From: Octopus vulgaris
Lineage: Eukaryota
DNA length: 64,000 nt
Direction: 5' to 3'
Assembly (NCBI GenBank): GCA_951406725.2
Contig: OX597818.1
Span: 114,204,001 to 114,268,000, forward strand
The translations under genes were made by a program, and so were the position numbers. Below, one piece after another: positions 1 to 64,000 of this stretch (position 1 is its first letter; every line of letters starts with the position of its first letter). Under the pieces are notes generated by a model, which was not told the origin of the DNA, ran no database searches, and was given only the letters and a program-made list of their open reading frames with translations.

Positions 1-129
1 GACTTTCTTCAGTAGAAATCATAATTGCATTTCTAGGTCTTGTTCTTTTGTATTCAATAAAGAATAGTTGTATGGATGTGATCTACTTCTTTTGATTGAA
101 TTTCTAGATGTTTTTGAAATAGTAATTTC

Positions 130-546
130 AAAAACCAAACCACACACCACCAAACCATGCCACGCCACACCACATCACACCACCCTGCACACACAAGCAT
201 TGACCACTTCCCAGAACCCACACCACCATCTACATGCCTACACATGCACCCCACCCACACGTCAAGGTCACCAGCCCCAATCCACACGCACACGCTCTCA
301 CATACACACGAACGCGCACCTTCGTTTTGAGATCAACACTACTTTATTATCTCCCCTTCTTCCTAGCCCACCTGTCGACTTCTAGCCACTAAAACTTCTT
401 ATATTTTCTCGTATTCCTTTCTGTTGAAGAGAGTAAGCTCGGAACGTAAAATACTTTCTCCTCTTCTCGAGCTTTAAACAAATACACCTGTTTGTTATTT
501 ACACATCTAACTTCATCGTTTGTTTTTTGTTTGTAAATTTCAACTA
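130..546 (+). mobile_element. Penelope-like/retrozyme-type fragment with degenerate hammerhead motif (424-452)
   Basis: TTGAAGA-GAG-TAAG-CTC-GGAA-CGTA resembles CTGAAGA-stemII-GAAA-CGT. The downstream sequence resembles the reverse complement of 3853-3990 and ends in (TA)n. Confidence 0.45.
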
Positions 547-613
547 TATATATGCATATATACATATGCAAGCAGACATACACACACACACATACACATA
601 TAAACACACAGAC

Positions 614-685
<72 letters not shown>

Positions 686-687
<2 letters not shown>

Positions 688-1140
688 CAAAATTAAGGAA
701 CGGCCATAATAGGCCGTTCAACCCACTAGAAATAGCAGCCAAGGCTTCAACCGCAAAACAATATTAATTCCGTAAACCAGGAGAAAATTTAAAAAAACAT
801 TTACCCTGTAATACTTTATACAATGCATCGTTTCGTCTATTTTTTAATGGTAAATCAACCTGATTAAATTAAATCAAGCTAATCTTCCATAGGCCAATAG
901 ATTCATCAGTAAAGTAAGCCAGACGGGACAGATATTTTCACGAGGCAGCACCATTACTGTCTCGGCTATATCTGACCTAAAATTTTCAAATCATCGTACT
1001 CGTGCCAAATTTATCGGCAGCAAATATAAGCTGCCGATTCCATTTCGGAATTAAACAGAAAATTCATAATTAATCAATATAGGGTGGCAAAAAATTCAGC
1101 AGAAATTATTTGCCACCAGCAAATATTGATTAATATATAT
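686..1140 (-). mobile_element. HHR-bearing non-coding element, family H1 (other copies 8762-9035, 13462-13952)
   Basis: Flanked by (TA)n on both sides, shares sequence with two other copies in the window and contains a complete HHR. Confidence 0.75.
812..916 (-). ncRNA. Type I hammerhead ribozyme, extended stem II
   Basis: Minus strand reads TACTTTA-CTGATGA-ATCTATT...AATAGAC-GAAA-CGATGCATTG-TA-TAAAGTA. Stem I is TACTTTA/TAAAGTA, stem III is near-palindromic and the cleavage triplet is GUA. Confidence 0.8.
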
Positions 1141-1143
1141 TGA

Positions 1144-1191
<48 letters not shown>

Positions 1192-1211
1192 CATATATAT
1201 ATATATAAATA

Positions 1212-1262
<51 letters not shown>

Positions 1263-1448
1263 TAAGCAATTAAGGGTTTAGCAACGAATTGCCTCATCAC
1301 ACACCCAATTTAGAAATAGCAGTCAAAGGGTTATAGCTATTCTTTCTACTAAAAGGGAGATCTCAGTAAAAACACAGCACTTGAAAGGCAAACACAGACA
1401 GGTAAGAGAGAATGAAATGACGCCAATCTATCATACAAGTTTAAGTCA

Positions 1449-1539
1449 CCTACGGACGTACGTTTCGAAATCAAGTTTTAGGAAAGCATAAGAATTAGAT
1501 AATTCTACCTTACCCAACTTCTTTTCTCATCAGCGTAGG
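1449..1539 (-). ncRNA. Type I hammerhead ribozyme, intact core
   Basis: Minus strand reads CCTACG-CTGATGA-GAAAAGAAGTT...AACTTGATTTC-GAAA-CGTACG-TC-CGTAGG, with a 6-bp stem I, palindromic AC-GTAC-GT stem III and GUC site. Confidence 0.88.
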
Positions 1540-1719
1540 ATACTACAATGATGAATAATTGTATATTAAATTTTGAGATACTAGAAGGCATCATCTCAAA
1601 TCAGTGTCAGAGCGAGCTAAAGCATTACATTAAATGCTTTAGCTCGCTCTGACACTGAGTTGAGATGATGCCTTCTAGTATCTCAAAATTTAATATACAA
1701 TTATTCATCATTGTAGTAT

Positions 1720-1810
1720 CCTACGGTGATGAGAAAAGAAGTTGGGTAAGGTAGAATTATCTAATTCTTATGCTTTCTTAAAACTTGATTTCGAAACGTA
1801 CCTCCGTAGG
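1720..1810 (+). ncRNA. Hammerhead ribozyme copy with core substitutions (probably inactive)
   Basis: Mirror copy of 1449-1539 but reads GTGATGA instead of CTGATGA and CTC instead of GTC. Confidence 0.7.
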
Positions 1811-2101
1811 TGACTTAAAATTGTATGATAGATTGCCGTCATTTCATTCTCTCTTACCTGTCTGTGTTTGCCTTTCAAGTGCTGTGTTTTTACTGAGATC
1901 TCCCTTTTAGTAGAAAGAATAGCTATAACCCTTTGACTGCTATTTCTAAATTCGGTGTGTGGTGAGGCAATTCGTTGCTAAACCCTTAATTGCTTAGTAT
2001 TACTTAAATTTTCCTCGAATGAGGCTTTTACATGCCGAAATCTACTTGGTGTAATTAATAATTATTCCAAATTAATTAATTTCACCCTTTATTGTTACTG
2101 A

Positions 2102-2158
<57 letters not shown>

Positions 2159-2374
2159 ACAATTATAGCGTTGAAGGTGTTTAAAAGCCATTTAAGAAAC
2201 ACACAAAAACCGTTAGATTCATTTCAACATTTTAATTTAATTTACCAAAATATTTTTTATGAATATATATATATGAATATTTATATATATATATATGAAT
2301 ATTTATATATATATGAATATACATATATGAATATTTATATATATATATATGAATATTTATATATATATATATGA

Positions 2375-2409
<35 letters not shown>

Positions 2410-2601
2410 AATATATATACATATACATACACACACAGACGCATATATATATATGTATATATAAATATACATATATGTATATATGTATATATATATATTA
2501 TACATATATATATCCATATATACATATATATGTATATCTATCTATCTATCTATCTATATATATATATATATATCTATATATATATATATATATGTATATA
2601 T

Positions 2602-3366
2602 ATCGTGACGTATTTTTGCCATTTCAATATGGCTAACCCCTAAGGGTGGATGCTACTGTAGTTTTTAGCCCCAGGAGGACACACTCCTCCAGCTGGCCAT
2701 AGACACACTATCTGTGTCTTGTCAGTATTTGCAAAGGGAAGTCATCCTTCCCGTCTTCAACTTATGATACACACGGACTCGAGTTTCGAGGTATTGACCT
2801 CTCGCCAGCGTGTGACAATCATAGTTGTCGCCGAGAATTAGATTTCCTTCACAAATACTTATACTTTTTCCAGCGCCCACTGTCGCTGATATTGAAAAAG
2901 TGAAATCAAACAATGATAAATAACAAAGTGAGTTATATACAGTAGCGGTAACACATCGTGACGTATTTTTGCCATTTCAATATGGCTAACCCCTAAGGGT
3001 GGATGCTACTGTAGTTTTTAGCCCCAGGAGGACACACTCCTCCAGCTGGCCATAGACACACTATCTGTGTCCTGTCAGTATTTGCAAAGGGAAGTCATCC
3101 TTCCCGTCTTTCATTGACGAGAGGTCAATACCTCGAAACTCGAGTCCGTGTGTATCATAAGTTGAAGACGGGAAGGATGACTTCCCTTTGCAAATACTGA
3201 CAGGACACAGATAGTGTGTCTATGGCCAGCTGGAGGAGTGTGTCCTCCTGGGGCTAAAAACTACAGTAGCATCCACCCTTAGGGGTTAGCCATATTGAAA
3301 TGGCAAAAATACGTCACGATGTGTTACCGCTACTGTATATAACTCACTTTGATATTTATCATTTTG
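2602..3366. mobile_element. HHR element family H3: partial tandem plus inverted copy
   Basis: Direct repeat ATCGTGACGTATTTTTGCC... at 2602 and 2955 (period 353 nt). 3115-3366 is an inverted copy. Flanked by (TA)n. Confidence 0.85.
2770..2814 (-). ncRNA. Minimal type I hammerhead ribozyme (one core substitution)
   Basis: Minus strand reads CACACG-CTGGCGA-GAGG-TCAATA-CCTC-GAAA-CTCGAG-TC-CGTGTG. The inverted copy at 3115-3152 retains TGACGA but lacks the 5' strand of stem I. Confidence 0.82.
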
Positions 3367-3383
3367 TATATATATATATATAT

Positions 3384-4054
3384 ACCTAATCATTTTATTA
3401 CTTTATAATAGCATATATGAAATTAACCTAATTTTTGTACGCCTCTAAATTCATATTTAGCTTATATAAAACAATACCGACATCTTCACAACTTAAGTAT
3501 AAACTGCTTAGATTATAATTTAATTAATATATATTGATAGTTAGCATGTCCTTTCGCCTCAGTATTTCTTTATTGAATACCAGTAAATGCCAATGACCTA
3601 TCTTCATAGATGCCATCTAACAAGTTAATATTTAAGTATGTGATATGTATAAATATTAAACTATTTCTATGCAATTTCTTTTCTTCCCTCTATTGTGGTA
3701 AAATTTGGTATATACTCAAAAGTATTCAAAAAATTTAATCCGTTTGTTAATGCGTATCAGGGGAGGCAACTCGCCCCCGAGTTAGTGTTCATATCTTTGT
3801 TTTATTTTAGATGTATATATGAATATATGTATATGTATATATATATTCATATAAAGTTAATCCAAACAAGAAAACAAAAAAAAACACAACAACGCGAGGA
3901 CGTGGAACAAATAAAGTATTATTGGACGCCCAGGAAAGAAGGAAAGAAGGAGGATTTAACGTTTCGAGCGGAGCTCTTCGTCGGAAACATAGGAGAAGGA
4001 AAGATCCCGAGAAGGGTAGACAGAAGAAAAAAATCGCCAACGGTACTCACGAGG

Positions 4055-4106
<52 letters not shown>

Positions 4107-4470
4107 TTAGGTGTGGTGTACAGAAAATTATTATTGAGAAAAAAATATCGTCGGAATTTGGGAAGAAAAAATCTTTTTATTTCTTTAATATTATTAGCGC
4201 TTTCGTTCGCTTCTCGATCTTGTCAAATTAAATTTTGTGAATGTACAAACAGCTTGTTCATTTATATAAAGGAGATGTTTTTTTTTGGGTGTTTTGTTTA
4301 GAAGGGAACATTGTGTTTGTTTTGGGGTGATGTTCCATGATAATGGAGATGGATAGGTAGAAATATAGGTAGGTAGATAGGCTGATAGATAGATAGGTAG
4401 ATAGATAGATACATAGTGAGACAGATAATGAAGAAATAAAAAGACTTTTTCCAAAATTTTCAATAACATA
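3384..4470 (+). repeat. Local duplication, copy 1 (paralogous to 9093-9930, partly 10020-10372 and 4545-4780)
   Basis: Near-identical AT-rich text (ACCTAATCATTTTATT...; GTGTTAGGTGTGGTGTACAG...) recurs ~5.5-5.7 kb downstream. Confidence 0.9.
3853..4057 (-). mobile_element. Short Penelope-like fragment with degenerate minimal HHR (~3955-3987), family H4
   Basis: Minus strand reads TTT-CCGACGA-AGAGC-TCC-GCTC-GAAA-CGT-TA-AA. Absent from the paralogous (TA)n tract at 9535-9570. Confidence 0.65.
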
Positions 4471-4645
4471 CATACATACATACAGTTAAAGAATATTAGA
4501 ATATCTACATATCTGTATCTTTGTTTACATATCTGTACGAGTAATGCCTATCAGGGGAGGCAACTCGTTCCTGCGTTGTGTTCATATCTTTGTATATATT
4601 TTAGATGTATATATGAATATATTCATATATATTTATACATATATA

Positions 4646-4694
<49 letters not shown>

Positions 4695-4810
4695 AGATGG
4701 ATAGGTAGAAATATAGGTAGGTAGATAGGCTGATAGATAGATAGGTAGATAGATAGATAGATACATAGTCAGACAGATATATATATATATATACACATAT
4801 ATATATATGA

Positions 4811-4855
<45 letters not shown>

Positions 4856-4869
4856 AATATTTATATACA

Positions 4870-7800
4870 CCACACAAACAGCAGAGAACCCCATGGAGGA
4901 TCCAATGCCACCCAGTACACTTCAGGAAAGAAGAAATCAGGAAGGCACCGAAGAACCTGTAAGTTCTACCTGCGGGGCAAATGTTGGCATGGTGAGGACG
5001 GCAAAAACTGCCGGTTCGCCCACCCGACACCCCGCCAGAACTTCAGGGGACTCAAAGAGTAAAGCTTTACCGAGGGAACACAAGAAATGTATCCCAGGAA
5101 AACTTTCAAAAACGAAGTGCACTCCTCAGATGTTCTGCGCAACGCAGCAGCTGAGCAAGTGTCTTTTTTATGCATGGCAGAAAGAATTGTCCGGCAGCTA
5201 ACCTGGCTACACCAAGCACAGAGAAGGAACCCTGCCCACCACTATGCAAGACCACCACAGTCAACAGACACGGGATGGCCTCCCCTAACGCCTGCACAGC
5301 CGTCACCCCAATACTTTTACTAAATATTGGGGGCCTGTTGCATCAAAATAGAAACAAAATTTCTTTCCTGAGAGATCTTACTGCATGCAATCAAGCCCTA
5401 TGCATAGCACTAGTGGAAACTCACCTCAACCCTGATATAGAGGACGCAGAAGTACACATACCAAACTATGCCATACTGCGAACAGACAGAAGGGAAAGGA
5501 GCCATGGTGGAGTTGCTGTATACATCCGAGATGACCTCACACCACAGGTCTTGATGACATACTCAAATTCGGTATGTGACACCTTAATTGTATACATAAG
5601 TCAACATAATATAGTCATATGCAATACATATTGCCCACCGGATGCCCCAAATCACATAGGCAAGTTTGAAGATTGCCTCACAAGAATTAAAGAAATCCTC
5701 ATGAATCTGGAACACCACGTGGCCATATTTCTTATGGGTGATTTCAACTTCCCCAACGTCAAATGGCCCGAAGGTCACATACTATCAGGAATGAATCATT
5801 GCAAGCAGGTACAGGTGGAGTCCCTGCTCAACCTCACCAATGCCTTATTCATAGAGCAAGTTGTACTCAAGCAAACTAGGGCGAATAACATTCTGGATCT
5901 CTGCTTCACGAACAATATGGACATCATTCATGATGTGAAAGTGACACCGACATCAGTTTCGGATCACAACATAATAGAGCTGTCTATGTTTGGGCCGAAA
6001 GTAACCAGAGACATACAGCCGAAAGGAAGCACCCGAAATCTCTCCAATCTGAATTTCCATAAAGCAGATTGGAAATCGATCCAAAAAGAGATCCTCAGAG
6101 AGGACTGGCCGGAATGTCTCTCCACACCAGACATTGACATGGAACTAGAATGTTTCATGTCTTCTGTGCAAGCCGCATGTCAGAAATATGTCCCAGAGCA
6201 CAAGGCCGAAACAAATAGGAGCAAAATTCCAAGAGACAGGAAGATCCTCATGAGACGACGGACGAAGGTTGCAAATCGTCTCAACCAACATCCCAAAAGT
6301 AGCGAAACGTCCCGCCTAAAAACAACACTGATGGAGATCGAAAAAAGGCTGCAATAATCCTATGTGAAAGACAAAGCAGACAAAGAAGCTTGGGTTATAA
6401 AAAAACATTAAATCAAACCCAAAGGCCTTCTTTCATTACGCGAAAGAAACAGTCTCAGTGCACTACAAGATAGGACCCCTCTTCCAAAAGGATGGCTCCC
6501 TCACAGACGGTCCAACTATGATCAGTGAGATGCTGAATGACCAGTTCAAAAGTGTCTTTACCACCCCGTTGGAACACAGACAAGTGAACGAATCAGTGGA
6601 CTTCTTTGCCGCCTCACCTATAACCAGCGAGGCGGTTACAATAGAATGTATTGACATTAGCGAAAAAGATGTCCTAGTAGCCATAGATGAAGTGGACACA
6701 AACTCAGCTGCTGGTCCAGACGGTTTCCCAGCCATCCTCCTCAAAGCGTGTAAGCATGCCCTGGCAAAACCCCTGAAGATTCTCTTCCAGAGCTTTCTTG
6801 CGAACGGCAAACTGCCAAGCAAGCTGAAGGCGGGAATAATATGCCCAATACATAAAGGGGGAAGTAGAGCAGATGCCAAAAACTATAGGCCTATCTATCT
6901 GACTTCACACATCAGCAAAGTCATGGAACGGATAGTCAGAAAGAAACTAATCGCATTCCTTGAGGAAAATAACTTGCTGAGTAATACCCAGCATGGTTTT
7001 CGACCAGGTAGGAGCTGCCTGACCCAGCTCTTACAGCATTATGACTGGGTGTTGAGGCAGTTACTCAACAAATCAAATGTGGACGTAATCTACCTTGATT
7101 TTGCAAAAGCTTTTGACAAGGTGGATCATGGTATGATATGCCACAAATTACGTGACCTCGGCATAGCTGGAAAACTTGGAGTGTTGTTGCATGACTTCCT
7201 GAAAGATAGGAGTCAGGCAGTAGTGGTTAATGGAGCCACCTCTATGAACACACAAATAGTGAGCGGTGTTCCACAGGGCACTGTCATGGGACCACTGCTT
7301 TTTATAGTGGCCCTCTCAGATATGCCCTCAAATGCCCGGATAGCTACTCTGGCTAGCTATGCAGACGATACGGAACTCTCGCAGAAAATACAGAACCCCA
7401 GCGATGTTGCACACCTGCAGCAGGAGTTGGACTCAATCTACAGATGGGCTGAGGATAATAATATGCATTTTAATGCTGAAAAATTCCAGGCCCTGCGCTA
7501 CCAGCATCCAAAACTGAATATTAAACTTACAAGATACACCGGTCCACAGGGAATTTCAATCCCAGAGCCTAAGTCTGTGAGGGACCTGGGTATCGACATG
7601 AGTGATGATACCTCTTTCCAAGTGCACATTACCAGGATGGCGACAAAGTGCAGACGACTGGCTGGGTGGATCCTAACATTCAGAACCAGAGATAAGGAAA
7701 CGATGATGGTCCTCTAGCGGACATTCGTCCTCAGTCGCCTGGTTTACTGCTCACAGCTATGGTCACCCACCAGTGTAAAAATAACAGCGGACCTTGAAGC

Positions 7801-8190
7801 AATCCAGAGAAGATTGACAAAGAAGATCGTCTCTTTGCAACAGCTAAGCTACTGGGAAAGGTTGAAACAGCTAAGACTCTACTCCCTGGAGAGATGACGG
7901 GAAAGGTATGCAGTAATATATGTCTGGAAGATCCTGGAAGAAATTGTGCCAAATTTTGGCATTGTAAGCAAGGGCCTACAGCTTTTTGATATTCTCCCAA
8001 AGAGTCCGAGGAAGTTGCACAAAGTAGATGTAGCGGTTTTTAAATCAAAGCTGGACATCTTTCTGTCAAGAGTCCCAGATGAACCTATCTCACGGCAAGA
8101 GGTGCAAATGAGAGTAGCTGTATCAAACTCCATTCTTCACCAAGTGCCACATATTAGACGAGGCTCGTCGTAATAACAGTGTAGCACAGA
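4870..8190 (+). mobile_element. Non-LTR retrotransposon, CR1/L2 group (APE endonuclease + RT), near full length, disrupted
   Basis: APE motifs (LVETHL, GGVAVYIR, MGDFNFP, LDLCFTN, SDHN) in 5170-6357. RT motifs (NYRPI, QHGFRPGRSC, LDFAKAFDKVDH, GVPQG, YADD) in 6458-7717. CCCH finger at 4958-5023. Confidence 0.95.
5170..8173 (+). pseudogene. LINE ORF2 (endonuclease-reverse transcriptase) broken by stops and frameshifts
   Basis: Stop at 6355-6357, a frameshift near 6400, stop at 7715-7717 and further lesions. The C-terminal remnant is ORF 7946-8173. Confidence 0.9.
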
Positions 8191-8257
8191 AACATACACA
8201 CACAGACGCATATATATATGTATATATAAATATATATATATGTATATATGTATGTAT

Positions 8258-8750
<493 letters not shown>

Positions 8751-8761
8751 TATATATATAT

Positions 8762-9035
8762 AGTTTACCATTAAACAGTAGATGAAACGGTGCATCGTAT
8801 AAGAAATTACAGGGTAAATGTTTTTTTAATTTTCTCCTGGTTTACGGAATTAATGTTAGTTTGCGGTTAAAGCTTTGGCTGTTATTTCTAGTGGGTGAAT
8901 GGCCTATTATGGCCGTTCCTTGATTATGATGTTGAACTTATAAATGGTCTATGACTATTTAATTTTTTCCCACTAGGCCGCTGGTGGCAAAATAATTCTA
9001 CAAAATTTTTTTTGCCACCCTATATTGATTAATTA
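8762..9035 (+). mobile_element. Family H1 copy, 5'-truncated inside the HHR
   Basis: Reverse complement of 686-860 and 13465-13740. Begins with the 3' half of the HHR (AGAT-GAAA-CGGTGCATCG-TA). Confidence 0.75.
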
Positions 9036-9092
9036 TATATATATATGTATATATAAGAAAAAAGCAATAGGTATATATATATATTTATATAT

Positions 9093-9535
9093 ACCTAATC
9101 ATTTTATTATTTTATAATAGCCTATATGAAATTAACCTAATTTTTGTACGCCTCTAAATTCATATTTAGCTTATATAAAACAATACCGACATCTTCACAA
9201 CTTAGTATGAACTGCTTAGATTATAATTTAATTAATATATATATTGATAGTTAGCATGTCCTTTCGCCTCAGTATTTCTTTATTGAATACCAGTAAATGC
9301 CAATGACCTATCTTCATTGATGCCATCTAAAAAGTTAATATTTATGTATGTGATATGTATAAATATTAAACTATTTCTATGCAATTTCTTTTCCTCCCTC
9401 TATTGTGGTAAAATTTGGTATATACTCAAAAGTATTCAAAAAATTTAATCCGTTTGTTATAACGTATTGCGTATCAGGGGAGGCAACTTGTCCCTGAGTT
9501 AGTGTTCATATCTGTATATATTTTAGATGTATATA

Positions 9536-9574
<39 letters not shown>

Positions 9575-9938
9575 TTAGGTGTGGTGTACAGAAAATTATT
9601 ATTGAGAAAAAAATGTCGTCAGAATTTTGGAAGAAAAATCTTTTTATTTCTTTAATATTATTAGTGCTTTCGTTCGCTTCTCGATCTTGTCAAATTAAAT
9701 TTTGTGAATGTAAAAACGGCTTGTTCATTTATATAAAGGAGATGTGTTTTTGTGTGTTTTGTTTAGGAGGGAACATTGTTTTTGTTTTGGGGTGATGTTC
9801 CATGATAATGGAGATGGATAGGTAGATAGATAGATAGGTAGATAGACAGAAAGATAGATAGATAAATAGATACATAGTGAGACAGATAATGGAGAAATAA
9901 AAATACTTTTTCCAAAATTCTCAATAACACACATGTAT

Positions 9939-10003
<65 letters not shown>

Positions 10004-10372
10004 CATACATATATATATATTTGTAATAGTCCGTATGAAATTAACCTCATTTTTGTACCCCTAGAAATTCATATTTAGCTTATATAAAACAATACCGACA
10101 TCTTCACAACTTAGTATAAACTGCTTAGATTATAATTTAATTAATATATATATTGATAGTTAGCAAGTTCTTTCGCCTCAGTATTTCTTTATTGAATACC
10201 AGTAAATGCCAATGACCTATCTTCATAGATACCATCTAACAAGTTAATATTTATGTATGTTATATGTATAAATATTAAACTATTTCTATGCAATTTCCTT
10301 TCCTCCCTCTATTGTGGTAAAATTTTGGTATATACTCAAAAGTATTCATAAAATTTTATCCTTTTGTTATAA
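9093..10372 (+). repeat. Local duplication, copies 2 and 3
   Basis: 9093-9930 matches 3384-4470 minus the 3853-4057 insert. 10020-10372 repeats the first ~350 nt again. Confidence 0.9.
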
Positions 10373-10892
10373 TATTCTTCTTAATAATCTTGATAACGAT
10401 AAATTTTAACTTAATACAATATAGCAATAGTGTTTAAAATATTCAACTATTGTACCCCATGATAAAATTTCCCCTGTTTAATCATCATTGGTTTACTAGA
10501 GTCTTGCCCCTTTAATTGATAACTAACATCTTGATTTAAGATTTCCTTTACCAAATCTCATTATATAGCTTCAAATTAATTTTGATAGTTTTATGACTAT
10601 ACCCACTATGATTTCTGTCGAATCCCTCAGCCCCTTTCCTAACAGACACTGCTCCTTGTTCCTTGATTTTGATAAACAAAGATTTGATAAACAGGACTGT
10701 AAATTAAAACTGACCCCCCAAAACGGTGACAAGCTAGATCTCTAACAAGTCTTTCTTCTTGAAACCTTAGTAGCTTCTAAGCTGAAGTGAAGACAGCATG
10801 TTCTTTGTCTATCTCCTTACATTCTTGGAGGTTTTAGGTAAAATTATACTAATGTGTCCATCTGTTTTAATTTAATTTAATTCTATGTCTTT

Positions 10893-10980
10893 ATGCAGCT
10901 GAGGATTGCTCTGCATTTAAATTGATGTAATGTTTGCATTGTTCAATTAAATGGAGTCACTTGAAATGAACGTTCTACAT
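10893..10980 (+). ncRNA. Degenerate hammerhead-like motif
   Basis: ATGCAG-CTGAGGA-(~57-nt imperfect stem)-GAAA-TGAACG-TT-CTACAT. Stem I is ATGCAG/CTACAT with one mismatch. Confidence 0.5.
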
Positions 10981-11178
10981 TACATCTGGATATCCTGTTG
11001 CTTATTTTGATTTTGATCACTTTATTTTGAAACTGTTTGGATAATACCGTATTAAATTCGGGTGCTTCAACTTAAGTACCTAATTCATCTGAATCTAAAT
11101 TTTTGCTATACATATACATATATATACATATACATACATACATACATACATACATACATACATACATACATACATTAC

Positions 11179-11237
<59 letters not shown>

Positions 11238-11247
11238 CTTTATATCC

Positions 11248-13230
11248 GATCTAGTGTCAACTCATGAGCTGTGGTCAAGCTGGGACACCACCATTTGGTG
11301 TTGCTACATAATTTTAATTCACTAATTCTTTTTAGAAATTGACGTTTGGTGCATGAGGGAATTTGATGCTGCTGCCCTCATCTGCATATCCTGCTGTGAA
11401 GTTGATTCATCTGGGACACTTGACTGTAAGAGGTTTAGTTCCGTTTTGAAGTCACTTACATCCACCCAATGTAGGTCTCTCAGGTCCATCGGGAGGATAA
11501 TGAAGAGTTGTAGACCTTTAAAGACCAGGCTCTTGCAATCTCTTGTCCTATATCTTGATGGAATCTTTGGCACTATGCAGTAGCGCCCTGTCCTAACAGT
11601 GTAACTCTCGATGCTAAAGAGTGGGACAAGTCCATCTGAGATCTTCCAGATGTATATTATGGCATATCTTTCCCGCCTACGCTCTACGGAACAGAGTCTC
11701 TATCTCTTGAGTCTTTTCCAGTAGCTTACATGCTGCATAGAGGCTACCTTCTTCGTTTAGCTTCGTTGGATTGCCTCAAGTTCTGCAATTAATTTTACAC
11801 TGGTTGGTGACCATAGCTGGGAGCAATAGTCAAGAGGCTTAGGACAAATGGCTTCCAGAGGACCATCATGGTTTCCTGATCCCTCGTTCTAAAAGTTCTA
11901 AGAATCCATCTGATCAGCCGCTTGCATTTCATTGCCAACTTAGCAGCATGCATCATTACTCATGTAAATGTCCAGATCTCGCACTGACTGTGTCTCTGAG
12001 ATTGCAATCCTTCCAGGTCCAGTGTATTTAATTGGTATAGCATTTAGTTTTTCATGTTGATAGCACAAGGCTTGGAACTTTTCAGCATTAAACTGCATGC
12101 TATTCTTCACAGCCCACTTGTATATTTCATCCAACTCGCATTGCAGGTGCATAGCGTCTTCAGGGTTTTGTATCACCTGTGAGACTTTTGTGTCATCTGC
12201 ATGACTTGTGATCGTGGCTCTGTGTGTGGCTGAGGGCATACCTAAGGGGGCCATTATGAACAGTAGTGGTCCCAAAACAGTGCTTTGCGGAACACCGCTC
12301 ACTATTTGCATGTCACTGGAGGTGGCCCCATTGACTACTAACACCTAACTTCTATCCTTTAGAAAGTCGTAAAGCCATTCTCCCATTCTCCCTTTGCCGA
12401 GATCATGCAGTTTGTGACATATCATTCCATGATCAACTTTATCAAAGGCCTTTGCAAAGGCGAGATATATCACATCCACATTTGATTGGTAGTGCAGCTG
12501 TTTCAACACCCAGTGTTGCAAGAGTTGAGTCAGGCAGCTTCTTCCTGGTCAGAAAACATATTGGGTGTCAGTCAGCAAGTCATTTTCCTGAAGGAAGGTG
12601 ATTAGGTTTCTTCTGACTATTCGTTCCATGACTTTGCTGATGTGTGAGGTCAGAGAGATAGGTCTGTAGCTTTTAGCCTCTGCTCTGCTACCACCATTAT
12701 GAATGGGGCACATTTTACCCTCCTTCAGCTTGCTTGGAAGTTTACCAGTTGCGAGGAAGCTCTAGAACAGGGACTGCAGTGGTCTTGCTAGGACTCGCTT
12801 ACATGCCTTTAGAAGGATTGCTGGGAATCCATTAGGGCCAGTTCGGGTTCATTTCATCTATAGCCCTTATTACACGTCTTTTATATTGATGTAGTCAATC
12901 ATCACTGCCTCTGTTTTTATATCTGCAGTGGTAAAAATAATCAGCTGGCTTGCTGATTTGCAAATATCATAGGGACCGAAAACACTTTTGAATTGCTCAT
13001 CTAGTATTTCATTTATTCTCATTGGGTTTCCGGTGAGTGAACCATTGTTTTCGAGGAGTGGCCCCACCCTGTAGTGCACTGAGGTTGTTCCTTTGGCAAA
13101 CTTGTAGAAGGATCTGGGGTTAGAGTTTATACTGTCTATAACCAAGTCTTCTTTGTCTGCTCTTTCTTTTTCATGGGAGAGTTGCAGATTTTTTTAAACT
13201 CCACCAGTTGTATTTTCAGGCGGGATTTTT
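11248..13230 (-). mobile_element. Older 5'-truncated copy of the CR1/L2-group LINE
   Basis: ORF remnants 12870-13145, 11940-12344 (GVPQSTVLGPLLF, HADD) and 11322-11573 are homologous to the 4870-8190 element. The 3' tail is retained at 11248-11310. Confidence 0.92.
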
Positions 13231-13290
13231 CTCTTCTTTATATATATATATATATGAATCATTTAGCCCATTCGGTCATGTCTGTGGTCA

Positions 13291-13334
<44 letters not shown>

Positions 13335-13392
13335 CATGCATACATCATATATGTATATAATATATATAATATATGAATGTATATATACAAAT

Positions 13393-13460
<68 letters not shown>

Positions 13461-13461
13461 T

Positions 13462-13952
13462 ATAATTAATCAATATAGGGTGGCAAAAAAAATTTTGTAG
13501 AATTCTTTTGCCACCAGCGGCCTAGTGGGAAAAAATTAAATAGTCATAGACCATTTTTAAGTTCAACATCAACAATCAAGGAACGGCCATAATAGGCCAT
13601 TCACCCACTAGAAATAACAGCCAAAGCTTCAACCGCAAATAAAAATTAATTCCGTAAACCAGGAGAAAATTTAAAAAACATTTACCCTGTAATTTCTTAT
13701 ACGATATACCGTTTCATCTGCTGATTAATGGTAAACTAACCTGATTAAATTAAATCAAGCCTTGATTTAATTTAATCAGGTTAGTTTACCATTAATCAGC
13801 AGATGAAACGGTATATCGTATAAGAAATTACAGGGTAAATGTTTTTTAAATTTTCTCCTGGTTTACGGAATTAATTTTTATTTGCGGTTGAAGCTTTGGC
13901 TGTTATTTCTAGTGGGTGAATGGCCTATTATGGCCGTTCCTTGATTGTTGAT
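13462..13952. mobile_element. Family H1 fold-back copy
   Basis: 13568-13759 and 13761-13952 appear to be perfect reverse complements (1-nt spacer). The centre lies inside HHR stem II. Flanked by (TA)n. Confidence 0.85.
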
Positions 13953-14336
13953 ATATATATATATATATATACATGTAAAGTGTGTGTGTGTGTGAGAGAG
14001 AGAGAGGGGAGGGGTAGGAGGGAGTAAGGAAGTTAGAGGAGTGAAAAACTTGAATTTCTAGAAAATGTTTTAGAAGAAAAACAAGAAAAAAAACATTCTT
14101 TTACTTTTATTTTCAGTGAGCGGAGTGCTGCTTTGCTGGGGCGTGGCAAAAGTGTTTCATTGAACAAACCGATCCAAGTATTTATTCTTGTTAAGTCCGG
14201 TCCCCTTTGTTTTAATTTTGTCTCTTTTACCGAAATGCAAATTTTCAGGGAAATAAAGAATCTACCAGGGGTGGTGATGCAGTGCGAAGTCAAATATAAA
14301 GACATGCACACACACACACACGAGCACGCTCGCACG

Positions 14337-14371
<35 letters not shown>

Positions 14372-14387
14372 CACACGAGCACGCTCG

Positions 14388-14425
<38 letters not shown>

Positions 14426-14675
14426 TACATACATAGGTACATATTTACATACATACAACGGACTACTAATACCCTTTCCTTGTACTACATTCACTCACAA
14501 GACATAGGTCAGCCCAGAGCTATATATGGGTAAACTTGCCCCCAAGGTGCCATGCAGTGAGATTGAACCTAAAACTACATGCATCTTAAGTAAGCTTCTG
14601 AACCAAACAGCAAAATCTACTGCAGCTACTTCATAAATCTCTCAGAGAGATTTATGCAGTAGCAGCACGATAAAG

Positions 14676-14888
14676 TGATAGTATGTGGTCAACTTAATGT
14701 GACAGCCCCATGAAAGGGAAGAATGCTACTGTTATTTAACCCTAGGAAACACCGTTTCCTGTTGGACTTGACATAAGGACACAGGAAATGCGTCAAGTCC
14801 AACAGGAAACGGTGTTTCCTAGGGTTAAATAACAGTAGCATTCTTCCCTTTTATGGGGTTGCCACATTAAGTTGACAACATTCTATCA
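14676..14888. repeat. Inverted repeat related to family H3
   Basis: ~95-nt arms with a ~19-nt spacer. GCTACTGTTATTTAACCCTAGGAAACAC resembles H3 GCTACTGTAGTTTTTAGCCCCAGGAGGACAC. Confidence 0.7.
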
Positions 14889-15479
14889 GTTTATTTGGTT
14901 GCAGTTGGTTGCATACGCCAAAATGGCGAAGAAGAAGGCAGCAAAATGTGATAGAAGTGAGAAATCAAATTTGTTTCATGCAAAATTGTAATTTCTGGTG
15001 CTATAATCCAGCAAAGTTTTTAAAATAAATAATTACTGTAGGGAGAGAAAAAAGAAGGATTAAAGTTAAGCAAAAACGAATATAACCGAATTTGATGTTC
15101 CACAAGTTATGATACGTTGTAACAACGGATTTTAAAATGTCTATTTCCCACTTATGCTGACTTTCAACTCTGCGTGTCTTATGTGTCTTTTCTTTTTCTC
15201 CTCTAAAATTCTTTCAATTCTGTGTTTCTCACAGAACACTTCTTTTTGATCTGGTTGTGTTGTTTTCATTTCCTTTGTTCTCTCTTCAAGCGTAAGCCGT
15301 TCCTTTCAGGATTTGGCTGCTATTGCTCAGAATACTAAATTCCCTGGGAAAGTGTGAATAACAACAACAACAATAACAGCAGCAATAACAACAACATCAA
15401 CAACAATCCGAAATAAGTGAGCAACGGCAAGCCGACCAGGCAAGAGCAATAAGAGCAAAAGGGTGGTTAAGAGACATGA

Positions 15480-17135
15480 AAACAGAGGAGATAAAAAGGA
15501 AAGTATGAGACAGAAATAATACTTCACCAATGGTGAGAATAGAAAAATGAAAGGCAACAGTGAAGACGTAGAGCAAAGTGTAAATGTAAATGCATTCTCA
15601 GCAAATGAAGCCGAAGTAACAGGAAGAGATATATCACAAGAATACGATGATGACCAACAAGATATAGTGAGGACGCTGTGCCGATATATTAGTGGAGACC
15701 AGAATCAAGAACGCCCTAAACTGAGTTACATCGATCGACGCAAACTCAAAGGTGAAACCGAAAAGATAGATTCGGTTCTTGGGCTGTTCCAGAGGGGAAA
15801 TACAACTGAAACTAACAAGATTATTTGGGCTGCAGCTATGGTTGCTGCAGACAGAGTTGGATAGAAAAGAAAAGAAGAAACAAGGTAAAGAGCCATAATG
15901 GCGAAGACGAATTTGTGAGGAAGAAAGTTTAAAAAGACATTTGGGACACGTTGATAGATTGAGAAGAGGGGAATTGGAGAACGAAAGCATAAGAATAATG
16001 CTGGAGAGAATATATAGAGTAAGAGATCAAGGGTATGGTGTGATATTAGAAGAATTGAAAGAAAGAGTAATAGCAGTCAAAGCAAAACTAAAAAAATATG
16101 ACAATAGAAAAAGATAGTTCAGGCAAAACGGATTGTTTGAAGCAAATCAAAATAAACTGTTTCAGGAGCTACATAGGGAATTACACGTAACAATGATACC
16201 AGATGCAAAGGAAAGCAGAGCATTCTGGGGAGGGACCTGGGATCAATCTGTAGAACATAATGATGAAACGGAGTGGCTGCATGAAATCCAAGATAGGCCA
16301 AGAAATATAGAAGGACAAGAAGACATAGAAATAACTACAGAGGTGATAAAAAAAGCAGTTAAATAAATTCTCAAATTGGAAGAGTCAAGGACCGGATGGG
16401 GTCGGAGGTTATTGGATGAAGAAGCTGAGAGGGCTTCACGAAAGGATAGAGAAACAGCTAAATCAGTGCCTGTAGCAAGGCGCAGTACCCAGCAGGATGA
16501 CAAAGTACATTGTTATGTGCCAAGGATCCCGAAAAGGGAAATGCTACATCCAGCTTTCGACCAATAACATGTCTTCCACTAATGTGGAGACTAAAGCTAG
16601 GTGCTTTAGTCAGTGAACTGTATAGATACTTAAAAAATAATGGGCTGCTATCTGTTGAACAGAAAGGGTGCCGGGGAACGAAGGATCAGCTCTTAATCGA
16701 TAATCTAACTATCAGAAACTGCAAGAGAAGACACACAAACCTGAGCATGGCATGGGTTGACTATCGGAAAGTATACGATATGATGCCACACTTCTGTATT
16801 ACAAGAACAACGGAAATGCATGGAGTAGCAGAAAATATGAGAACCCTTATATGGTTCATTATGAAATGGTACGAAATAGCCCGACTGTGGAAAATGAAGG
16901 TGAAGATAGTGCCTATTATTGTTGGGTTCTTGGGGACACTATCGGAAAGCATCAAAAGGAATATAAAGGAAATTGGAATAGAGTGTCCAGTGGAACTGTT
17001 ACAAAAGGTTTGCCTCCTTGGCACGGCCAGAGTAATCAGGAAAGTATTAGATAGCTGAAAAGAACGGACAGCATCGTACCAAGTCCGCTACGCTTGCAAA
17101 ACTCCAGGAGTTCTAACAAAACTTGTGATAAAAAG
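15480..17135 (+). mobile_element. R4/Dong-like REL LINE, degenerate, internally deleted
   Basis: RT N-part ([36 protein letters not shown]) is fused to the REL C-end ([13 protein letters not shown]...[17 protein letters not shown]) and ends in AATAATAAT. Confidence 0.85.
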
Positions 17136-18184
17136 AAATAATAATCAATAATATTTAATACACTAACTTTTTGTTTTTGTGCGTACCTGTTGTGTGCGTC
17201 ACACTTCAAAGAAGTGGCAAAGCGAGAGAGAGGACGTAAGAGAGAAAGAGAGTGAGAAAGAGAGAGAGAGAGAGAGAGAGAAAAAAGTGAGCGAGAAAAA
17301 GAGAGAGTGAAAAAGACAGTGAGTGGTTATGGCGTTCGTTTTGTGTTTTTAAATGTTTATCACATCACAAGAGAAGTAGATACCTAAATACATATACACA
17401 TTGTTAAATCAAAAGCGGGAGAGAAGAGGGACACATAGGAAGTGAAAGAGAAAAAGAGAAAGTGAAAAAGACAGTAGATACATAAATCCAAAGAAAAGTT
17501 CATACATACACACAGTTTCACTTTTCATTACCACACGAGGGTAAAATTAACTCACAAATGGCTGAGTACTCCACAGACATGCATAACGTTAACGTAATTG
17601 ACAAGGTTGGCCCCTTTGAATTACAGCTACAACTCAAAACTTATATATAGGAATTTATTTGTGTGTGTGTGTGCGAGTATAGTTTAGGTTAGTTAAAACG
17701 TATTTGCAATAATAAGAGTCGCATGGTGGAAATAAACGCAATTACCAAACTTTCATTCCTAAATCCATTTATTATTTCGTTCTTTTGCATTTCAATTTAT
17801 ACATTAAAGTTCTTTGAATATGTACGATGTATTTTAAGGTTAAATAGTAATTCCGTTTACGTTTGTGTAATTGAGATATTTTGGTTGGATTATATAGTTA
17901 TTGGTGTTACATTACTTTATTCTGTAACTGTCACAATATAGTTTTCTAGGCCTGAGTTTCTTTGTGGGGAGGGGGGCAGTTGATTAGATCGGCCCCAATA
18001 CACAACTGATGCTTAATTTATCGACCCGGAATTAGTCTCATAGATTTTTTTCCTCTTCAGTAGAAAATACGATAAGAAATAAATGAAATACTTACATGCG
18101 CCCATGAAAAAATAAAAAGCCGAAGCAAAAGTCATGAGTACATATAAGTACCCCAGTTATATCAAAATATAAAATTCTTCGTAT

Positions 18185-18244
18185 TTTCTACTGAAGAGGA
18201 AAAAAATCTATGAGATTCATTCCGAAATTGATTCAATATAGAAA
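18185..18244 (+). ncRNA. Type I hammerhead ribozyme, intact core
   Basis: TTTCTA-CTGAAGA-GGAA...TTCC-GAAA-TTGATTCAA-TA-TAGAAA, with an AUA site. A truncated inverted copy lies at 18033-18071 and a related fragment at window positions 1-18. Confidence 0.8.
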
Positions 18245-18485
18245 TAACGAACTTTTAAAAAAAATTCTGTTGACTAGCTTCCCGATTTCAGTACAACGTA
18301 TTTCTATAGTGATTATAATATGTGGAAATTGAAGATTTAAAAGTCTGTTATCAGCATATTGGCAGGGAAATAATTTTCTTGTGCCCTTGTTTATAAGTTG
18401 TTCATAATTTTAACATTTAAAGGTGTTTTAATATGCTGCCACTTTTTGATGAAATTTTTTCTCTAAAAAACTTCATCCTATATTA

Positions 18486-18569
<84 letters not shown>

Positions 18570-18617
18570 ATATATAAACCAGCTTAGAGAAGAAGAAGAC
18601 ACGAAACGAATCGAATC

Positions 18618-18675
<58 letters not shown>

Positions 18676-18790
18676 GTATATTTATATATATATACAATAT
18701 ATATATATATGGGTTAAAATTATTATAATAACTATATTTATCCTACATTAAATCGGTACAGCTCGGTGCGGACCCCAAAGGATCTCTCTC

Positions 18791-18848
<58 letters not shown>

Positions 18849-19466
18849 CATACACACACACATGAATATATATAATTTGTGGGTTCGATATATATATATA
18901 TATATATGCGTTTGTGTGTGTTTGCTTTCATGTATGTAATCACACACACACAGACGCACACACATACACACCACACATTTCCACGTTGTATTTTAATGTT
19001 TTCTAATCTGAAACATTTCAATTCCACCATCTTTCGTTGCTGCACACAAGCTGTCACGTTATTGATTTATAACAGTTATTATATATTTATATTTATTTAC
19101 AGTATAATTATTTGGAATGTACAAGTACTTCGTATAATATATTATCTGATACCGAAGCGGTCAGTTTTCTGACTTCCTAACTTATTAATCTAATCTCTGC
19201 AAATAGTTTTTTAATCCTAGACTTTGCGTAAAGCCTTCTGCTAATATTAGAGTCCTTGTTATTCATAGATTGAGTTTTCGTCTGCCGTTCTAAGTTCACA
19301 TAACTTGTATTTTTGCGCATTGTAATTGTAATTTTTATTGATTAAAACTTGGTGAGGGGTTTAATATATGACACTCTTGTTAGTGTGAAAAGAACTTTTT
19401 AATCACACAGGTGTGCTCTCACCTGTATATTAGCATCAAATAAATATGCAATATCTATTTTCATCA

Positions 19467-19685
19467 AGGCGGCGAGCTGGCAGAAACGTTAGCACGCCTG
19501 GCGAAATGCGTAGCCGTATTTCGTCTCCTGTTACGTTCTGAGTTCAAATTCCGCCCAGGTCGACTTTGCCTTTCATCCTTTCGAGGTCGATAATTTAAGT
19601 ACCAGTTACGCACTGGGGTCGATGTAATCAACTAGACCTCTTCCCACCGAAATTTTCAAGACCTTGTGCCTAGAGTAGAAATAAT
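19467..19685 (+). mobile_element. SINE family A (GGCGGCGAGCTGGCAG head), monomer
   Basis: tRNA-like head with B-box-like GAGTTCAAATTCC. Many similar copies occur in the window. Confidence 0.8.
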
Positions 19686-20434
19686 TATTCATAGATTGGT
19701 TTAGTGAAGGAAACGGTTGCCGAAGGAAATCTAGGACATCAACGAAAACAAGCTAAGTAATTTGTTCTGGTGGATTTTCTACCCAGTACGTATATATAGC
19801 GTCCGAAAATCCCTGGGGTATCACTGGTATTGGTGAGAAGGGCTCCAGTTGGTGATAAACTTTTATATGTACAGGAAGCTTTCGGTTGATTTATAGCAAG
19901 GTGTGCTGAAGGCGATGAAACTATTTCCCATGCAATCGGTCTCTGTTTACGTTTTGCTGATAGGTAAAGTTAATTCGAACGGCGGTTATTGCGTAAAGAA
20001 CCCACTATCGGTGGAGTTCCTCTGATCAGCAGATCGATTTTCCAACCTGCTTTGGAAAACAAAAGACAAGCTGTGTTCCTCAGTTTGGTCGTTATAGCTA
20101 AAGTGAGTTGTAGGACGAATGCATTTGGAACGGTTGAGGATGCAATCCCCCAATCTTGCGTCAGTTTTAAGTATGTCTTCAATCGGAAAGTGTGACTGAA
20201 GACAGAAGTATAATCTCCAAGTAAATTTGGAGAAAGTTGCTTAATAACATCATTGGTAATACCTTACGAACAGGATAATCAATGGTTCCTTGCTGATGAC
20301 CAAGTGACAAATGTATGTTTGTATCTTGACTCATGATAAATATCAGAGCAAACTCTGGTCGCAAAAAGTGATTTGTTTGTTTAAATCCTTCGTCAATGTA
20401 CATCATTAATAGATACACATGCTTATATTACAAA

Positions 20435-20682
20435 CATGGTGGTTGTCTATTCCTTATGCAGATTCTCACCACCTCTTGTAACTACACCTTAGATCTATCA
20501 GGGTATCTGATGTGGCTTTTTGATTCAGAAAATGTATTGAAAAGACACCCACATAAATTGCATATCCGATTTCGACCACCAAGAGCTGCAGTTAAATTCT
20601 GATCGTTGTGTATCTTAAAATGTCGTCTGAAGCCTCCGTTAGAACTGCAGATCTTATGGCATACATTGCATTGAAAGGTGTA
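20435..20682 (-). mobile_element. 3' fragment of an RTE-type LINE with C-terminal C2H2-like fingers
   Basis: FQCNVCHKICSSNGGFRRHFKIH...CNLCG...KSHIR followed by a short 3' UTR. Abuts (TACA)n. Confidence 0.55.
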
Positions 20683-21142
20683 CATACATACATACATACA
20701 TACATACATACATACATACATACATACATACATACATACATACATACATACACGCATGTAAACACATATACTTTTGTATTCAAAAATAGAAGACTCGTTA
20801 CATGTAATTGGCAGTTTCAAAATCCTTTCATGTGGTTGAGATTTGTTTTAGCCAGACTTGGATCACTTAACGTGTGAATTGTTTTGGCTAACTCCGATTT
20901 CCGTTTGTGCTGTAAACATTTTGTGAAGGTAAATTATATAGAATCTTTTAATTGTTCTAATTATAATCTAAAAATTCATGGATCAAGTTTAAGTTCTAGG
21001 CCATAAAAAATCATTTTGGAAGCCGACTCTTATAGGTATATTATTCCATCTTTTAATTTGCCTTACTTTTCCAATTGTAATACAAATAAAACAAACCAAC
21101 CATCTTTTTAATTTTTCTTCATTTTCTTTTACTGACTTTTTA

Positions 21143-21175
<33 letters not shown>

Positions 21176-21180
<5 letters not shown>

Positions 21181-21269
21181 GAATATTTGCATTGTATTCA
21201 AATACAAGGGGCATTTTCCTTGTTTCTGCCAGTCTCTGTCTCTCTTGTTTACTCTTGTGGGTTTGAGGT

Positions 21270-21313
<44 letters not shown>

Positions 21314-21540
21314 ACCTCAAACCCACAAGAGTAAACAAGAGAGACAGAGACTGGCAGAAACAAGGAAAATGCCCCTTGTATTTGAATACAATGCAAATAT
21401 TCTTTTAAAAAACTTTTCTTTTAATTTTTCCAAATTTAATTGTTTTCCATACAGTTGAAAAGTCTCAATGGCTGGAAACGGTACTGAAATGTTCTTTATA
21501 AAATAATTTTAGCATTTTCTATCTTGATTTTTTCCCATGT
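21176..21540. mobile_element. Fold-back element with central (TA)n and degenerate HHR (~21451-21487)
   Basis: The ORF track gives identical peptides for 21175-21396(-) and 21187-21408(+), showing a perfect palindrome. Downstream is CAG-TTGAAAA-GTC...GCTG-GAAA-CGG-TA-CTG. Confidence 0.75.
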
Positions 21541-21807
21541 ATATATATATATATATATATATTTGGGTGTGTTTATCACCCACCACCGCTTGACAATCGA
21601 TGTTGGTGTGCTTACCGATAGAATAAGTACTAGGCTTACAAAGTATAAGTCCTTGTGTTGATTTGTTCGACTAAAGGCGGTGCTCCAGCATGGCCGCAGT
21701 CAAATGACTGAAACAAAAGAATATAGATACCAGAAGGTCCGTTCAAAAGATTTCACAACCACACACACCCTTTCTTTTGGGAACATTGATAAAACAAAAC
21801 AGGCAAC

Positions 21808-21990
21808 AGGTGTCCCAGATGAACCAACTTTACGGCAGGAGGTGCAGATGAAGGCAGCTGCATCAAACTCTCTCATGCACCAAATGTCAATTGTTAAAAA
21901 AGCATTCGTGAAGTAAAATCATGTAGCAACACAGAATGGCGGTGCCCCAGCATGGCCACAGCTCGTGAGCTGAAACTAGATAAAATAAAT
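21808..21990 (+). mobile_element. Extreme 3' end of the CR1/L2-group LINE
   Basis: VPDEPTLRQEVQMKAAASNSLMHQ matches the ORF2 C-terminus. Tail is GGCGGTGCCCCAGCATGGCCACAGCTCGTGAGCTGAAACTAGA. Confidence 0.85.
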
Positions 21991-22564
21991 AAAATAAAAA
22001 AATAAAAAATATCTAGTCGTTGAAACAAAAGATTGCGGTTTCCCTTTCCAAATAAATCATTTATCCTCTAAACAGATTTTAGAACGACCACATGTCGTTT
22101 GTTGGTTATTGTGTTATTTCTCATAAATTCAATTTTGTACCCCTGGCAGTTTGGTGCTTATCAATAATAAATCTCATTATAATTTCAATTTTGGAAGTTG
22201 ATTTCTAAACCCAAATGACACCAGCTAATCCCTATATAATCCTTTTAATGCTATAAACCTTAATTCTTGATATTAGGTTCAATTTCAAAACGTGTTCTTT
22301 TATTTTCCTTTTAGAAATATCTGTCCATGCCAATATAGTTGTGTGCTTGACAGCAACCTCCTTATCATTTGAACTTAATACCTCATACTCTGGACAGAAA
22401 AAATCCTACAACTTGATTTATGGGTTTATCATAAATTGTTTCTAGATTTGGAAGGGGAATGTAATGTTTAAAAAAAATCGTGCTTGTCGAACTCTTACTA
22501 AATTACGTTGCCTTGTCTTTTTCTACTTTCCGTCCTTCACTGTTCTATATATATTGTTTGTGTG

Positions 22565-22870
22565 AAGGCGCGTGCCTTAGTCGTTAGGCTATTCGGCTCA
22601 CGATCTTAATGTCGTGAGTTCGATTCCCGGAGGCGCGTTGAATCCTTCAGCAGGATACTTTATTTCACGTTGTTGCAGGACACTCACCAGGCAAAAATGA
22701 GTAGTACCTGTAATTTAAACATTCTGTGTAACGCTGAATTTCCCCAAGAGCTACGCTAAGGGTACGCGTGTCTGTGGAGTACTCATCCACTTGCACGTTA
22801 ATTTCACGAGCAGGCTGTTCCGCGGATCAGATCAACTGAAACATTCATCGTCATAACCGACGAAGAGCCA
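22565..22870 (+). mobile_element. SINE family C (tRNA-derived head)
   Basis: GAAGGCGCGTGCCTTAGTCGTTAGG...GAGTTCGATTCC head. Body is shared with 49208-49545 and 60236-60575. Confidence 0.7.
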
Positions 22871-24057
22871 TGTTATTGGGTTATCACTGGATCATTCCAG
22901 TAACATATTTTCGTTCAGGGTTGACTCATGCTCGTACACAACAATATGAACAACAACAGCAACAAAATTCTTTTCTACCCTAGGCACAAGACCCGAAATT
23001 TGGAGGTAGGAGCCAGTCGATTAAATTGACCCTAGTACGCAAATGTTACTTAATTTATCGACCCCGAAAAAATGATAGGCAAAGTCGACCTCGGTGGAAT
23101 TTGAACTCAGAATGTAAAGACATTAACAAAATTAAACAACAACAACTAGAACAAAAACAGCGACAGCAGTAGCAATACAAAAGCGGACTCCATGCAATCG
23201 ATAGGTTCTGGTGTTCTTCATTAAAAGGTTCTGATACACACTATTAGGATGTTAGCTTATATTTTCAACTCGTATTCAAATGTATATATTTGAGGCTGAC
23301 ATCAATCTAGTAATTGTACTTGATCTGTAACAATTGTACTTGAGGTGATTTTTCACCCGGGGTTTGTTGAGCCGGATCCAACCAACGATTTCGCCATGTC
23401 CGTGACGAATGTTGACCACATCCGACGGTCTGCAGTAGTCGAGGCTGTAATGCATATCCATTTCGGATTCCACTGTCGAAGACCATTGACGTAGAGGCCT
23501 GGTAGTGCTTCCACGTCCGGATAGCATGGACGCCGTAGCTGTAGTCGTCATTGGTCGTTGAGATGAAGGGTTCATGCTCCGAGTTTCAGTTCACATGTGG
23601 TCCCAAGTCACATGCATATATACTTTGGGATAGATCCTCTTGCCGTCGATTGTCGACCGTCGCGGAGGGTTCGCTGACCAAGTCACCACCGACTACTGAA
23701 GCACACGTAGCCTGGGATTCAAGCAAATTCTAGGGATATGCTTTGGTAAAAGCTGAGGAGTACCTCGTTCATTTTCGATCTATTGCTTAAGGAAGCAATT
23801 CCGGTTTGAACTTGGTGATCAAGTTGGTCCGGTGATTAGGACTTGCTCTTGGTACCTACCTAGGTGGAATTTGAAAACGCAACGCAGATGGCCGGAACAT
23901 ATACTCCAAGCCATCTAGTTCGTCACTCTAAACATTCCTCCAAGTACTCCGCCCCAGAGGTCTGGTACTTTATTTAGCAATTCCAAGCAATAAAAAGCTA
24001 AAGTGTCAACGTCGAAATTTGAACTCAAGACGAAAGGAGACAAATACCACCAAGCAT

Positions 24058-25070
24058 CGGGGAAACCCAAAAGAAACCGGAATTTTGCAGTATTATCTTA
24101 TCCACTTAGTTTTACACGCTTTCACTTTTATCGCCTTTGAAGTATTCTCCATTTGAAGCAATGCATCAATCCAGATGCGTTTTCTAGTGTTCGAAGTAGT
24201 CCTAGAACTCTTGCGAAGTGATGCTTTTTAATGCCTCCGTCATTTTTTTCTTCATCCCTTCTGCATCGGCAAAACGTTTTCCTTTAAGTACTTTTTTCAT
24301 TCGGGAGAACAGAAAAAAAGTCGCAGAGAGTAAGATTGAGCGAATAGGGAGAGTGCGTAAGCAGGGCCGTACCATTTTTAGTCAAAATTTGTCTCACACT
24401 CAAGGTGGTGTGAGCAGGCGCATTGTCATGATGAAACCACTCCTCTCCACTTTGCCATATGTTGGGACGTTTTCGTCTCACCTCGTCTCGCAAATGCTTC
24501 AGAATTGCCAAATAAAATGTCAGGTTAACAGTTTCACCAGATGGAACAAATTCTGTGCAGGCAACTCCTTTCGTATCAATGAAACAAATCAGCATTGTGT
24601 TGACATTGGACATCATTTGACGCGCTTTTGAGAGGCGTGGTGACATTGAATGCTTCCATTGACTTGCTTGCTGATTCTTTCTCGGGTCGTAGCCATAGCA
24701 TTAGCTTTCGTCACCAGTGATGACCTTTGGATAAAGGTTAGGATCAACTTCCAGCCATTCCTAAAGTGTGAAAACCACTCGTAAACTTGTGTTTTGCTCA
24801 TGGCAGCATCCTTGTGAGTTGTTTGAAGCATGACAACTGTTTCAGCCGCCGTTTTCTCCAAGCAAAAAAAAGCAGAATTTCACAGAAGTACGCTGTTCCT
24901 TCGTTTTAGCCATCCCCAAAATAGACGAACAGGAGAGAAGCACTTTAAAACAAAGACGCACCACGTAAGAGTACGACTACAATCGACGAAACTGGTCGGC
25001 AGACAGACGCCTGAGTGTTTCCAGTTACTTTTGGGTGACGTCCTGACGTCTCTGTTAAAGTACCTACTTT
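24058..25070 (-). mobile_element. Mariner (Tc1/mariner) transposon relic
   Basis: KTAAETVVML...SKTQVYEWFSHFRNG (HTH) and MLICFID...EFVPSGETVN...FHHDNAPAH...HSPYSLNLTLCDFF (catalytic domain). Frameshifted and internally deleted. Confidence 0.92.
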
Positions 25071-25284
25071 CTGACAAAACACGTCAAAAAAATGTTATCT
25101 ATACTATGACAATCACGAATTTCCCAACATTAGATCAGACTCAGATAATGCATAAGGAAATTGATATATCAACGAAGTGAAACCAGATCACAGGTGCACG
25201 GCCATGTGCTTTACTTATATTTCTAGAATGACTTCCTTATTTAAAAAAAAAAATTATTTTGTCATTGAAGGAAGGACATCTTAT

Positions 25285-25665
25285 TTCTTTATTGCCCACT
25301 AGGGGACAAACAAGGACAGACAAAGGGATTAAGTCGATTACATCGACGCCAGTACGTAACTGGTACTTATTTAATCGACCCCGAAAGGATGAAAGGTAAA
25401 GTCGACCTCGGTGGGATTTGAACTCAGAACGTAGCGGCAGACGAAATACCTATTTCTTTACTACCTACAAGGGGCTAAACACAAAGAGGACAGACAAACG
25501 GATTAAGTCGATTATATCTACCCCAGTGCGCAACTGGTACTTATTTAATCGACCCCGAAAGGATGAAGGGCAAAGTCGACCTCGGCGGAATTTGAACTCA
25601 GAACGTAGCGGCAGACGAAATACCGCTGAGCATTTCGCTCGGCGTGCTAACGTTTCTGCCAGCTT
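25285..25665 (-). mobile_element. SINE family A, tandem dimer
   Basis: Two consecutive ~180-nt units, each with GTCGACCTCGG...TTTGAACTCAGAACGTAGCGGCAGACGAAATACC. Confidence 0.8.
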
Positions 25666-27245
25666 TCTGCCTTATAGGCGGTGAGCTGGCAGGACATCTG
25701 TGGAAGGACATCTGTGGAAGGACATCTGTGACTGTTCTATATGTATGCAGCATCAGTGTATCCTTGTCAATGTCACTGTTTATGTTCATACTCGTCTAAA
25801 ACCTGGTGTTTATGCTGTCTTTGTAATCTCTTTAAGTTAGCGGTTCGACAAAAGTAATCGATGAAATAAGTATCTGAGTTAAATAAATACTGTGGTTGAT
25901 ATGTTCTGCTAAACCCTCGAGGAAAAGGAACCGTGTACATCGTTTAATTGTCCTGTGCAAGGTTTGGAGAATAGGTGATAAAATAGTAAGAAAGACAGAA
26001 ATGGAGAGTCTGGTGCATCGAGATGGTTTAGGCGGAAGTACGAAGTAATTTTCAAGTACAGAGGAGTAGAGAAGAGTTCAAGGATGTTAGAGGAAGCAGA
26101 GAGAAAAATCAGAGCGTTTATACCGTGTCTGTAATATGTTAGTCGGAGGTCTTGGATGTTTGTTTGTGTAGAGGCAGTACCCTATATTTGGGAGTAGTAT
26201 CTGGAACCGATTCTTAGTTGAGGTTTCAGAGTTCAGATCACACCCTCTGACACCGGTAACGATGGTTATAGACTTAGTTAGGCCTTAAAAAGTGCCCCAA
26301 AATTTTAGCTGATCACTCAAAACCAACACACGAGTTGTCAAGCCGTCCAAGTCTTGTGCACGCAATGGATATGTATCTACAGAGAGTTCGGGCTAAATTT
26401 GAATATTTGCCTAAAAGGAAGTACGAACGGGTCCATTACAAAATATTTACCATTGTATTTATGGAATCACATTCACTTAAAAATATTTCTAAATGATTAA
26501 AATATTGTATTTAACAAAAGCGAGATTAGAAACATTTACAGTAAAAAAAAAAATAAAACTCGTATTTTTTCGTTGGCAAGTTAGTCACTGAGACTTTTGC
26601 ACAGATCGTGAACTTTGTTTTCAAAATACAGAAGACATTGATCATAATGTCTCTAATCGAAGCTTTATCAGGCAAGACTGTTCGAGATGCGCGCAGAGCG
26701 ATGAAACCGTGTTGCTGACTTGTGGAATTATGTCGAACAGCTGTTATCGTGTGTGGATGAATGCGGCTATTGGCCGGATTCATCGTGAGGATCGCCGCAT
26801 CACCCACCTTTAACAAAGCAGGGAAGGCGGTGTTCGTCTGTCTGATAGCTATGGCAAAAGAGGTTGTAATGTGGATGATCCTGAAAGGATTGAAGAAAGA
26901 CACCTTCCTCTTCGCTCAAGCTGTTAAGGAAAGGAAAGTGAGGGTGTAGCTACCTTTCAGCGAATTTGTGAAAAGATGGGTGACTGGCAAAAATGGTTAG
27001 AGCGAATGGTCCTGCTCTAAGTATTTTCCTATAAATTGGGGAACAACATTTGGAAGAGGGTTCGTGCTGGTCAGGGTAATCCTGAATCTGTGGGGTTCCT
27101 TGATTGGATCAAGCTGGTGTTTCAACTATATTATTCATGTAATCACATACTTTGAAGTACTGCATGTATTTTGCATTTTTTTCCATGCTACTATTATTCC
27201 ATAAGGGCTAAAAGATCCTCTCTATATATTTATATATATCGCACA

Positions 27246-27884
27246 AAGGCTATCTCTTTATTTACGCTGCAGTCACTAAGTTAAAGAGAAGAGTTTTTTT
27301 CTTCTTTTTATTACTTTTTTCTGACAGGCAAAAACTAATCAAATATAAAAAGACTAAAAATGACTTGCAAAACTTGATTTTTTTAATTCATTTATTGCTA
27401 AGTTATGACTTACGGTGTTCGCGTCCACCCCTGTCATGTAATTTAATCGGAATTACTGCTCGCCTTGAGGGACTGCTTTCACTAGGATTTACAGCACCTT
27501 TTCTCCTCATATGATTTAATTTCAGGACTTACAACTCTCTTGGACGGGTTGCTAGGATCAGGAGGAATAATGAGAAGGAGGGAAGAGTTAGAGCGATGTG
27601 GGGCGTATCTGAAAGGAAGGACTGAATGAACAGGTTATATGGAAGCGAGGGCAGGGACGAGAAAGGTGTGGTGGAGAACCGAGATAGGGAATGTAAGGAG
27701 CGAGGGTTTCTCTATACATTGAGATCGACTACATTAGTAAGCCACTCATATTATATATGAGTTGAGATACATATACAACCAAGGAGGTGAGCAAACGAGA
27801 AAAATGAACCCCCATGACAATTAGTTGAACCTGTTCCGTATGACTTGAAATTTTATAAGCGTAAATATCCACCTACGTCTATAG

Positions 27885-27981
<97 letters not shown>

Positions 27982-28243
27982 CATGTGTGACACCATGGAT
28001 GGTATTACATTATGCTATAAAATATGCTATGAATAAAGCCGTTTGCGTAACAGAAAATAACTCAATAAAAGAAAAACCGGGTTAATTTAGCAATAAATGA
28101 ATTAAAAAAATCAAGTTTTTGCAAGTCATTTTTAGTCTTTTTATGTTTGATTAGTTTTTGCCTGTCAGAAAAAAGTAATAAAAAGAAGAAAAAAACCCTT
28201 CTCTTTAACTTAGTGACTGCAGCGTAAATAAAGAGATAGCCTT
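27246..28243. repeat. ~155-nt inverted repeats (27246-27401 / 28087-28243) around a ~685-nt spacer
   Basis: AAGGCTATCTCTTTATTTACGCTGCAGTCACTAAG... and its reverse complement, with few mismatches. Confidence 0.85.
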
Positions 28244-28740
28244 GGCGATTTCAAGGTCAAGCCATTGCTTGTTTACCATTCCGATTATCCGGGAGTTTTC
28301 AAAAGAAACAATGTTATGTAGAGTAAATTGCCTGTTATGTGGCGGGCTAATACGAAGGCTTGGGTAACCAGACAATTTTTTATTAAGTGGATTCATGAAG
28401 TTTTTGGTCCGAGTGTTAAAAAATACCTGTAAGAAAAAACTTGTCACTAAAATGCCTTCTCCTGTTAAACAATGCCCCCGTTCATCCTCCGGGTATGGAG
28501 GATCACTTAGTTGAAAAGTTCGATTTTATTCAGATCAAATACTTGCCACCTAACACAACCAATGGACCAATAGGTCATTGCAAACTTTAAGAGACTTTAC
28601 ACAAAAACGCTATTTCGAAAGTGTTTTCATGTCACGAATGACACTCAGTTAATTCTCAGAGAATTTTGGAAAAATCATTTCAATATCCTGAATTGTGTTA
28701 ATCTTATTGATAATACATGGAACCAAGTGAGTTTCAGAGC
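28244..28740 (+). mobile_element. Tigger/pogo-like DDE transposase fragment (pseudogenised)
   Basis: Manual translation gives GDFKVKPLLVYHS...KLPVMWRANTKAWVTRQFF...LLLLNNAP...LPPNT..MDQ.VIANFKRLY with stops. Confidence 0.85.
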
Positions 28741-28814
28741 CATATGTATATATATATGAATATATATATACACACACGTACACACACAGACACACATACA
28801 CTCACACATATATC

Positions 28815-29553
28815 ACTTTCAGTTTGATCACTTTGACCGACCAGTCCGTCAGGCGTCCATTTGACACCGCTGGTCACAGCCCGCTGTCCACTCCTCTCTG
28901 GATCGCACCTTTCTCATCCACGTGATCCCAATCGTCCTCCTGAAATCGTAATTCCACCGTCGTGGAGGTCTTCCGGGTGGTCTTTTCCGCTCACGCGGGT
29001 ACCACTCAACAACTGCGTGCGTCCACCGATTATCGGTGAGCCGGGCGACGTGTCCAGCCCATCTATACTCGCTGCGTGTATACTCTGCGATGACATCTCT
29101 CACGCCGGACTTCTTTCTGGTGATCTTGCTACTTATGTGCTCTCTCAACGAGATACCAAGCATTGACCTTTCCATGGCTCTTTGAGCCGTTACCAGTCTT
29201 TGCTCTTCTCTCTTTGTGGTAACCCATGTTTCACTACCATATAACATTGCAGGCAGAACTGCACTGTTAATGAGGTTGGCGCGGGTGGTCCTGTCCAACC
29301 TTCTCTTGAGCACATCCCTTATGCCATTGAACGCCTTCCATCCGGCCCTTACTCAGTGGAAAGAGTCAAATACCATCCCGCTGTATAAGAAGGGCGACAG
29401 AGAAGATCTAAAGAACTACCGACCCAAATGCCTGCTGTCTCACGTGTACAAGCTGTTCACGAAGATAATTCTGAACAGGTTGTCACGTCGTCTCGACGAA
29501 CAACAACCGAGGGAGCAAGCAGGCTTCCGGAAGAACTACAGCACAATGGACCA
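28815..29553 (-). mobile_element. RTE-clade LINE, 5'-truncated with 5' inversion
   Basis: Minus strand carries the C-terminus ([31 protein letters not shown]). 29353-29553 on plus encodes the RT N-part ([13 protein letters not shown]...[14 protein letters not shown]). Confidence 0.9.
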
Positions 29554-29576
29554 CACACACACACACACACACACAC

Positions 29577-29633
<57 letters not shown>

Positions 29634-29651
29634 CATACATACATACATACA

Positions 29652-29739
<88 letters not shown>

Positions 29740-30690
29740 TGTATATTATGATGGATTCTTCCACCGTTAGACGACATTTGAGGGATCGACAATTTCTTAT
29801 AGCGATCACACGTTTGTGTACACATAAACTCACTCCCTCCATCAAATCGACTTTACCTTTACAGGTGCAAAGGGTGCCACATGTCAGATGACGAAATGAT
29901 CGCAGAGAAATGTGAAATGAAGTGTCTTGCTCAAGAACACAACACCCCGTCTGAGAATCGAACCTACGGTCTCGAAATCGTGTGTCTAACACCTTAACCG
30001 CTGAGCTTTCTATGAGCCATACGCCTTTATCCTTAATCATTTACTTGCTTCAGTCATCAAACTGTGGCCATGCTAGGGTACCGCCTTAAAGAATGTTTAG
30101 TCGAATGAATCGACCACAGATTTTGTTTCCTTTTTTTTGACAATGGTACTTATTCGATCGAATTCTTTTGCCGAACCGCTAAGATACGGAGATATAAACA
30201 CAACAACAGTTGTCAAACGGTGATGGGGCAAAGACAGACACAAACACACGCTCACACACATACGACGTTCTTCTTTCAATTTCCGTCTATTAAGACCATT
30301 CACAAGTCTTTTTGGAGGCTATAGTAGAAGACATTTACCCAAGAGTAACCATGAGAATGGTTATCACACAGTCACGCCTGCGCCTGCGTTTGTCTCTTCT
30401 GTTTATTACAGGTATTTGTTAATCGACGTGTTCCTCGATACATCGCTAACATATTAACTACTAGCAATGACGTAATTCATCATTCTCCTTGATGGTTCAG
30501 TGTATTCTCGTTGCTAATGGTGTCCTTGTGTAGTTTCAAAACGGTTTCATTTTGATTGGCACACAACCTCGCACACGCACCCATAATTCTGCATTACGTG
30601 TCTGTCTTTACGTGCTGTGAATGTGTAAATAAGAGAGGGCATCTGTGTATGCATGTGTGTATGTATGTCATTATTCAGTTTATTTCAAGA

Positions 30691-31135
30691 TAGGCGCAGG
30701 AGTGACTGTGTGGTAAGTAGCTTGCTAACCAACCACATGGTTCCGGGTTCAGTCCCACTGCGTGGCATCTTGGGCAAGTGTCTTCTGCTATAGCCCCGGA
30801 CCGACCAATGCCTTGTGAGTGGATTTGGTAGACGGAAACTGAAAGAAGCCTGTCGTATATATGTATATATATATGTGTGTGTATGTATATATGTATATAT
30901 ATATATGTGTGTGTATGTGTTTGTGTGTCTGTGTTTGTCCCCCTAGTATTGCCTGACAACCGATGCTGGTGTGTTTACGTCCCCGTCACTTAGCGGTTCG
31001 GCAAAAGAGACCGATAGAATAAGTACTAGGCTTACAAAGAATAAGTTCCGGGGTCGATTTGATCAACTAAAGCCGGTGCTCCAGCATGGCCGCAGTCAAA
31101 TGACTGAAACAAGTAAAAGAGTAAAATAAAAGAGT
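30691..31135 (+). mobile_element. SINE family B (AGGCGCAGGAGTG head, central microsatellite), full length
   Basis: tRNA-like head with GGTTCAGTCCC, internal (TA/TG)n and tail GCGGTGCTCCAGCATGGCCGCAGTCAAATGACTGAAACAAG. Many copies in the window. Confidence 0.85.
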
Positions 31136-31264
31136 ATTTGTTGCCAATAAAGAAAGAACCGATTTCTAACCTAGATCCAAGGTTCCTTCAACGGTATGTA
31201 TGTATGTATGTATGTATGTATGTATGTATGTATGTATGTATGTATGTATGTATGTATGTATGTA

Positions 31265-31625
31265 TTTGCAGATTTGTATGTTTTATGTGTGCATTCTCAA
31301 GCATACAGTTGCATGTCTAGATATACACATATATACTTAAATGATAGACTTCTGAAAAGTTTTACAGTTCCTGTTATAGCTTGGATCTGTTGTCTTCGAA
31401 TCAGCCTTCTCCTTTCTGGTTTTGAGAAGCTTAATTTCTCAAGATTGGTTTCCAATAATTACAGGTATAAACCTGAACTTGTAATCTGCATAGAGTAACT
31501 GCAGATTTCTCAATAGTTCAGCATAGGTATACTCTTTTTCATTGATCTTCAGCTTTTTGTTAACATCCGTTGTGCACAGTTTCCCTTCTTATCCCTAATC
31601 ATTATATCTGGTCTGTTGTGCTTAC
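31265..31625 (-). mobile_element. REL-endonuclease LINE 3' fragment flanked by (TATG)n
   Basis: Minus strand encodes KHNRPDIMIRDKKG...EKEYTYAELLRNLQLLYADYKFRFIPVIIG. (TATG)n lies at ~31195-31262 and ~31628-31700. Confidence 0.7.
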
Positions 31626-31704
31626 ATTATGTATGTATGTATGTATGTATGTATGTATGTATGTATGTATGTATGTATGTATGTATGTATGTATGTATGT
31701 AGGT

Positions 31705-32012
31705 ATGATGCTCACACATTCCTGAACTTGCAACGCATATTAACACTGGACACCTTGTCCTGGCTTGTCACTGAATCGTGTCAATAAGGTGGAGAGGGTC
31801 TGTGAAGTGCTGTCCAAGCCTTAACGGACCTGAAATTTCAGATTGTGCAATCGTCGGCGAGGAGGGGTACGCGACGGGCAAGGAAGCCGCGGACCCGGGA
31901 GAAGCCGACTGCTGGTGCAATAACCACATGCACGGGAATTGCTGGCATTTTGCATGGACAATGGTCAGTGATAGTTTTCCTCGGTCACGTGTGGACAGCC
32001 ATCATCATCATC
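31705..32012 (+). mobile_element. Probable degenerate RTE-type LINE 3' end
   Basis: GC-richer segment with a weak W..LA.NR..WR-like remnant, ending in a (CAT)n tail. Confidence 0.4.
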
Positions 32013-32397
32013 ATGTATATGTTTGCTTGTTTGTGTGTATGTGCGTGTGTGTGTGTTTGTATGTATGTATTTGTGTGTGTGTATGCGTGCGTGCGCGTAA
32101 GTGTGTGTGTATGTGTGTGTGAGTGTGTTTGCGTATGTGTGTGAGTTGGTTTGTATGAAGAGCTAGAATCTTAGGTGCAGTTGAATGACTCTTCTAAAAT
32201 CATGTTCCATTTTAAGTGTGTCTCTGCAATACGTGGCTGTCATGACTCTTTAAACGGTCTGTGGGTTTATATTATTTTATTGTTAAGGAGCAATGACATA
32301 TGTATAAAACATGACAATGTCTGAAAGGTGAAAACTATTTCATGTAGGTGTATTTGTATGTATGACACGCACGCATATAAAGCCTGAGCGTACACAA

Positions 32398-32443
<46 letters not shown>

Positions 32444-32985
32444 GTGTGTATATATGCGCAACAACGACCACACAAGCACAAAAGTGTAAGCATTCACAAT
32501 AATATTATTCATGTATTTTTATTATCACCTATAAGGTGTCGACCTGTCAGAAACGTTGACGCTCCTTGCAAAATGTTTAGTCACTTCTTGTCCGCCTTTG
32601 AGTTCAAATTCCCCCACTGTCGATGTTTTGCTATTCGATCTTTCGAGACTAACGAAATTACGTACCCCACCATCCTCCAACATGTCAGGACATTTTGCCT
32701 ATATTAGATTGGATTATTTATCATCAAATAAATCCATTATATTTTTAAGTGTGAAAATTCGACATTCCTATGTAACCAATTACACGAATACAAACACATG
32801 TGTACATAATTATTATGATTATATAAGCGTAGTTAAGAAAATTCTTACTTGGGCAAGAAATGAGAAAGAGAGAACGAAATTAAAAAGGGACTTTCAGATA
32901 TCACATACACTTTACCTGCGCCCATGCTGGGGCGCCATCTTGAATGGTTTTAGTTAAATGAATTAGCCTCGGTACATATTATTAC

Positions 32986-33045
<60 letters not shown>

Positions 33046-33046
<1 letters not shown>

Positions 33047-33185
33047 GCCTTTGCACAGCTTCTAACGCTGGAGATGTACTACAATGTCAGCTGTTCACTA
33101 CCATTGAACTAAGATAACATCTCTTAGTTTTGAGCACCTTCCAGAGTATTCGAGCGGTTCCAAGCAGTGCTGTTTTCTGCAAGTG
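33046..33185 (-). mobile_element. R4/Dong-like LINE extreme 3' end
   Basis: Reverse complement matches 36385-36500 (LLGTARI.RKVL plus 3'UTR ...AGAAGCTGTGCAAAGGC) and abuts (ATT)n. Confidence 0.85.
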
Positions 33186-33859
33186 TTCCACCCTTATTGC
33201 AGCCCCTATTTCTTCCACTTAAGCACGAGCACAAAGGTACACATACACATAGGCAAATGCACACACATTTCTATAGACATACGTATTCATACAGATACAA
33301 ATACACACACACACACATATTATGGTGCTCGAAAAATAAGAGATGTTACCTTAGTTCACTGCAAGTGAATAGCTGCAACAACAACAACAACAACAATAAT
33401 AATAATGATTCCATTTATTTGCCAGTAGGGCGAAGAATGGGGTGGGGACAATACGAAGACAGACATAAAGCGTGGGGGTTTACATATAAAGGAATGATAA
33501 AAAGATGGAAAGAAAGAAAGAAAGAAATTAAGTATATAGTGAAAAGGGGGGGACATATGCATAGCATACAAAGGTTTAAAAAATGAGTGGCGGGAAGGAT
33601 AACAGAGATGTGGTCCTCATGATATAGGAAAGCCTCTAGGGATATTCGAAGAACCTCACTGTCCGAGACTTCTTTGAATCCCCAAGAGCAAGTACCCTCT
33701 CCATTTCCTTCTCTCCGACTCACAGGTCTACACTTAGAGAGGTACCATCAGCTCTTGCCATTTTCGGAATTTTCACCCAACTTTTAATAAACTCACTCGA
33801 GGACAGCACTTTCCTCTCCACACTCAATTTCCTTTTCAAGTAAAACTTCAAGAAGTCAT

Positions 33860-34255
33860 TGGCAGAAACGTTAGCACGCCGGATGAAATGCCTAGCCGTA
33901 TTTCGTCTGCCGTTACGTTCTGAGTTCAAATTCCGCCGAGGTCGACTTTGCCTTTCAACCTTTCGGGGTCGATTAAATAAGTACCAGTTACGCACTGGGG
34001 TCGATATAATCGACTTAATCAGTTTGTCTGTCCTTGTTTGTCCTCTCTATGTTTAGCCCCTTGTGGGTAGTAAAGAAATAGAAATAGGTATTTCGTCTGT
34101 CTTTACGTTCTGAGTTCAAATTCCGCCGAGGTCGACTTTGCTTTTCCTCCTTTCGGGGTCGATAAATTAAGTACCAGTTACGTACTGGGGTCGATGTAAT
34201 CGACTTCCCCTCCAACCAAAAGAAATTTCGGACCTTGCGCCTAAAGTAGAAAATA
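33860..34255 (+). mobile_element. SINE family A, dimer
   Basis: Same two-unit structure as 47915-48310. Confidence 0.8.
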
Positions 34256-35614
34256 ATAATAATTGTCTCTAATTTAAACACAAATCCGGCAGTTTTGAAG
34301 GAAGTTAAACGATATCATCGATTCCAGTATTTTAAAAATATAAACCTGTTGTAACCCCGTCTCACAAAAACAAACAATGGGAAAGGCTTGTTGGGAATAA
34401 ACCAGCACAAAAAACAGTCGGGTAACAAAATAGGACAAAGCAAAGTTACTTGCGGCAAGGAGTCTAGGGAAAAGGATTGGTTAGTAGAGAAAAGATACTT
34501 CCCAGGTGAGTCAAAAGAAATACATAACATCATCGGCAACAAGGCCAGTCCTTCATGATGTTTCGTAAAGTAAGATTTCATGACCTAATAACTTTACCCA
34601 ACCTATTGAATTGTCTGTTTTGTTATGAACAAAGAGTTATTTATAGTTAGGTATGAGAGAATTCTTTGTTAGAAAGTCGAATAAAAAATACCTTGTAGTA
34701 TTTCATCCGGATGTTGATACCCTGAGTTCAAACCCTACCTGGATCATCATTGTCTTCCACCAATCTGGCACCAATAAAATAATAAAACACCAGTCCAAGC
34801 CAGAAGTTCAAAACATTGGACGAATTTCTTTTTCATGTTTTTCCATCAGTTTATATACCCAGTAGGCGTGGCAAACTTGTCATCTGTATCTTGATGATAT
34901 GACGGCGACTTGAAACAGAATTAAAAAGAAATTACCTGAACGAAAAGGCTACGAGAAACGCATAAAAATTCCATAGCAATTGTGAAAGAGGTAACCAGAT
35001 TTTGTTCATTGTGAAGATTTTGGGTCCAAGGACAGCTATCTTAAAGGAAGAGTTTAGTCGACAGCATTGACCAAATCCCAGTATAAGATTGGTGTTTTAT
35101 TTTATAGATCCCCGAAATCATGACGGTAAACTTGATTTCGGTAGGAACGAAAATAAAAACATATCGAAACAAGCACCGCAAAACAATTTTTCCAGCGTTC
35201 ACACTGTTTCACCAGCTTTCTGCCGTTGAAGCAAGAATAAAAATAAATCATTTCTACATGAGGCACAAGATCTGAAATTCTGGAAAAAATATTCAGTCGA
35301 TTACGTCGACCCTAGTGCTCAACTGGTACTTATTTTATCGACACCGAAAGGAAGAAAGGCAAAGCCGACCTCGGCGGAATTTGAACTCAGGACGTAAAGA
35401 CTGACGAAATGCCGCTAAGCAATTTTCCCGACGTGCTAACGATTCTGCCGGCTCGCCTAATAATCCTCTCTACTATACCCACAAGGCCTGAAATTTGGGG
35501 GAGGGGTAAGTCGATTACATTGACACCCAGTGTTTTACTGGTACTTAATTTATCGACCCCGAAAAGATGAAAGGCAAAGTTGACCTCGGCGGCAGCTAAC
35601 CTATTAATAATAAC

Positions 35615-35700
<86 letters not shown>

Positions 35701-35809
35701 TAATAATAATAATGATAATAATAATAACAAGCTGGCTCTGGGTGAGACTTGAAGTCAGCTTGTGCAAATGTAAAGCAAAAGTCAAACATAGAATAATAAT
35801 AATAATAAT

Positions 35810-36498
35810 GTAAATGATAAGTGCATAAAGCGATAAGTGCAGAATCTGTGGACAAAATAAGAAAGAGATAAGTGCAGAATCTATGGACAAAACGATGAAA
35901 CTGTATGGTATATTACCAGCCAATGTACGCCACTAGCCCAGAAGGAATATAAGAGACGACACGACAATATAGCCAGGCTTGTCCATTGGACAGTTTGCAA
36001 CAAATATGGACTTGACAGAGCAAAAAATTGGTACGACCACAAACCTGAAGGCATCGTCGAAAATGGAAAGGCAAAGATCCTATGGGATTTTATGATTCAG
36101 TGCAACCATGAGATAGAAAATAGGAAGCCGGACATAGTCTTAATTGAGAAAGAAAGCAAACTATGCTGTATCATAGATATAGCATGCGCAGCTGACAACA
36201 AGGTATGTGATAAGGAAGAAAGAAAAGTTGAGAGATATGACAGGTTAGCTTGGGAAGTTAAGCAGTTGTAGTCGATGAAAGAGGTAGTAGTAGTAGTACC
36301 AATAATTGTCGGAGCCCTGGTAAGAGTGAGCAAAAATCTCGAGAAGTACGTGGAACAAATATGGGCAGCAATAAGGGTGGAGTACTTGCAGGAAGCAGCA
36401 CTGCTTGGAACCGCTCGAATATTCCGGAAGGTGCTCGAAAAATAAGAGTGAACAGCTGACACTGTAGTACGTCTCCAGCGTTAGAAGCTGTGCAAGGC

Positions 36499-36500
<2 letters not shown>
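35810..36500 (+). mobile_element. R4/Dong-like LINE 3' part (CCHC + REL), degenerate
   Basis: Encodes KCRICG, EYKRRHDNIA, ENRKPDIV, VPIIVGALV, LLGTARIFRKVL. (AAT)n on both sides. Confidence 0.88.
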
Positions 36501-36570
<70 letters not shown>

Positions 36571-36579
36571 TATAATAAT

Positions 36580-37106
36580 AACATGGCTTCTGATCTTAAC
36601 TGATTGGAAGTGTTATCATGTACATTGTTTTGTCTTCGTATAAAAGATGGGCTACAGCAAATATTCTGCTCAATACCACAGATTTGCTTGTCAATTGTTT
36701 GACCTTAACCAGTTGAGCATATCCCTTAGTGGCTGACGATATGTGCATCTCTGATCACGAGCAGAAGTATTTGGGGAGCATCATAGCCATGTGTTGAGAG
36801 GGATTCTTTGGGGTTTGAATAATTCACCTCTGGAAACATGGGTGGTTCTTTCAACATCCTTAAACAACCCTTATTCAGGGACCTTTTGAGCGGGATGGGC
36901 TACTCAACCTGAAGAAAATTCTAACTGGGCCCCACCTGCAAGGTCATGTGCTGTTTATCTTGATATGAGATCACCATGTCGTGCACATATGGTTGTGATG
37001 CATGTGCCTGGTGTACCCTTATCAGACGGGTAGTCATGATGGGTATATTGGGCTTCGTATATTTTACCCCAGTGTCACTTTGATGGCATGCACTGCTCTC
37101 TCACTC

Positions 37107-37107
<1 letters not shown>
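36580..37107 (+). mobile_element. Non-coding ~550-nt (AAT)n-embedded repeat, copy 1
   Basis: Near-identical to 37500-37893 and 44211-44385. No ORF. Bounded by (AAT)n. Confidence 0.75.
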
Positions 37108-37174
<67 letters not shown>

Positions 37175-37193
37175 TAATAATAATAACAATAAT

Positions 37194-37224
<31 letters not shown>

Positions 37225-37270
37225 TATTATTATTATTATTATTATTATTGCAAAGGCAATAATAATAATG

Positions 37271-37378
<108 letters not shown>

Positions 37379-37413
37379 GCAAAGGCAATAATAATAATGA
37401 TAATAATAATAAT

Positions 37414-37498
<85 letters not shown>

Positions 37499-37499
37499 G

Positions 37500-37893
37500 T
37501 AAATGCCCTGATGCAGTACCAGGAAGTGGCTCTCATGGCTTCTGATCTTAACTGATTGGAAGTGTTATCATGTACATTGTTTTGTCTTGGTATAAAAGAT
37601 GGGCTACAGCAAGTTTTCTGCTCAATACCACAGATTTGCTTGTCAGTTGTTTGACCTTAACCAGTTGAGCATGTCCCTTAGTGGCTGACGATATGTGCAT
37701 CTCTGATCACGAGCAGAAGTATTTGGGGAGCATCATAGCCATGTATTGAGAGGGATTCTCTGGGGTTTGAATAATTCACCTCTGGAAACATGGGTGTTTC
37801 GTTCAACATCCTTAAACAACCTTTATTCAGGGACCTTTTGAGTAGGATGGGTTACTCGACCAGAAGAAAATTCTAACTGGGCTCCATCTGCAA
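37500..37893 (+). mobile_element. Non-coding (AAT)n-embedded repeat, copy 2
   Basis: Starts AAATGCCCTGATGCAGTACCAGG directly after (AAT)n and is truncated by a SINE A fragment. Confidence 0.75.
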
Positions 37894-37965
37894 ATGTTTC
37901 ACTGGTACTTAATTTATCGACAACGAAAGGATGAAAGGCAAAGTTAACCCTGATGGCAGCTCGCC

Positions 37966-38016
<51 letters not shown>

Positions 38017-38018
<2 letters not shown>

Positions 38019-38725
38019 GGCACGATAGAGCTGCACAATATATTCACTGGGTAATCTGTAAAAACCTGGATTTGCCCCATGAAAAAAACTGGTGGGAACA
38101 CAAACCACCCCCAGTGCTTGAAAATGACCACATCTCACTCCTCTGGAACTTCACCATTCAAACTGACAGGAAGATAGATGCAAATAGGCCAGACATCATA
38201 TTGAAAAACTTCAAACAAAGAACATGCCTCCTCATTGATATGACTGTCCCAATCGATATAAACGTATCTGTCAAGACCTACCAAAAACTGAGCAAATATA
38301 AAGATCTTGAAATAGAAATCAGCAAAATGTGGAAGCTGAAGACTAAAACAATACCTGTTGTCATAGGTGCCCTGGGAATGATAGCAAAAGGGGCTGATAG
38401 CTACCTAACTCAGATACCAGGAAACCCAAACATGGCAGAAGTTCAAAAGATAGTGCTCATGGGAACTGCTCATATCCTACGCAAAATACTCTCTATGTAA
38501 TCTCAAGGTTTAAAACAAACATAATTTTCGGTTTAAAAAAAAAAAAAAAAAAAAAAACTTTTTTTTTTTTCTTTTTAGACATTCATTAGTACAACATCCC
38601 CACCCCCCAAATATATGGCACACTAGGCATAACAACAACATGAACTTCCAACCCTGTTGTCTCTTGAGGTCTCTGGGTGAGACTTGGAGCCAACTTGTAC
38701 AAATATAAAGCAAAAGTCAAACATA

Positions 38726-38727
<2 letters not shown>
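38017..38727 (+). mobile_element. R4/Dong-like LINE 3' part
   Basis: RHDRAAQYIHW...ANRPDII...IDMTVP...KLSKYKDL...LMGTAHILRKILSM, then a 3'UTR and (AAT)n. Confidence 0.92.
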
Positions 38728-38771
<44 letters not shown>

Positions 38772-38774
38772 TAC

Positions 38775-40720
<1,946 letters not shown>

Positions 40721-40740
40721 TAATAATAATAATAATAATA

Positions 40741-42305
<1,565 letters not shown>

Positions 42306-43251
42306 GACATTCTTTTCTACTCTAGGCAGAAGGCCCGAAATTTTGGGTAAGGGGGCGATCGATTAAACCGACTCCAGTATGCAACTAGTGCTTAATTTAT
42401 TGACCCCGAAAGGATGAAAATTATTATTAGGCAGCTTGCCTAATAACAACAAGTTGAAATATTTCTTTATCATTCATAGACCTTGTTATACAACCACTGA
42501 AAATATTGCCCTTCACACGTCCTATTATAGGTAGTAGTGCAGCTTTTCATATCACTCGTGATTGTCTGCAATAAAAAGTAGCTATGGATTGTATGGTGGT
42601 AGTACATAGCATTATGATTAAAAAGAAACCTGGTGAATAGCCTCAAATAATTTCAAGCATGAAGCTACTCGGTTAGGTAGTAACTTGTTTCTAAACAACA
42701 GAAATAATACACAGCTATAGAGCGTTTACGTTGTTCAACCTAGATCCGACAAATATACTTGAGGTCACGCACTACTGACTGAAATGCGTTGCACACTTTG
42801 GATAATGTAGGCCTAGATCTGTGGCTTGTGAGCAGTGTATTAAAGCGACATCTATCTTTTAGTTGTGACAGTCATTAGACAGCGGCCATGTTAGGGCACC
42901 GCCTTCAAGAGTTTTTAGTCGAATGAATAGATCCTACTTCTTCCTAAGTAATAAAATAACCTGTATCTATTCTCCATAGCTAAATATTATGAAGAGTCTA
43001 TAAATAGTAAAACACTTGCCAAGCCAATGGTGGTAACCTCTACTTGGTCAAGGGATTTGCTAAAAGTAGCCACCTAATTTCCTTCAAATCGCAACCTGTC
43101 GTCGTAAAAGAGAAGGCTTCATTGGAAAATGTAATCCTAGATAAATATCTGAATAATAAGCAATAAGTAGGGTAATAAAAATGACAAGCAAGATATATTT
43201 GCAATATTACGAATTAGAGAAAATGTCGGCAACTTCGAATCTAAATACTTA

Positions 43252-43326
<75 letters not shown>

Positions 43327-43548
43327 AATAATAATAATGGTCTCAAATTTTGTCACAAGGGCAGCAATTTTGGGGCAGGGGATGAATCGATTACATCGGC
43401 TCCAGTGTTCAACTGGTCCTTATTTTATCGACCCTAAAAGGATGAAAGGCAAAGTTGACCTCGGCGGAATTTGAACTCAGAACGTAGCGACGGTCGAAAT
43501 ACTGCTAAGCATTTCGTCCAGCACGCTAACGATTCTGCAAGCTCGCGG

Positions 43549-43644
<96 letters not shown>

Positions 43645-43651
43645 TAATAAT

Positions 43652-44145
43652 ACAAAGCCAATAAACCGGATATTGTTGTGAAAGACCAAAACAATAAAGT
43701 TTGCTTATTGATCGTCATGAGTATCCCCTGTGATCATAATACCTCGGCAAAAGAGTTTGACAAGCTCAGAAAATATAAAGACCTGCTCATTGAAATTGAG
43801 AAAATGTGGCATCTCAAGGCGGTTACAGTACCAGTGATCGTAGGAGCACTAGGAATGATCAAGAAGGGAACCGAAAATTACATGAGAATGATCCCTGGCT
43901 TACCGTCCCTGCAAGAAGTGCAAAAGATTGTCTTAACTGGTACATCACACGTATTGAGAAGAGCATTGTCGATGTTAGAACTATTACTACCCATGTATTT
44001 TAATTTAACTTAAAAACAAAAATGAACGAACTAGTGAGTTTAGTTTAATGGCCTACCAATGTATACTAAGAGTTTCTTTGCCCTAGGAGTCGGGAAGACA
44101 CTCGGCAAGAAATGGAAGCAAATTTGATAGAAGAGGAAAAAAAAG

Positions 44146-44147
<2 letters not shown>
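43652..44147 (+). mobile_element. Short 5'-truncated copy of the 40741-42150 subfamily
   Basis: Near-identical to 41646-42150. (AAT)n flanks. Confidence 0.92.
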
Positions 44148-44210
<63 letters not shown>

Positions 44211-44214
<4 letters not shown>

Positions 44215-44385
44215 GCCCTGATGCAGTACCAGGCAGTGGCTCTCGTGGCTTCTGATTTCAACTGATTGGAAGTGGTACGCACATGTTTTATCTTGGCATA
44301 AATGATGGGCTTCAGTAAATATTCTGCTCAATACCACAGATTTGCTTGTCAGTTGTTTGACCTTAACCAGTTGGTCATGTCCCTT
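44211..44385 (+). mobile_element. Non-coding (AAT)n-embedded repeat, copy 3 (partial)
   Basis: Same AAATGCCCTGATGCAGTACCAGGCAGTGGCTCTC start as 37500. Confidence 0.7.
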
Positions 44386-44571
44386 ATAAGCGAAGACGTC
44401 AGTGTATTGTAGTGCTGGATTACAGAGCTGATCTTTTATCTTTTAACTTGTCTTAGTCATTGGACTGAGGCCCGAGAGCATATATTATTCTATCGGTCTC
44501 TTTTGCTGAACCGTTAAGTTAGAAGAATGCAAAAGACCACACTGGTTATCAAGCAGCGGAGGAGGATAAAC

Positions 44572-44643
<72 letters not shown>

Positions 44644-45284
44644 ACACAGACACACACAGACACACACACACACACGCACGCACGCACACACAGATGTATA
44701 CTTATACTTTCAGTTTCCGTCTACTAAATCTACTCACAAGGCTTTAGGCGGCCGGAAGCTGTATTAGAAAACACTTGCACAAGGTGCCATGCCATGGTCC
44801 CGAACTCAGAACCATGGGGTTGTGGAAGCAAGCTTCTTACCACACAACCACGCCAGCTAGATTTACACTGAAGGACAATGGTTTGTCAAAACAGCTTTAC
44901 TTTTATTTCCTACCAACGCACAGTGAGGCGGCAGATAAGTCAGCCATGAAATTGATAGGTGCAGGGCAAGGATGGATGGCGTGAGAGCATAATGCAGCAT
45001 AAAATGATGATGATGATGGTGATAATGATACTGTAAGTATCGTTACTATAACTGTTTGTTCCGCCCAACAAACTCTGCCGTCGATATTTACATTGAAGCA
45101 AGCACATACACGTAGTGCTTCGTATCGATCTCGGCCAATCATTTATTTACAATTGACTCTAGATTATGAGATACCTATTGGTAGCAATTAGGATACGCAT
45201 TGCTAGCAGCACCCATCTCTTTATTTCAATGAATACTGTTATCTTGCTGCTGCTGCTGCTGACATCATTGTCTTCGTTTTCCTT

Positions 45285-45545
45285 CATTCTTCTTCTTCTT
45301 CTTTTTCTTCTTCTTCTTCTTCTTCTTCTTCTTCTTCTTCTTCTTCTTCTTCTTCTTCTTCTTCTTCTTCTTCTCTTCTTCTTCTTCTTCTTCTTCTTCT
45401 TCTTCTTCTTCTTCTTCTTCTTCTTCTTCTTCTTCTTCTTCTTCTTCTTCTTCTTCTTCTTCTTCTCCTTCTTTTCTTCTTCTTCTTCTTCTTCTTCTTC
45501 TTCTTCTTCTTCTTCTTCTTCTTCTCCTCCTCCTCCTCCTCCTCC
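45285..45545. repeat. (CTT)n/(CCT)n microsatellite
   Basis: Directly visible ~260-nt polypyrimidine tract. Confidence 0.95.
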
Positions 45546-46570
45546 TTCCCCTTCTCCCCTTCTTTCTCCATTTTCATCTTCTTGCTTATCTTACAGTTTT
45601 CTTTCCCTCCGTGCATTCTGGTCCATTTTTCTTACCCGGTTCCCGTAGCATTTAAGCTCTCCTGCCCCGACAGCACGCCAGTCCGTTGCAAGGATAACCC
45701 CACTCTTTCCGTCATCCTCGCTGTTGCTCGTGCTTTATTTTCTGCTAAACGAACCAAAACGGAATGATATACATTGTCAAGGACACAACTCCTTGCCCTG
45801 CTTGAGAGTCGATCCTTTTGCGCAATTTAAGAGGGAATAACAACCACGACAACCGATATAATTGTTTCAGATTTTTTTGGCACAAGGGCAGGAACTTAAG
45901 GAGAAAGCGTAGGTCGATTGCATTGACTCCAGCGTTCAATTGGTACTTATTTCATCGACCCTAGATGGATGGAAGGCAAGTTTGACCTCGGTAGTATTTG
46001 AACTGCGAACAAAGTGTCGGAAGAAGTGCTGCAAAGAATTTTGTCCGGCGTTCTGATAATTCTGCTAAAATAATGATTTCAAATTCTGGTTACAAAGCCA
46101 CCCAGGCCCCAACTGGTACTTCTTTTATCTGTTTCTTTATTACCCACAAGGGGCTAAACATAGAGGGGGCGAACAAGGATAGACAAACGGATTAAGTCGG
46201 TTACATCGACTCCAGTGCGTAACTGGTACTTCTTTTATCGACCTCGAATGGATGAAAAGAAAAGTTAACTACAGCAGCATTTGAGTTTAAAATATAAATG
46301 GCCGAACGAAATGTTGCCAAATGCTTCGTTTGATATACAAACAATTTTGCTAAGTCACCGCCTTCCCGAACCCAAAGATAGCAACAACCATGACGACGGT
46401 GATGATGTCATCGAAGGACGACCAGAAGAATAAGAACAACAGTAGTCACGACGACAATGTCAACAAAAAACATTAACAATAAACACAGGAACGACAAAGA
46501 CGTAGCTAACGACGCACAAGAAGAGAATGAAACGTGGTGATCATAAAAACTGCAATAACATCAACAACAG

Positions 46571-46910
46571 TGGAGGTGCAATGGCCCAGTGGTTAGGGCA
46601 GCGGACTCGCGGTCGGAGGATAGAGGCTTCGATTCCCAGTCTGGGCGTTGTTTGTGTTTATTGAGCGAAAACACCAAAACCTCCACGAGGCTCCGACAGG
46701 GGGTGGTGGCGACCCCTGTTGTATTATTTCGCCCCAACTTTCTCTCACTCTTTATTCCTGTTTCTTGTCCCCGACTTCCTAAGCAACCGCTGAGCCTGGA
46801 TGCACATTCATCCATCCGTCGATGCTCTCGGTGTCAGGGGTTGACCTGCTTTCTCTTCTGCGGGTCTTACGAATAGCAATGGACCTCGTTTCGGACTTCT
46901 TCCAAGGGAC
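46571..46910 (+). mobile_element. SINE family C head with a distinct 3' tail
   Basis: GGAGGTGCAATGGCCCAGTGGTTAGGGCAGCGGACTCGCGG...TTCGATTCCC head. The tail differs from other family C copies. Confidence 0.75.
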
Positions 46911-47304
46911 GAAGACCGCTTCGCTCAGCAAACAAACAAACATCAACAACAATAGCACTAGGATATTGACGAATATAACAACAAAGACAACAACAACAAC
47001 AACAGCAATAACATCAACAACTTTCTATTAGTATTGATGTCTCTAAGCAACATCAATCGCCACAATTATATCTATAAGAAAGTTATATAACTAATATCTA
47101 ATATGGAATATTAATATTTTGTTTAACTTTTTACTTAATATTAATCTAATGCACTTGAGTGGGAATCTGTTAAACCACCCCTATTAAGGCATGTTATTAT
47201 TTTCATTGTAACTAAATTAATCATAATTTCACACTACACCCAGCAACGGTACCTGTCATGGGTGGAGTACTTAATAAAAAGTTTCTGCGTCATGCTTTAT
47301 ACAT

Positions 47305-47612
47305 CATCACCATCACGTGACCGACCAGACCATCAAATGTTGTTACACATCGCTGGTCACAATGCGTTCGCATTGTTTTAGCCTTCGAATGACGCCACCC
47401 CGCTGGCTAAGCGAGCAGGCCAACAGAAGAAAGAGGGGGAGAAAGAGTGGTGAAAGAGTACAGCAGGGATCACCACCACACCCCTGCCGGAGCATCGTGG
47501 AGCTTTTAGGTGTTTTCGCTCAATAAACACTCACAACGCCCGGTCTGGGAATCGAAACCGCGATCCTGCGACCGCGAGTCCGCTGCCCTAACCACTAGGC
47601 CATTGCGCCTCC
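47305..47612 (-). mobile_element. SINE family C with RTE-like 3' tail
   Basis: tRNA-like head at 47540-47612. 47311-47365 resembles the RTE 3' end at 28826-28882. Confidence 0.8.
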
Positions 47613-47914
47613 GCTTTATACATGTATGAGTCAAAAGCCCGCCCGCCAGTCGGTCTGTCTGTCTGTTTGGTTGTCTGTCTGCTTCTCTGTTTGCAGATTT
47701 AACATTGATTAAAAAAAAGACAAGAAAAACTTAACCTTCGCTTTAATCGATTACAACGTGGGTTCTGGCACTGCATTAGAAATAAAGTTTATATTCGCTA
47801 CACCACATTACCCTAAGTAACTCTGGTACACTTCGTAGGGTACACGATTTGTATACATGAAACCCCTATTTCATTATGCATGTATGTCTATATATATGAC
47901 ATACATGTAAGAAA

Positions 47915-48310
47915 AGGCGGTGAGCTGGCAGAGACGTTAGCACGCCGGGCGAAATGCGTAGCCGTATTTCGTCTGCCGTTATGTTCTGGGTTCAAATTCC
48001 GCCGATGTCGACTTTGCCTTTCATCCTTTCGGGGTCGATTAAATAAGTACCAGTTACGCACTGGGGTCCATGTAATCGGCTTAATCTGTTTGTCTGTCCT
48101 TGTTTGTCCTCTCTGTGTTTAGCCCCTTGTGGGTAGTAAAGAAATAAGTATTTCGTTTGTCTTCATGTTCTGAGGTCAAATTCCGCCGAGGTCGGCTTTG
48201 CCTTTTTTCCTCTGGGATCGATAAGTTAAATACCAGTTGCGTCCTGGGGTAGATCTAATCGAGTAGCCTCCTCCCCCCAAATTTGGGGTCTTGTGCTTTG
48301 AAGAGAAAAG
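47915..48310 (+). mobile_element. SINE family A, dimer
   Basis: GGCGGTGAGCTGGCAGAGACGTTAGCACGCCGGGCG head followed by two units. Confidence 0.8.
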
Positions 48311-48472
48311 GGCATATATATAATAATATTTTATAAGCTTATAACTACAGAAATTATTCTAATATTGGGGGACATAAGCTCTCGATGGAAACATGTTGGC
48401 TTTCCAATATTAGACTATTTTCTGTAATCATTATACAGTGACCACGTATAAGCTCTAGGCTTATGAAATATT

Positions 48473-48623
<151 letters not shown>

Positions 48624-48668
48624 TATATATCACGTGAGTTCACTTCCAGAGAAGTTTGTTAAAAGATC

Positions 48669-48750
48669 CCGAACGAAGCTACACAGAATATTATAGCCAA
48701 TTGCATATGCAACTGCTCATATTCTGTGCAGTGGAAACACGTGTAAAAAT
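48669..48750 (+). ncRNA. Degenerate hammerhead-like motif
   Basis: Long stem CTACACAGAATAT/ATATTCTGTGCAG followed by GAAA-CACGTG-TA (palindromic stem III). The 5' core is decayed (CCGAACGA). Lies next to (TA)n. Confidence 0.5.
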
Positions 48751-49105
48751 AAGGTGTATGACATAGTGAAATAAAAAGAAGTGAATTTTGAGGATCTACC
48801 TGTATGTTTTATACCGTTATAATTATTACTTGCAGTAATACATTTTTAAAGAGGTTATGCGCCTTAAATTTCACTTGTACTTAATTTATCAACCCCGAAA
48901 AGGATGAAATTTGAACTCAGAACGTAGCGACGGACGAAATACTTAGCGGTATTTCGCCCGGTGTGCTAACGATTCTGCCTACTCGTAGACTTATGTTCAG
49001 TTATAATAATAAAAGCAATTTAGCACAAATCTGAAGGGTTATTCTATACATTTATCCGACGATGACTTCGAAGTCACTATAAATAATATTCTTGTTTAAG
49101 AATAA

Positions 49106-49157
<52 letters not shown>

Positions 49158-49207
49158 AGTGTACGTATATATGTGAATATGTATATATATCGATATATAT
49201 ATAAAAC

Positions 49208-49560
49208 GTGGCACTCCATCGGTTACGACGATGAGAATTCCAATCGATCTTTTCAACGGAACAGCCACCTGTGAAATTAACGTGCAAGTGGCTGAGCACT
49301 CCACAGACACGTGTACCCTTAACGTAGTTCTCAGGAAGATTTAGCTTGACACAGAGTGTGATAGAAACAGGAAGAAAGAGTGAGAGAAAGTTGTGGTGAA
49401 AGAGTACAGAAGAGTTCGCAACCACCCCATACCCCGTAGAGCTTTAGGTGTTTCACTCAATAGACACTCACAACGCCCGGTCTGGGAATCGAAACCGCGA
49501 TCCTATGACAGCGAGTCCGCTGCCCTAACCACTGACCATTGCCCCCCCCCACACACACAT

Positions 49561-49607
<47 letters not shown>

Positions 49608-50064
49608 ATATGTATATATGTATATATATATATAATTATATATATTCTTTTATTCTTTTCTTTTTTCTTTTACTTGTTTCAGTCATTTGACTGCAGCCAT
49701 GCTGGAGCGCCGCCTTTAGCCGAGCAAATCGACCCCGGGACTTATTCTTTGTAAGCCCAGTACTTATTCTATCGGTTTCTTTTGCTGAACCGCTAGGTGA
49801 CGGGGACGTAAACACGCCAGCATCGGTTGTCAAGCGATGGTGGGGAGGCCAAACACAGACACACAAACATATACACACACACTTATATATATATGCATAT
49901 ATACGACAGGCTTCTTTCAGTTTCCGTCTACCAAATCCACTGAGAAGGCATTGGTCGGCCCGGAGCTATAGCAGAAGACACTTGCCCAAGATGCCACGCA
50001 GTGGACTGAACCCGGAACCATGTGGTTGGTTAGCAAGCTACTTACAACACAGCCACTCCTGCGC

Positions 50065-50115
<51 letters not shown>

Positions 50116-50510
50116 CTTTTTTACTTTTACTTTTTACTTGTTTCAGTCATGTGACTGTGGCCAAGCTGGAGCACCGACGTATTCTTTGTAAGCCTAGTAC
50201 TTATTCTATCAATTCTGTTTTGCCGAACGGCTAATTTACGGGGACGTAAACACACCAGCATCGGTTGTCAAGCGATGTTGGGGCGGACAATCGCAGACAC
50301 ACAAACATATACACACACATACATATATATATATATATACACATATACGACGGGCTTCTTTCAGTTTCCGTCTACCAAATCCACTCACAAGGCTTTGGTC
50401 GGCCCGAAGCTATAGTAGAAGACACATGCCAAAGGTGCCACGCAGTGGGACTGAACCCGGAACCATGTGGTTGGTAAACAAGCTACTTACCACACAGCCA
50501 CTCCTACGCC
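49208..50510 (-). mobile_element. SINE cluster: family C (49208-49545), family B (49660-50066, 50130-50510)
   Basis: Reverse complements of the family heads and tails described above. Confidence 0.8.
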
Positions 50511-50528
50511 TATATATATATGTATATA

Positions 50529-50612
<84 letters not shown>

Positions 50613-51353
50613 TATATATATATATACACACATAAATACATATACATACATCCATGCATACATATATACATGTATATATACATACATACACACCCACACA
50701 TACACGCATTTATTAGAAATCGAAGCGAAATATTAATAAAATCACGCAATGCTGTATAAATGGATTAAATGAGTTCTTTGTCCAACAGAATAATGATAAA
50801 TAAATAAATAAATAGAAACGAGCTCAACATAAATGAAAGTAATCATAAACTGTCTCAAAGAAATTGGTAATTAAGGCTGAGACGTAATTAGGGATCACGT
50901 TGGAGTAAATGATAATTAATGTTTAGTATGGATTAGTCGATACGATTGACCCCACTACAAGGCGCTAAGTTATTTTATTGATCCCGAAACAATGAAAGGT
51001 AAAAGTAGACTTTGTCTGGATTTGAACTGAGGAGCTTAAAAATCGGGGCTGGAGGGGAGGATACCATGAGGTATTTTTCTGCCGCTTTAACGATTCTGCT
51101 AATCCACTGTCCTCAATGATAATAAAAATAATATATTCTACTACATGTACAAGGTGTGAAATTTAATAAAAGGTGGCCCAGTCGAATACACCGCATAGAT
51201 TCCAACCGCTACGTACTTCGGCGACCCCGAATGTATGAAAATCAACGTCGGTCTTGGAGGAATTTGAAATGGTAACGTAAATACGGACGAAATGCCGCTA
51301 AGCATTTTGCCCGGCGTGCTAACGATTCTGACAGCTCATCTCCTTGTATATTA

Positions 51354-52620
51354 CTAGCAGTAATACCCATCGTTGATCGGGTAATTACTTTTACTGTTTC
51401 TCGGGATTCCCATTTAACATATTATATATATAATTTACTTCTCCTGTATGTGTGTATTTTTATAAGAGAAAAAATATGTAATAATTGAAGTAGAAAAAAA
51501 AGATTACTTTCATGCATGAACATTCTGTATGTGTGTATTTTATAAGAGAAAAACGTAATAGTTGAAAAAAAAAAAAAAAAGGTCGATTTCATTCTTGAAT
51601 GTAATGATAGTAACGGCAAATTAAGCTAATGAAATATTCATGTTGCATTAAGAGTGAATATTTCTTTTTAAACAATGTCTTTTGTTTTATTTCAGGGTAG
51701 ATTTGTTTTTGCTCTCCCACATGTGATGCTCCGACATAAAGTTAGCCATGTGAAAAGTATGGTTCTTAAAAACTTGTAATAATTGAAGGAGAATTGAAAG
51801 ATTCAGTTATAGCGTGAATGAAGGAAGAAAAATAGCTATATCATATAGAGGAATAGCTTTACGGAATGCAGGTGACTGTGTGATGACACTGAAAAAGCCA
51901 CAGGTCAAGTAGAAAACCCATCAGGCACAGTTTCTTCTGACATTTGAATAGGCCATATGGCCAAGGAGTACTGAAAGATTCAGTTTCGAATCTGAACCAG
52001 GATGAGACTACCCCTAAATATTTAGATTTATTCCTCTTGTATGTGTGTATTTATAAGAGAAAACGTAATAATTGAAGTAGAAAAAAGATCGATGTTATAC
52101 ACGTTAAGTTATTGAAGCATTCATGTTACATTAAGAGTGAATATTTCTTTATAAGCAATGTTTTTTGTTTTTATTTCGGGGTGCATAGGGAAATGCTCCC
52201 ACACGAAATGTTCCTACATAATGTTGGCCAAGTTAAGAGCATAGTTCTTCAAGTTGCAATCCAGCAAATCTTAGTGTTTGGCCCTGAGTTTTATTAATGC
52301 TCATAGCAAAAGAAAATGGGATAGAAAACTGTAACCACTTAAATTGGAATGGGGCATTGAAGACGGTGTCACCGTTACCACAACCAGTAAAAATAATTGC
52401 CTCATAAGTTTGTGCACAATTAGTGTTGTACCATTGCATAATTTTTGTCGAAACAAATTAGGCAGCAGCATAATAGCTTCCTCTGAACCAGGTACTTTCA
52501 TTTTGCTGGAGAAAGAAAGAGACAGAATTTCGATTTTATATATATATAGAAAAAGCATGATAGCCTCTCCTGAAGCATTTATTTTCATTTTCCTGGACAA
52601 ACAAACAAGCAAAAAGAATT
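51354..52620 (-). mobile_element. Helitron relic (Pif1-like helicase fragment and 3' terminus)
   Basis: Encodes KLCNGTTLIV and PFQFKWLQFSIPFSFAMSINKTQGQTLRFAGLQL. A 3' hairpin at 51364-51383 is followed by terminal CTAG|T at 51354-51357. Internal duplication ~51440-51770 vs ~52035-52240. Confidence 0.85.
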
Positions 52621-52621
52621 T

Positions 52622-52682
<61 letters not shown>

Positions 52683-52973
52683 TATATATGTGTGTGTGTG
52701 TGTGTAGCTTATAGTTATTAATAATATTGCTATCAAATTTGGGCACAAAACCACGAGCAATTTTGAGGGAAAATGTGAGTCGATTACATCAACTCCAGTA
52801 CTCAAGTTGTACTTACTTTATCGACACAGAAAGGGTGCAAGGCAAAGTCGACCTCGGCGGGATACCAACTCAGACCGTAAGGACTGACGAAATGCCTCTA
52901 AGCAATTTGCCCAGCGTCCTAATAGTTCTCCCTGCTCACCGCCTTAATAATAATAATAGGAAGAAGAATAATG

Positions 52974-53040
<67 letters not shown>

Positions 53041-53043
<3 letters not shown>

Positions 53044-54662
53044 CAAACAGCTGGAAACACTATTAAAGACAGTTCATGGATTTACCAAAGAAATAGATAT
53101 GAAATTTGGATTAGAAAAATGCGCCAAAGTAACCATGAAAAGAGGAAAACTAGTTAAGAGTAACAACATCACACTAGATAAAACCAATGAAATAAAAGAA
53201 CTAGACCAAAGCCAAACTTACAAATACTTAGGAATCCATGAACTAGATAAGACACAACACACACAAATGAAAGAGAAAATAAAAAAGAATATTATAGACG
53301 AGTTAGATCAATACTAAACACAGAGCTCAATGCTAAAAACAAGATAATAGGTTTCAACACTTTAGCTGTCCCAGTTATAAGTTACAGCTACAATATCCTT
53401 AACTGGACACGAAATGAACTGACCAAAATAGATAGGAAAACAAGAAAAATAATAACAGGATCTAGGATGCATCACCCAAAATCTGACATAGAAAGACTAT
53501 ATATGCAACGTATAGAAGGTGGTAGAGGCCTTATATAGCTGGAAAACTACTATAAAATAACCACCATAGGACTGCAAAAATATCTACTTCAGAAGGAAGG
53601 AAAAACTGATCCAGATAGCGGCAAAACACGAGCAAAACAAAAAACTGTTCTCAGTATTTAAGGAAGCTGACAAATACAAACAAGAAATCATACCACCTAA
53701 TAAACATGAAGAAGAAGAAGATGATGAAGAAACAACAAAAGCTATAAAATAAATGAAATCCAAACTAAAAATAGAACAGCAACGAACCATGATAAAACGA
53801 TGGCAAGAAAAGCCCCTTCATGGTAAATACTGGACTAAACTAAACGCAAAAGAAATAGACAAAGAAAAATCCCAGCAATGGTTGAGAAGCTCAGGACTCA
53901 AAGCAGAGACAGAGGAATTTTTAATTGCAGCACAAGACCAAAGCCTCCCCACCAGAAATTACCAAAAACATGTAATGAAAAGAAATATTACAAGTAACTG
54001 CAGAATATGTGGAGATGGACAAGAAACAATAAATCATATTATCTCTAGCTGCCCAGTCCTGGCTAAGAAGGAATATATTCACAGACATGACAGAGTTGGA
54101 ACCTACATACATTGGAAGCTATGCCAACATTATGGAATAACAACAGAAAAAAGATGGTATAGGCACACACCAGAAAAGGTCACAGAAAACGAGAAAGCAA
54201 CCATACTCTGGGATATGCCGATACACACAGATAGAGAAATTAAGGCCAACAGACCAGATATAGTTGTCAGAGATCATGAAGAAAAAAATGCTTTCTAATT
54301 GATGTATCAATACCGGCTGATGACAACGTGTCTCTAAAAGAAATGGAGAAACTCTCAAAATACAAAGACCTGGAAATAGAGGTTACTAGAATGTGGAATC
54401 TAAAAGCAGAAACAATTCCTATCATAGTAGGTGCATTAGGCGTGATAAAAAAATATTCAAACAAATACATAACAAAAACACCAGGACTTACAAACACATA
54501 TAACATACAAAAAATTACACTACTAGGCACTGCACACATCCTACACAGAACTCTTTCCATACAATAACCATCAGAGCATCACAACAAATCACAGCACATA
54601 CCCAAGGCACACAGAGCTGCGCTCGGTAGTGAAGTGAAAGCACGCTATAAAAAATAAAACTA

Positions 54663-54665
<3 letters not shown>
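53041..54665 (+). mobile_element. R4/Dong-like LINE, RT C-part + CCHC + REL, frameshifted
   Basis: KFGLEKCAKV, YKYLG, KPLHGKY, CRICG...HIISSC, RHD, NRPDI, LLGTAHIL. (AAT)n flanks. Confidence 0.95.
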
Positions 54666-54699
<34 letters not shown>

Positions 54700-55070
54700 T
54701 TTTATATCTTAAATACCACCTGATTTTCTATAGATAGATTCCTTTATCATAAATACGATGTGGTATTTTATACTATAGATTTTTAAAAAACTTTGAGATG
54801 ATGTTTATAAATTTCTATATCTTAGCTATGCTAGTTCCAACTTTACTTCAATAGAGAAATCTACTTCCAAGTCTTTGAACATTTTTTCAACCAAAAAATC
54901 CCTTTTTATTTGTTTTTTACTTATTATTTCTTTACCCCTTCTCTTCCTAGGGTTTGCCTTTGACGTTGAATCTACTAACGGTTTTTAAAAAAAATACTTA
55001 ATAGCATTCTGTTTATCATTTATGCAGTCATCAAAATTGTTATAATGTCTTGTTGAGATGAGTTCTCTTT

Positions 55071-55156
55071 CTTTCCTGATGAGAAGATTACATTATTTTA
55101 CACCGTTTACTCCTTTGGAATAAAACCAATGTCGTCTTCGAAACATATGCCAAAAG
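55071..55156 (+). ncRNA. Hammerhead ribozyme motif with mutated cleavage triplet
   Basis: CTTTC-CTGATGA-GAAGATTACATT...AATGTCGTCTTC-GAAA-CATATG-CC-AAAAG (GCC where GUC is expected). Confidence 0.7.
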
Positions 55157-55345
55157 TAAAAGAATTTGAATAACTCCTTCGTTCAACTCCATTTATTTAC
55201 TTATACTATACAAATTACTGCACATTAACCCGGAGTTTCTACCTTTGGTCGCTACATCCTTGTTACTTGCGTGAATTTCGCTACCCTGGTAACTGTAAAT
55301 TGAATTTTCCATATTAACAGTAAACGAAAGATAATTCATTCATTC

Positions 55346-55412
<67 letters not shown>

Positions 55413-55956
55413 CGACGGGCTTCTTTCAGTTTCTGTCTACCAAAGCCACTCACAAGGCTTTGGTCGGCCCGAAGCTATAGTTGAAGACACTTGCCCAAGA
55501 TGCCACGCAGTGGGACTGAACCCGGAGCCATGTGGTTGGTTAGCAAGCTACTTACCACACAGCCACTCCTGCGCCTGTTTATAGACCTTTCAATTTTTTT
55601 TTATATCTTAAGTACGATGTGATTTTCCATAGATTCCTTTATTGTACCAATACATTTTTTTTGTTTATAAATTTGTTTTAAATTTCTGTATCTTAGCTAT
55701 GCTAGTTCCAACTCGTCGACGCTACTCTCAAAAAACCCCTCCAAACCGCTCAAATACTCTGCCAATCATGTGAAGTAGCAGTCCAATCAAACAGTCTGTA
55801 TTAGAAACGCAACAAACCCGCTTCGCTATTTCACGCCCCAGCATCAGCAGTAGCTAAACCGACAGCCGGTAAATAAAAAAAAACAGGGCTACGACTTATA
55901 TGTGACGCTTAGAAATCTTGAGCAAAAAATTCCATCGTTATTGTAAGCATATACAC

Positions 55957-56113
55957 AGGTGTGGCTGTGTGATAAGTAGCTTGCTTACAGGCCACAAGGT
56001 CCCGGGTTCAGTCTCACTGTGTGGCACCTTGGGTAGGTGTCTTCTACTTTGGCCTCGGGCTGACCAAAACCTTGTGAGTAGATTTGGTAGGCGGAAAGTG
56101 AAAGAAACACGTC

Positions 56114-56144
<31 letters not shown>

Positions 56145-56372
56145 CATATATGTTTGTATGTCTGTGTTTGGCCTCCCAACATCGCTTGACAACCGATGGT
56201 GGTGTGTTTATGTCCCCGTAACTTAGCGGTTCGGCCAAAGAGACCGATTAAATTAGTACGAGGCTTACAGAGAGTAAGTCCTGGGGTCGATTTGCTCGAC
56301 TAAAGGCGGGGCTCCAACATGGCCACAGTCAAATGACTGAAACAAGTAAAAGAGTAAAAGAGTAAAAGAGTA
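55957..56372 (+). mobile_element. SINE family B, full length
   Basis: Colinear with 30691-31135. Confidence 0.8.
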
Positions 56373-56570
56373 AGTATGAAAGTATAATGAATGATGGGAT
56401 GATTGTAGCTGCCATTGGTTTGATAACATAGCTGTAACGGTAGGAGTAAAATAAACATGGGGATATTCTCTAGGAGCGATATTACTGGAAGGTGTTCGGA
56501 ATCGTTTTGATCTATAGTAGATAAAGTGAATGTGTCGGCAATACAAACTCTATGTAGAATATGTAAAAAA

Positions 56571-57930
56571 AGGCGGCGAGCTGACAGAATCGTTAGCCGG
56601 GCGAAATGCTTAGCGGAATTTCGTCTGTCTTTACATTCTGAGTTCAAATTCCGCCAGTTGCGTACTGGGGTCGATCTAATCGACAGGCCCTCTTCCCCAA
56701 AATTTCGGGCCTTGGGCCTAGAATAGAGAAGAATAGATTTGTTACCTTAAGGCTACGAGCTGGCAAAAACGTTAGCACACCGGGCGAAATGCTTAGCGGA
56801 ATTTCGTCTGCTGTTACATTCTGAGTTCAAATTCCGCCCAGGTCGACTTTGCCTTTCATCCTTTCGGGATCGATAAATAAAGTACCAGCTACGCACAGGG
56901 GTCGATGTAATCGACTTAATCTGTTTGTCTGTCCTTGTTTGTCTCCTTTGTGTTTAGCTCCTTGTGGGCAATAAAGAAATAACAAACTCTATGTAAAATA
57001 TATATACGTACACATATAATCCCGCGAATAAACCCAGAAATACGAGCACAAGTATACACACACACAAACATGTATATATACGTGTAGACTGCATCCTGAG
57101 TTATTTCCTTTCAATCATTATATTATGTTGTCATCGCAACTGATGTATGTGATTATGCAAGCAAATAGTGGTTCTCTTGTTCCTAGTCTGGCAAGTAACG
57201 GGAAAATCTTTTCTTGTCTTTGAAGGTTTAATAACCTCAAAAGATCTCCGGAGTAGACATCGCACCTGCCAACGGTCAGAATAAATTAATATTGATATCA
57301 GCTTCAAAAGGCGGCGAGCTGCCAGAAACGTTGTCACGTTGAGCTAAAATGCTTAGCACCATTTTGTTCGTCTTCTCGTTCATAGTTCAAATTCCACCGA
57401 GATTGACTTTGTCTTTCATCGTTTCGGGATCGAGAAAATAGGTATCACTTGAACACTGGGATAGTTATTATAGACTTAGTCCTCTGCTCCGAATTTGCTG
57501 GCCTTGTGCCAAACCAATGTTAATATTATCTTTTTAGCTAATTAATATTTTCCTTTCAGTAAGGCAGCGAGCTGGCAGAGACGTTAGCACGCCGGGCGAA
57601 ATGATTACCGGTATTTCGTCTGCGCTACGCTCTGAGTTCAAATTCCGCCGAGGTCGACTTTGCCTTTCGTCTGTCCTTGTTTGTCCTCTCTGTGTTTAGC
57701 CCCTTGCGGGCAATAAAGAAATAAGAAATGTTAGCACGCTGGACGAGATGCTTAGCGGTATTTCGTTTGTCTTTACGTTCCGAATTCAAATTCCGCCGAG
57801 GTCGGCTTTTCTTTTCATCCTTTCGGGGCCAATAAATTAAGTACCAGTTGCTTACTGGGTTCGATCTAATCGACTGGCCCCTACCCCCAAAATTTCGGGC
57901 CTTGTACCTAGGGTAGAAAAGAATATTTTC
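56571..57930 (+). mobile_element. Cluster of SINE family A copies
   Basis: Heads at ~56571, ~56751, ~57310, ~57562 and ~57725. Confidence 0.75.
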
Positions 57931-58473
57931 CTTCCAGTACGTACGGAATTCTAATTAGAATTCATTGACGTTTCATTGTTGTCACTCCCGCTTGCAAAGA
58001 TTGGATTTAAATTTTAAAATACTTTTTACCTCTTTTCAACAAGCGGGAATCTTGATTTATTACATTTATCTTATCCATTACACTTGTTATGCTGCATTTG
58101 GTGTTAAGTAAAACTTGATATTTTACTTGGTAATTTTTCTCGGTCAATATTTTCCGTTGCTTACAACCATCTCCCTTTGCTTTCATACTTACCAAATCAA
58201 CGAAATCGGTGGCCATTTTCACTGGGCAATATGCCGGCATTTCGACAGAAAAACGGATAACATTTTGTTTATATAGCTTTTATGTTTTTTTTTCTTGTTT
58301 GTTTCAATCACTGGACTGCGGCCATGCTGGGAATACCATCTTAAGGAGGTTAGTCGAACAAATTGATTCCATGACTTCTAAAGCTTGGTACTTATTCTAT
58401 CTTTCTCTGTTGCCGAACCGCTGAGTTACGGAGCCATAACCAAAGCAAGACTAGTGGTCAAGCAGTAGTGATG

Positions 58474-58563
<90 letters not shown>

Positions 58564-58599
58564 GTATGTATCTGTGTATGTGTATTGCTTCAATGCGCA

Positions 58600-58808
58600 C
58601 AAAAAAATAAATAAATAGTTACCATGGTAGCAAAAATTCACATAAGTGCCAGGGATGTTACACCCTACTTATAAAGGTAAAAATTCCAGGGTTTAGTGAA
58701 ATGTTTTTGAATGACTTAGATAAATTAAGAAATGGAGTTAAACGCAGGGGTTATTAAAATCAATTTGAATAACACCTGCGTTTAACTCCATTAATTAATT
58801 TATCTATA
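58600..58808. mobile_element. Short fold-back copy of the 55071-55340 family
   Basis: ~40-nt arms around 58763. AATTTGAATAACACCTGCGTTTAACTCCATT matches 55163-55193, and reverse-complement GTGAATTTTTGCTACCATGGTAACT matches 55271-55294. Confidence 0.65.
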
Positions 58809-58915
58809 TAAATTGTCTCATTTCATTTAACACACACACATATATAAATACATATATATATATATTTATATGTTAAATAAAATGAGACAACATAGCCAAG
58901 GCAGTGTGAAATGTG

Positions 58916-58963
58916 GTCTTACAGCTGTTTCAGGCATATGAGGGATATCCCTTCATCAGAGAC
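58916..58963 (-). ncRNA. Minimal type I hammerhead ribozyme, intact core
   Basis: Minus strand reads GTCT-CTGATGA-AGGGATAT-CCCTC-ATATGCCT-GAAA-CAGCTG-TA-AGAC. Confidence 0.88.
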
Positions 58964-59142
58964 GATATGAGGGAGTTAACTAGAGGGAAATAGTAGAGTT
59001 CAATATAAGGAGTTATTTTGGAAAGGGAGAGATATAGGAAGTATAAAGGCAAATAGGAAGTATACTTCCTGTATCTTTCCCTTCCAAAATAACTTCTTAC
59101 CTTGGACTCTACTGTTTCCCTCTAGTTTACTCACTCATAACA

Positions 59143-59188
59143 TCTCTGATGAAGGGATATTCCTCATATCCCTGAAACAGGTGTAAGA
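59143..59188 (+). ncRNA. Minimal type I hammerhead ribozyme, mirror copy
   Basis: TCT-CTGATGA-AGGGATAT-TCCTC-ATATCCCT-GAAA-CAGGTG-TA-AGA. Confidence 0.85.
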
Positions 59189-59449
59189 CAACTTTTCTAT
59201 TTATAAATGTCCTAGAAATTTGACTCTGCTTTGGATTTGTTGTCTCATTTCATTTAACATATACATGTACACACACAACCCTTATTAAATTCCTCACTCA
59301 TACTATTATCGAAGCAGGAGTCTAACTACGGTCCTTGCGTAGCACTTACATAAACTTACCTGCCATTTTCGGTCTTCTGGATGCCAAAACTTCTCATGTA
59401 TATATTTATGTGTATATACGCACAAATATACATATATATAATCTTTTAT

Positions 59450-59838
59450 TCTTTTATTTGTTTCAGTCTTTTGACTGCGGCAATGCTGGAGCACCGCATT
59501 TAGTCGAACAAATCGATCCCAGGACTTATTTTTTGTAAGCCTAGTACTTATCCTATAGGTCTCTTTTGTCGAACCGCTAGGTTACTGGGACGTAAAGGCA
59601 TCAACATCAACATCGGTTGTCAAGCGATGGTAGCAGGACAAACACAGACACATAAATACACAAACACACACACACACATACATATACAACGGGGTTCCGT
59701 CTACCAAATCCACTCACAAGGCTTTGGTCGGTGCGAGGCTATAGTAGAAGACACTTGCCCAAGGTGCCACACAGTGGGACTGAACCCGGCACCATGTGGT
59801 TCGTAAGCAAGCTACTTACCACACAGCCACTCCTACGT
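59450..59838 (-). mobile_element. SINE family B
   Basis: Reverse complement of the family B sequence. Confidence 0.8.
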
Positions 59839-60235
59839 CTATATATATATATATATATATATACATACGCACACACACACACATATTGTAAAATATACAG
59901 CAGACCTACTGCATACCACACACTTTCACACGTTAAAACGATCAATAAAATAACAAAGAGCATACGCACTCATATATGATTACACCCAATATTATAAGAC
60001 ATTTCATATATCACGAATGAATCACGACGCAGCCCTCCTATTATACAGTTGTCGCCCAATCATAGCAAGCATTCAATAAATACATCCACGTTTATGCAAC
60101 ACGCATTCTGCCACACCGGTCTCCACTCTTTTTTGTATCATAGACGTGTTTCGTGCTGGATAATTTTTCCCCCAGAATGCATAACAAAACACAATAAAAA
60201 ACATAATACATAGTTTAATTGTTGCATATATATGT

Positions 60236-60575
60236 GGAGGCGCAATGTCTCAGTGGTTAGAGCAGCGGGCTTTGTGAGTGTTCATTGAGCGAAAACACCT
60301 AAAGCTCTATGAGGCTCCGGCAGTGAGTGGTGGCGAACCCTGCTGTACTCTTTCACCACAACTTTCTCTCATTCTTTCTTCCTGTTTCTGTTGTATCTGT
60401 ATTTCGAAATGCCAGCCTTGTCACACTCTGTGTCACGCTGAATCTCCCCGAGAATTACGTTAAAGGTACACGTGTCCGTGGACTGCTGAGCCACTTGCAC
60501 ATTAATTTCACGAGCAGGCTGTTCCGTTGATCGGATCAACTGGGACCCTCGTCGTCGTAACTGACGGAGTGCTAC
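60236..60575 (+). mobile_element. SINE family C
   Basis: GGAGGCGCAATGTCTCAGTGGTTAGAGCAGCGG head. Tail GGGACCCTCGTCGTCGTAACTGACGGAGTG is shared with ~22840-22870 and ~62985-63020. Confidence 0.75.
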
Positions 60576-61664
60576 GCATTACATATATAAGGTATGTGGC
60601 CAAGTGGTTAGGTTATTGCATTCACGGAAGATCGATCACTGGCTCGATTCGCGGACAGGGCGGCATGTTCTGTTCTTGGGCAACACATTTCATTTCGACT
60701 CAGTTATTCCCTGTGACGAAAAAGCTTTCTGATCAGTGGATATGTTGAGCTGCTCCCCTAGGTGGCGTCATTCGAAAGTTAAAACTATGTGAAAGGCATT
60801 GTGACTAGCTATGTATAACAACATCCGATAATCTGGTTGATGCGGTGATATGATGCATATATAATACAACAATACTAGACAGACTAGTTTACAATGAAAT
60901 GCGAAATGATAAGTTAATCTCGGTGGAATTTGAACTATGAATGAAATGATAGACGAAATGGCGCAAAGCATTTTCCCAGTGTGATAACAATTGAGGCAGC
61001 TCGACACCTTTCAAAGCAAAAATCAATATTAATTTATTCTGACCGTTAACAGGTACGATGTCAACTCTGGAGATCTTTTGAGGTTATTAAACTTTCTCAG
61101 ACACGAAAAGACTTTCCTGTTACTTGCCAGACTAGGAACAAGAGAATCACTGTTTGCTTGCATAATCACATACATCAGTTGCGATGACTGAATAATTTAA
61201 GGATTGAAAAGAAATTTCTAAGGATGAAATCTGAACGTACATATGCATATTTGTGTGCTTAGTGTGCTCGTTATTCGTGTTTCAACCTAAAGAAGCAATT
61301 AGCTTGTTAAAATACTGGTGACCCAGTATCCTTTGTGCCAGGTTTTTTCACATTTTCTTGTTGTGAAAGGGAGACGTTGTTCTCCTGTGACGTGCGCAAC
61401 AACGAATAGCATATTTGTGATAGAATCTGCCGGAATATGTGCAAATAATTTTGCATGTCCAGAGGACAATGATACACAAGGATCAAAAACATTGAGATGC
61501 ATCTGGTAGTGCAATGGAATCTCACACGAAACTAATTAAAATACGATGCTGCTGTAAAACTCCAATGGGATGAAAGGGAAATTTGGAGCTTGGTAAGATT
61601 TGAACGCAAAACGGTCAGAGCCGAAAGAGATATCGTTAGGCACAATGCTAGTTCTTTGTATTCT

Positions 61665-61884
61665 TTTATTCTTTTACCTGTATCAGTCATTTGACTGCGG
61701 CCATGCTGGATCACCGCCTTTAGTCGAATCAAATCGATCCTAGGATTTATTCATTGTAAGCCTAGTACTTATTGTATCGGTCTCTTTTGCCGAACCGCTA
61801 AGTCATGGGGACGTAAACACACCAGCATCGGTTGTCAAGCGATGTTGGGAGGACAAACACAGATACACAACATATACACACACG

Positions 61885-61981
<97 letters not shown>

Positions 61982-62489
61982 ATATATACATATAAAAGTA
62001 AATAAATGGCACAACGAAGCACCGATATTTACTGGAAAATAGCGAACGTAATAAATACGACGCTAATGTATAGCTTCAGTGCGTATGTACTAGTAAAGAC
62101 GCGTGTGTGCAACAAACATGAAAAAAATTATCTTACCTCTAGGAAGAACATCTGAAAAATGAAAAACCTAGAAACAGACTCTCCAAAATACGTCTGCCAT
62201 ACGTATTTTGGAGAGTCTGAAACCGGTCCTGCATTATCCGTTTCTAGGTTTTTCATTTTTCAGATGTTCTTCCTAGAGGTAAGACAATTTTTTTCATGTT
62301 TGTTGCACACACGCGTCTTTACTAGTACATACGCAGTGAAGCTATACATTAGCGTCGTATTTATTACGTTCGCTATTTTTCAGTAAATATCGGTGCTTCG
62401 TTTTGCCATTTATTTACTTTTATATGTATAATTTTACCCTTACGGGCTATCCTTTACTGGAAAGCAATACTCTCGTATTGCATTACTAT

Positions 62490-62531
<42 letters not shown>

Positions 62532-62687
62532 ACGACGGTTTCTTTCAGTTTCCGTCTACCAAATCCACTCACAAGGCTTTGGTCTGCCTGAGGCTATAGT
62601 AGAAGACACTTGCCCGAGGTGCCACGCAGTGGGACTGAAACCAGGAAGCATGTGGTTGATAAGCAAGCTTCTTACCACACAGCCACT
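61665..62687 (-). mobile_element. SINE family B split by a nested fold-back element
   Basis: The 3' half is at 61665-61885 and the 5' half at 62533-62687. The central microsatellite holds 61986-62495. Confidence 0.8.
61986..62495. mobile_element. Fold-back element with HHR 3' half at its centre
   Basis: Arms are ~61986-62175 and ~62240-62430. The spacer is a long hairpin (AGACTCTCCAAAATACGT/ACGTATTTTGGAGAGTCT) followed by GAAA-CCGG-TC. Confidence 0.82.
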
Positions 62688-63027
62688 GTTCGCTTTGCAG
62701 CCTCAGTTCAACAGCGAGACACCTTGGGCAATATCTTCTACTAAAACCAACTATCCGTACAGTATATAGAGAAGAGTTTTAACACGAGAAGATGGAATGA
62801 ACAGATTTGTGATAAACCCCGTTCATTTCATCTTCTCGTGTTAAAATTCCTACATATATATGTGTGTGTGTGCGTGTGTATGTGAGCGTGTGTGTGAAGT
62901 GGCTTAGTGGCTAGGGCATTGAACTCACGATCGCGTTGGGTCCTTCAGCCAGACACTTTATTTCACATCGCTCCAGGTCACTCAGCTGGGACCCTCATCG
63001 TCGTAACCGACGGAGTGTTCCTTATAA

Positions 63028-63076
<49 letters not shown>

Positions 63077-63227
63077 GTGAAAAAACGGTATGGACGATTT
63101 GTTTTGGAGTCTCGCAATATCATGTACGCCTATGAGGATTTACTTTCCCAGTGAAACTCGGTTTTTTCTCAAACTTTTTCTCAAACCTGTTATAATGTGA
63201 TACATGTCTTTGGTGTGGTAATTGTAC

Positions 63228-63320
63228 GCGGCTGAAGAAGGCTTTTGATCTACCTGTTATATCAATTATGCACTGATATAAGAATAAGTTGTTCAATAAA
63301 GCCCGAAACATATGTACCGC
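63228..63320 (+). ncRNA. Type I hammerhead ribozyme, intact core, extended stem II (in a (TA)n-flanked element 63074-63350)
   Basis: GCGG-CTGAAGA-AGGCTTT...AAAGCCC-GAAA-CATATG-TA-CCGC, with palindromic stem III and a GUA site. Confidence 0.88.
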
Positions 63321-63349
63321 AAAATCCTTTGCGTCCTGTTTTTCTTTTG

Positions 63350-63441
<92 letters not shown>

Positions 63442-63443
63442 AC

Positions 63444-63485
<42 letters not shown>

Positions 63486-64000
63486 ATGGCAGATACTTGT
63501 GTGTTATGTGTGAAGGACAATTAAAATATTCTTTTTAGACAGGTTCTTTAATGACTTTGATGTTAGAACTTGCGTCTCAACCTCCAACTAATAATTAAGA
63601 CAAATAAAGTATCATATTGCTGGACTGTGTCCCAGTTTCAACACTCGGTTATAGCGTTACCGCTATTCCATTTCACCATTTCGCCACTAACAAGTGTATC
63701 AAAAGCATATATTATCACACAGCCTCATTTTCCTGTCCTATAAATCTAACGCTGTCAATCTGACCTCTTCTGAAATATGAGAAGTTGCCCTTATACAAAA
63801 ACAAAACAAATCTAAATCGATAATAATGTTCGAATAGTTTATTATCTTATTATCCCAACTTAAATGAAAAGCTACATTTCAAGTTTTACAACAGTTAGAG
63901 AATGGAATTCCCTTGATTGGTTAATGATCTCTCTGCTTGTAATTCGGGATCGGTTAGCTTCGCCATGGTCTTTATTTAATTATTTATTGTTTAGAGAGAT

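What the first reader, a model, noticed from the sequence alone, without database searches (positions are those of the whole stretch)
2602..3366. 353-nt tandem unit joined head-to-head to an inverted copy at the ribozyme core
Seen: a direct repeat of period 353 nt (2602 vs 2955) with one HHR per unit on the minus strand, then a strand switch at ~3111-3115 where the plus copy starts at TGACGA. Inference: 353 nt is the monomer (cleavage site to cleavage site) of a retrozyme-like RNA, and the insert arose from two cDNAs primed from both ends of a break in (TA)n.
Basis: partly seen in the sequence, partly recalled or inferred. Interest (0 to 1): 0.72.

Follow-up and report, generated by a model that had tools for sequence, protein, structure and literature searches.

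The report
Penelope-inserted hammerhead retrozyme, two-armed copy
This is one young, likely disabled copy of a protein-free 353-base jumping repeat that carries a predicted self-cutting RNA motif, and the build of its sister copies suggests that a Penelope-type enzyme likely copied one RNA, possibly a circle, from both ends of a cut in TA repeats.

Summary
Real, and largely a known kind. Window 2602-3363 is one insertion of a young (~0.5% diverged) family of 353-nt non-coding units, each with a type I hammerhead. A 509-nt minus arm and a 249-nt plus arm join 5'-to-5', both 3' ends in (TA)n. In 201 family loci, 98 are two-armed; 88 of these pair one untailed end with one end carrying a ~45-nt tail (1 U/U, 1 T/T, 8 other). 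That is the Penelope-like-element (PLE) footprint, also shown by an autonomous PLE family here. Two reader claims fail: the junction at the ribozyme is coincidence (14 of 198 5' ends in the ribozyme, 23.6 expected), and this copy has one complete ribozyme, with a private core mutation. The 353 period holds (68 of 77 spacings 351-354). The main addition: both arms carry one haplotype (60 of 60 at a 50:50 site) and rare variants are fixed across all units, pointing to one template, plausibly a circle. No RNA is shown and no partner PLE was identified. The scan reached this reading before on other families of this genome.

The parts
2263..2601 (.). (TA)n-rich microsatellite, left part of the target
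   Evidence: TRF 2263-2603; sequence
2602..3110 (-). Left arm, 1.44 units (unit positions 198-353, then 1-353). Its 3' end at 2602 is the untailed (U) end
2602..2954 (-). One complete 353-nt unit; highly structured as RNA (z = -6.0)
2770..2814 (-). Only complete type I hammerhead: stem I 2814-2809/2775-2770, core 2808-2802, stem II 2801-2788, GAAA 2787-2784, palindromic stem III. Predicted cut between 2776 and 2775. Private A-to-G at core position 6 (window 2805)
   Evidence: (table 3)
3111..3114 (.). 4-nt junction filler TCAT; its TCA is the reverse complement of the first three bases of the right arm
   Evidence: sequence
3115..3363 (+). Right arm, 249 nt (unit positions 148-353, then 1-43)
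3115..3152 (+). 5'-truncated hammerhead (lacks C3 and the 5' strand of stem I); Rfam RF00163 21.9 bits, below the gathering score 34
3321..3363 (+). PLE-type 'tail': 43 nt beyond the untailed end, ending at the second fixed 3' end (T end)
3367..3385 (.). (TA)n, right part of the target

Best explanation
The stretch is one insertion of a young non-coding 353-nt hammerhead repeat family (a non-LTR retrozyme), likely written into a (TA)n tract by a Penelope-like element's enzyme that likely primed reverse transcription from both cut strands on one RNA template. Shown: unit, period, family, (TA)n target, outward 3' ends, two fixed 3' ends ~45 nt apart used once each, scattered 5' joins, shared arm haplotype. 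Inferred: (1) a PLE GIY-YIG/RT protein, probably a dimer, cuts both strands; (2) one subunit starts cDNA at the tail end and the other at the untailed site; (3) both copy the same RNA molecule, or RNA from one source locus, for variable lengths up to 6 units; (4) the two cDNA ends are joined by microhomology or short templated filler, giving the head-to-head structure. The template is more likely a ligated 353-nt circle made by dimeric hammerhead cleavage (~55%) than a linear multimer. This copy is likely unable to release a monomer, having a single, core-mutated ribozyme.
For: Family: 2300 first-look candidates, 166 matches among 40 scored; 175 exact untailed ends followed by TA; 0.5% divergence. 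Ends: 88 of 98 two-armed loci pair T with U. In loci picked only by the U end the partner was T in 33 of 34 and 21 of 23 (replication). PLE footprint in print: inverted 5'-truncated copy, 30-40-bp tail often at one end, (TA)n bias (PMC8557442; PMC3846280). The tail equals the interval between two RT start sites; both strands are cut and extended; dimer predicted (PMC11167929). An autonomous RT+GIY-YIG family here shows two ends ~30 nt apart, one of each in 5 of 5 apparent inverted pairs. One template: site 245 (50:50) agrees between arms in 51 of 51 and 9 of 9, and is uniform within arms in 62 of 63 and 11 of 11. 23 rare variants are fixed in all copies of their locus, 15 of them seen in no other locus. 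In 3 of 3 loci where neither arm contains the other, the arms still agree. Arm lengths correlate (rho 0.53, n = 60; 0.48, n = 20). Core intact in 237 of 251 complete hammerheads.
Against: No partner PLE with homology to the unit among 50 GIY-YIG loci out of 6136 candidates; the one hit (L191) is a separate neighbouring insertion. Cleavage and circularity are untested. A few arrays are mixed (L004, L043, L092, L093, L064, L287, L294), which a single monomer circle does not explain without later conversion or template switching. No scar at the ligation site, which also fits uncleaved templates. In vitro, the anole PLE used uncleaved RNA and showed no strand preference for start sites (PMC11167929). 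Arm-length correlation could come from later central deletion of the palindrome. Loci were selected by end motifs, so proportions are not unbiased genome frequencies.
Confidence: 0.8

Rival explanations
1. Same PLE-driven two-ended priming, but the template is an uncleaved linear multimeric transcript from a homogeneous source array (or two RNAs from one source locus), with no circle.
For: PAc uses unprocessed RNA in vitro. Mixed arrays exist. No scar at the cut site. Helix III is short, so monomer cleavage is expected to be weak (PMC4209133). Haplotype agreement alone cannot separate this from a circle.
Against: Variants private to one locus yet present in all its units (e.g. 5 of 5 in L039, 6 of 6 in L119) need a unit-level amplification step. 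Linear copying with 5' truncation only shortens arrays, yet arms reach 6 units. Strong conservation of the catalytic core (237 of 251).
Confidence: 0.35
2. The inverted arm is a fold-back (self-primed) copy of the first arm, as proposed for PLE head-to-head palindromes (PMC3846280), or arms were homogenised after insertion.
For: It would explain shared haplotypes. A few joins are palindromic, and some carry small hairpin fillers.
Against: Only 5 of 68 joins are within 10 nt of palindromic, 4.0 expected. The two arms end at different fixed sites. In some loci each arm holds sequence absent from the other. 224 single-copy differences persist inside loci; this window's arms differ at 3 positions.
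Confidence: 0.07
3. One reading: the head-to-head join is made specifically at the ribozyme core (cDNA stops at the cleaved 5' end).
For: This copy's right arm starts 1 nt inside the core; L013 has a near-identical join.
Against: 14 of 198 5' ends fall in the ribozyme against 23.6 expected; 3 of 194 passes stop within 6 nt of the cut site; the join here is 32 nt upstream of the cut site.
Confidence: 0.03
4. Assembly artefact (fold-back chimera) or a plain satellite.
For: Inverted structure within low-complexity flanks.
Against: 98 loci with different joins but the same two ends; the arms carry differences; dispersed on 30+ contigs.
Confidence: 0.02

Closest known systems
Metazoan non-LTR retrozymes (Cervera and de la Pena 2020, PMC7229834; mussel 350-390 bp, axolotl Rtz353)
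   Same: Non-coding tandem unit of 150-450 bp, GC under 50%, one type I hammerhead per unit, short palindromic helix III, dispersed monomers to multimers, co-occurring with PLEs.
   Different: Circular and linear RNAs were shown there, not here. 'Inverted' does not occur in that paper's main text; the two-armed, tailed insertion structure is what this family adds.
Non-LTR retrozymes as non-autonomous PLE derivatives (Li, Clavereau, Pollet 2026, bioRxiv 10.64898/2026.07.22.740005)
   Same: Same conclusion: PLE-mobilised hammerhead tandem repeats.
   Different: Their evidence is co-occurrence and pLTR homology in Xenopus. Here there is no pLTR homology but there is insertion-scar and haplotype evidence.
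EN+ Penelope-like elements (Penelope/Poseidon, Neptune, Naiad; PMC8557442, PMC3846280, PMC11167929)
   Same: Partial tandems, inverted 5'-truncated copy, tail at one end, AT-rich or (TA)n targets, hammerhead upstream of the 3' ends.
   Different: No ORF (longest stop-free stretch 84 aa); tail ~45 nt rather than 30-40; the whole unit is repeated with no coding body.
L1 twin priming (recalled, not from a call)
   Same: Two target ends prime cDNA on one RNA and give an internal inversion joined by microhomology.
   Different: In L1 the two segments are consecutive, non-overlapping parts of one linear RNA and the second primer site is variable. Here both start sites are fixed and the arms overlap in sequence.

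Membership tests
Non-LTR retrozyme | Tandem unit of ~150-450 bp, low GC, no LTR and no ORF | tested here: met
   353 nt; spacing 351-354 in 68 of 77; longest stop-free stretch 84 aa
Non-LTR retrozyme | Type I hammerhead in each unit | tested here: met
   Core intact in 237 of 251 complete spans; stems I-III pair. Rfam RF00163 only 21.9 bits on the truncated window copy, below its cut-off
Non-LTR retrozyme ('active' by Li et al.) | [quoted passage not shown] | tested here: not met
   This locus has one complete, core-mutated hammerhead; other family loci meet it (e.g. L039, L056)
Non-LTR retrozyme | Self-cleavage of the transcript | not testable with these tools
   Needs in vitro transcription
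Non-LTR retrozyme | Expressed as linear and circular monomer RNA | tested here: inconclusive
   Only assembled contigs of runs not on record as RNA were available; they cannot show ends or circularity
PLE-type insertion | Inverted 5'-truncated copy at the 5' end | tested here: met
   98 of 201 loci
PLE-type insertion | Two 3' ends separated by an optional tail | tested here: met
   Ends at unit 345-353 and 41-48; 88 of 98 pair one of each
PLE-type insertion | AT-rich or microsatellite target | tested here: met
   210 of 218 3' flanks TA-rich
PLE (autonomous) | RT plus GIY-YIG ORF | tested here: not met
   No ORF in the unit; such ORFs occur elsewhere in the genome
Derivative of a specific PLE pLTR | Sequence homology to the pLTR of an autonomous PLE | tested here: inconclusive
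   None among 50 GIY-YIG loci of 6136 candidates

The most novel reading that the evidence does not exclude
Each insertion is a genomic record of one circular RNA copied by two reverse transcriptases at once: a PLE dimer bound asymmetrically at two fixed sites 45 nt apart, each primed by one strand of the cut, both rolling round the same 353-nt circle. One-tailed-one-untailed would be a rule of PLE integration rather than an option, and RNA-level changes in that molecule (possibly A-to-I edits) would be fixed into every repeat.
Probability: 0.4. Interest if true: 0.68.

Novelty: new member of a known kind. Interest (0 to 1): 0.42.

Why it matters
Retrozymes, their likely PLE drivers and the tandem/inverted/tail footprint are all in print, so the element itself is ordinary. 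What is useful is that hundreds of near-identical young insertions make two open questions testable: how PLE head-to-head structures form, and whether animal retrozyme circles are the real transposition templates (proposed in PMC4209133 and PMC7229834, not shown in the passages read). The near-strict pairing of one tailed with one untailed end, and the single haplotype per insertion, give specific predictions for the in vitro PLE assay. I found neither stated in the papers and searches used; supplements and subscription journals were mostly not seen.

Tried and rejected
Rfam at gathering threshold: 0 hits in the window; at E-value only a sub-threshold RF00163 hit, plus miRNA models that merely fit the palindromes. 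RNA: no RNA holder listed. Contigs of four runs guessed to be RNA cover all bins of the unit and show the 353 return join, which a tandem and a circle give alike. Junction check: no listed contig bridges 3111-3114 in four runs; contigs drop rare variants and may be other individuals, so this says nothing either way. Partner search: L191 looked like a PLE with a matching pLTR (81%) but is a separate TA-flanked insertion of a diverged sister retrozyme 600 nt beyond the PLE's end; rejected. A-to-I editing (lead from note e1-8662707): A>G made up 6 of 15 locus-fixed variants against 10 of 178 single-copy ones (p = 0.0004), but only 1 of 8 against 4 of 46 in 60 new loci (p = 0.57); combined 7 of 23 against 14 of 224; not replicated, left open. 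Excess of palindromic joins: none. Scar at the ligation site: none. Dropped rows: 8 duplicate loci among L001-L030; L103 (duplicate of L102) is counts but out; L269 (likely duplicate of L268) is and out. 14 of the 175 listed untailed ends on C24-C32 were not fetched (cap), and 40 of the tail-only ends in the first 100 listed rows were. Paper search returned nothing; the supplement search of PMC11167929 found no text hits.

Full report
Observation. The window lies in a 2.8-Gb animal genome (G000:C5); earlier notes call it a cephalopod, which I did not test. 2602-2757 and 2955-3110 are a 156-nt direct repeat at spacing 353 with one mismatch, and both are inverted against 3115-3363. Read in the ribozyme's sense, the insert is a 509-nt minus arm (1.44 units, 3' end at 2602), a 4-nt filler, and a 249-nt plus arm (3' end at 3363), both ending in (TA)n. 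Only one complete hammerhead is present (2814-2770). It has G at core position 6, where 206 of 208 family units have A; that A6 is a conserved catalytic-core base is recalled. The plus arm begins one base inside the core and lacks half of stem I. So this locus likely cannot release a monomer.

The ribozyme. Stem I has 6 bp, stem II 5 bp with a CAAU loop, and helix III is the short palindrome ACUCGAGU; two copies co-fold over 8 bp. This matches the short palindromic helix III that needs dimers (PMC4209133, passages). A sister family at 73-84% identity has CCCGGG in place of CUCGAG, keeping the palindrome (those loci were picked by that motif). The unit folds far better than shuffles (z = -6.0 linear; -6.0 circular). 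Rfam gives only a sub-threshold RF00163 match.

The family. A search of the genome gave 2300 candidates and 166 matches in the 40 scored; 175 exact untailed ends are followed by TA. I parsed 142 loci, then 60 more as replication; 201 after dropping one duplicate. Divergence is 0.5% outside common sites. Spacing between cleavage sites is 351-354 in 68 of 77, and 237 of 251 complete hammerheads keep the core. Arms run from 21 to 2125 nt. 210 of 218 3' flanks are TA-rich.

Ends and joins. 3' ends fall at two sites: unit 345-353 (untailed, U) and 41-48 (tailed, T). Of 98 two-armed loci, 88 are T/U, 1 T/T, 1 U/U and 8 have one other end. In loci chosen only by a U end, the other end was T in 33 of 34 and 21 of 23. 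5' ends scatter over the unit: 14 of 198 fall in the ribozyme against 23.6 expected, and 3 of 194 passes stop at the cut site. Of 68 simple joins, 49 overlap, 9 are blunt and 10 have filler; 5 are near-palindromic against 4.0 expected.

One template. At site 245 (about 50:50 between loci) the two arms agree in 51 of 51 (p = 5e-16) and 9 of 9; units within an arm are uniform in 62 of 63 and 11 of 11. Sites 79 and 124 agree in 26 of 27 and 32 of 34. 23 rare variants are fixed in every copy within their locus, 15 seen in no other locus, while 224 single-copy differences persist, so arms are not being homogenised now. In 3 of 3 loci where each arm holds sequence the other lacks, they still agree. 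Arm lengths correlate in both sets, though later central deletion could also do this. Against a pure monomer circle: several mixed arrays (L004, L043, L064, L092, L093, L287, L294). An A>G excess among fixed variants did not replicate.

The driver. GIY-YIG elements are abundant (6136 candidates). Two families encode RT plus GIY-YIG, with a cysteine linker of the Neptune type as described in PMC8557442. One is very young (1557 candidates, top copies ~100% identical), sits in (TA)n, and has two 3' ends ~30 nt apart, one of each in 5 of 5 apparent inverted pairs (contiguity of the pairs not checked). No PLE among 50 loci examined shares sequence with the unit, so the partner is unidentified and PLE mobilisation rests on the footprint.

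Literature. bioRxiv 10.64898/2026.07.22.740005 (main text read, parts 1-3 of 5) argues that animal retrozymes are non-autonomous PLE derivatives. PMC7229834 (passages) defines non-LTR retrozymes, shows circles, and proposes RT on circles with PLEs as candidates. [quoted passage not shown] PMC11167929 (main-text section read; supplement text searched, no hits) shows both strands cut and extended, two RT start sites defining the tail, a predicted dimer, and uncleaved RNA as substrate. PMC4209133 (passages) proposes circular templates for PLE tandems. Supplementary figures of these papers (e.g. the model in PMC7229834 Fig. S9, the genomic ends in PMC11167929 Fig. S2) were not seen and may bear on how new the pairing rule is.

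Earlier notes. A look-up by sequence and by place found nothing on this family. A look-up by words found the same reading on 359-, 360- and 485-490-nt families of this genome. My reading predated it; those notes are not independent support, and one supplied the editing test.

Verdict. A new family of a known kind. Membership in non-LTR retrozymes is met on sequence, untested on RNA. PLE-type two-ended insertion is well supported (0.8). The circle is a modest favourite (~0.55 given that). Interest 0.42.

Noticed in passing
window 1262-2105: A second two-armed hammerhead insertion directly upstream: a near-palindrome (arms 1259-1626 and 1633-2000, 97% identical) of a different family with a ~583-nt period and a long stem II (3153 candidates). 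The right arm runs ~105 nt further. 9 of 11 two-armed loci pair a short with a long end. Both arms appear to carry different core or stem mutations.
   Followed up: partly
L191:4076-4313; L201-L212: A diverged sister retrozyme family (73-84% identity) with the same two end positions and a CCCGGG helix III.
   Followed up: partly
L191:1082-3479; L213-L242: Very young autonomous Neptune-like PLE family (1557 candidates, ~100% identical top copies) in (TA)n, with a ~30-nt tail and a minimal hammerhead-like motif with a CCGAAGA core near L191:3307-3345 (seen by eye).
   Followed up: partly
L157, L200 and many contigs: Second PLE family with an intact 781-aa RT+GIY-YIG frame in many copies.
   Followed up: partly
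window 5155-7717 (+): Frameshifted APE-plus-RT non-LTR retrotransposon remnant (motifs read from the translation; no family search run).
   Followed up: no
window 35861-44013, 52715-54298: Several non-LTR retrotransposon fragments with a restriction-like endonuclease C-terminus, each flanked by (TAA)n tracts, resembling R4/Dong-type elements (label recalled).
   Followed up: no
L077; L102/L103; L268/L269: Family insertions duplicated together with their flanks (tandem or segmental duplication, or assembly redundancy).
   Followed up: no
L002, L033, L042, L087: Joins containing short extra inverted or displaced pieces of the unit (23-38 nt), like templated insertions of end joining.
   Followed up: no
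window 2602-3363: Any read-through transcript would form ~200-bp hairpins between the arms, a possible source of double-stranded RNA (inference).
   Followed up: no
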